A stretch of DNA of 64,000 nucleotides, from the NCBI GenBank assembly GCA_000320545.1, contig ADNK01000966.1, forward strand, positions 1 to 64,000. Direction: 5' to 3'. Below, in pieces: positions 1 to 64,000 of the stretch. The position numbers were made by a program, and so were the translations under genes. How positions within the stretch are numbered: position 1 is the first letter of the stretch; every line of letters begins with the position of its first letter. This DNA is from Bigelowiella natans CCMP2755. Taxonomy: Eukaryota > Protista > Cercozoa. The notes beneath the pieces were generated by a model. The model was not told the origin of the DNA. It did no database searches and was given only the letters and a program-made list of their open reading frames with translations.

Positions 1-21
1 TGCTCTTACGTATCCTGATAG

Positions 22-700
22 AGTCAAAATCGTTCTCCATGCGGTACCGGCCAACCCTGTTTCAGGATCTATGTGCTGAATGCCGGCGACTGCAGCACGG
101 CGAGGAGGGTGGGGAGGAGAGTAAGGAGCGTGCAGAGGCGCTGCGAGTGCTGGATGCAGCCGTCGCTTGCGTGGCCGATTACAACGAACGACAACGTAGT
201 GCCAGTCCAGACGACCATTCTCGCCCTTTCCGATTTTTTTTGTTGGTGTTTTGGTTAGTGCTGCGGTTTGTCCTTCTGTGGCGATGATGAGTTGTTTGCC
301 CGCAGAGAGAAACATAGCAAGTAGCTCGGTGTCCTTGATGATGATGAGGACGATGATGATGATGATGATGACGAATGATGGTGATACACGATCGTCATCA
401 TCGTTGGCGTCATCGTCTTCTGGCAAAATCCACTGCTGATTGACGTGGGATGTAGACACGATGAGAGCAACTTAAGAGATAAAACAGTGTTTGATGAGTT
501 ATTCCATTTCCTTCTCTTTGATTGAGCCGTATTTCATGACGTAAATGATGATAATGCCGACGATGATACCGCTCTAAACTTCCTGGCTCTGCGCGTTTTA
601 ACCCCTCAGTGGTAGTCGCATTGCAATACGCTCTCGGTTTGCTGAGGCAAGGGGCGGATGAGCATCTCTTAAATTCTATTTTAGTAACGTCGTTCTCATC

Positions 701-744
<44 letters not shown>

Positions 745-765
745 CATATTGTATTTGTGTTTCGA

Positions 766-796
<31 letters not shown>

Positions 797-1238
797 GTGT
801 TGATGACGTCTTTGTGGTAGAAGATAAGAGGAAACGAAGAGGAGCATTACTGATAACCACCACAGGCTGCACACGTCGATTATTACGTCATTCAGCACAC
901 GCCTGTCAGCCTTTGTCGCTTGCTCACAACCACAATAACAACAACACTGCTATTTCCTTCCCCAATGTGCAGAGGTTCATGAGAGGAGCTTTGAGGCTGT
1001 TAAATCGCGATGACGTCCTCCTCCTCTTAGGGTTGGTTGCTTCTGCAATTGCGAGCATCCTTAGTTGATTTCATCATCATGTGTGCTTTATTTACATGAA
1101 TTACGCGCATCGTCTTTGATGATTTCGAGGTGGTTCTCGAATGCCCCCCGCATAAAGTAGAAAGAGGGAGTCGATGTAGTTGGTTGCTGATGCAGTATTG
1201 TTGTCGTGCTCCTCAAGTGCGGGTTATGACTTTTACTG

Positions 1239-1275
<37 letters not shown>

Positions 1276-1376
1276 CATCCCTCCTCCCTGTAGGTATCTC
1301 GTCTCCTTGATGGACATTTATTCGCATTCAGAGGAAAAACAGGTAGGAGCTGCTGCAAATCTTGAAGCAAGCACAA

Positions 1377-1422
<46 letters not shown>

Positions 1423-2250
1423 AGTCCTCCTTCCCCCCCCCCCCCCCCCCCCCCCCCCTCCACATAAATAGAGCAATTTGTCGATGAGCTTATTCAGTAG
1501 TATAGGGAGAACATCTTCCATGTTGTGCACACATTTAGTTTGATTATTTTGGTATTTGCTTGACATATAGATCCAAGAAAACTATAGCGCACGCAAGGAT
1601 TCGCAGAAAGTGCAGAGCTCGAAATCGGCAAAGAACCTGCTGCCTTCAAGTGACAAGGTGGGGTGATTCGCATCTCTTCAAGAAATAAAATGGGGGGAAA
1701 CAACTAAACGAACAAACACACACAGAAAGAAAAACAACACAGCTCAAAAAGTAGAGCAAAGTCCACACAAAGAATAAACGAAAAAAGGAAAAAAAAAAGA
1801 AAGTTCGTTCGATGATATAGCACCAAGATCGGGATCCCGAATTAGAAACGAACACAGCGATCACATTTATCATGATGCGATTGGCCAGAATACCTCTGGA
1901 TATCTCTCAGCAGCCCCCCTTACAATTTCTTGAAATTGTACGATATTTCCGTTGTATGTGCTTTTTACAACTATTTGTTATACACATGCGTGCTTAGATC
2001 TGCGAGTGGTTGAACGTGGTGTTAAACGCACATATGCTTCTCATCGCTACGGATCAGAGGGCTTCGCTTCTGCTTGAAAAGTGATAATAATTATAACAAT
2101 AACAACAACAACAACAACAATAACAATAAAAATAATACGCTTACTCTTTCGTCAGTTGTTTTAGAACAACATGGAAGGAGAAAGAAAAGCGGCTTGCTTG
2201 CGACTCACACACGCACACACACACACACACACACACATACATACACACTC

Positions 2251-2288
<38 letters not shown>

Positions 2289-2505
2289 AAACAATAAAAC
2301 ACATCATACTGGATAACATATCTGTTTAATGCTTTTCTCTACTATCATACCACTGCCACCACTACCCTCCTTCTCCTCGTCCTCCTCCTCCTCCTGGTAA
2401 AGATGCTTCGAGGTGCTTAAGAACTACTTGTCGATAAAGCCGACAGAGCTCTCAGGCATTCTACAGCTCATTGACAGGTTGCAGCATCGAATAATGAAAG
2501 AGTAA
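22..2505 (+). CDS. 3' part of a multi-exon gene of unknown function (start lies left of the window)
   Basis: Open segments bounded by AG/GT: ~22-195 (..RYRPTLFQDLCAECRR..), 609-701 (VVALQYALGLLRQGADEHLLNSILVTSFSS), ~1294-1342, last exon ~2403-2505 CFEVLKNYLSIKPTELSGILQLIDRLQHRIMKE-TAA. Introns are filled with SSRs. No domain recognised. Confidence 0.55.
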
Positions 2506-3328
2506 ATTAAGGAATCTAGCGCATAAAAGATACCAATGAGGGCGTCTGCAATAGCAGTAATAGTGGTCCTTGTTGAAAATGTGTTTTTTGAAGAGAGTGA
2601 ATTACTATCACTAGGTTACGAAAGCAATCGTCCATGAAGATAGAGGCTGAAGTCCCTCGGTATGTGATGAGTGTGTGCTCGCGTGTGTGCGTGTGTATGT
2701 TGTGTGTCTATATCATCCACTGCCGTCTCATCCAAAGTGGGAATGCTTGCATCAGTACGCATCAGCTGTTTAGATCGATTATAATGTTATATAGACATAT
2801 TTATATACATATAATTTTTGTATAAATATGTATGTATTTCCTTCGCGAAGGCCTCTCCCTGAATCTGAACTTATTGTTGTGTCGTGGACGTCAGATATTC
2901 AATGGAGCTGGTCAAGCTTGGGATCTAGGGGCCTTTGATTGTTGCAAGAAGTACTTTTTCGGTCGCTCTCAGCTGTGCGAACGCGCTCCAAGACAAAGTT
3001 TGAGCTGCAGGATCTCTTTATGGGTCAACCTGGAAATATTGCATGTGGCAGGGCTGCGAACTAATATTGTTATTACGAACAGCTTATACAGCGAAGATCC
3101 TTTCGTGGCATGATTTCCGCTGATGCCGCTGAATGCCCCGGCATGCAATTGAGAAGCAATGATCTCATGCATTTTGTACAACGTAATGACAACGAATGAC
3201 CAGCATTGAGGGATCATGAGTTTCAACGCCCTCGATCCTGCTTCATGAACGCCGTTTTGCCATGCATGCATAGTTTCATTGCATTCACATGTCTAATCAT
3301 AGTTTGCCATGAAACGTCAAGCGTATAA

Positions 3329-3432
3329 GCGCACGCTACACGCACAATGCATGCTAGATTCATGTACGTGCAGCAGTATGATGCGCGCGCTACACGTACA
3401 ATGCATGCTAGATTCATGTGCGTGCAGCAGTA
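3329..3432. repeat. Tandem duplication, 2 x 50 bp, period 54
   Basis: 3329-3378 vs 3383-3432 match at 47/50. Differences: 3333A/3387G, 3343C/3397T, 3366A/3420G. Confidence 0.95.
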
Positions 3433-3499
3433 GGTCACTAGCGATTCGGAAGCAATGCTTCCCTCCAAGATCCCGCCCTGTTTGGAGGCACCATGTGTG

Positions 3500-3790
3500 C
3501 TAGTCAACCAGAAGTGAAAGCCTCCGCACTCTGTTTTGTGGACTGAAAAAAATCCTCCAGTTCGTTTCTTTGCGTTTCACACCATCGTTATCCACCAATT
3601 CGTCGATGTCTTCGGATTTCTCAAGAATGCAGCGAACAGAGAGGGTTCTCATTTTTTCATTCGCTCAATCATCTCAGATTCACTAAGCTGAGTGTAGCAT
3701 CTTGAACGACAATCCTTGATTTCTTCCATTCCCACGTTGGAAAATGATGCTTCATGCACATATGTGCAATTCCAGAATTGCTGCACGCGC
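3500..3790 (-). pseudogene. Degenerate coding relic with frameshift
   Basis: Reads QQFWNCTYVHEASFSNVGMEEIKDCRSRCYTQLSESEMIERMKK, then after a shift in an A-run MRTLSVRCILEKSEDIDELVDNDGVKRKETNWR. Protein-like, but C/H/M-rich and not spliceable to neighbours. Confidence 0.3.
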
Positions 3791-4177
3791 ACACGCGCAC
3801 ACGCACACATTTGCACAATAACGACTCCAGTGAGGGCCGTGCCAGTTAGTTCCATCTACTTGAGACGCGCCGCGCCGCATTGACAACGCATGTGATGTGG
3901 AGCGCGAGTACGGTGCAAGCCATCACGTTCATCACAACAATCGTGGTCAAGTGTGTCCATACTAGCATGGCACGTGAATCTGATGACGGTGCAATAATGA
4001 CGATGCAACGTACCATTATCGACACATAGCAAGCATGCATGCTGAACATGCATCAATGTCATATCTCCCAAGGACCATGGGAAGCCCGTATTGTCAAGGA
4101 AACGCTACCCGGCTCGATAGTTTGCAAGAGAGGTCAGAAAATATTAGGAAGCCCCATCGCGTTGCTCGCGGGCGCGA

Positions 4178-5329
4178 TCATTTACATAAATGCTCTCCAC
4201 ACCAGACTGGACAGTTTTCGGTGTGCTGAAAAACCAAAAAACTCTCTCTGAATGCTCTAAATTGGCAATGTGACAAGACGTTCGCAGAATCAAACGCATA
4301 CGAATTTGGTGAAGAATACCTCATTCTTCCTGAATCCGTCCGACTTGCACCAGATTATTAAATTTTGTCGAACCCCATTTTTTATGCTAGTAGCTGCATG
4401 CCGATGAGCTCCGAGGTGCAGCAGACCAAACCCTATCTTGTGCTTCACATATTTCTCTTCGTTCTTATGTGGAGGTATCTTTTGTATATATTTACACATA
4501 AACATACAGGTGTATTAACTTCATCATTCTTTAGTCGATGCCTTGAACTAATTCAACAAAGCTCTTGACACCACTCATTGAATCCCGAAATACGTGAAAA
4601 TGTGATTGAAAACTAATATTAGCATTGTTTAGTTTGTTGTTCTTCTTCTTCATCTTTTCTTTTTTATTTTCTTTTGGTGGCATGCCCGTCACAAATTTAA
4701 TTATTTCCTTCATATAGCCACCTGGTTACAACGTGAACACCGCACACCCCCAAAATAAAGTTCCCCGCCTTGGAAGTTTCTTCCCAAGCAGAGATTCAAT
4801 GTGATTTCTATTTTATTATTCACTGTAATGTAACTTTTTACATATTTTGTATTTTCGAAGGTCTGGTGTTACCACTATCGTCTCGATGAAAATTAAGATA
4901 TGTATCCTTTCCAGTTTCGTATTCGACTGTTGTTGGCATTATTCGATAATCAGATTGAGCGACCAGCTTGTCAGAGGTCAGTACTAAAGAGATTGAATCA
5001 AACCTAGAAATCCGTGATGGGAGTCAAGGCCATATTTCTTGGCAAACTCAGCACGATATAAGCGAGCGGCTAATGGCTGAATCACCGAAGAGACTAGATC
5101 TGACAACGCCTGAATTTTGGTGAAGGGAATCATGCAAGTTTCTCACGATCAACTTAGCTGATGATTATTGATGATTATTGCTCATGACCGTTTTGAAGCC
5201 AAAATGATCTAGAATTGCACCATAGTTGTTCATTGAGTTTGGCCGAACAATGTGTTTGCATGTTTTCTTACACCATTCTTGGAAGTATGCAACCTTATAT
5301 ATTTCATAATGACAATTACCAAACCGTCA

Positions 5330-5407
<78 letters not shown>

Positions 5408-6160
5408 ATATATAATCAATTATCAATCTAAGATCCGAGTTTTTTAATTACCTCATCAAGCAATCGGATTGCAAACTTTTCTTCAAGCATTGGGAAACGA
5501 AACACGCCGTCTAAAACTTCTTCCAAAGGCTGCTTACCAATAAACACGAAATTCATTGAGGTGTTGCTTGTTATCGGACCATTTTAGGAGGGGGAATAAA
5601 TACTTCTGGGATTTTCTCCTTTAACTCGTCCTTCTTCATATATTCCATCAGTTTAAGAAATCTCTGTGTACAATATTATATATCACAATTCTATAGAGAT
5701 GGCCAGGACAAGGCCTGTGAGAAAGAAGAATGATAAATTTTAACTGACATCGTCAAACTTCCATTTCTTCAGGTCGTATAGCTCTCGATCTTTCGGTTCG
5801 AATTTTTTCATAGCTTCAAAGTAGGATTCGATTGCCTTCTGACTCTGTGTTGAGCATCAGATAGACAATACACACACACACACACACACACACACATCAA
5901 CGCTGAAGAAGCCATTTGTATAAACCTAAAACTTACTTGCTTTTCAGCTCTAAGTCCAGCTATATATTTGAGTAGCTTTTCCTCTTTTTCCTAAGTGTCC
6001 GAAAAATGACGGTTGCCAAATTTATACTTTGAACAAAGCAAATCACCTGAGGAGGAAGAGATTGGTAGTATGGATAGGTTTCCTCCGCCTTTAACATTTC
6101 CTCCCATTCATCGTCAGTTAGGTCTTCAAGACGAAGTTTTCCATCTGTTTGCGCTGCCAT
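4178..6160 (-). CDS. OGFOD2-like 2-oxoglutarate/Fe(II)-dependent oxygenase (about 11 exons)
   Basis: Spliced product has GVFRFPMLEEKFAIRLLDE, RPNSMNNYGAILDHFG, LDSHHGFLVEY, FHRDDSEITLNLCLGRNFQGGELYF (HxD), HLGAHRHAA (distal His) and RQNLIIWC. These are the hallmark motifs of the OGFOD2/plant CP2 family. Stop TGA at 4178-4180. Confidence 0.88.
5333..5403. repeat. (TA)n microsatellite in an intron
   Basis: About 70 bp of pure TA repeat. Confidence 0.95.
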
Positions 6161-6680
6161 CCGATTGGTCTCTTTGTTCGATGTGCTTGGTATTGTTCAG
6201 TGGTACAACCCAAAGTGGTGCTCTTGCTTAAAAGGAACTTTTTAGGCTGCGACAATCAAACTCCCATGTCGCCAATGCCAATTGCCCTATGTTTCTTCTG
6301 TACCGCACCCGAGATTGTCTCCTTTTAGGAGAGTTACAGGTAAGTTACGGGTATTATCTAGTGGAAATCCTGAAATCCTTCCTTAGGAAGGGTATTATGA
6401 AACCGTCCGACGTGTCCGAATGTGTCCGAAGATTATTCCTAGGAAATCCGCGGTAGGCAAATGTACACGCAGGCAAGCAGCGCCGATGAATGAACAAAAA
6501 ATTCAGAGGGAAAAATAATCATGGGATGCGGCTGATTTTTTGTGTCTCTCACCAACAGGGTGCTGACAAGTCCTTGCAACGAGTGTTGTTGAGGCTCTGC
6601 TGCGTGCAAATGCCTGTCTCCCATGTGGTTCTGGCGCATGTAGTTTTGATCAACGCTTTCTTCATTGTTCATTGTTCATA

Positions 6681-7644
6681 ATCGGCCTTCTGCTTTTGCG
6701 GACAACTTTTTTGGATTTGCTGTGAATCATTTTGGACGATTGTCATGCAACAATTTGGAAATGCAGTCGATCATCAATTTTCTTTCTTTCTTTCTGTCTT
6801 TCTTTGCGACAAGGTCGAATCGACGCAGCAAATGGAGAAGGGACGACGAGAAATGCAACAACGAACAGGAAAAGAGAGAAAGCAGAGAACCTTGCTTCGG
6901 CCACAGTGTTGGAAGCTGTCACCCTCTTTGCATTGTGGAGTGCATGTCCCCTGTGCGCACACAAACGCAATGATGGACCACTGCATCGATCGATCGACGA
7001 CGTGGGCCAATTGCCACCACCACTGTGAGCCTCAGAAGCGTGCGTGCATGCAATGCTCGCGCACGCAAGAATCTGGTGACAAGAATTCGATCGCACAGTC
7101 GTTCAAACACGAACCAGCACACGCACGTGGCCAGGCTAGCGGGCGGCCACGCCCACAGTGCATCGCGGCACTGGTCAGCAGTGACCTGCGTGCAAGTGTG
7201 CACACTTCACGCAGTGTTTGCCGTTGAAGTTTGCCCTGCGACTGCACAAAGCACAGCGCACATGCTAGCATGTGTGCACGTGCTGCAGGTCAGAGCATCC
7301 ATTGCATGTTGTGCTGCAGCTGCGTTCATGCTCGCTCAATGAGCTGCAAGCGGGACGTCACGAGCAACGGGCGCAATCGCGGGCGGAATGACAACAATGA
7401 CATTGCCATTGCAAAAATGAAACACCATGCACGTCGTGCGATGGATGTGGAAGAAACTGACAAAACACAATTCAAGCGCTGCGACGCTGATCGATCATGC
7501 ACTCATGTTTGCGCCGAGCGCAGATGTGATTTCTCAAATTGTCACTCTGATGTGGACTGCAAAGCAGACACAGCATGTGCTGTGCTGCACACAGTGCATG
7601 CATCGCATCACGCACACACGTTGTGTCTGTTGCATGCACAACGC
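6681..7644. other. TpA-depleted intergenic island
   Basis: Only two TpA in 964 bp (7137, 7266), both in GCTAGC. Rich in TGCA/CATG/CACA. CpG abundant. Confidence 0.92.
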
Positions 7645-7691
7645 TAACAAGTATGTTGATACGCACAAAGCTACATGTGTGCTAGAGTGTG

Positions 7692-10024
7692 TCAATCATC
7701 CAGATCATCGTCTCCTAGCTCGTCGTCAAAGTCCTTGAGAACCGATGACAGTCGCAAGAACTCCTTCTTGTGCTTTTTTATCTGGTTCACGTGAGCTACT
7801 CCCACTCGTTTTGCTGACGAAGGTCTTTTTGACTCTTTGAATTCGCTTTTCGCACTGGCATGATCAGCGTCAGTGAGGGTCTCATCGTCTACCCCTTCCG
7901 CCTTTTCTTGTACTTCCTCATGCACAATCTCATCTTCTATCGTAAAATCATTATCATCTTCCCATAGCTTGTTCTGCACCGCCTCTAAATGCTTGCCAAC
8001 CATCTTGAACATTTCGAAATCGGCTTTGCATGTTGTGCTTTGCCCCACCGCCCTGATGAGACCCAGGTTTTTCATGCGGCGAATACGAGGGTCGAGGATC
8101 TCTTGGATCCGACGCATTAATTTAACCTAATGATGTGTGTGATGTTTGTTGCTGAAACTGGATGCCATATTACATTCTCATGGAGAGATCGAAAATTCTT
8201 CTGCATGCATTCATTTATTCGTTAACTTGTTCTAAAGTCTCTTCATGGTCTCACGATATCAATGGATAAATCATTGAAATAACAGTGATGCAGCACAAAG
8301 AATCAGTATGCGTTCTCCTGCTACCTGTTGATCGATGATGCCTTTCATCATTTCCCCCCGAGATTTACATCTTTTAAGCTCTGACCTTAAGGTATTCTGC
8401 TCGCTCTCTAGCCCTTGAAGGTGGAGAGAGACGTCTCTAAACTTATTTTCTAAACATGTGACATCTTTTTGCATGGTCCCGAATGCCTTGTGTGCTTCAA
8501 GTGTCTGTGTTATGAGAGAAAAAGCGTACTTAATTGCAGAGGCTAGGCCTCCAGAGTAACAAGATCGAAATAACGTTTGTTCATCATAGGCAGAGCTCAT
8601 TGATGTTTCAGCATGCCCCTCCTTATTGTGAGAGATTATGATGCGGTTTTGTAATTTGCGCTATATTGCATGAGGCTTATACCGCACTTAAAAAACACGC
8701 ACACACACGCGCGCGACACATGCACGAGCGTGCGCACGCACACAAACGCACTTACCCCGTCTCGACGAAGACTATCTAGTCTGGCCAGCTTTAAAGATGT
8801 TGTGTGTAATTCCTTTTGATACTGCATTCTTAAATCCATCATATCGTTTTCCTCTTGGAGCATTAGTCTAATAATAATGATTCCGCCATAAGTTAGCGCA
8901 TGTATGCATGCATGTAAGTAGAATTAATAACGCCATGTTAGGGTTCAGATCATCTTTACGATTTCGTCCTCGCGCATGTATTTGGCTTTGCTTTGCCTCC
9001 CTCGTGCTGAGCAGACACATTCAAGCAGCATTTAAACTACATGCACACAAACACGAAATCATATAGGCGATATTTATATAAAATTTACGTTTTGCGTGTT
9101 GCGTGTGCAAAACGGGATATGGATCAACGACATACCTCTTCCTCCATTTCGCCGCCGTCTTTTTTATCTGGTTCAGTCCTTATCGTCCTTTGTAAAGCAA
9201 TGGCTTTGTCGATCTCCGCCAAGCTTTCAGCATAGATTTCAATTTTTTGAATAAGATCATAGCGCTGTTTTTCATAGTCTGCTCCAAGCTGCTGTTGCAG
9301 CTGCTGTCTCTCCTGACTCCTCTCGGAACCATCCGAAAGTAATAGCAAGTCTTGTTTTGAAATGTTTGACTTTGCCGAGATTAGATCTAAAATATCGGTG
9401 ACAGGGCGTGTACTTGCCCCTAATGGAGAAATGACACTGTTTTGTGACCTTTTTTTCCCGGCTGGTGATGATAACGGCCAAGGAGATGATTTAGCGCCGC
9501 TGTTTTGTAAGCTTGGACGCTGAAGGGTGGCACCGGGTTCGAGCCCGTTGTCAACATGTTCTGCCAGAAACGCTGGCGTTTGGGGGATACCTCCTTCCAA
9601 ATCTGTAATGGGGTTTGAAAATTCCTCTTCCTCCTCCTCTCCGTCATCCCCGACATCCTCTCTACTATAGCCAGTCTTTCTCAAAGGCACAGATGAAGCT
9701 AATACACTGACTGCTGCCTTGAATTGCTGGAGATCAAGTGCAACCCCGCCGGCATTATCTGTCTCAGGAGCAAGACGAAGGATTATGCTTCTAGCTGCAT
9801 GTGGCTTTAATTGCAGGTTTAGGCGGCGCCCTGCCTCCAGGACCGCCTGGGTGGCTCCCTCCTCGTCAAGAGTTCGACGTCGGCAGGAGAAACCGCGGAA
9901 TACTTTCGCGATGGTGCTATCTGGAGAGGCACGGTGATGCAAAATTGATGAGGAATTCGACCAACACAACGGAGAGGAGAGATCTGACGAGACAAGGGGT
10001 CAGGAAAAACAAAGCACCTTCCAT
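7692..10024 (-). CDS. Coiled-coil protein with degenerate EF-hand-like N-terminus, unknown function
   Basis: Likely ATG GAA G|AT start (MEDSTIAKVFRGFS..), large exon ~9135-9922, further coiled-coil exons at ~8757-8868 and ~8325-8506, and last exon 7692-8127 ending DDELGDDDLDD-stop. GT-AG junctions present. Confidence 0.65.
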
Positions 10025-10683
10025 CCAAAGCGTGTTGGGGCGGGGGAACAAGTCCGTTGGTCCGGCCAGGCACAATGTTTGTACAAATTATGAGCGGTAT
10101 CAAATAAGGCATGTCGCAATCTCAAAATTCCCCTCCCCGTCGTTGTTCCGTGCTGTAACGACCCCTACCCCTGACAAATCAGGAATAGTTTTGCCTAAGG
10201 AAAAATGCACGAACAACACAAAAAACAACAGAGCAACTGAGCATCGGAGAACAGAACCGAACAGCACACACACACACACACATACAAAGGGGCCGCGAGC
10301 GAGCCGGCGCATGGTGTCCGGCACCTTGCCGTGCAGACTTCGTCCAGGACTCAGCAGCGGCTGCCACGGGTTCAACAAGGCTCCCGCCTCCCTCCTCTTG
10401 GCCCTTCTTTCTATCTCTTTCGTGCTCATGCGCTCCTTGCTTGCCGATGGGGAGGTTGCGTTCGTGCGGGCCACCAGGAAGGTAGTGCCTCACCTTGAGC
10501 AGCCGCCGACGCTTCCACTCTTTCTGATTGTTTGCGCGCGATTGTTCTCTGAGCAAGATGTAATGCTGTCTCAAAGCAACGGGAGCCAAGAAGGACGGAC
10601 TACCCCGATCTGGATGATGATATCGTGAACCAGGTTTGCAGCCGCCGCCTCCTTTGCACAATAGGCGTTCAACTGATGAGCTT

Positions 10684-11340
10684 ATGCCGATGGTCGATGA
10701 TATTTTACAGATTGTATCCTTGAGTGATCTCCCACCACGGCAAATAGGGTAGATAGTAGTATTACAGCTTGATCTCCGTCTAAAATTGGTTAATAATCCA
10801 CATCAACCACGGTAGCTTCATGATGATGGCCTATGGAGAAGCTGCCAAGTCCCCGTTGCATAATCAACACGGAGCGGTAAATTTTATTTAAAATTGAATC
10901 AACAAATGCACTGCGAGCGACGTGCTGACCGACAATTGACGTGTATGGTTGATTTAGGTCATCGTAAAAAATGGGGAGGTGATTGCCAAAGGGTACTTAC
11001 TACATCGTCAATCCCTCTTCATAAAATCCTAACTAGCAAATATTAATTCTTTCTGTTATTTTCCTTCCCTCAGACACAATCGAATCCCTTGCTTCACGCA
11101 AAAAGCTAGTTACACCCGTCATGCGGAGGAGGTACTATTGCCCCCCCCCCCCCCCTCTCCCTCCGCATGAGAAAGCTATGTACAGTTCTACCATTCCAGT
11201 ATGTTTCCTCTGTATTATCTCGTTAGGTTGCCTTGCGCAGCTGCCCTCCTCATCAACTCAGGGATGCAGATTTGTACGTCGTGAGGTTGTTCTCGAGCTC
11301 ATTTTTTACGTGTCATCATATCCACAAATAATCACTATCA

Positions 11341-11373
<33 letters not shown>

Positions 11374-11891
11374 TGTTGCACTGAGGCACGGAACGTAAAT
11401 GTAGGAAAGGGCGAGTGGAGGATGGTTATCCCGACATTCAAATCTCAAAGCCGTGCCAGGTGTTTTTTTTTCATTGATGGTGGCAGGGGACAGAAGGGAA
11501 AACAATTTTCGTCCTCTACTTTGCCTTCCTAAGTTCCGAGAAAGAGTGACGCGCCCAAGTGAATCGTATGTGCTAAAAATTATTTAATAGGCATGCTCGC
11601 GACTCATCAAGGCTTACATAAAGAAGGTAATAGTTCTTTCTGAATGTTGGTTTTCCGCACCTCTGAAACGTTCGAACCACATTGTTTCTATCCTCCATCC
11701 AGTACGGTCTTCGCCACACTTACTTCAGCATAAACACACTCATCGACGTTGACTCTCACGCACTTCCTATACTGCGTACAATCAATGTGGAGGAGAAACG
11801 ACCATCGATTACTCCGATCCGTCGTATTGCTAGATTTTTGTGTTCCCGAACGGCTAAGGATGAACCCAAATCTTTTACACTAATTAAATGA
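10684..11891 (+). CDS. Zn-dependent cytidine/dCMP/TadA-superfamily deaminase (multi-exon; 5' end may extend to ATG 10311)
   Basis: Exons ..-10748, 10816-10876, 10958-10992, 11074-11131, 11227-11285, 11405-11459, 11591-11626 and 11703-11891 join in frame through GT-AG introns to give RQIGFMMMAYGEAAKSPLHNQHGAVIVKNGEVIAKGHNRIPCFTQKASYTRHAEEVALRSCPPHQLRDADLYVVRKGRVEDGYPDIQISKPCQACSRLIKAYIKKYGLRHTYFS. HAE and PCxxC are intact. Confidence 0.88.
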
Positions 11892-12441
11892 AAATGGGAG
11901 AAGTAAATGTGTCTTGCGCCGCCAACGTTATGCCATCAATCAGAGTCAGGCGCAGCTAGTAGTCTACAGTCCTGATGGACACGCTCATCCGCTCTTTCTA
12001 GTATATGCGCAATGAACACTGAGCGATGCGAGACTGTGCCGGCATTTTTCTAAAGAAATGCCCCAGCTGTATTAATAAGACTGACTGGCTAAATGCAATC
12101 ATCATATTGAAAGCGCTGCCACCATCCTGGTGCCGTGCATGTCTTACATGTACGCGTATGACTGCGACATGGCAAACACGCTGTAGCTTAGCATAGCTAT
12201 ATTGTGTGAGTGCGTGGTGATCGCCATCCTTTCGTATCATGCTGTCGATCGAACCGACAACGCATGAACTAGAGCTTTACACGAGCCTTTCAAATGCGAT
12301 AGCATAGCAAACACGTTCCATGTAAATACGCGCGTATCATTAGGCTACATCAGCGGGAAGCAGCACATGCCAGATGCATGCCGCAAACAAGTCCTAGCAA
12401 TCGTTAGCTTAGTACTTATAGTCTAAGTTCGGTGCCCACCG

Positions 12442-12867
12442 CTAGACGGTGATATTCAGCATGGCAGCTTCTTTCTTCTTTTCATGCTCCTCTCGGATCA
12501 GGGCGATTTTTTCCTTTCTCCGCTTCCTTTCCAGAATGAAACGTAAATTTTCTTCCTCGTCCACATATACTTTCTCGATGTTCATATGGCATATTTCCGA
12601 TGCCATGTACTTGCCAACGCGAATGCCTTCGCGGATATCTGAAAATGATAGTACAATGATTTCATTACCTTGTACTCGTTACTAAATACACACACACATA
12701 CACACACACGCACGTACACACCCAAACACGCCCACACAGAAATGCACGCTTTATAATTTCATATCATCTTACTGACTCATGTCGGAATTTCGCATCACTT
12801 TGCGTATGTTGTCAGCTTTCTGCCAATACCTGTCCATCATGGAATTGTCATGGTGTGTTGTTGACTC

Positions 12868-12900
<33 letters not shown>

Positions 12901-12948
12901 TGTGCGTACGTGCGTGCATGTGTGCATGTGTGCATGTGTGCATGTGTG

Positions 12949-12981
<33 letters not shown>

Positions 12982-13028
12982 ATGTGTGCATGTGTGCATG
13001 TGTGCATGTGTGCATGTGTGCATGTGTG

Positions 13029-13064
<36 letters not shown>

Positions 13065-13447
13065 AGTGGTTTTGTATGCATGTCCATCGTCGCCGAATAA
13101 GAGGAGTCTTGAATGCAATTACAACGAACATATCTGCATTGAAACCATACTCGAATGAAGGCCCTTGCCACGTCCAGAGGTAGTACTCAATATTCAACGC
13201 AAACTCCCACATCTAACGTGCAGGAGGAAGGGACATGAAGGAGCGATCAAAATGGTGAGCCAAAGGTGTCATGAATGAAAGTCTCGTGAACGGAAGAAAC
13301 AGAGCGAAATGCAACTGATGCTTCTTTTGTTGGAGCGACCAATTGTGGAAAGCCGTTCTCTCAAGAATTGTGCGGGGTTGTTGTGGTTTGCAGTGTGTGT
13401 ACGTGTGTACGTGTGTGTGTACACACATAAATACACACACACACACT

Positions 13448-13500
<53 letters not shown>

Positions 13501-15162
13501 CGTGTTATGTTCACACTGCCTGAGCTATAGGAGGCGGGTCTTTCTCAAACTGAAAACACGTTCTGCAGTAGCCAATATAGCCAATATACACATTCACATG
13601 TGTTATCATCATAAGGCCGCCAAGGCCAAAAACAGAGCAGAAATAAAAAGAAGGCTGCGTGAGATATAGAGGGAGAGGAGGGGGGGGATATATCAGAACG
13701 ACAGACCTTATGGATTCTAAAATGCTATTTGCAGTCTGATTTCGAGTGATGTTGCCTTAAGACAAACAGAGATATTATGTCGTTGCCACGATGTGCCATT
13801 ACCAACATTATTCTTCTTATTTTTGTAGCGATCGGTGATATGATGGGATGCTAGCGTTACCTACACCGTCCACATGGATTATGCAATCGTGAGTATGAGC
13901 AAATCCGTGAGAAGAGGAGGAGGATGGGGAGCGGGATTCTTCTGCTTCTTCGCATTGACTTGCCATCTCGTCAGTCGCAGGATCAGAATCCACAGCCAAG
14001 TCCCCGCTCTAACATATAGAATAGACGATAGAATAAACGAATCACTCACTTTCTTGCCTCGCTTTCCTGCCCCCCCTCTACCGACTAAAATGCTGTTGAA
14101 ATTCGGCATAATTTTGTGTCCTAGGTAAGGAACTGAACACAACTCTCTTAAGAGTTCTATTTCAGATGTCGGCGTGCACACATGTATATACAGAACCTAA
14201 GTACATACGCACACTTGCTTGAGACCAAATCCGACAGCTTTTTCATAATGTATAAAGGCGCTCTTATGAGACTGGGCTAACACGTAAAAACGAAGCCCTT
14301 TGCATCGATCATACCTCAAGATTTGCCGTTTTTATTTTCCATCGCGATAGGCATTTTTGGACGGCGCAAGATACTGTCTTGTTCGGGTGCCCTATATACC
14401 TCCTGCAGATATCAATGACATTTAGCGTAAACTGTGTACACATATATGCTGCCATCCACGAATGGCACTGCATTCCCCATCATCATGTCAACCTGAGCCG
14501 AGAAGCAACGCGGAAGGTCGTTCGGAGGCCTCGAAGGGACGTACGAATTGGCTGAGCACTAAGCTTTTTAATAGCATCCGCAGCGAGATCGGTTTGGTTT
14601 CGCTCAACTTTTGAAAAAACATAGTAGCATGCAACAGGGGTAAAATAAATATACAGATAAGGGAGGGTGGGGGAAATGGCCGGCAAGTGTGCAGCGTGAT
14701 AGATAGGTAGGAGGAGGCATATATAAATTTCGCTGGCAAGATCGACATAATGCTGGAAATTTCGACCTGCTCGTTTCATATCGTAGAAATAAAGATCTAG
14801 CTTCTGGCCCTTTTGCAGAGTAGCCTGAATATGTTGCAGTATATCGATGAACATTACGATCAGTGTCGAAATCGATCTTACGGCCAATCTATAGTTATAG
14901 ATTCCTCAAGACTTCCCGTTACCCCTGCTTTCCTACCGACCTCCTTTTCGGAGAACTTTGGGTCAAAACTGCTGGAAAACTTGACGGGGCCCTTCCTCTT
15001 TCCCAGTAAGCGCTGCCACTCGCGTCTTTTCAAGTGGATGGCCATGCCTACATCTTTCGGTGCCACGCCTCCCTCCCACACTGTTACTCTAATCATCGAA
15101 ATCATGAATATTATCGTCCCCCACCTACATCGCCAGCCGCTGCAGGCATCCCTTACGACCAT
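12442..15162 (-). CDS. Multi-exon gene with a putative TFIIS N-terminal (TND/LW)-like domain
   Basis: Spliced segment AADAIKKLSAQPIRTSLRGLRTTFRVASRLRRYIGHPNKTVSCAVQKCLSRWK resembles the TFIIS-N helical bundle. C-terminal exon DIREGIRVGKY..KKEAAMLNITV-TAG. Middle exons and start uncertain. Confidence 0.5.
12869..13062. repeat. Compound satellite (TAA)n + [(TGTGCATG)n (TG)n] x2 in an intron
   Basis: Read directly: an 8-bp unit repeated several times followed by a TG tract, the whole block duplicated. Confidence 0.9.
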
Positions 15163-15552
15163 TCGGACGGCGTGCCGATTGCCCGCAGCGGAGGAGAAGC
15201 GTTAAGAGCGATTTGAATAAATATGGCAGCGGCAAAAAAAACATGCGATTTCTTTCTGAATATAACGAAATATCCAAGTCGCAGAATGAAAACTCTCCTT
15301 GTCCGAATCGCCATTGCATCCTTGGTAAAAACCGGTATTCGAGATTGTGAGAGATTCCCCCTTCCCTCTCGGAACAAACAACGACAACGACACGAAACAG
15401 CATTGGAAACGGTCAGCCTCTGGAGGAGGGAAGACGACCGAAGAATGGCATCCAGGGCGTACGTGTGCCTTTTTTCCGATCACTGACCTTTACTTCTTCA
15501 ACATTCTTTCCCTTGATTATTCGCTGTGCAGTACTAACAGTGGGAACATCGA

Positions 15553-18996
<3,444 letters not shown>

Positions 18997-19603
18997 ACAA
19001 AAAGAATGCAGCTTGAATGGCTTTGAGTTTTTATCTTCCGTTACGGAGTATATGCACAACAGCGAATTTTGAATGACGTCTTTCCACATCAGCTCTACAC
19101 CGAAGCGGGGAGGAAGGAAATACTCCGGTCGAAGATGAAAGTATTACTTCGAGGCCTCTGTTCATCAAAAATGCTTATTGTGATTGCCGGACACCTAGAT
19201 TTTTCCTGTTTTGCACCCGTTCGTAAATTGTTTTTCAGCGTTCCATGGTGCAACTGCCGTGCATGCCAATCTGGATTCATTCAAATTTCATGACAGAACG
19301 ATTTCAAACATGTACGTGGTCAACACCAATGGGACATCAATCTAGCAATGCCAGAATGGGCTTCCGCGTGTGCATGAAGTCATTCTAATTGTGCCGACAT
19401 GCAGCTTGGCCAAGTGTGTGATGGAATTGAAGCGATCACACATCGCAGCACACACATGCAAGTGCGATGCTGAGCAAACTAACTGTGCAGGCCTAGAGGC
19501 ATGCATGCGATGCCAGCGCATGCGCAGTGGCATGTCACGTACTCGATCTGGCGTTTCGTCACACTCGACGTAGAGGGTGAACGACGTGCCGCACCAACAC
19601 GTA

Positions 19604-19820
19604 CACATCTAGACATGCTTGCCACTGCATGTGCAAAAAAGCCATGCGAGTGCACATGACACAAATGTGCACGCATGCACCGCCGCCGCTTCCACCGCCA
19701 CGCATGCGACGCGTGCTTCATCAAGCAGCGCGTGCGTGTGCACGCACGCACAGACATGTCTAGTGTGCTAGGTGTGTGCAACACTTGCTCATTCGGACAG
19801 CTTGCACAAACACAAATTGG

Positions 19821-19873
<53 letters not shown>

Positions 19874-20084
19874 TGAAACCACAAAAAACAAGAACAATTG
19901 AATGGCTGTGAGCAAGCAGCAGCAGTGGAGCTCAACGCACCATTCGTGCATGATGCGAGTGAAGAAATGAATGAATGGAGTGCGTGAGGTCACTGATGCA
20001 GCTGAGATGATCATCGGAAGTGCCATCTCGTTCGCTTCCTCTCCAAAACAAAATGGACCTCCGAGGAAATGTTGAACCTGAGGC
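19604..20084. other. TpA-depleted intergenic island
   Basis: Three TpA in 481 bp, all in CTAG (19609, 19760, 19768). Confidence 0.9.
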
Positions 20085-20515
20085 TACTGCAAGCGCAAAT
20101 GCAGGGATAACCTCCCAACGACAGCAGACGCATCAAAAAAAGGCCATCTCTTTTTTTGTTGTTGTTAATTTTATTTATTCGAGTACGCGAGTTGATGTCA
20201 GGCGGTAGTTTTCGGGAGCAATAAACGTGCATGTTGTTTCGTTAAGCGCAGCCCAGCAATCTGACCACCAGCCAACACCTGCCACAACCAAAAAAAAACA
20301 TCCAAAAGGGAGATCGGGTAGTTTATGAAAATGGATAGTATCCGCTTATATTTTTTTCCAATAATTGAAATGCGTTTTCCTTCTTACGTGATGCGACACG
20401 CGTAGCGGCAGCGTCACCAACCAGAGCGAAGCACAACGCAACGACGCTCGTCATATCTCCCCCCACACATTGAGGAAAAAACTAGCCCATCGCGGCCCCC
20501 CCAGCGGTAGTCGGC

Positions 20516-21802
20516 ATGGATTTCGCGCAACCGGCCTCCCTTGGCCTCATCTGCCTCATGATTCTCATGCAAGCGATCTTCACCGCAAAGGGCGTCCCAG
20601 CTTCCGCTCTGAGCTACAACTACAGAAGTAATAGACTTGAGTGTAGTAGCCCTGCGGATCCCAAACGCTTTTTTCATTCTGCAGAGATGTAACACTGCTT
20701 CGATTGTAGTTTGTCTGTTTGTTGAAACTAATTGTCCTCACGTTTTCACCCGGATGTGGCAAGCTGTTTGGGATCAATGGCAGCCCTGGAGAGGACTCTC
20801 TGCGATGGTTTGCCACATGGATCGCGCTCGGTGGTGGGAAGGAGGATTATACATGCTAGCAAACACCTTAGGCTTGCAATTTTCCAGCTTATTAGAATCC
20901 CAGGTAAAATGAATCATAATCCGTATCATTGAGTTGTAGCTGAATAACTACATGCCCGCCTCCTCCTCTGCCCTCCAGATCGGTTCTTTAAAGTACTTGA
21001 AGGCCCTTTACATGATCGTCATCCTGACTGTCTGGACAGTGATTCTATTCTGTCGCGGAATCATTCGTATCTCCAGAGGGGTTCGCCGTATGGAGCAAAC
21101 TAGACGTTTGATTCGGTCGCCATGGCAAGTTCGGGGTTTATCTTGGTGACTCAATCAAACATCCGTAAACCGCCATGCTCCCTTTCCCAACTCATTCCCA
21201 TTGGTGTTTTCAGCGCTATAATCGGGCTGCTCTCAATGCTTCCACTGGTCCGTCCAATCTATTCGGTTTCGGGGATGCACATGTCCACCTTGACGTTTGC
21301 AGCATTGTACATATCGTTGGTAATCTGGGTGATGCCTCGAGCGAACCTGCTCGTAGATATATTTGCCGCAGGAGTGGGGATGCTCCATGGATTAGGTAGA
21401 TTTGAACACTCGTGCATTAGTGTTGACAAACCGTAATCTCTTTGCGAATGGTGAGGGTGCGAGGAGGGGGGTTGCGAAGAAGAAAGGTGAGAGTAGGCAA
21501 TGCGATCGTAATTATTCACTCGCTGTTGCTTCATCCAGGATACTTTGATTGGTTCTCGGACTATTTATTTTTCTCGTTGGTGGGTTGGACGGCCGTGGCG
21601 TTCATCCTGAGTATAAAGATGCATTCGGGCCTGGACATTCCTTGGATCTTCATCGAGACTGACAACAGATGGACAGACGTGGTTGAGGCCCCAGTTCGCA
21701 CAGAGTTTGTTGACGGGTAGAGAGTAGCAATCTGAATTTCGGACCAAAGTTTAGAAATTGTTACAGACAGTATTCTGGATTCCAAGAGAAAGAGAGAGAG
21801 AT

Positions 21803-21854
<52 letters not shown>

Positions 21855-22167
21855 GTGGAGAGAGAATGAGGGAGCCAGAGTTTATGAGTGTATCTGTTCA
21901 GCCCTCGGTTCTAAAAGATCTCCATCATTCACATCGCATTTTTCTTCTTTTTTTTTTCCCCCCCAAGTCCAACATGATCTTGCTTGAAGGGCGACAAGGA
22001 GTTGGTCCTCAAATCATCACTGTGTTATGTGCTTCTGATTGAATGTTTTTAGGAGAGTTGAGTTCCACCCGTTGCCACCGGAGCAAAATAACAGCAATAG
22101 ACAGGAAGAGAACAATGATTTATTAGCAGAGGATGGAGGGGATGATGAAGGCATTGCATTGCTGTAG
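20516..22167 (+). CDS. Rhomboid-like membrane protein, probably catalytically inactive
   Basis: MDFAQPASLGLICLMILMQ..SYNYRTVWDQWQPWRGLSAMVCHMD..YMLANTLGL..LESQIGSLKYL (WR motif and LE-x-x-x-GS typical of rhomboids), several TM segments, acidic C-tail, stop TAG at 22165-22167. Confidence 0.72.
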
Positions 22168-23117
22168 CAAACCGTTTCACGATTGCGTTGTTATTCTGCA
22201 TGAAGATATTTCGTGTTCCTCAATATAAGTTATCTGTCAAACCATTCGCAGCAGCATGCAGCGACGGGGTACATGGCCATTCAGAAGAGCAAATCCAAAA
22301 GCCTTTTGCAAAGACACATACCTTCTTGATCGGCGGCGGCGCTCTGTATGCAGTCAAGCTAGAAAGCATCCTATTATTAGCGTACTACAGGTATTCGGGG
22401 ATCATATGACAGATGTGCCAGCGCCCAGCGCGCCCAGCATCAGCGTCGACAAACAGCTGGCTACATGGATAGGATCTAAACTAGTTCATTCGAAAACTGA
22501 TACGATGTAGCTAGTTTGGCAAGAATAATGCGCGCGGATAGCCTGTGATTTACTGCAATTAGTGAAGCACATCTGTTGATTCGCAATGGTCGGTGCATCA
22601 TGCTTGCATGCGCCATGCAGGCTCGTGGCTAATGAGCAGGTTGTATGATGAATGCGACAGCAGCATGCGCGAAGAATGGTGCCGCAACGTCGCTCAGCTC
22701 AAGTTGCCCGCCTGTACAACTTGTATACCTTACTACTTGCGCTAAGCACACATGAGCACATGCCCATCTAAGGCACACTTAAGGCTCCACAGTCTAGATG
22801 GTGAGCGTGGTCGCAATGTCATCATCATCATGCACACACCCGTCGTCGTCATGATCGACGCCGGTGCACTGCTGTTCAAGGTCCTTTAGCAGGCGACAGA
22901 TTTTCATGGACTGTGCTGCATGCGGTGCGTGTGAGACGGGTGTAATGAAGTGATCAAATCTGACATCTATGCATAATTATGTGCATATGTTATTGCACCG
23001 ACAACGGCTTGTGAATGTGGATACGCAGATGGCTAAGAAAATGAAGGCATCAACCAGGACACTATTTTGTCTGCATTTCAACTTTATGCTTTCGCGCACG
23101 GAGCAACAAGTCCGCGA

Positions 23118-24527
23118 TCAGGTAACGTCTTGTGAGAGCCACGTTTCGATGGAGGAAAACTGGAGGTTGGCCTTCGGTTCTCCCCGGTTGGTGCTGAACA
23201 TACGCGTGAGGATGTGGTTAGAATTATACGATTGTACACGCGAATGAAGAGCTACCACCGTGAAGACAGCGTTAGTTTTGGCCAGGAAAGTTTCCTGTAG
23301 AGAATGGAGTTTGTAATATCATCTTCTGCCTCGTCGAAACGTGAGATAGCACCGGGGCACGTGCCCATTCTACTACTACATCTACTATTACTACTACAAC
23401 AACAGAAACTACTCTTGCTACTACTATTAACACAATGCCGGTGACAGGAGCACAGCACACCTGAGCAGCTGCTCTGTCCAACATCTCCACATTCTCACTT
23501 TGTCCATCTGAGGGCAATAGAAGAAGATGCAGCATCATAAACACTGTTAGCTTGCTTTCGTCGTGGGAGCGAGCAATGGCATGCTCCCATCTGCTATGCA
23601 TAAGGTAATCTTTGAGGACAAACACACACACGCGGAAGCAGTGATAAAAACAGACGCACGTATGGAAGAGTGTCCTCACACCTAAATCATCCTGAAGATT
23701 CACGGGGTTATTGCTGCTGCTGCTGCTGCTGCTGCTTTCATCACGGGAGAGTTTTTGCTCCTTCCTCCGCCCCAAGATCCCTCGGCAATTCGCCTTTTGG
23801 TCATTATTATTATTATTACTACTACTACTACTACTACTATTATTATTGCATGCCATGAAGAATAGGGTTGCGCTTAGCTCAAAAAAAAAAAAATGTAAGA
23901 AAATTGCGGAATCGTCTCGCTCAAAGATGTAGCAATGAGCGTCAGTATCACTATTTACAACTACTAATACTACTAATGATAAGTTGAATACTACTGGTAG
24001 TACTCGAAGGCGGCTGCATTCCCCAAAATAGGTTTAATGATGCTTGCCTCTCTCCAAGCTGCTGCTGCTGCTACTACTAATACGACTACTTCTACTACTC
24101 TGCTAGTGTAAGCTGCTATTTGACCGATCCGCAATAGCACTTCTGCTCTTTAAGTCCCACACGCTTGAAATCATAGTCAAACGTCACCTCCGAACCTGCC
24201 CGACGCAATGATGGTAGAAGAGACGATTGCTAAGGCGATGATATACGTGCACGGACGTTCTCTTACGATGGCTAAGTAGTAGTAGTAGTAGTCATGCATC
24301 TGACCCAACCTGATGGGATGTGTTTTATAGCGAATATTCCGATCCGCTCGACTCCATCAACCGTCCATTTCTGTGTGGACAGACAGACAGCACACATTGC
24401 ACGGTGATGAGGACTTGACAATCACCACTAGTCAAAGGGTGCTCCAAGCTTTCCTAGAGTAATAGTTGAAGGAGCGATGTGCCGTCGGATCCCTGAGGCG
24501 CGGCCAATTTTGTCGCCTTCGTTGCTC

Positions 24528-24561
<34 letters not shown>

Positions 24562-24833
24562 GGTCATCGTCGTCATCTCTCCAACACTGGGCAAGGAGCA
24601 ATGATCGGTAAAGAGGACGACCTCGGCCTTGGCGTTCGGGTCGCAGCTATGGTTGATGAAGCGCGTCACTCCGCCCTTCTTCGTGGCGTCGATGGTGAGA
24701 TCCTTCTCGATATCTGGAAGATAGTGATGATGATGATGGTGATGATCAACAACAACCAAAACAGCAAACAACACAAATGCAAGCATGTGTGTGTGTGTGT
24801 CCTTTTTTATCACACATTTTCCAAGGGTAAATC

Positions 24834-24870
<37 letters not shown>

Positions 24871-25444
24871 GCAATGCCGATCTCGCAGCGCCGAATGAAG
24901 GCACCCTACCAAGAAGGTAGAAGTTCTCGTTATCTATATAGTCAGATTCAAGCCGTCGCTGCTTCTCGTTGTCATTGATGAGCTGTTTATGTTGCGAGTA
25001 AGTCAGTCAGTCACCGTATTGACCCTATGTGGAAGAGAGCTACAAGCCTCCTCTTCCTCATCAACTTCACCGCGAAGAGAAACAGCATCATCGAGTGCGC
25101 ATATTCAAAAAACCAAGAAGCGGGCAGGATAAAAGCTACGATGAGGATTTCACATTCTTTCACGCACGATAAGTGCATTTGTAGTGACGAACGACACATA
25201 TGCGCATGCTGTACCCTGTTTTCGCGATGAGAATGCTAAAAAAAGAAGGTGAATGCCTACCTCCCCGCAGTACTCCCCGATGAGCTGTCCAGGAACCACG
25301 TCCTCCAAGTTTACGAAACCCCATCTACAAGTATCATCGATCACCCTTGCTGTTGTCTTAGAAGAATGACATAAAATTGCGGTTGCAAAAGCATGCACGC
25401 TTACACACAAAACTGCACATAACACATGTTAAATGGGTGTGTCC

Positions 25445-25490
<46 letters not shown>

Positions 25491-26687
25491 GTAGTATATT
25501 ATACATAATATACACAATATATATATATATAATAACTTGTACGCATGTCTCTATGCTTGCAATCACGCTGTTACATCGAAAGACATAATCGTTCATTTGC
25601 TTCCACTGCTCATCTCACCCCTTTTTCCCCATGTACTCTATACGGTTCTCTATTAGCACGCGGCGCCTCAAACGCTGATTCAGGCACATGCCGCCCAGTG
25701 GACAGCTCTGAAGAACAACATCGAATGAACATATCAACGAGTCAATTCGGAATCCTCGGTGCCTTCATCACAGAGAACGGAATCACGACGATGAACTCGG
25801 ATTGACTCCTTTACAACGGCGCCCACACACACACAAATATACGTGCTACTGTCAGAGGACTCTATGTGAGCGATCTTCGCACAATACCTTATCGCACTCC
25901 ACCTTGATGGCGTAATTCAGACATTCTTCGCTGTCGCAGAAGAGAGCGGCGCTCTGGGGAGAACCGTGAATAGAACACAGGAAAGGGTTGCTACAATTAC
26001 ACCATGACAAGACGCATTGTTGATTTTGCAAGCATAGATGCGACGATTCAAATGTATTTTTGTTTTGGTGGTACGACAGCGTCGCAGTTGCATCTGTAGG
26101 CAGTATTCTTCCTCTTGGCCACAGCATATTGTGTCGATCTAATGAGAAGAGAATAACCATGCGTAAAATTTCCGATTCGATGCAAATCGCGCCATTTTAC
26201 GCGCGCCGCGCGAAACCTGCATTCAGTCAGGCGCTGGAACTTTGGAGGTTTTTGAAAGATAGCTTGCAGGCTGTTGAAGACGTGGCCATCTGCGGTGGGA
26301 GAAGGGGAGCATCGTTGTGACGAAATGAAGTCATAGTGGCTAATACAAGAATGTGAGTTCTCCTTCATCATCATTTTTATTCTCGTCGCTATTCTATGCC
26401 AGATAGAAGGCGTATGACCTCGGCTTCGGAAGGAAAATTTCGGAGAAGGTCTCTCGGTTGATGATGACGAGGCTTTGGTTTTCGTCTGCAGTTTGAATTC
26501 CCAGCCGTCGGGCACTCCTTCTTGTGCCTAGCATAGTTGTTGTTGTTGTTTCTTTCAGGTCGCTCAAAGTGGTGCAACAACCGATTCAACCAATCTCTTG
26601 TGTTAATACGCAAGCCACGCACCCATTTGACCCATCTTCCTCTCGGTGCACCCCCTACGAGTTGCAAAACCAAACCCAAGCACAGAT

Positions 26688-26742
<55 letters not shown>

Positions 26743-26871
26743 AGGAAGGGGGGGGCGGGTGAGGAGGTAGTTTGAATTGATCGAAGCCTCACCCGCTTCG
26801 ACATGAGTAATCCTTCTGGCCCAGTGGTCCTTCAATGGAGCTGTGAAGGCCTTTCGCTTCCGCCGCGTCAT
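23118..26871 (-). CDS. AWS-SET-postSET histone lysine methyltransferase (NSD/ASH1/SETD2-like) with N-terminal MBD-like segment
   Basis: CDSEECLNYAIKVEC..CPLGGMCLNQRL (AWS); GWGFVNLEDVVPGQLIGEYCGE; IDATKKGGVTRFINHSCDPN; KWTVDGVERIGIFA; EVTFDYDF..KCYCGSV..CRGILG (post-SET). Start MTRRKRK at 26871. 3' end uncertain (23118-23321). Confidence 0.85.
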
Positions 26872-27128
26872 GGCAATGGCTGTTCTCCCGTCGAACGCCT
26901 TGTCGTTCCGAGCGAGGCTAAAAAAGACTGCGACAAAGAAATCCATTGTGTTTATATGGTGCGACATGCACTTGTGATTGTTTTAGGCAAAATTGACACG
27001 CGTTGAACACTGTTAGCCGGAAAAAGAATGTCGGCCGTCAAGTGAGGGGTCCTGACACATAGGAGCATCAATCAATATCAGCAGTGGGGGCAGCACCTAT
27101 CCGCAGCCAACGGGGCAAAAATCAAAAC

Positions 27129-29379
27129 ATGATGGTTCTGCTCGTTACGGTGTTGCTGAAGGTGGTGTTCACGGCGGTGGCGAGCGGCCTCACGGGTACT
27201 TGTTTTCTATCACACGGTTCTCCATTTCTTGAGCAGAATATCAATGACTCCTTCCTTCGGTGGTTTCAGTGTTGGCCTTGGTGACTTTAGTCCACAGGCC
27301 CCGGAAGAGGAAAAGAGGTATTATCGCTGTGCAATATCATCACCAGCATACCCCTATCAACCAATCACTACCATTTTCACATCATCAAACCTATAATCGG
27401 ATAAATGTTGTGTTGTGTTGCGAAGGGGATGACGAATCAGCCCTAACACTCCGTGAACGGTAACCATAGCTACGCTCTCTTCTTCGCATCGTCTTTTGTT
27501 GACAAGGCTTTCATGCGTTCAGGCTCAAGCGCGAGAGAGCCCGTACGATGGCCGTAGAAAGGGTATGATTGATGATGATGGAGATGATGATGATGATGAT
27601 TTTCACGGAATTCTTGCAGCAAGTTTCTGAGCTTTTGCTTGTGGTCATGTCACGCAGGAGCTCCAGTTCATCTCGGAGTACATCATACGCGATTTCATCG
27701 AGTACTGGTACGACGATATGTCCGACAACCAGGAGTTCGGAAACAACATTCGATGGCTGCTCGAGGTATTTAACTTCGGCCTCCACTCTCCCCCCCCCCC
27801 CCCCTCCTCTCCCCTATGATTACGTAATGGTGGTTTGTCTACTCACAGCAATTGGTGTACCTCTCGATGTCACGGGTGTTGAGGGTTGACTGGACGGCGT
27901 TGTTCTGTCGGAAAGTTGTTTCGACTATCGGGTGAGGAGTGTGCTCCTTTTCTGTCTGCCAGTTTTGTCTTTGCATTAAAAAATAAACGGAGAGAAAAAG
28001 AAGCGAACCAACGAGTAGAGTGTATGTGTGCAAGTGGTTTGTGCGTGCAATCGTATGTAGTCTCTTCGTCCACGCATCTTCAAGGTTTTATTTGCAGAGG
28101 ATTCATGTAGAAGTGGTGTGGTAGGCACTACTCTCCCCCCTTCCATAAACACTTAATTCTACAATTATTAGGGATATGCTCCTAATTTACAACAAGGCTT
28201 CCTCAATCGACGTTCTGGGCGACACACATCGTCTGCCCCCGGGTTGTCCTCCTTCATTTAACACTAATATCAACTTTCCTGAACACTTGCGTGCCAATAT
28301 ACTGAAGTTCCTTTGGCGTGTCTTCTGCTGCCGCCACTTACTGCCTTGACGATGTTTTTGTTTGGTCGCTCGTCTTCTTCCAGGGGACAAGAGGCGTGTT
28401 GCTAAGGTGGAGGCCTATCTGAAAGAGAACTACACCTTTCACGATGCGATCGAGAATCAGGTAGGAGAAGTGCACCCGACAAAGTTATTGGTGGCGCTCA
28501 TTGGTTGTGTTTCAACATCTTGATGATCTTTCTTTCCTGCTCTATGCCAAAGGGACCATTCCTCCGCGACTTCTCCGAAGCGCTCATTGGCGGCCTGCTA
28601 CAGCCTCAGGATTACAGCTGTAACACCTTCCAGTCTTTCATTCGCGAGCTCATGGCGACAAAGGTGGTAGTAGCTGCAAGTAGCAGCAAGTAGTTGGTAG
28701 TCGTAGTAGTGAAAGGTGTTCGTTAGATTATAAACGGCCGCGCCCTCAGACCCCCCCTCTCTCTCCATCGTATGTGTTATTATCAATTAATAACATACAT
28801 GCACATAATCATTACCCCCTGCTAGCTGCTGAGCTCCGTGACAGCCTATGCCAATCCCTACTGGGTGAACTACGGACTGTGGTGCCTCCCCGACCTCCGG
28901 GCAAGAGCCACCGCTGGAAACAACAACAACGGCGGCGACAACGACGCTGCCGAGCCGTACATCGGGCCTGGATACGGCCGGTCGGACGCACAGAAGGCGG
29001 CGGACAGGAAGCTGGAGGACAGGCTCGAGGCGTGGGAGACGGAGAAGAGCAAGCGGATGCACGATATGGAGGCGATGATGGAGGCCACGTTCGACCTGAA
29101 CAGGCACAACCTTGCCTTTGATGCGATGTGGGACCTCAAGATCGAGGGGATCCGCCGACTTGCGGAGCCGAAGCCATTCGTTTGCTACGAGATCTGCGTG
29201 AGGAATGGGGAGTACACGTGGCATCTCAATAAGCGCTATAGCGACTTCAAGCAGCTCCACACGCGCCTGAAGCGTCTCTGTCCAGGTAATCCCCCCCCCC
29301 CCCCCCCTCTCCTCTCTCTCTCCCACTCACACTTACACTCACATCTGTACGCGAAACAGTATGGGGTAGACACGCAAGC

Positions 29380-29412
<33 letters not shown>

Positions 29413-29702
29413 TGAACATAGCCGCGTAATCTAATCGGTGTTGGTTCATTGGAATCAACCAACAGGATTTAGCGTGAAGCTCCCAGGACAACACGTGTTC
29501 TCAAACAACATGAATGTGCGCTTCATCCAAAAGCGCCGCCGTGACCTACAGATCTATCTCCAGCAGCTGGTGAGTAAGCAGAGAGGCACTTGTTCTTGCC
29601 TATTTTGTCACGCAAATTGTTTAGAAGCTGCAGGGGGCAGATCCGACGTTTCTTCACATTCTAGCGGCGCCATCTCATCATTATCATCCTCGTCACCATA
29701 AG

Positions 29703-29742
<40 letters not shown>

Positions 29743-30740
29743 GTTGTTGTTGTTGCTGTTGTGATGGCCAGGTATGGGACCGGCACGTGTCGGAGAGCCA
29801 GATCTTCCTTGAGTTCCTAGTGGATCGAAAGCAGAACATTCAAGCGACAAGGTTGTTATTATTTAACTGCCAACTGTTTTTCATTACAAGCGGCATCTTC
29901 TCTATCTTGCCTACGACTCTACTGCTGACGCTGCGACCCCCCCCCCTCTCTCTCTATCTCTATCTTCTTCTACCATTATCTGACGCACAGGAAAGGACAT
30001 ATGAGCTCCCTGCCGGGAGGAATGACCATGACACGCAGGGTCCAGCCAACTCAAGGCCCAAGGTTCATTACAAATAAAAGGAAGAGAGAAGGGGGGGGGG
30101 GGGGGGGGGGGGATTATATAACCTTATTGGTTCATTCATGTCACTATTTCGTGGTTTCACCTTCATTTTTGTTGGAAAGCAGCAGCGCAGGAAGCTATGC
30201 GGAGGGTGCTCCTCAAAGGGGTACGTGCAGTCTCCCCCCCCCAACCATGTTATTGCATATCAACGTCGCCGTGACTTCGTTGACTCGTCAAACCTGAAAT
30301 ATTTACACACTGTTTCTCTTCAGGTACCTCGAAGACGATGCACGTCAAGTTCAACGGAGGCAGCGGCGGGGGCGGCGTCTCTTCCTCGTCCTCATCGTCG
30401 TCCACAGCAACCACAGCTGCTAGAAGCTTTAAGAAGATCATCTTCAGGGGAATGAATAAAGGTGTCTTCGGATGCTCCCTTTCACACAGCAACGGCAGTA
30501 GTAGGAGTAGAAGCGGCAATAGTAGTTGATGGTCCACCGTGGGGACGAGGGAGGGATTTGGGGGGGGGACAAAGGATAGGTCTTGCGGCTGCGCATGGTT
30601 ATTTCATATTTGATGTATGTTACAGTAGAAGCCCCCCTCCTCTCCTCACAGTTGTATCCATTATACCACTTGACGTCGCCTCCTCCTCCTACTCACTTCT
30701 TCTTCATTTGCTTTGCTGCTTACGTGAAATCATCATCATC

Positions 30741-30775
<35 letters not shown>

Positions 30776-32615
30776 ATCAATCATCCTCCTTCTCCTTCTC
30801 CTCCTCCTCCTCCCCATCATCATCATCCCGTAATTCAGTGACCAGTTTTTGGCCAAAGAAGAAGAAGAAGCGGCGCACCAACACCTTTTCCCTTCCACGC
30901 GGGGGCTTGCAAAGGCAGCAGCACCATCTCTCCCGCCAGGACAACAAAACAACAGCTGCATTAGCACCAGCAGCGCCCGCATCATCCCCCCCCACTCCCG
31001 CCCCCACATCTAGCCGCCCAGGGAGGAGGGAGAGAGCTGATGCAAAGCCGAAGCACTCATCCTCCTCCTCACCCACCTCCCGCGGTCCTCGCAGCAATTT
31101 CGCGCGTGCGCGGTTGGGAGGAGAGAGCAAGTCCCAAAGGAAAAGCAAACAGCAGCAGGCGCATGACACAGAGCAGGCGAAGAAGAGCAGAGAGGTCACA
31201 CGTTCTTCTAACCACGATTTCTTGCCGCGCATTCGTTGATTCTCATCAAAAGTATTTTTTGCGAGCATCATCATTATCTCCTCCTCCTCCTCCTCCTCCT
31301 CCTTCTTCTTCTTCTTCTTCTTCTTCTTCTTCGAGCAAATACGTGGCGACGTCTGAGAACCTGCAGCGTCGCTCACGAACATACCCGCTTGCCCAATCAG
31401 TGCTAATCTCCCTGATATGCGCTACTCTTACAGGTTGGGGAGGACTTGCTGCGCTTCTCAGAGAAGATCATTGCTCTAGATGAACACGGTGCTAGTAATG
31501 GGCATAGTGATGATAATAGGGGGGGAAATGAGAGAACCGATGTTTTCATTCTATATGCTATTGAGCCAGCGCCAGCCGCCTTATAAACCTCGCTATTCTG
31601 ATATGTGGATGATGTGTGTCCCAACATCAGCCATATTCGGCCACGTAATGACGATGCTAGTTGCAAAGCATAACAGCTACGAGTTCCTCGGTAGCATCGC
31701 ACTAGATGGGGCAAAGGGGCTCTTGGTTGCTCCCAACATGCAGGTGATGATAAGAGCGTGTGTGCGTATGTTCCATCCTTCCAAAGCGGTGGCGGTGGTA
31801 AACAACAACAGTCATCGTATCCTCTTCCTATGCTCACGCAAGATGAGCGATAGGGGATTAACGAAATGTAGGCGATTTCCCCCATTATCCCCCTACACAG
31901 TTTCGTCGTCGTCTCACCAGCCTCCTGCACACGGAGAGATTGTAGCTTTTCTTGCATAACCGCAAGCGAGAAGAGCGCTGCTTGTTTTCCCGTCTGCTCT
32001 GGCTGATGTGTTGTTGTTGTTGTTGTTGTTGTTGATATCCTCAGTGGATCATTCGGTTCATTCGGGAGTATACGTGGCCTGAAGGGAAGGCATTCGAGGC
32101 TGGCAGGGCTGCCACCGACGGTAGCAGTAGTATTTAAAGTGATCGATGTGCGCTTTTATTTGAACTAGTAGATTCACTGATAGAGTTCGGAGAATCATTC
32201 GTATTGACATTCTCCACTGATTGTGCAGAGGAGATCGCAGAGGCTAGGAGGGAGGCGAAGAAGCGTATTCATATCTTCGTTGCTGGTCTTCCTCTCGCTG
32301 CAAGGCTCATCCTAACGCCCATGATCGTGGATAGAATTTTTGAGTTCCTCCAAATAGAGGTAGGCAGAAGATCACCTCCACCTCCTCGGAGTAGTAAGTA
32401 TCTTCTGGACGCCGCATCGAGCGCGCGCAGTTGATGATGCAGACGGCAACGATTGGGAATACATTTGAGCGTGGTGTTCGCAGACAATATTCAGAAATCG
32501 TCGATTTTTGTGTTTCTACTCCTCCTAGGTACTCTTGAAGCACGTGCTGTTCATCCTGCTCGAAGATGTATTGCTGGAGCTATTTCCCGAACTGAAGGCT
32601 ACTAGCGCCAGGTAG
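27129..32615 (+). CDS. PXA-PX-PXC sorting nexin (SNX13/14/19/25, Mdm1 family)
   Basis: N-terminal hydrophobic segment MMVLLVTVLLKVVFTAVASG; PXA ELQFISEYIIRDFIEYWYDDMSDNQEF..FIRELMATK..ANPYWVN; PX KRYSDFKQLHTRLK..LPGQH..FIQKRRRDLQIYLQQL; C-terminal RIFEFLQIEVLLKHVLFILLEDVLLELFPEL. Stop at 32613-32615. Confidence 0.85.
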
Positions 32616-33794
32616 CATCCCCCCCCCCCTTCCTCCTCACAGAAGCAAATGAACAATAATCAAAACTTCACACAAAAACGCGATGAATGGTATGTGGCGA
32701 GGTGTTATAATGTCCCTCGTACGCGTATTAATATGATACGGATAGGCGCTGTAAGTGTGTGTGTGTGTACACGTATTTTGCACAGCTTTAGTGTGGGGGA
32801 TGTCCCCCCAAGTCGATCATTCTTGATATTGTGATTCTCAGGTCTCGAAAGCGATGATTCCCGGCGGTCAGCTGTCGTTTATAGCATCTTTCATTTTCGT
32901 CAGGAACGACGCCACGTACAAGTATGCGTTTGTCGTTCATCATGTTCGCTTGCAGCGCATACAACGCCATGGCTAGATGCACGCACGTATAAAAAGTATA
33001 AAAATAGAACAGGAAATGTAAACCACTTCACTTATTAGTCGTAGTTCGAAGCGAAATGGGCGTTTTGCTGGCCAGCTGGTGCTACAGGCTGTAGTGGCCT
33101 CGTCGCTGTGCACAGCCTGTTGGCAGAAAGCCCCGCTCCCATCACAATGCAGAGAATGAGTTACTAATTAGCTTGCGACAGCGCATATAATAGCTGCGTC
33201 TATTATACTGCCTGCTTGCATGCTAGAGCACTAGAATAGCCGTATCGCACAGGCCTAAGGTACATGTATGCATATATAAGGACAGCATTCGCGGCCGCCA
33301 GCTACATGCACACTATGGTTTTGTGGCGAATAGTTTCTATAGGTAGGTTTCGATCTGCCCATTATATATAATGGATGATATTAGTGGATGACAATTGAAA
33401 AAATGTAAGCATTTCATTACAGCTAAGATTGACTTGCGATGAGAAGGAAACACAGCACTTATCTAATCTAGTCATATTGTATATACGAGCGAGCGATAAG
33501 TATAGCAGGAATTACCAGATATATGCGACACGTGCACTGATACAAGCTATATATGTAATAATAATGATGCAATGCAGGATGATTGTAACTTATACGCGCG
33601 CCGCCAACAGCATATATCCAGATATGTAACTAGCGTGTGAGCATGATATCAGTATGCAGCATAAACACATAAAAGTAGAAGCAAGCAAGTGCATTTTTAC
33701 CCCGACTTCTTCCGGTCGGCCTCGCTTACGCCGCATGTTGATATTGCTTACATGTCCATTAATTAGTCCTAGTTGCTTCAGCCGGTTTGGTATT

Positions 33795-34874
33795 CTAGCC
33801 ATTGCTGTGATTATTCACTCCATCATCCATATGCGTTGCAAAAGCTCTGTTTTCATCGGCGTGGTCGTTATCTTCTTCGTTTGAAAGAGCGTGCAACGGA
33901 GGTGGTGCTGGAGGCTCCTCATCGTCATCATCCATGTTCGGATACGTTTTCTGACTTTTTTGGTGTGCTGATTTGGGAGGGGGGCCCGGAGGCCAAATTC
34001 CTGTCTCAGCATCTTTCATATCGGCTTCACGCAGATGCTCTGTGGGGGGGGGTACTTGGTCCCTCCCCCCCACCTCAGCTTCGCGGCGTTCAAGTCGATT
34101 GTCCAAGCTCTGAACCCGGGCATAGAGCTTATCCCAAACGATGCGAACAGCGTGGTCAATTTTCTGGAAGATCTCGTCTACCTCTTCGGGAGAGCGCATT
34201 TCGTCTATGTCAAGGCCTCTGCAGCGACGGAGCCAGAGCTTGGCGTTCTCAATTCGTTCCTCCGTCTGCGAGATCCGCTCGGACCAGTACATCTTTTCCA
34301 CGTCAAGCTTGTTCAGGTCGTATCTCCTTTCATTATGCTCCAAGCGCACCTTCTGCTCCAAGGTAGCGACCTTAATTTCAAGGTCATCCTTCTCGGTCTG
34401 GAGCTTCTTTGCCAGTTTCTTACAGATCTCGTATTGGCGTGTGATTTCCTCTTCCTCCCCCTGTTCGTTTTCGCTTTCGTCCCGCTCTCTAAAGCTCTTG
34501 TCCCTCGAGTTGTCGCGGTCACGATGTCTAGAATGTCGCCGATGAATTCTCCCTCCAGAAATTTTCTGGCGGCTGGAGCTGCGGCTGCGCCTGTAACGCT
34601 TCTTACTCGACCTAGCTCTAGCACCACCTCCCTCCAAACTCTTTAAGTCCCGGAAAGAGTCCTTCCGCAGTGCGATTTGATCTACCCTCCGGTGACTATC
34701 TATGGTCGGGTCCGACAGGGATGGGTGACAGTATAGAGATCTTTCTTGCATAATTGAGCAACCGACGAGTGCGCGGGCCTTCTCCGATTTCACAGAGGTT
34801 ATTGTCGCTATCACAAGTACTGCGCTCACCACCACGCCAATGGCGGCCAGTGCATACCGTTTCGCAGGTCTCAT
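33795..34874 (-). CDS. Intronless 359-aa protein: N-terminal signal/TM segment, basic RS region, coiled coil, acidic tail
   Basis: Long ORF with ATG start, hydrophobic stretch YALAAIGVVVSAVLVIATIT, heptad-rich middle and D/E-rich end. No family recognised. Confidence 0.75.
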   Translation of the reverse strand: MRPAKRYALAAIGVVVSAVLVIATITSVKSEKARALVGCSIMQERSLYCHPSLSDPTIDSHRRVDQIALRKDSFRDLKSLEGGGARARSSKKRYRRSRSSSRQKISGGRIHRRHSRHRDRDNSRDKSFRERDESENEQGEEEEITRQYEICKKLAKKLQTEKDDLEIKVATLEQKVRLEHNERRYDLNKLDVEKMYWSERISQTEERIENAKLWLRRCRGLDIDEMRSPEEVDEIFQKIDHAVRIVWDKLYARVQSLDNRLERREAEVGGRDQVPPPTEHLREADMKDAETGIWPPGPPPKSAHQKSQKTYPNMDDDDEEPPAPPPLHALSNEEDNDHADENRAFATHMDDGVNNHSNG

Positions 34875-35606
34875 GGTGCATTGTGGGGGGTTAGGGGTTG
34901 GATTTTCTCTCCATCGCCATTTTACTACGCCCAGTTGCTGCTGCTCCCCCGATACGATCTACAATCAAGGGGCGGAGCTCTCCCCCTCGCTCATCATCGT
35001 TAAGATCAGGTTCTGAATCTGAGAGAAGGTCTTGATTTCAGCTTGCGACGGTTTGGTCTGCGGTCTATCGCTATAATCGCATGGGTATTCATATCTGCGA
35101 CATGATATTATCATCTGACGCAGGCCCGACATCCCATGTTCAGCCGAACGACTTTCCTCGATCTTGATTCCTCGCGGCTCTTCCTCCGAGCCGAGAGTCT
35201 CCTGTCGTCTCGGCACCGGGCGGCCTTTTTAGGGCAAGAAGGGGCCTGTGATTTGGATGTTTCCGGGTAAATAAGGGTGATTTTATCTTTGCGACACGAT
35301 AATTTGATGCAAAAAAAGCGGACATTCTCCAGCGTATACGTCGTTTGTCACGCACCCCCTCCTAGACGGCTTATTGGATTCGGAAAGGTAAAGAGCGAGA
35401 GAACGAAAAAATTCTTCCCACAAGTGTGTGTGTCTGCAGCCTTGTCAATGGGGCCCATCATTGTTTCTTGTACGGATTTAGTAGCATCCTTGGCCATCGT
35501 GCTGCATCTATGTGTGTACAGCCAAAAAGAGACAACGGCTACACCTGCCAACGACAATTCTTTGATTGTTTAATGGCGTCTAAATGTATTCATCTTTTAT
35601 CATAGA

Positions 35607-37276
<1,670 letters not shown>

Positions 37277-37859
37277 GAAACGTTGAGATTAACTTGTACA
37301 AATTGCGTCATTATTCTGTGCAGTACCCATTTATGATCGCTGCGCTTGTTTATGCTATATTTGTTCATGCTGTGCGCGGCGTACGCCTGCTCGCTCCGCG
37401 CGCTGTACGAAACCGATCGTCGGCTATATATTGCCATGCTAGCATGTTGCGTTGTGATAACATTAAAATTTTGCATGGTAACCATATAGCTAGATAGCTA
37501 GATAGGGTCGGCGCCGTACATACATGTTTCAATATTTCCCTCACTGTGATCATCAGAGCGGCACCTCTAGACGACCTGCTAACAAATGACTCACACGGCA
37601 CTAGCTAGATGGCGGCGTGCAGAAGCACACATGAAATGTGCAGGCAAAGATGCAGAAGCGTGTACACACACGAGGGTGGAGTAGTCTCGTGCATGATAGC
37701 GAGCACGTCGTAAGCTCATGAGCTAGCTACGTGTGTGTGTATGTACTTACAATTTGTGGACACTTCGTGATTACGTAGGATCACATTGAATGTGAAGTTT
37801 CAGGCTTACTAATCAAAACTTTTAGAGAAAGATTGCTTGCACTTCTGCACGGAGAGTTA

Positions 37860-40241
37860 TCACACTTTCGTTTTCAAACGCTCCATTAATATTTTAAGGT
37901 TACTAGAGTTGTATCTGTCAGGCTCAGCCGATTCAAAATTCTTAATCAGATTGTAAATATCCTTGTACAATTGCTCCTTATTCTCAATGAGTTTCATTAA
38001 GAAGCCCTGGACGGCCTCCTTGCATTCAGAAGGGCTCTCAGGAAATACCATCTTTAAAAATCCAAAGAACTTTGGAGCCTTTTGTGAGCCCTCCGTCTTC
38101 CGCAATAGTGCGGCACATGCTATATCGCATGTAGTTTCGTCGAGGAAAAACCGCTCTAATACTGATGATGCCCATTGACACCTTTGAACATCTAGAAACT
38201 CTACCAGGACGTATCTGATCAATCCCTGAAGAACAGAGCTCCAATCGTTCTTGGATGATTCTTCGAACTTGCGAACCTTTAAGATACTTGCACTTAGGAG
38301 CTGGACATGCACTTCGTCGAGATTTTTATTCTTGTTCTCTAGGAGATCCGCGACAACGGCGTTGGCAATGCCTAATGCTCTCTGGACCGGGAATGATCCG
38401 AGACCCGCTACGGCGCTGTCAGGCTGGCCTGTCCCACACAAATACTTTTGTATATCCTCCGACACAAGCTTCATTTGTGACATGAACATCGCGATAATCC
38501 AGGATGCGTTCGCTTTCTTTCCGGGCAGGCAATCTGCCATCCAGTATATGCAACCCCGAAGAACCATTGGCGATGCCTTCTTCAAAATTCCTTCCATTAT
38601 CTCCTGAAGCTGGGCCTTTTGTTCCTCTTGTTGAATAGAAGTTATCGACGCGCACATTACGTGGAAGATTCCTGCTTGGATTCCCCACCAAGGGTCCTCT
38701 AACAATTTTTGGAGCTCCCCCAACATGTTGAGCGATAGATTTGGAGACTCTTTGCACAAGCTCGCCAGAATTAACAACGCATGAGTGCGCAACTGTTTTG
38801 AGGGAGAACGAAGCCCAAAAGTCACATAAAAGAAGTACACGTCTTGCAGCTCCTTTGAGTGGTATGCGGTTCGATTGGACAAGAGAGCAAAACATTGAAC
38901 TAATGCCGCATTTTCCAAATCCTCTTTCAGAATTTTTAACAGGGCAAGCATATCAGAATTCGAGAAGCAGAACGAAGTCATTATATCTACTATATCTTCC
39001 CTTTTGTTCGGCAAGGTTTTGAAAAGTATGATGACTTTCGGTAACATGTAGTCTTGGAACAGAGTGGCAGTTTCGCCTAATTTAAGAAACAAAACAAATA
39101 GGATTCAGTTCTACGACCAATTTCGACATTATCAGCATCAAAATTTACCTGAATCAATGTCACCACATTTTCTTGCGAAAGTTGTAGTAAAATCTAACAC
39201 GAAACTCGTGGCTTTCGAAGGAGCTCCAGCATATGCCTTGCAGAGAATTCCACTTAATTTCCAAAACTGCTTCGGTTCTTCCATGGCAATCGACACACAC
39301 TGGTCTAGCGCACTATCCAATGCGCTAAAAACTTCGATTACTTCTTTGGGTTTTTTACTCGAGATCGCGTCGCAGAATTCGATAAACGTCATTGATTGTT
39401 TCTCTTCCATATTCAATACTTTGTGGACGATCGGATCAAGGACTTTCGGTATCGTAACTTTGACACCCGTATTGGATATGTCAGAGGTTATTGTCGAAGC
39501 CTTCCGAAGTGCCGAGGATCCTGTGTTCGACACGTTGGCCATTCTTTGAGTTCCTCCTCTCAATTGCGCCATTCCTTCAGTAATGGGTTTCACGTTTACA
39601 GTTTTTAAGAACTGAATTTGTGGTTGCTTAAAGTCATCATGCTGAACTTGCCGGGTCGCAACACGTAACATTCGTTGTGCCATCATCCTATGTTTTGATG
39701 TGTGTGTGTATCTTTCTCTATCTTTCATCCGGTCTTGTCGCAGCTGCATTTGGTGCTGGTCCAGCGCATCTTTCGCGTATCCGGTGTTCGTCAGCTGGTC
39801 GTTTTCTTCGGTTGCCACAGGACCCTTCATTGTATCTTTAACAATCCTACTTGCGGTTGGCTTTGCATAGGCTGGGGTGTCTTCAATCAGCGTTTCAGTA
39901 GGTGCAATACTTCGTTTGGTGAGATGAGCATACAGTTTCTCAATCATCTGTACAGCTGCCATAGCCTGGCAATGCAGGACGGCATGGGCGAGATCTTCAA
40001 GTATAGGGATTTCTCGTTTCTTGAAAATTTTCAATAGCTGCTGCCAATTGTCTTTCCGCCTTGAAATTGCCGTCCCGTTGTCGAAGGAGTGCATGTTTAT
40101 CTCATTCGTGTATTCCTTAAAGCGAGAGAGAATTTCTGCAACAAGAAATCCATTTGCGAAATCCCTTCTGACGTTCCGGACGGAATAGGTTAGATCCAAA
40201 CTCTGGATCCATCTGAGGATCTCCCTGGACGGTACGCTCAT
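37860..40241 (-). CDS. SPATA4/SPEF1-type calponin-homology (CH_2) protein with helical C-terminus, probably flagellar
   Basis: N-terminus SREILRWIQSLDLTYSVRNVRRDFANGFLVAEILSRF..MHSFDNGTAISRRKDNWQQL. Two long ORFs joined by one GT-AG intron (~39078-39148). Confidence 0.85.
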
Positions 40242-41393
40242 GTCTTTCTGTCCTCTCGCCGTCGGGCTGTGATTCCTTGCAGGTCGGGGGGGGATACGAA
40301 GTTGGGATGTGTTATGTACAGATATATTGTTGATGTTTTGCCGATATATTCTTGTCTATCTTGTCACGTTTCAGAGTCTCTGCAGTAGATAATCGGGTAA
40401 GAAGCGTTACTTTAGTAACAACGGCGATGATGAGCCTGACAACAACCTCTACCGTTTTCCTGTCTGCGTTCTTTCTCGGCATTATTGGCTATTTTTTTTT
40501 GCGTGCAATGAAAAACGACTTTCTCTGTTTGTTGTCGCAGTTTATAACTATCCTACGATTCTTCCCACTTCTTTTGCGAAATCGCAAGATGAATTAAATG
40601 ATTGTCGCAGAAGCTAAATCTCAAATGTTTCGTAACAAATGCCTCCGTTCCCATCTCTGCGCCAGCTTGGCAGATAAAGCAGCGCGTCCCATGATCCTTT
40701 CAACCGCTCCAACGAGACACTTTTTTCTTTCTTTCTTTCTGATGGCCGCAATTTTTTTCCCCCATCGTGTCCGATGATCTCTCCAACCAGCCAATTATTA
40801 TAGACAACGTAATACACATCATAGTATACATAATGTGTCACGCACTGTGTGTCCATTGCAATGATCCATTGGAATCACTTCGTAATTTCACTTTGCTGGT
40901 CAATATTTCACGCCCGCCGCCGCTGCTCACTTGTGTTATGCTCGTTGTGCAGCTGATATCACCAGCTAAACGGAGCATGCACCACAAGTCTCCTTTTATT
41001 GTGCATGTCTGTGTTTGTCAAACAAATGAGCTTGGTGAAAGAGCACATAGCTTGAGCCTGCAGGCTGTACGCTCACTGCATGGGCACGCAGTCGCAATTC
41101 GTTCGCATTGTGCAACATACACCATTCTAGCACAAAGCGATAGCATCATTGCGATGCACTCGGCTGTCAGTCGCACATGCACGACATGGCCGATAATCAT
41201 CGCCAAGCTAGCTTCATCTACTTATGCTATTTCCACTTCACCCATTACATGCTTAAAATTGTCATCTATAACTAAACACAATTTCGACGCCTAGTTATTT
41301 ATTATGAAGAAAGGTCATATCATTTTTAACTTCCTCCTTCAAATCACTAGAACAAATCCCACATGGTCAGACTCACTAGATCACTCAATGCCA

Positions 41394-42482
41394 TCATTGC
41401 TTCTTCTCATAAACGGAATCTACCACAATTGTCGTGAATTTTTCTTGCCGATCACGAGCTGAATCGTACAAAATTTCCAATTCTCGAACGATCTCCGCGA
41501 AAACAGGTCGCTCGAAAGGGGACATATGCCAGCACCTTTCAATAAGCTTGGCGTATTTTTGCACCTGAAGAACACAGACACTGTACGTGACGGATCCTAC
41601 CAAACCATTCAATAGCTTCTATGACATCATCCATTCGAAACACAAGTACCATCGACGGCATAACACAGGTATTTTTTGTAAGTGCGGCCACTTTGACTTT
41701 ATGGTATTACTTCCAAATTCGGGTGCGATAGGGGAAGGTTTGGTCGATGGTTGGACAGGACAGCCTCTCGAATATCCGCACTCCTCATTCCATGGTAAGG
41801 CATCTTCCGTGTCAGGATCTCCCACATCACATAGCCAAAGCTGAATACATCTACCGCAAAGCCGTACATGCTCAGCTTTCGCTGTGGCCGTCTCTTTGCA
41901 TCTGCTGCTGCGCCTGTGCGCGGCTTGATCAGACTTTGGAGTAGTTCCGGAGCCTGTAATTGTTGTTGTTGTTGTTCTTGATGATGATGATGATAATGCT
42001 GGTGAGGTTGATGGGGATAATTATGGGGAGAAACTATCAGAGAAGTCATGTCGCTATTCAGAAAGACTGCTTGCTGCTAGTGCTACTGCTGCCTTCTGTG
42101 GTACCATGTATGCGATGGTGCCAACAACGCCTGTCAACATCGAGTCATCATCCTCCTTTTTCAATGAAGAGGAAAACGATTGTATTAATCACCAGAAAGG
42201 TCGAAAATTCAGCTGTAATAACTGTATTTTATTGTGCCATCAAATATCTTCCATTTAGGTCATGGTCAACAACTATTGGCTGCACGAAGGTGGTGGCTTC
42301 GGAAAGAAACAGATGAATGAAATCGCTACTATTGTATGTGTAGTAACGTGTGTGTGGATAGGTCGTATTACCGGCAAAACGTCTTGCTCAAAAGCGTGGA
42401 AGCATTGATTACCCATCAGCAATCGAGATGATCCAAAATCACATACCTGTGGAAGGTAGCAGAATATGGTCTCTCTCTATCT

Positions 42483-42534
<52 letters not shown>

Positions 42535-42559
42535 AATAAATAATTCATTTTATGTGTGC

Positions 42560-42594
<35 letters not shown>

Positions 42595-43615
42595 CGTAGT
42601 CATACAGTCCGACAGCACTTCCAAACAAAATACTGTCTCACCATCACCATCGTCATCAAAATATCTCTCCTTTTAGCATAATAATGTGTGACCTTGACGA
42701 TGTATTCCGACTTCGACTTGTGAACGAGGAGATTCATGGTCTTGAGGTCTCTATGAAGTATGTTCTGCTCGTGTGCAAAGCACATTCCACGAGCCGCGTC
42801 CAATGCGAACTAAGATGAGAATAAACAGATGATGATGATAACGAAAGCGATTATGGTAACGGTACTACAGTAAAACTAGCAAACAAATGCTATCCTCCTG
42901 GGATGTATTGCTTGACAGAAACGAGAATCATAAGCTTTCCTCTCCCCGTCTCTCATTTTTTGCTTTTGGCCGTGTTCATCATTCGTTCGCTCCGGTAAGT
43001 GCGCCCTCTTCCCCAACCCTTGAGCAACGGAAAATCTACTCCCCAGTGTCATCATCGCGACGGCGATCAATGAGAATATAATGTATATATATATATATAT
43101 ATATATTATCAATATGTATACATATATCGCCGACAATATCAACCCTGAAACCCCATCAAAACAACATTCGCAGCTTTTTACTGCTCGTACTAATACTTTC
43201 AGCCTTGTCGCCCAAGAGAGATCCACAGATTTTGACTTGAGGACGTGCAAGAGGGACTATCAATATCACCATACCGAAAACAAGCCACAGAACAAAACAG
43301 AAATGCGGTCAACATTTCTTCATATAGTGCCCGATGCATGCATGTATCTGCCAGTAGTATGGGGGTCGCGTCCATTGGGGGGGGGGGGGGGGGTTAGGAA
43401 AAGAAAAAAGAGAACGAATGCAAATGAGATATACCTTATGATTACAATATTCGAACACGATGAAGAAGTCTGGAGGGGAGAGGCACACGCCAAGAAATTT
43501 GACAATATTCGGGTGGTGTAGCTGACAGTAGAGAAAAGCTTCCTTGCTGTGTAGGTTGGGAGGGAGTGGGAGGGTGGGGAGGGTGGGGGCAGTTGAATGT
43601 TGGTTGAAAAGAACG

Positions 43616-43673
<58 letters not shown>

Positions 43674-46423
43674 GAGCACAATAGTAATCTAACGATAGAG
43701 AATAGCATATGAAGCCTCTTCTCAGCTAGACGTTTGCTACCTGAAATCCAGCACCGTTTCGAGGGTGAAAGGTTTCAAATCATAGCTTTTCAGTACTACT
43801 GGCGTCCCTCGGTACGAAGTCCGGAATATGCGTGATGTGGCCCTGAGATAGTTCATGCACGACGCATGGATGCTGAGAGATCAATCATTTACTTGTTCGA
43901 GCTACAAAGCAACACAAAAGTCACACCGTCTCTGCATCGATGGGGGCAGCGCTACACTACACAACAGGTCTTATCAACAGTCGGCACCAACGTATATACG
44001 CGTCGGCGGGATACAACAACTTGTGGAGGAGGGAAAAGGGGGCATTCCGATGATGATCTGCGTTGGTGGTACCGACCCTGATGCTACGGCGAAGTGCCTT
44101 TGGTCTAAAGAGGTGAAGTCGAGAATGGGGACTTGAGCACGCAGAGCCCCGTGGATTTCAGCTTGTGTCGCGTTCGGCATGAAGTTCAAGAACGACTCCT
44201 TCCTCCGCCCGAGCCTACGAGATCAAAGACATGAAGCGGAAGAACGGAGATTATTGCGAAACCCAGCCTACAAAAGTACAGCGCGAAATGTACTGCTACT
44301 GTTACTGCGTCAGCAGTAGCAGCAGCAGCAACAGAAGAAGACGGAGCATCACAAAACACCCACTGACCCTTTGATTTGGTCCCCAATCGTCCGCCAAAAT
44401 TGAGAATCAGATAAGAGCACAAAGTACAGCAAAAACGGGAATACGAGGAAATACACGCCGTCTGCTAGCCAACGTATCATGAATATTGTCGTAGGGCCGC
44501 TGCTGGTGGTGGTACTGCTGTCGATTCCCAGCTCTCGGTTCATCATCTCCTCCCTTTCGGATAAGATGTAAAGGATCTGCTGCATGATCAGATACCCTAG
44601 AATGGAGCAGATGGCGGAGATAAAGAAGAAAGAAGAGAGGAAAGGAGACGAAAGAAAAAAACAATAAATCAACGGGATCGTTTGAGATCTGAAGAACGGA
44701 TATTCGTTAGCAGCTCCATGAAACACTATGGGTCATCATCGCATATTGCTACGCTTTATATCACCATACCCATGAATACGGCGAAAGCGACCCCAAATCT
44801 GCCTGAGATTTTACGCGAGGAGAGCAAAGCATACAGGCAAATGACGATCCACACTGCGGTGAGGAATATGTCCGTCCCCGCGATGAACACAATGGCCCAT
44901 CTGTAGCTGGAGAAGTAATAGCAACACCGCGAGAAGACAACCACCACGCCGAGAAACAACGACCCGAACATGGATCTTGCGAATGCTGCATAACCCATTT
45001 CCCACTGAAAGAATTTTTGTATTTTGATGACGATACCAATCAGCAATTGAATGATGTGAATACGCAAAAAATGAAGTGGTTATTAGATTAAGGTGATACA
45101 CACCCAAACACATCCCTTGTTTCATCAACATAATCACATGATCGCGTATGATATTACCTGCACCAAGTAGAGGGATACAAAACCGCACAGGAAGACACGG
45201 AAACCCGCAGTTCCCGCTACAAGAGACAGCCGCAGCCAAAAAGCACAAGAAGCGATGATAGGCTGATAACAGAGAAAAAGTTACATATTTCAAGCATTTT
45301 TGGGAAATTCTCGCATTAACATAGAACGCATATTGGGATCAACAATCACCAGGACCGTATCATGATTAATGCTGGAGTCTTATTCATTCATACGTAGCTG
45401 CAGCAACTACCTGGCCATCGCTAAAATTCGACGCACAAAAGAGCGCGAGTACGAATTCCAAGAAATAAGCAACAAGAACCCCGTACATGAAGTTGCGGTA
45501 TGTCGGTAATGTCACCCATTTTGCTGCTGCATTCCGGTTCCTTCTTTGGCTGTTCGGGGAGACGTCTCCATCATTTCCATTGCTACCTATTGAGGGCCTC
45601 CTACTCTGGCGTGCTACTACCGTTTCGAAACCGAGGATGCAAGCCATAAGAATCACCGGGATGAAGGCGAACGGACGCCATCGCCTGACACAAACACACA
45701 CGCACGCACGCACACGCACGCACATGATCAGTTGTTTTTGCATTTTTCGCGGTCCATGCCCATATAGAACCTACCCGTGTGATCGCCACTTCCGGTGTGT
45801 CATTTCCGCAATGACTCTCTTGGACGCCGTTTCCTCCTCGACGCACGTTGACCTTTAGTGTTGCGTAAATATGCCTTTTATTCGAGTCATTTCTGAATTT
45901 GGAATTCACCCGTGGAACATGTTCTTACAAATCCTTATTCCTCGTCTTCTTACCGTGTTGTCGATGTGGAAGATTTGGAGGAGCATTTTCGGGTCGCCGG
46001 GGGAGGTGAACGAATGAACGCTGTAAATATGCGCCACCCCTTAGTTTTGTGTTTACGAGGAGAACCTGACAACGATGGTTCGGATGCTGCAAGGTCTACT
46101 GTCCCGTTCTTCTTCGTCGTCGCCCTGGTGGTTGTTGTCTCGTTGAGGCGGGAGTTTCTCCAAGAATCCGTATACTCATCTGCCATGCGGCTGAATTTGA
46201 AAATCCCCCTCAGCATATGGGCACGATTTGCGCTTCCGTCCATGGGCAAGATGGAAGTGGTGATCAGTGATACCTAAACATTTGATATGTTTACCAACCC
46301 ATGCAGATTCGACGGAGGACACAAAAGTTTGCTCACCAGCAGCACGCTGACCACAGGGAGGCATCTTTGGCGAAGGGCGCTCACAGAGGCACGCGAATGG
46401 ATGAGGGGTGTAGTCGCCATCAT
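41394..46423 (-). CDS. Seven-TM-region tyrosine-kinase-like (TKL) receptor kinase
   Basis: Kinase motifs LHHPNIVKFLGVC, ILHRDLKTMNLL, VCDFGSSR, APEL, DVFSFGYVMWEILTRKMPY, LIERCWHMSPFERPVF. About 7 hydrophobic segments upstream, ending LLYFVLLSDSQFWR. Start approximate. Confidence 0.82.
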
Positions 46424-47594
46424 CTACGCGTGCTCCAGCAGCAGTTGCTCGGAGCTCCTCCTTCCCCCTTTCGGTTGTGCTGTGTGGGTTGTTGATCCGG
46501 CTGGTAATTCAGACGACAGTCGTCGTCCTCCCCGTCATACTCTAGTTGGGATCTATCTACTGGGGAATACTTCTGCTTCTATCGGGTCAATTCGGGCCCA
46601 AATTCGACCTATTTCTCACAAATTAGTCATCATCTTTTGGAATTTCGCCGAAGGCAGCAGCCCGGTGGAAGTTCCATCGCTTCTTTTCCAAAAAAGCAGA
46701 GGAAATCCGGGTCGGCGGCTTGGAGCTGAGCAGCTGGTTTGAGAAAGATCAGTCCTTCTCGGCTTTTTGGTAGTCCTTCTCGGCTACATAGAGGCACATC
46801 ATCATGACACTCACTGATTTCGTAGCATTTTAGGGTTCTCATTTTCAGACCCAGTTTTGAAACTAAAAGAAATCTTGGGCAGGGGATCCATACTGAAAAA
46901 ACGTTGAAGAGGCATTATAATTAGTTTAATGCATGACAATTCTAATGATCTTTGTACGGTGAATCTCTTTTGAAGGATGGGACTCGAGTTTTGTTTTGTT
47001 GTGCGTGAAATTAATTTTAAGTCGTAAGGGAGAAATATACTCTATTTTTGAGTTTGAGGGACCTTCCCGCTCCCACTTTTAGTGAAGGTCTCCCGTCTCC
47101 CACCAAAATTGTCGCGCGGTTCTTCTTTCTTCTCAGCATCTCTCCCCATCCATCCTCTGATCAAATCAACTCGACAAAGGACGTATTTCAATTATTTTTA
47201 ACTTTAGGAAGGGATTGAGGGAGAAGGACGGGCGATTTTCGCTTTTGAGGCCTGAGTGCTTTGCTTACACTGCAAATCTTTCTGAAGAAGACCACGATTG
47301 CGTGATCCAAGAAAATTTGAGATTCTCCCCTTTTAGTTAAAGCTTCATCTGCCGCGCGACGAGTGCGAGGTAGTCTATGAAAATAATTAGTTCCGTAGTG
47401 ATAATAGGATCCATATTGTGACTAATTATGTGAAAATGAACGAAAGAGGTTATGGTTGAATGGTCTTCGGAAAGAAATTCATCCTTAATATGCAAGTGTC
47501 TTCCCATTGCATTCTTCCTCCTCTATAGCCTAGCGAGACCCGTCTCCTTTTACTTACGACCTTTGTATCCCATCCTACTTATTCAGAAGCTTGC

Positions 47595-49664
47595 ATGACC
47601 TCGGATAAGGTTGCAGACCGGGAAGTGGACATATCTCTTGTGGCAAATCGATTTGCTTGCGTCTACTATGAGGAACTCCATAAAGACCCGAAGAGAACTC
47701 ATCAGTTTTACACGAGTGATTCAAGGTTCACAAGGAGGACTGAGAATGAGGATTTGAAGATCGCCAAGGGGCAGAAGGTGATGCATTTACAAACTAGAAT
47801 TTGGAAGCATCGGTCTTCAGAGGCGTTTCTCATTTTTGTCTTGTTCGCACCAAAATCATAACATGGGAATCTGTTGTAGGAGATTTACAAGATCCTAGAG
47901 ACTACCAGGTTTGTACACACATAAAAATCACGAAAACGATAATTGTGACGAAAACGATAATTGTGGTTTTTTTTAACCGAAATCACTTCGACGGCTTACA
48001 TGAATCATTAAAAAAAATTCTCATTTATTTGGACGATTCTCTCAGTTACGACAAGATTCATGTCGACCATGTTGATTCTCAAGAGGCGCCTAACAATGGA
48101 GTGCTGATTATTGTGACCGGTACTTCCAATTGTTCAAGTTGTCTGAATTAATTACTGAGATCTGCTAATTTTTATGTGACAGGTCAAATGAAACGGAGAG
48201 AATGCCCGTACATGGAGGATTTCGTACAGACATTCTTCCTCGGCTCTCAGGAAAGACTGAATGATGGTAAGACTGAATGATGGCAGTGCCTTACATATGT
48301 ACTTAAATACGTACTAGAGACACTTTAGTGGAGCTGCGGACGATTTAGTAAAGAGCAAAATGAGGAGAATTACTTTGAAGAACTCAGGGATGTTATGAAT
48401 GGTATTTCAGGTAAACCAAGGTTCTATGTCTGCAACGATATGCTGCAATTTATCTCTCGCGAGAAGCACAGTGTGAAGAAACCTTCCCAGGAAGTCAAGG
48501 AGCTTGCCTCTGGCAAAACCAATGAAGCAACGCAAAAGAAGGCTAGCAGCGCCCCTGAAGTTGCTCCAAAGGCGGAAAATACTGAACCCAAGAAGGAGCA
48601 GCAACAGCAAGCGCATCAGGTGGAGCTCGAATATAAGGTGAAAGCCGAGGTCGTAGCTAATGAAAAGAAGGGACCACAAGTGAAGCGCAGTGCAGTCAAG
48701 AACAAGAAAGGGAAGAAAGCAGCAAAAGGAGCATCTGAAGAAAATTCTGTGCCATCTGAGAGCACACCCGAAGTGAACAAGAGTACTGAAACTTCCACCG
48801 TGAAGAAGAATGCTCAGAAAGTTCAGAATATCACTTCCAACGGCCATGCAGAGGAATCTGGAACTGAAGTTGGTGCAGGGGAATCAAAGGCAGCAAACGA
48901 GGTTTCAGCACCAGGCAAAGGAGCTGGCTGGAAAACTTGGGCTGAACGTTTTAAATCTGCCGTGCCTCAGATTGAACCATCTGCTGCTGCTCTCCAGGAT
49001 GGGCAAACGAAAGCGAGTGCCTCGGAAAAAACAACAAAAACTTCAGACAAACAGAACAACGAAGCAAGAAAACTTGAAGAAAGCGGTGTGAGTCCAGCGG
49101 AGGGACAATCTGGGCCTTCGATCGCAACAAGAGGTAGAGGCAAAAAAGGTGGCCGTGGCGGGAAATCAGGGCGCTATATTTACAACGATCCCGAGCAGAT
49201 TGCTAAGACTTTGTACGTCAACAATCTTCCTTCGTGCGACAAAGCTGATATTGAGGCGAAATTCGGCGAGTTTGGAAAAATCGTGAGCATTGAGCGTCCT
49301 CATCTTGTTTACTGCTTCGTGCACTACCAGGAGAGAGAAGCTGTGGAGGCTGCTCTCAAGGCACGGCCTATCAAACTCGGCGGAGAGGAACTCAAAGTGG
49401 ATAAGAGGAGACCAAGTAACAGAAATAAGGGGCCTGACGCAAGCCGATCCCGTGGTGGCAGAGCAAGAGGCGGGAGGTATCGTCATGCTGGAAGGGGTGG
49501 CGACCCAAAGGTCCGATAAGAAATATTTTGCACCTGATTCAAATATCACTAAAAAGCAGATTATTTTTCAAAATCTGAAGTACTTAAATCTGTTGTTGTT
49601 GTAGCGCTCGGACTCTGGCGTAAAGCGTGGGGGCAAAGGAAGGGGTGGGAGAGCTCATATGTGA
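47595..49664 (+). CDS. G3BP/Rasputin/Bre5-like NTF2 + RRM + RGG protein
   Basis: NTF2: VANRFACVYYEELH..QFY..HVDSQEAPNNGVLIIVTG..FVQTFFL..FYVCNDML. RRM: TLYVNNLP..YCFVHY. RGG tail; last exon RSDSGVKRGGKGRGGRAHM-TGA. Confidence 0.9.
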
Positions 49665-49857
49665 TGCAGTATAAAATCTTCAAATAATTATTCGTTCCGA
49701 CAGGAAGAATTATACAGTGAATAGATAGACAAGTATGTACGAGATTCTAGAACGACATGTTTCATGGTCATGACAATTACTTGCCAGTTGACCTGCACTT
49801 GTTTCCGATAGTTAATTACTAAACACGTAGCGTGCAAAACGTGTGGATCTATTTTTA

Positions 49858-50057
49858 ATTGTTTGTTGCCAGTGACGTGCAGAAACATGTGCACGTGATG
49901 CGCGCGCGCGATGTTGTTGCAGTCATTGAAAACTTCCGCCTCGGCACGCTAGCATGCAGAGACAAATTTGGGAAAAAGAATTGTGTGAAAATTCCGTCTG
50001 GCTAGCTGGAATCGAACCCGCAAACCCGCCACATGCGCGCGGTTTGAACTAGCTGTG
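49858..50057. other. TpA-depleted intergenic island core (partial depletion continues to ~50440)
   Basis: Three TpA in 200 bp, all in CTAG (49949, 50002, 50049). Confidence 0.8.
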
Positions 50058-50478
50058 TAATTGGCATGTCTGTTATTTTGGACGCGATACGACGAGCATC
50101 TAGGCGTGCTAGCGTGCGGTATCGCAGCGCAATTAATGTTGGGATGTAATGCATCCAACGTGCGATACGTTGCATGCAAGTGTTGGCGCTGGTGCGCGGC
50201 TCGATGCAGACGACAACGCAATGTTGTGAATAATTGCCTCGACATGTCAACCATGTGCATTGTATGCGAGACGCATGACTTTGAATTGCATGGATGTCAT
50301 CATTCATCCACGCACCTGGTTGCATGCCTAGAGTCATCGATCCATCTAAAATTCATGTCGTCCATTGCACGTACAGCTGCTTCGATCATTCTTTATTTGC
50401 TAAACAATTTGTTGTTTGACTGTGCATAGTGCATTTCACATTTCACAATTTACTCCCGCTCAATAAAATATAGGTTCG

Positions 50479-51807
50479 TTATCTAGTGCCTCCACGTTTC
50501 CTAGCGTACCTAAAAACAAACATTAAGATATCTTTCAGGAGATGGCGGTAAAGAGGACATTCACAGCGACTTAGTCGTGTAATATTCAACACTCCAGAAT
50601 CTTACTGCGAAACAATAGCAACTTACTTTGCGACATCATTATAGCTAAACTTCATGGCGTAGAACAAACCTAAAACATTTTATTTTAAATCTACAATGCA
50701 GAACGAATTTCTGTAAACTGTAGTCCTGATGTAATTGTCTACGCACCACTGTTCGCGTGCTGATTGCGATGGTTGATATTGGCACCTAATATCCGATATT
50801 CCACATTGTTGATTATAAGGTTTAATTCTTTTCTCTCTTATCTATCCAAATGCAGATCGAAGCGTTTCATTTAGTCTTTGAGTGGATTTTCGTTGAAGTT
50901 GTAACATGCGCAATGCCAACACATAAAGATATCGTGTTGTGTGTGTATATGTGTGTGTTCGAATTCTCAGCATTCGCACCAGCTTCCACTAGGGCCTCCG
51001 CAACCTATTGGCATTTAGAATTGACGGTTAAATAAAATGTCATCTCCCATGGTTGGGTGGGAGAACCCCAAGATGATCTCTCAACTACCTTCTTGTGTCC
51101 ATTTTGGCACGCGAGAATGAATGCACTGTTTCCAGTCGCATCTTCAGAGTCTACATCCACCTTCATTAGGAAAGCAAACATCCCATTAGATTAAAACAGA
51201 AAATCATTTGCGGCGAAACAAGGTCAACCGTGCCACTCTTCAGAATCTTCCTGATCTCCTTGATTCTTCCATGCCTGTAACAACAACAACAACCACAACA
51301 GACGAACCCTTCATGCTACCAGTAGAAATAGGAAAACGGATACAACAACAACAACAACAACAACAAAGAAGCTACCGTGCATATGAGAGAAACTGTTCAA
51401 TTTGAGACTCGTCCTCATGCAGCGGTTGCACTTTCCGCACTTTGTTGATTTTGGATTTACGCTTCGTAGAGCTTCGACTCGACTGCGCAGAACAACGACA
51501 CCAACATCACAACATGAACACCATCATCATCAACAACAACAACAGCGACAGAAGAGCGAGACTATTTCATATTCCTTCGCCTAGTGCCATCATCCGCGCG
51601 GAACCACATGATCATTGTCACCATAACTCGCAATGCGTCATCAAAGCATCTGCCATCAGGCCTGCTAGAGATTAGCTACCAATGAGTAGACTATGACCTT
51701 CTTCTCCCCTCTCCTCCTACTTGCTGCCAGAACCTTCCTTCGGAAGCTCTGATGGGGGTACGCATGGATGGTGATAAGAGATATTGCTTTGTGATACTCA
51801 TTTACAA

Positions 51808-51845
<38 letters not shown>

Positions 51846-53559
51846 AATGGTGATCATTCGATTAAAGACCCTCGCAGTAGCCTGGGAGGGGTAAGCAGGC
51901 CCGAGGTCATCTGAGTCGTCATTGTTGTTATCACGGCTCTGGTGATTTCTCTTTACTTCACTTTTCGGGCTCTTGGTTAAAGGTCTCCGGAAACGATTGC
52001 TGCTTCTCCCTACTACGGCGTGCCTGCTGCTGCTGCTGCTCTCCCTTCCCGAGGCCGGTTTCTGAATTATTTCAAACAAACTGTTACAACAAGACAACCT
52101 GTTCGCCGTGCTTGGATTGTAGGAAAATGATTCCTCTCTCCTTCTTCTTCTTCTCCTTCTTCTTCTTCTTTTTCGAACGCCACCTACCTGCTGCATCCTT
52201 AGTAGCTTGCTGTTCCGTTTCTCCAGTCTTCTCTTGGGGGTGACCTGTTTCTTTGTTTTTCTCTTGGGGGTGAACTGCTTCTTCTTCTTCTTCTGCAGTG
52301 TCGGAGAGTCTTTACGTGGCGGAGACCGCATCTTGGGGCCGCTTGGACGAGGCTCTGAGGGGGGGACCGGGACGATCGTGGGCTTCTCTACCCCCCCTTG
52401 ATTTGTCAAGTTTTCTTCTTGTTGGACAGGGAGAGGAGCTGGGCTACTACTGGCTCTTGGAGTCAAGAATGAGTTCAGCACCTGCTTTATATTTCACGAA
52501 TCAGGCCTTCTTGGAACGGATTGTTCGTAGAACACGACATCTTGGGGAATCGACGACCTTCCATGTTCTCCCAAAGAAGCTATTCGTTTGGGCATCTTCA
52601 TCCTCCTCCTTCACCCTATCAGGTGGGGAGGAGAACGGTATTGGCGTCCCCCCCCCAACCACTACGGTAGCCTGTACATTCTTGTCCGCAGCACCAGATG
52701 AAGGTGGCCTGATATTAACCCCTTTTAAGTTATTCTCAGGAGGATGAAGACAAGTGTTGGTCTTTGGGGAAGGATGAGAACGTTATCATCACGTACTGTA
52801 ATGCAGAGGTAGTGGACTCCGAAGGGCCTCCTGAGCATTCATACAACAACTAGCAATGAGTCGTGCGCATATGCCAACGAACGCTCCGCCCCACCATTTC
52901 AGCAAATTTACTTTTCATACGCCAAGGCGTACTGCTGAATTAACTAGAATTTCACATCCGGGGTTGGTTGTAATTTATAACACATTGCCAACGCGTCCCC
53001 GCACAATTCCCAAATATGAAAATCCAATCACAAATGCAGCTCGACGATGTTGTCGCTAATGGAAAGTTCTTCTGATTTGTACCACCTGGGAGAGCAGCTT
53101 TTGGATCACCTATCGTACTCACTCTCTGCCAGGATATCATCACAGCATTATTTCGCAATACTAGTCTTCATTCACTCTGGTTGACAAAGATCGCAATTTT
53201 TCATGGTTGGAACCCCCCCCCCCCTCTCTCTTTCGAATTATAGCAGTAACATTCAGAAAGGAAAACAATTACCATTACAGACTCAGTCTGCCAGCTATTT
53301 CGATCGTGGCGACGATTCTGATCTCTACGACCATTCTCATTACCGGATGCTACCTGTGCAGATATGAAGAGAATTTGATACACTATTAGCAGCAGTGATG
53401 CGTGTGACAGGTGTCGTTGTCTTCCAAGGAGACCTCGAAGGTCATTTGAAACGTCGGCCCTGCCTTCCTAGCCTTCGTCAGGAGAGTTCGCAGCGACTTG
53501 GAGTCAGTGACGGCCTTCGTTGGAAAGCGCGGTTAATTGAATGGCCAAGCAAGAATGAT

Positions 53560-53590
<31 letters not shown>

Positions 53591-54166
53591 TTTTCATGAA
53601 CGGTGCAACATCTCTGTGAGTAGTCTGATGCGGTCTCTTCTTCTTCATCATCATCTTCTTCTTCTTCTTCCTCCTCCTCCTCCTCCTTCCTACTACCGTG
53701 TCGTTAATGCTCAAGAACCTCCATCCTATTTGAGCGCCACTCTTGTAGGCCTGGGGGATAGATATATGCAGAAAAGCAACAAGGAGCAGCGATGATTTCA
53801 TACGAAACCCGAATCTTCTGGGCAAGAGGACACCATAGAATTCTCTTTCTTACCATTCCGTTCCTGGAAAGCTTTGTGATGACAAGACTCTTATGATTGA
53901 CTCCTAATGGGCTGCAATTCACAGTAAAATGTCATTTCCTTCATTAGAAGCGACGTACATGACAGTCAAATGGTTGGGTCACCACCCTTGAGAATCCATG
54001 ACGATCGTCTTCTCTTCCTGATTAAAACATCGAGTCGAATGACGACGGGAATTGGTGGACGTTTGTGCTATGATATCTGCAGGCGCTGTCGCTGTCAGTT
54101 CTATTACCTTTACTTTTTGAGCCTCCCTACTCTCGTCCTTGTTGCCTTTACTGAAATAGTCAACAC

Positions 54167-54198
<32 letters not shown>

Positions 54199-54341
54199 CC
54201 ATCATCATCGGCCTTCTCCGAGGAAAAAGGTCGGAACCTTCCCCATTGTACTCGAAGAAGATGGTGCAACAACCATTACCTATCATCATCGTCACCATCT
54301 TCTTGATCATCGTCTTTGACGATCTGCCCTCCGTCCTCCAT
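50479..54341 (-). CDS. Large low-complexity protein with C-terminal ankyrin repeats and possible N-terminal PDZ-like domain
   Basis: Spliced C-terminus FLSYARHGRIKEIRKILKSGTVDVDSEDATGNSAFILACQNGHKKVAEALVEAGANINHRNQHANSGLFYAMKFSYNDVAKY. N-terminal LGVNHKSLVITKLSRNGM..AYKSGAQIGWRFLSIND. Start approximate. Confidence 0.75.
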
Positions 54342-54545
54342 GATAACCCCGAAAACCTGTTCGGATGACGGAGGCACCAAAAACAATGCCGCATGAGACG
54401 GAGAATCTTGGCACTCTGAACTGGGCACATATACCGGCATGCGAAGCTGGTTTGCCGCCTAAGTTTGCAAACACAGCACAGCACAGCACACGCACGGGGG
54501 TCAAGGGAACGATCGGAAGAGCTATACTCGCGTATCAGAGGACGT

Positions 54546-57212
54546 TCAAATGTGCACAACATATTCGGAGGGGCTTCTCTTTAACGATGCCGTCGAGTGG
54601 TTGGTTCAGCACAGCATGAACCGACGAATTAAAATGCTGTTCTGCACACGGTAGCCTGTAGTCTCGTAGATCAATGCAACTGCTGCTGCTGCTTGCTAAA
54701 GCTGCTGCCATGCAGAACAGTGTACTACCTGATCCGAGCGCTCCAGTCGCAACATGTGTTTCGTGAGAGAGATGCCGGAATATAGCTCATAGTCTGCAGG
54801 CGCTGTCAATAGGCGATCCGCAACAAACAATCACTGAGTTAGCGAACGCGCACCAAACACCCGAAGCCGTCCACGTGTTGATCACGAATGCTCTCCAGGG
54901 AACACTCTCCCCATCCACACTTTCTCTCTGCTGCTGCCCCTGCCAGCTACCACCTCTACTATTACTACCACTACTATTACTACAACAACAACAACAACAA
55001 CAACTACTGCTACTACTAGTGCTACTGCTACTGCTAACAGGTTCAACAGCTTTGCACGCGTGAATTATGTCAACAACAAAGCAGACTACTGCGCACTTCG
55101 TGAGGTAGCGAAACCCTTTGATAACTGGCCTGATAAAATACATCGAGTGATCAGGTTGGTTGCCGCTAGCAGTTTGAGTTCTTGCCTCGAAGTGAATTAC
55201 CGTCAATGTACACGTGGAAGAATGCGCCATTGCCATTCATACGTATACCTGCAAAAGGTACATAGTTCCGGTCACGGCTTCACCTTCAACAGCTGCGCTG
55301 GAGGCTTGATTAAGACACAATGGCTCTTTACCGATTCTATGGGTGTTCTTGAATGAGCAGCCGAAGGCAGCACGAGTTTCCTGCACCAGCGTCTTTCCAG
55401 GCTTCCAAAATCAGAATATATCGTTATTTGATGATCGCATTAGGGCACTTAGTAATGCATGAGGAGGAGGAGGTGGAGAAAGAGTATCAATGATGTTCGC
55501 CGCGGGAGCGACATCTAGACGTGCTGCCAGGAGGCACATCGTTGTCATTTCTCAGCAGTCCTGCTACCTAGAAGATTGCTACTGCGCTCTACTGTTTGTG
55601 TGTAGCATGACGTATGGGGTTGGGTTTGATGCGTGCTAAGCCGTACGGAAGGAACACCAGCACCAAGCGCTACTGAAGCTATGGCGGAAATGAAAAAGCA
55701 TCCATTGATTCGGGGGTTTTCTCACGGCACGGTGAAGGGCCCCGTCTTCACCGTGACGCGACCGTGACCCGATGGTGTTTTTAAACTACGATCGTGATTC
55801 TGTACCGCGCCCCCATACATACCTTGTGAACATGAGGCGAATAGTACGAGAGATGTGCTGCGGGCAGCACTTTGAGGGTGGGGTCGTAGGAAGCCCAGAA
55901 GGCCTGAGCACAGCAGCAAACGGTGTGATTGCGTGTTCTTCTCGGAGAAACGGGTGGTGTCATGTGGCCAGTCGAAATCAACCTTTCTTTTGGAGCTTTG
56001 GTACGTATCACGGGCATCATGCTGCTGCTGCTGCTGCTGCTGCTGCCGATGATGATGATGATGATGAATATCTCTAGTAGTAGGTTGCACGATGCCGATG
56101 TGCTCTATTGCCGTGTCCTTTAGCTCAACATGAACGGTGCTTTCGTTCGGAGCAATATCTTGGTTTCGTGGCCCATACTTAGCCTCCCCTACTACCAGAA
56201 CGAAACGCCATGCATCCTTAGGTCAGCGGTGGTGTTCCATGTGCGAAGAGATCTTAAGTCAATACTACCGTGCTTTCCGTCCAGTCCGTGTGCACCTTCG
56301 TCGTCGTCCACCGCATGTCTCTACACATACGTGGGTTGGTAGCAGGAGGAAGAATAGTAATGATGGCAGTTCAAGGAATGGAAGAGTTTAAAAAAAAAAT
56401 CGTTTCAGCGATGTTGAAATCGTTTATCGAAATGGCAGAGACACCCTTCATTAAAATTACTGTTGGCCGCTCTGCACATATTCTCCCGCCCCTTCTCCCC
56501 CTCTTTTCATAGGCGGTAACGATTTCTTATAGTTTATATATAATATGTTCTCTGCACATCATTACGGTAATGTTCAACTGACATGAAGCTGCTTATGGAC
56601 GACGTATGTTTGATTGGCATCTGGTGTTCCCCATGCTACTATTCTAGCTGATGGGGATTTCAGATGCAGGCCTTGATTATTTGCAGCTCTACTGGAGATT
56701 TCGTCGTCCTCCTCCCCCTCATCATCATTATCATCATCGTTCAGTCCTTCTACTTCAGCATAAACGGATGCAGCAGTGATAGTATTTGATTGAGCGAGAG
56801 AGGTCACAGTAGTAGTCTCTATAGGATGCACCGCCACGACCTGATATCAATGATATTTGTGTGTGTGTGTGTGTGTGTGTGTTTATGTAGTGTTGCTACT
56901 TTTCCACATGTGCAAGCATAGTTGCGGATTACTTGTTGGAGATGGGCAGCATCATCCTCATCTTCATCATCGTCGGACGATGTGATTTGAATTGTCGTGG
57001 CCACTACATTACCAGCCCCCCCATCGCCAGCCGCCTCCATATCTTCAGATTCATCCTCAGTGGCAGATGCAGTACTGCTGTCGCTAGAAATAGCTGCTCT
57101 TACGTCATTGTACTTCTGAGAATCATCTGCGCGTGTTTCTTTAGCTTCAATGTCAACCCTCGATATTTGTTGCACTTGATATAGTTGGCTCGCTTGTGCA
57201 TCGACCCGTGCG

Positions 57213-57246
<34 letters not shown>

Positions 57247-59656
57247 TTGCTTGTACAGCCATAGCAGCTTGGTTAAGTTCTTCCTCCAGAGAAAGTCCCA
57301 GGCCGTTTACTCTCGCGCCCTCCACTGGCCTCCCCCCCCCCTCTTTCCGGTCCTTCTCCATCGTTGATTCGTCCCCGTTGCCTCCTTCCACGCCTTCTCC
57401 TCTATGGCCAGTGTGAACTGCAGCAGCAGCGATCATGTTAACTTCTGTGGATGATGGAGAAAGTGCCTCTCTATCCTGAACTTCTCTGCTGTCGTGTGTA
57501 CTCGTGGCTCTGCTTCCATTGTCTTCGGTTGTTGCCACTATCTCTTCGGGCTGCGCGGAGCCATCATTTCTTGCTTCGGACTTGGTTTTTGAGGGGGATA
57601 TCGCTCCTTGAGAAGTTGCTCCCGCATTCTTCGTCTCCACCCCTGTTTCATTCTCCTCCTCCTCCTCCTCCTCCCCCTCCTCCTCCTCCTCCCTGCGATC
57701 AACATTTTCCTTACAAGCCTTAGCCTCAGGAGGACCTACTGTATCTTTCGAGGGTAGTTGTGACTCTGGTTCATTTGTGTTTGGGGTTTCTGTAGTCGCC
57801 GCCTCTGCACGGCTGTCACCCTAGATTGTGGCAGGATTATTTTGCTCGTGTGTGGTATGTGATGGTGGATGCTCGCAAGAAACGTGGAAATTCAACATTT
57901 ATATATTGATACATATCTATATATATATTTAAATATATGTAAAACCTTCTCGGCTGGGATGATTTCTTGCGCCAAGCGAATTTTCCCCGTTTCTTCCTGA
58001 ATATCGTCACAAGGGATTGCAATTGTTCATTTCATCACGATTTACCCTCATAGCATAGCAAAAACCTTGCTCCTTGTTAAAACAGTCTGCAGTTCTTGCT
58101 CAGTATCTCGCAGCGCCTTCTCGATGTTCATTCGGCTTGACTAATGATGCAGGATAGTTCTTAAGTCACACTGGCATGAACATATCGCATCATCAAAATA
58201 TTCTGGAACACCTCATTGTATCGAAGATTCTTAGAAAGTTCCATATTTTTCTCTGTAGCCTCAGCAGCTGTTTGATTGGCAGCGCTAAGTCTGGCCTCAA
58301 GCTTCTCTGCCAATTTCCGCAACTTGGTAATTTCAACGTCCTTTTCTCCAACGAGGGATGCCTGAGTATTAGAGGGAATCAAATAAAAGGAGCCAAAATG
58401 TAGTGGCTGTAGATTGTGCACAAACATGATCACCAACAACATCATCACCATCATCATCATCGTCGTCGTCTTCGTCGTTGTCACATACATTTTGTTCAAG
58501 CTTGTGAACGAGGTCTTTTTTGCAGTCTTGTTCGATCTCAAGCTGCTTCATTCGCGATTCCAAAATTTGGTTCCGCTGCATAAGCTCCCCAATTATTTCG
58601 TGTGCCTCATCCTTTGCGACACGACAAATATCGACGGATAGTACGCAAATCATCCAGGTTCAACGAAGCATTCTTTATTATTCTACTACCGTGTCATCAG
58701 CGCGGAGAATCTTAGGAGAAAATCCCATCCCGTGATCATCCTTGTCTTCATCTTTGGAATCAGTGTCGGAAGATATTGTATCCTTTCGAGCATTTCCACC
58801 GATCTCATCATTGGCATTGTTATCTGCTTCCAATGAAAATCGATCTATCCGAGGTGATGGAAGAAAGTCGTCTCTTCGAGGCGATTGCTCTGGCGATAAT
58901 GGCAGCTCTCGCGAATGCTGAGAATCTATTCGCGGGACGAGTGCATTTGTATCCTAAAAAATACCAGCATCCAAAGTATCAACTAAAGCAGCCGATTTGC
59001 ACTGTTTGTGGTTTGGTGGGGAACCGAGGAAAGGCGCCTTTCGCGAGGTTGAAATTCATTCTCTGACACCGATTCTGCGAATATGAACCCAATTTATTTT
59101 AATTTTAGAAAATCAAACAGTCCTCAAAATTTCCCAACAACCTCTTCGAACTCGCTTGGTCTCAATAGTCTCACTAGTCTCTGAAGGCCTACAGGCAGAA
59201 ACCGGTCTCAGGAAACATAATCTTTGATTGGTTTTTGTAGCTGCCTCTTGGGATGTGTTGGATCATTTTCAAGTGTGTTTCTCCTTACCGGTTGCCGCCA
59301 CTGTTACTATCTTCGGATTCTTCATCGTCGTATTCGCTATCATCTCTCAGACTCTCTGCAAAAGCCTCGAAATTTTTCCGAAAGTCCTCGAAATTCACTC
59401 GGCCTTCGCCACTGCTATCGAGCGTCTGAACCACCTAAGAATAATCGAGGCTCGGACAGATCTCAGCAAACAATAAAAAGTTGCTTACTCGATCTAGCTG
59501 TACAAGACTCGCCCCGTGAATATGTTGACTGAGGTCTTGCGCGGTGAAGAAGCCTTGCCCTTTACTGTCCAGGGATGAAAATATTGCGGTGATTTTTTCG
59601 ATATGATCAAGTTCCGATTGGGCGGGATCCGTCGAGACTTCGCCCCTAGATTCCAT
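54546..59656 (-). CDS. EF-hand-like + coiled-coil + acidic low-complexity protein, possible GRAM-like C-terminal region
   Basis: IFSSLDSKGQGFFTAQDL (EF-hand-like), coiled-coil exons at 58100-58620, acidic exon at 56900-57640, C-terminal AFGCSFK..GTMYLLQ. Exon structure only partly resolved. Confidence 0.55.
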
Positions 59657-60082
59657 TGTGGACCCGTCCGTCACTACCGGTGCAGAGGGCCCCTCTGCTC
59701 AGACACCCCCTCTACCCTGTTACAGCTTTAGGAAAGCTCAGCGTTCTCATTCAGGGAGGTCACCCGATGACGCCGGTTACCAGATCAGTCGGTCCGATAT
59801 TGCCGGGATTCGAGTTTAAAACTACCGGGATTCCCTTGCGGTGCAGAATTGCAGACTCGTTGTCGCTCCACATTGTTCATCGGGCATCCCCCTCCCGAAA
59901 TTTAAAACCACAAAAAAATTAATTATGCGCGAAGTTGGTTTTTGGTTAGCAGCTCATTTTTGGTCACAGTCAGGGGACAGAGAGAGAAATAGAGAAGATA
60001 AAGGAAGGCAAAGAGACCATCTGCGGTTTAGTACTGGGTAAAAACACCTAAAAAGGACAGGAGGTAATATTTTACAGACGAC

Positions 60083-61884
60083 ATGGAGAGAAAGACGAAG
60101 AGACACCCATCTCAGGCGCAAGCATAGTAACAAGGAGGGAAAGGATGGAATGAAAACACAGTTTTTTTCCTGACTTGGACTTGTGAACCTGAGAGAGTCT
60201 GGCTTTCCTTAGAGCGATTCAGCCACCTTTCTTCTCAATCGCAAACCAATTATGTATCGAAGCGATGGTCGAATTTGTGGTAGAGGCCGCAGGAAACCAA
60301 AGCGAGAGCTCCTAGTTAGTAGCAAAACATCAACTAAAAACCGCACCAGCTCCAGTACCGGGAGGACAAAACCACTTGCTCGTGGGACCAGAGTACGACC
60401 TGCTGCTCGTTCACTTACAGGAAACACATCCTCTACAAGAGGTCTCCATCGTCGCTTGGCCAACATGGGACTCGGTATGACCAATACAAAATGGTGTATC
60501 TAGATTACTTATCTCTCGTTTGCACAGGTGATGAGGGAAAATCCCAAGGGAGCCGTAGCAGGCAAAAGGAGCGAAGTAGTGACAACAATAAGGAAATCCA
60601 ATACACTGCAAACTCTATTATAGGAAAAGGCTCATTTGGAGTCGTTTACAAAGGTGGTACTCTTCGATCAGAAACTTGAAATGATATAATTTTACAAAAT
60701 TTTATTCTCAGCAACTGTAACTCACACCGGAGAGATAGTTGCAATAAAGAAAGTCCTGCAAGACCGGAGATTCAAGGTTTTTAGAAAATTGAAATCACTT
60801 GAAACATTCAATAATTATATTTTTTTACAGAATCGAGAGCTTCAAATCATGAGATTGATGAAGCACTGCAATGTCGTAGAATTGAAACACAGTTTCTACG
60901 CGAAAGGGGACAAGGTTATTCCAGAAACCTATATATTTTCAGTCATTAATGTAACTTATTTCGAATTATTTTCAGGACGAAATTTATCTGAATCTTGTCA
61001 TGGAATATGTCCCCATTACTGTTCACCATCATCTGAAATCCTACTTCAAGATGAAGAAAAGCATCCCAATATTCCTAGTGAAACTTTACATGTACCAAAT
61101 CAGTCGTGCACTAGCTTACATACATTCGCTAGAAATATGCCATCGAGATATAAAACCACATAACCTGTTAATGGATCCAAAGAGCCATGTCTGCAAGCTC
61201 ATAGATTTCGGAAGCGCCAAAAAGCTGGTCGCGAAGCAACCAAACGTTTCATACATTTGCTCACGGTATTACCGGGCTCCAGAATTGGTTTTTGAGGCTA
61301 CTGAGTATACAACAGCGATAGATGTTTGGTCGATGGGTTGTGTCATGGCAGAATTGTTCCTCGGTAAACCCATTTTCATGGGCCAAACCCGTGATCATCA
61401 GCTCATTGAGATTGTGAAAATCTTGGGCACTCCTACAAGAACGCAGATAAAACAGATGAATCCCAACCATAAAATGTACAAGTTTGCTCAAATAAAGGGA
61501 CACTCATGGGCTACGGTAGAAACTCAGACTTACTTTTTTTGGATATCAACATGAACATGTATATTTTCCGCAGATTTTCCGAGGGAAGGTGGGCTCTTCA
61601 GCAGTAGACTTAATAGGTCAAATTTTGCAGTATGTACCCTCGAAGAGAATCACTGCTTTCGAAGCTATGTCCCACCCGTTCTTCGATGACCTGCGTAAAT
61701 GCGATGCGTGTCTTGCTGACGGAAAGTCTCTACCTCCCTTGTTCAACTTCACTGATGCAGGTTTTCATAATTTACTTAACTTTTTATTTATAGAAGATTA
61801 ATTTTCATTTATTGAAAAACAGAGATGAAACAAGCAAGGTCATTGGGTTTGCTGGATAAGATGACACCTGAGGACCCTTCATGA
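60083..61884 (+). CDS. GSK3: Glycogen synthase kinase 3 / shaggy-like kinase
   Basis: [80 protein letters not shown]. Stop TGA at 61882-61884. First exon uncertain. Confidence 0.95.
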
Positions 61885-62591
61885 TATAGAAACCACCACC
61901 ATTATTCGCTCAGAGTCCATTGTTCACTCAGAGATTGGTGTGTTGATGTTTGCTGGAAAAAGTCAAGTGGATTAAAGCCTATAAATGTGAAGTTGCGTGG
62001 TACCTTATTTGATGTTAGCAGTCTATCAAAATGCAAGACATTCAAAATCTGTTTGGTTAGGATGTTGCATATGATCAAAAATATGATTCGAACGAGATAT
62101 TTGTTTGATTTGTCCAGCGTTTACTTCTGTGCAACTGTACACTTGCCTTCAATCTATATCCAGTACGCTATTGAAGTCATTTTGCGTGCAACAATTTGCA
62201 TGTGTGTAGTACTGATATGACACACACACACATATGGACAAGCACATTGTGTACGCGCGGCTCTCGTGTGTGTATGATCACTGCTAGACTGTACTACTCT
62301 AGTTCTCTGTACTTGTGCTGCACACATCTAGACATGTGTGTACTTAAGTACAGTATATAAGTAAGTACGCAATAAATCAGCGCAATGTGATGTGCTTGCT
62401 ACGTGTCGCGTGTACTTCGCTAGTTCGAACCAACGCAGCAGATCTTATGTGCCCTGACCCCAGTTTTTAATTCCCAACTACAATCGCGTACATAGCTAGA
62501 TAGGAGAATCGAATCGAAATCTAGAAATGCCGCAAAATTTCTAAATTCACAACCCAAAACATCACCTACGTACTGCAGACCTACTGCTGAA

Positions 62592-62873
62592 CTATGAGCT
62601 AGCGTCTATAGTATAAGCTAGAATGACATGCATGGCAAAAATCATAGGCACAGCACATGTCTTACATTCATCAAAGTCAAAATGATCTTTGTTGAAATGG
62701 TCATGCATGGCAAAAGAAGCGCCATCTCCAGAACATCGCGCCATTCTAGCATTACAATTGCCAATGCATGTCGTCGCACAAATTTCCAAGCTAGCCATGA
62801 ATTTGCTTTTCTTTTTCTGCGTTGGAACATTTAGAACCGCCGGCGTATCATGTGCAGGCAAGCGATCATGCAT
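62592..62873 (-). pseudogene. Possible coding relic with Tyr->His/Cys and Ile->Met bias
   Basis: ARMARCSGDGASFAMHDHFNKDHFDFDECKTCAVPMIFAMHVILAY lies in a partly TpA-depleted region. Confidence 0.3.
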
Positions 62874-63325
62874 CAGATCATTTCGCTATCATCATACAGA
62901 TTGTCTAAAATCCAACGTCTTATTGCAAACGTTCTGTACGCCCTCAATCATTTCTGTAGCAAATACACACAATTAGCCCACGGAGGCTATATTTTTTAGA
63001 TTTCATTTCTCAAAGCCACATGTGTGGCCAAATCTTAGTAGGCATGCATGCACAGAAATGTCGCAACAAGCACACGAACACACACACGCACACACACGAA
63101 CACAGACAGACACACTCAGATGTACACATGTACATACATTCACATCGCCGCATCGCTGGGTGATGATGATAGGGTCAAACACAGAAGCCTTTACTTTTCT
63201 ATTAAAGTCAATGTTATCTAACTGGATGATGATTTTAGATCTTGGTCTTCTTTGCCCAACTTCACCCGTCCAGATACTTAGGCAGTTGAGGTATACTATG
63301 CTGGTGATTACACCAACATTAACTG

Positions 63326-64000
63326 TTACGTGGAAAAATCGAAACCACCAACAGTAAATTTATGTATGAAAAGTGTTGCACCACAGTACAATCCGATCTC
63401 TTCACAAGTGTTATATTTATTTCTCAACTGATTTCCGAACATGATCGAGTCGGATTCTACACCGAATTGCTCATACAGCTTTGCTTGGACCTCCCGGATA
63501 GTGTCTTCTAAGAGAACGCTTATGTCCAATTTTCGCCCATCTTGAAGACATATCTTCACACTCAATGAGTTTGATTTTGCCTTGCTTCTCTTTTGCTTGC
63601 TCTCATCACCGTTACGTTGTTGGGATGGTTGTTCAAACTCACCACGAATCCTTTTTCTTCCAATTTTACTGCCTAGATGCAGTTTCTTTTCGAAGGAATT
63701 CTTAAGATCCCCCTCTGTGAGAGCTTGCGGTGACAGTGGACGTACGGTGGTATTTGATGGAACCTTCATTTGTCGAAAAGTAGCTCAGGCCTTTCCCCCT
63801 TGTTTGCCACCATCAACAAACAGCATGGCAAAGTAAGTTTTCTGTTAGAAATGGACGGTTTTCTTCTTGCTTGGCGATTGTGTGCTTGTCTCGATGGGGT
63901 ATCGAAGAATCTTGGGTGTGGGAAATGCTCAGCAGTCCCTCCCCATCCAGTCAGAAGGATTATGGGGTGGATCGAACTCTGGACCGCTCTCCCGATATTA
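63326..64000 (-). CDS. 3' end of a gene with a C-terminal ubiquitin/SUMO-like domain
   Basis: LSVKICLQDGRKLDISVLLEDTIREVQAKLYEQFGVESDSIMFGNQLRNKYNTCEEIGLYCGATLFIHKFTVGG-FDFST fits a beta-grasp pattern. Gene runs off the window. Confidence 0.65.

What the first reader, a model, noticed from the sequence alone, without database searches (positions are those of the whole stretch)
10684..11891. Hidden micro-exon Zn-dependent deaminase gene (HAE...PCxxC)
Seen: short exons (35-61 bp for the core) splice in frame into a complete deaminase fold, EAAKS..HGAVIVKNGEVIAKGHN..RHAEEVAL..LYVVR..SKPCQAC..YGLRHTYFS. The ORF track misses it. Established: HxE/PCxxC defines the CDA/dCMP-deaminase/TadA-ADAT superfamily. 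Inference: the KS..HGAV, LYVVR and SKPC wording differs from canonical TadA/ADAT2 (EVPVG, LYVTLEPC) and resembles a poorly characterised clade I associate with large DNA viruses and scattered eukaryotes. Its substrate is unknown. It is a candidate effector for the A-to-G signature, but sitting ~3 kb from an island is not evidence of a link.
Basis: partly seen in the sequence, partly recalled or inferred. Interest (0 to 1): 0.75.

Follow-up and report, generated by a model that had tools for sequence, protein, structure and literature searches.

The report
Virus-derived deaminase with plastid-type leader
This spliced, expressed algal gene encodes a zinc deaminase likely taken from a giant virus and predicted to be shipped into the chloroplast complex to process nucleotides, so it is unlikely to be the missing enzyme behind the alga's known A-to-G mutation of viral DNA.

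Summary
The gene is real. All seven proposed introns appear as GT-AG joints in three transcript assemblies. It is already modelled as JGI Bigna1 132831 of Bigelowiella natans. The transcript has ten exons and encodes 252 aa from ATG 10311, with an N-terminal hydrophobic segment that scores like the plastid signal peptides of PsbO and AtpC in this genome. All 5 chlorarachniophyte sequences with an intact N-terminus carry such a segment; 1 of 135 other relatives does. The core belongs to an uncharacterised virus-rich clade (H-G..N..HAE..YVVR..SxPCxxC) that fails the defining features of TadA/ADAT2 and most of those of dCMP deaminases. Eight chlorarachniophyte sequences form one branch with two old paralogs. 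The TpA A-to-G process is real and its enzyme unknown (2026 preprint; earlier scan notes on other DNA of this genome agree), and this gene was not among the five candidates screened. But the leader points away from the host nucleus, and 18-40% of sampled bases lie within 3 kb of such islands. Best reading: a plastid-complex pyrimidine-nucleotide deaminase. Substrate and location are untested.

The parts
10241..10481 (+). Exon 1: 5' UTR, first ATG at 10311, coding for the basic n-region and the hydrophobic segment
   Evidence: Transcript contigs begin at 10241-10294 and splice at 10481; frame open from 10311; relative P0002 starts at the equivalent Met
10389..10445 (+). Codons of the 19-residue hydrophobic segment (aa 27-45), predicted signal peptide or signal anchor
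   Evidence: Kyte-Doolittle 19-mer mean 2.09; same-genome controls PsbO 2.13, plastid AtpC 2.01
10577..10633 (+). Exon 2 (57 nt), missing from the JGI model; basic then acidic linker, candidate transit-peptide-like region
   Evidence: Flanking joints in 3 of 3 assembled runs; present in P0002
10634..10710 (+).
   Evidence: 77-nt GT..AG skip in 3 of 3 assembled runs
10711..10748 (+). Exon 3 (38 nt), end of leader
10816..10876 (+). Exon 4 (61 nt): helix 1, conserved Ser and His-Gly before strand 1
10958..10992 (+). Exon 5 (35 nt): strands 1-2
11074..11131 (+). Exon 6 (58 nt): invariant Asn and the HAE motif (His codon 11120-11122, Glu codon 11126-11128)
11227..11285 (+). Exon 7 (59 nt): helix 2 and strand 3 ending in YVVR; followed by a weak GTTGTT donor
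11405..11459 (+). Exon 8 (55 nt): hairpin insert and SKPC (first Zn Cys codon 11454-11456)
11591..11626 (+). Exon 9 (36 nt): second Zn Cys (11594-11596) and helix 3; the CxxC is split by an intron
11703..12091 (+). Exon 10: strand 4, about 50-aa low-confidence tail, stop 11889-11891, 3' UTR to about 12091
6401..7800 (.). TpA-depleted, TpG/CpA-rich island that prompted the effector idea; not part of the gene
   Evidence: rho TpA 0.14, TpG+CpA 1.76 against 0.70 and 1.18 for the window
9136..10080 (-). Separate, oppositely oriented spliced transcript lying between the island and the deaminase gene
   Evidence: Contigs with a CT..AC joint at 9921-10017 in 2 of 3 assembled runs; no NCBIfam match

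Best explanation
This ten-exon, transcribed host gene encodes a zinc deaminase of a virus-rich clade, likely acquired once from a giant virus by an early chlorarachniophyte, predicted to enter the ER through its leader and reach the plastid or periplastidial compartment, where it likely deaminates cytosine nucleotides. Mechanism: His and two Cys would hold Zn, and the Glu would activate water to turn dCMP or dCTP into dUMP or dUTP for the thymidine supply of the organelle genomes. Shown: splicing, expression, motifs, fold, a chlorarachniophyte branch with two paralogs, a conserved hydrophobic leader. Inferred: viral donor (about 0.8), ER entry (about 0.8), plastid complex as destination (about 0.6), pyrimidine nucleotide as substrate (about 0.55).
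For: Splicing and first ATG. Leader in 5 of 5 chlorarachniophyte sequences with an intact N-terminus (KD19 1.97-2.15) against 1 of 135 other relatives with a locatable core; it matches PsbO, plastid AtpC and a TadA-like gene of this genome, while the mitochondrial-type ATP gamma start has none. Bipartite leaders route proteins to plastid, nucleomorph and PPC in this species (PMC3542566). Tree: 8 chlorarachniophyte rows form one clade (99/81), both paralogs hold Bigelowiella and Amorphochlora, nested in a 71-row virus/metagenome clade (99/96). The four listed Atlas clusters are labelled 100% viral, commonest Nucleocytoviricota; best BFVD model is from Pyramimonas orientalis virus. dCMP deaminases rank first by Foldseek, profile search, VIA-align (Z 11.1) and PHROGs. 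The Ser ending helix 1 (92%) aligns with a Ser in the three dCMP deaminases shown. In 5 of 6 viral records the clade gene is the only PF00383 match. The annotated dCMP deaminase (56445) and DHFR-TS (50818) are listed as 'no-signal' (PMC5635652 supplement).
Against: No signal-peptide predictor or localisation test was run; a hydrophobic segment could be a membrane anchor or a secretion signal. The fold does not pick a substrate: guanine deaminase (Z 11.0), TadA (10.0) and RibD (9.9) tie with dCMP deaminase (11.1), and a TadA ranks second in the profile search and also has the Ser. The clade lacks the Zn-capped insert, the NA and the G(Y/W)N(A/G) motifs of dCMP deaminases, so the active site may be open to polynucleotides. 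One of 6 viral records carries a canonical dCMP deaminase as well, hinting at a different job. No targeted thymidylate synthase was seen in the stored part of the table, which weakens an organelle dTMP route. Viral neighbours gave no consistent nucleotide-metabolism context. The tree has 125 columns, 36 of 80 inner branches open, and the sister row P0012 is unnamed.
Confidence: 0.42

Rival explanations
1. The enzyme is imported into the periplastidial compartment or plastid and edits RNA there, for example A34 of nucleomorph tRNAs, with the two paralogs possibly acting together.
For: Same leader evidence. The stretch after the hydrophobic segment is basic first and acidic later (6 K/R then 5 D/E), a pattern I recall from Hirakawa et al. 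2010 as favouring the PPC (paper not held). The nucleomorph encodes tRNA-Ser(AGA) (PMC4494063), an A34 tRNA that normally needs inosine (established knowledge). The dCMP-type cap is absent. Two old paralogs are retained.
Against: TadA/ADAT2 features are not met: EPCxMC in 1 of 144, His instead of Glu before strand 1, median tail after the last strand 8 aa. The genome has its own ADAT2-, ADAT3- and leader-bearing TadA-like loci. The acidic distal pattern is weak in paralog B. Both paralogs keep the catalytic Glu, unlike ADAT3.
Confidence: 0.17
2. The hydrophobic segment is a signal anchor or secretion signal, and the enzyme works in the ER, food vacuole or at the cell surface, salvaging nucleosides or depleting nucleotides needed by an invading virus.
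For: Long n-regions (11-47 aa) before the segment suit an anchor. The linkers of the two paralogs differ in make-up (S+T 0.10-0.31). dCTP deamination serves anti-phage defence in bacteria (PMC12088426 passage).
Against: Plastid controls in this genome also have n-regions before the hydrophobic segment. A basic stretch follows the segment in all five sequences, as expected of a transit-peptide-like region.
Confidence: 0.2
3. One reading: the protein is the nuclear DNA adenine deaminase that turns TpA into TpG in integrated viral and repeat DNA, reaching the nucleus as a leader-less form made from the second ATG (10428).
For: The process is real and its enzyme unknown, and this gene was not among the five IDs screened. 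The clade is uncharacterised and lacks the cap that confines dCMP deaminases to free nucleotides. An in-frame second ATG followed by a basic patch exists. Both paralogs lie near an island.
Against: The leader is kept in both paralogs and two genera. The second Met is absent from the Amorphochlora ortholog. Transcripts start upstream of the first ATG. 40% (loose) or 18% (strict) of central bases in 20 sampled 10-kb stretches lie within 3 kb of an island, so the one independent case, paralog B, is unremarkable. No DNA- or chromatin-targeting domain was found. Structural similarity to DNA or dsRNA deaminases is low (AID Z 3.5, ADAR 4.3-4.6, DddA 4.1-4.2). The preprint has an ADAT2/3 candidate.
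Confidence: 0.05
4. It deaminates some other small molecule in the plastid (guanine, cytosine or a riboflavin-pathway pyrimidine).
For: Guanine deaminase, RibD and cytosine deaminase folds tie or nearly tie (Z 11.0, 9.9, 9.1). Chlorovirus A200R is annotated, untested, as cytosine deaminase (PMC10142491); whether it belongs to this clade I did not test.
Against: No RibD insert inside the CxxC and no long C-terminal extension; NCBIfam RibD score 14.6 against a cut-off of 156.
Confidence: 0.13

Closest known systems
dCMP deaminase/ComE clade (cyanophage S-TIM5 4p9c, human DCTD 2w4l, PBCV-1 A596R 7fh4)
   Same: HAE and PCxxC, Asn at the end of strand 2, Ser ending helix 1, best overall fold and profile match; common in large DNA viruses.
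   Different: No Zn-capped bihelical insert (spacer median 13 aa against 21), no NA after HxE, no G(Y/W)N(A/G); has His-Gly before strand 1, Arg ending strand 3, a hairpin insert and Ser before PC; separate branch; N-terminal leader.
TadA/ADAT2/ADAT3 tRNA adenosine deaminases, including the preprint's candidate Bn78255
   Same: Same Zn core, Asn in strand 2; TadA Z 10.0.
   Different: No EPCxMC, no Glu before strand 1, no conserved C-terminal helices; NCBIfam TadA 16.9 bits against cut-off 150.
Unnamed giant-virus and phage PF00383 proteins (Pyramimonas orientalis virus A0A7M3UNY8, Solivirus A0A3G5AJR1, Feldmannia virus FirrV-1-A29, Streptomyces phage LukeCage gp234)
   Same: Top structural matches; the LukeCage protein and IMG/VR giant-virus proteins share the clade motifs and branch with it. 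I found no tested member.
   Different: Viral members are short, intronless and almost never have a hydrophobic leader; the algal genes have 9 and 6 RNA-supported introns.
TpA hypermutation of viral insertions in Bigelowiella natans (bioRxiv 10.64898/2026.01.13.699255)
   Same: Same species; the island at 6401-7800 shows the signature; the enzyme is unknown and a deaminase is suspected.
   Different: No evidence ties this gene to it; the predicted location is outside the host nucleus.
Phage 5mC-selective deaminase mSCD-B5 (bioRxiv 10.1101/2024.12.05.627091)
   Same: Viral PF00383/PF14437 enzyme that acts on nucleotides and ssDNA, showing that such annotations can hide polynucleotide activity.
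   Different: Its best structural match is PBCV-1 7fh4 at 3e-15, whereas this protein matches 7fh4 at 3e-3, so it is probably another subgroup; it converts C-type bases, not A.

Membership tests
Zn-dependent deaminase superfamily (PF00383) | HxE and PCxxC on the alpha/beta deaminase core | tested here: met
   Pfam 42.7 bits against cut-off 25; His 100%, Glu, Pro, Cys, Cys 99% of 144; model pLDDT mostly above 87 over residues 21-140 of P0001
Zn-dependent deaminase superfamily (PF00383) | Catalytic activity | not testable with these tools
   Needs an assay
TadA/ADAT2 | Glu before strand 1 (PMC3239186 Table 1) | tested here: not met
   His in the query and in 93% of 144
TadA/ADAT2 | Asn in strand 2 | tested here: met
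   Invariant; shared with dCMP deaminases, so not diagnostic
TadA/ADAT2 | EPCxMC motif | tested here: not met
   Query has SKPCQAC; 1 of 144 rows matches
TadA/ADAT2 | Two conserved C-terminal helices with Glu and Phe | tested here: not met
   Median tail 8 aa, 82 of 118 scored rows 15 aa or less; the query's tail is unconserved and at pLDDT about 50
TadA/ADAT2 | Asn at the position the preprint links to DNA editing (N119 of Bn78255) | tested here: inconclusive
   The region after strand 4 did not align reliably with E. coli TadA
dCMP deaminase/ComE | Zn-binding bihelical insert before HxE | tested here: not met
   Two or more Cys in 2 of 114 scored rows; spacer median 13 against 21 in 62 canonical viral proteins
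dCMP deaminase/ComE | NxxP at the end of strand 2 | tested here: inconclusive
   Present in the query, absent from paralog B and the Amorphochlora ortholog; 4 of 144
dCMP deaminase/ComE | NA after HxE; allosteric G(Y/W)N(A/G) | tested here: not met
   Query has HAEEVA and GHNR; HAExNA in 8 of 144; motif from PMC12088426
dCMP deaminase/ComE | Groups inside the canonical clade | tested here: inconclusive
   Own branch 99/96, joined to the 10 canonical rows in an open fork; only two outgroup rows
AID/APOBEC | Trp in strand 3, SxS before PC, two helices after strand 5 | tested here: not met
   Absent from the query; AID at Z 3.5, rank 50
Virus-rich H-G/YVVR/SxPC clade (informal) | Ser, His-Gly, Asn, HAE, Arg ending strand 3, Ser-x-PCxxC | tested here: met
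   All at 90% or more of 144 and present in the query; the set was gathered with the query, so this is partly circular
Chlorarachniophyte plastid/PPC-targeted proteins | N-terminal extension with a hydrophobic signal followed by a basic transit-like stretch | tested here: met
   87-aa extension, KD19 2.09, conserved in 5 of 5; controls 2.01-2.13; hydropathy only
Chlorarachniophyte plastid/PPC-targeted proteins | Shown localisation or presence in the plastid proteome | not testable with these tools
   Supplements of PMC3542566 and PMC7883536 unreadable; PMC5635652 table cut, ID 132831 not in the stored part
TpA A-to-G mutator of B. natans | Nuclear location and adenine deamination of DNA at TpA | not testable with these tools
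   The leader argues against it
TpA A-to-G mutator of B. natans | Non-random link to TpA islands | tested here: not met
   Baseline 18-40% within 3 kb; the gene's own CDS and introns are not depleted, rho TpA 0.61 and 0.84
TpA A-to-G mutator of B. natans | Presence tracks the signature across species | not testable with these tools
   No other chlorarachniophyte genome is held

The most novel reading that the evidence does not exclude
A deaminase captured from a giant virus was turned against viruses: a leader-less nuclear form of this protein or its paralog is the unknown TpA-specific DNA adenine deaminase that erodes integrated viral DNA in chlorarachniophytes, a natural A-to-G DNA editor unrelated to TadA.
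Probability: 0.05. Interest if true: 0.92.

Novelty: new variant of a known kind. Interest (0 to 1): 0.42.

Why it matters
It corrects the gene model and moves one candidate for the B. natans TpA mutator down the list while showing that the published screen (five annotated IDs) missed at least two deaminases and that six-frame searches miss micro-exon genes here. Separately, it describes an untested deaminase clade that is widespread in giant viruses and phages and fits neither TadA nor dCMP deaminase. It is also a likely case of a viral gene that gained introns and a plastid-type leader and was kept in two copies across chlorarachniophytes. If the targeting holds, a viral enzyme serves the secondary plastid or nucleomorph. 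The small mature domain is easy to assay, which would settle the substrate for the whole clade.

Tried and rejected
Pfam on five single exons: 0 of 5 matched. The search for related loci with P0001 found no relative in viral or metagenome contigs; word-based, so weak. The genome-contig scan with a viral-type member gave 43 weak loci, not classified, so bacterial presence is open. No intronless copy in the own genome with two queries, but those searches also missed this gene, so more micro-exon paralogs may exist. Pfam on 131 of 178 neighbour ORFs from 15 viral loci: no shared functional context; single cases of DHFR, RNR and HD domain, thioredoxin in two related loci, a SLOG gene in 3 phage loci. 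Atlas search of exon 1: no usable hit. Shared intron positions between paralogs: one lies a base apart, not identical by my reading; not used. No complex prediction was obtained, so pairing of the paralogs is untested. Literature: no paper held all of deaminase / nucleocytoplasmic large DNA / TadA / dCMP deaminase / clade; Bigelowiella + deaminase + NCLDV + horizontal gene transfer gave one unrelated listing; PMC3239186 has no NCLDV mention. These searches cover only the open library. Three targeting or structure papers were not held. Rejected: ATG 10684 as start; the JGI start at 10428 as the main start; the gene as part of a viral insertion (normal introns, no TpA loss); closeness to an island as evidence.

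Full report
1. Observation. Joining the exons by coordinate gives one open frame with every quoted motif and GT-AG at all seven introns. The core exons measure 61, 35, 58, 59, 55 and 36 nt, as stated. Chance is excluded by transcripts: in 3 of 3 assembled runs, from three studies, contigs skip exactly these introns; the raw RNA run, read to about 6%, gave 78 reads, mostly at the 3' end with first mates on +, one across a joint. The gene is invisible to the ORF list and to six-frame family and protein searches of the genome. It is, however, already annotated: the last exon retrieves JGI Bigna1 132831, 194 aa, PF00383. Bigna1 is the B. natans data set named in the preprint.

2. Corrected model. 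The same contigs show two more introns, 10482-10576 and 10634-10710. Transcripts begin at 10241-10294; the first ATG, 10311, opens 252 aa. An unnamed relative, P0002, starts at the same Met and includes the 57-nt exon that JGI skips. The new N-terminus is an 87-aa leader: basic n-region, a hydrophobic 19-mer (KD 2.09), then a basic and an acidic stretch.

3. Relatives. phmmer over 1.84 billion representatives found 501 proteins at E up to 0.001; 150 were listed. One MMETSP protein maps at 96-100% to G000:C2412, a second paralog with six RNA-supported introns. All 5 sequences with an intact N-terminus have a hydrophobic segment (KD 1.97-2.15); three others start in or near the core and were not counted. 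Of 264 other proteins, 135 had a locatable core and 1 of these had such a segment. Controls from this genome: PsbO 2.13, plastid AtpC 2.01, a TadA-like gene 2.09, mitochondrial-type ATP gamma none. This is hydropathy, not a trained predictor.

4. Clade. In 144 aligned hits the Asn and His are invariant; Ser, His, Ala, Glu, Arg, Ser, Pro, Cys and Cys are at 90% or more. Against the table of Iyer et al. 2011 it fails TadA/ADAT2 and most dCMP-deaminase features (see membership test). The four Atlas clusters listed are viral, commonest Nucleocytoviricota. BFVD ranks Pyramimonas orientalis virus first. IMG/VR giant-virus bins and Streptomyces phages carry the motifs. A tree of 83 rows (8 algal, 45 chosen hits, 18 viral loci, 10 canonical dCMP deaminases, 2 outgroups; 125 columns) gives one algal clade (99/81) with paralogs A and B each holding two genera, inside a 71-row clade (99/96); 36 of 80 inner branches are open and I ran no donor test. 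One early gain from a virus, then introns, leader and duplication, is the simplest reading and is inferred.

5. Structure and substrate. The model of P0001 has mean pLDDT 78.7 with a confident core and a weak tail. Foldseek ranks dCMP deaminases first. VIA-align ties dCMP deaminase (Z 11.1, rmsd 3.3, 102 aligned), guanine deaminase (11.0, 3.2, 98), TadA (10.0, 2.3, 97) and RibD (9.9, 1.6, 91); ADAR, DddA and AID score 3.5-4.6. So the fold leans to, but does not prove, a pyrimidine-nucleotide enzyme. That the helix-1 Ser binds substrate phosphate in dCMP deaminases is recalled, not checked. Five of 6 searchable viral records have the clade gene as their only PF00383 match; one also has a canonical dCMP deaminase; four handles were not held. 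Neighbours gave no pattern.

6. The A-to-G link. The preprint measured TpA-to-TpG/CpA mutation about 1000-fold above background in two viral insertions, proposed ADAT2 Bn78255, and screened five IDs that do not include 132831. The island at 6401-7800 has the signature; the gene does not. Paralog B also abuts an island, but in 20 stretches of 10 kb, picked by me from eight contigs that had search hits, 40% (loose) or 18% (strict) of central bases lie within 3 kb of one. The window case was selected for its closeness, so only paralog B counts, and it is not significant. A conserved ER-type leader is hard to square with editing host nuclear DNA. A leader-less form from ATG 10428 is possible, but that Met is missing in the Amorphochlora ortholog. 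I put the mutator reading at 0.05.

7. What I read. Preprint 10.64898/2026.01.13.699255: parts 1-4 of 5, no supplements. PMC3239186: passages and section 10. PMC3542566: passages and section 14; supplement unreadable. PMC5635652: searches in a cut supplementary table only. PMC7883536: search listing; supplement unreadable. PMC10142491, 10.1101/2024.12.05.627091, PMC12730881, PMC3774753, PMC4494063, PMC12088426: passages. Hirakawa 2009 and 2010: recalled only. Unseen supplements could hold a localisation call for this gene.

8. Verdict. Observation right in the core, wrong at the start. A new variant of a known kind: an annotated but undescribed, likely virus-derived deaminase pair with plastid-type leaders. 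Interest 0.42: a specialist would find the origin and leader worth a test, and the assay is simple, but the striking reading is unlikely.

Noticed in passing
G000:C2412 about 83550-85480 (L016 2547-4478, minus strand): Paralog B, 264 aa, seven exons, long leader with hydrophobic segment and Ser/Thr-rich linker; expressed in 3 of 4 runs laid; a TpA island lies just downstream (L016 501-1800 and 2201-2600).
   Followed up: partly
window 11286-11404 and L016 3247-3357: In both paralogs the intron right after YVVR is partly retained in transcript contigs, and database proteins P0002 and P0269 end or carry an insert there. In the window gene retention would cut off PCxxC; the donor there is a weak GTTGTT. 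Could be noise or regulation.
   Followed up: no
window 9136-10080 minus and 10241 onward plus: Head-to-head transcripts about 160 nt apart, suggesting a shared promoter; the minus-strand gene has no NCBIfam match.
   Followed up: no
window 3401-3900, 6401-7800, 19601-20200, 24501-24900: Four TpA-depleted, TpG/CpA-rich islands; 14 more in 200 kb sampled elsewhere, so the process touches many short stretches.
   Followed up: partly
L005 (G000:C3286:4241-4645 minus): TadA-like gene with its own hydrophobic leader (KD 2.09), a likely plastid tRNA deaminase.
   Followed up: no
L002, L004, L007, L008 (G000 contigs C980, C3623, C3588, C2301): At least four guanine-deaminase-like or unplaced PF00383 genes with EPC motifs; whether they are among the preprint's five screened IDs was not checked, and those without a leader are better-placed mutator candidates than this gene.
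   Followed up: no
L018, L019, L030 (phage contigs): A YspA/SLOG-family gene lies directly upstream of the clade deaminase in three related phage loci, hinting at nucleotide handling.
   Followed up: no
L116/L117 1049-1438 and 3941-4288: A giant-virus contig carries two divergent clade copies next to its major capsid gene.
   Followed up: no
window about 14800-19100 plus: A multi-exon coiled-coil-like gene is readable by eye; not analysed.
   Followed up: no
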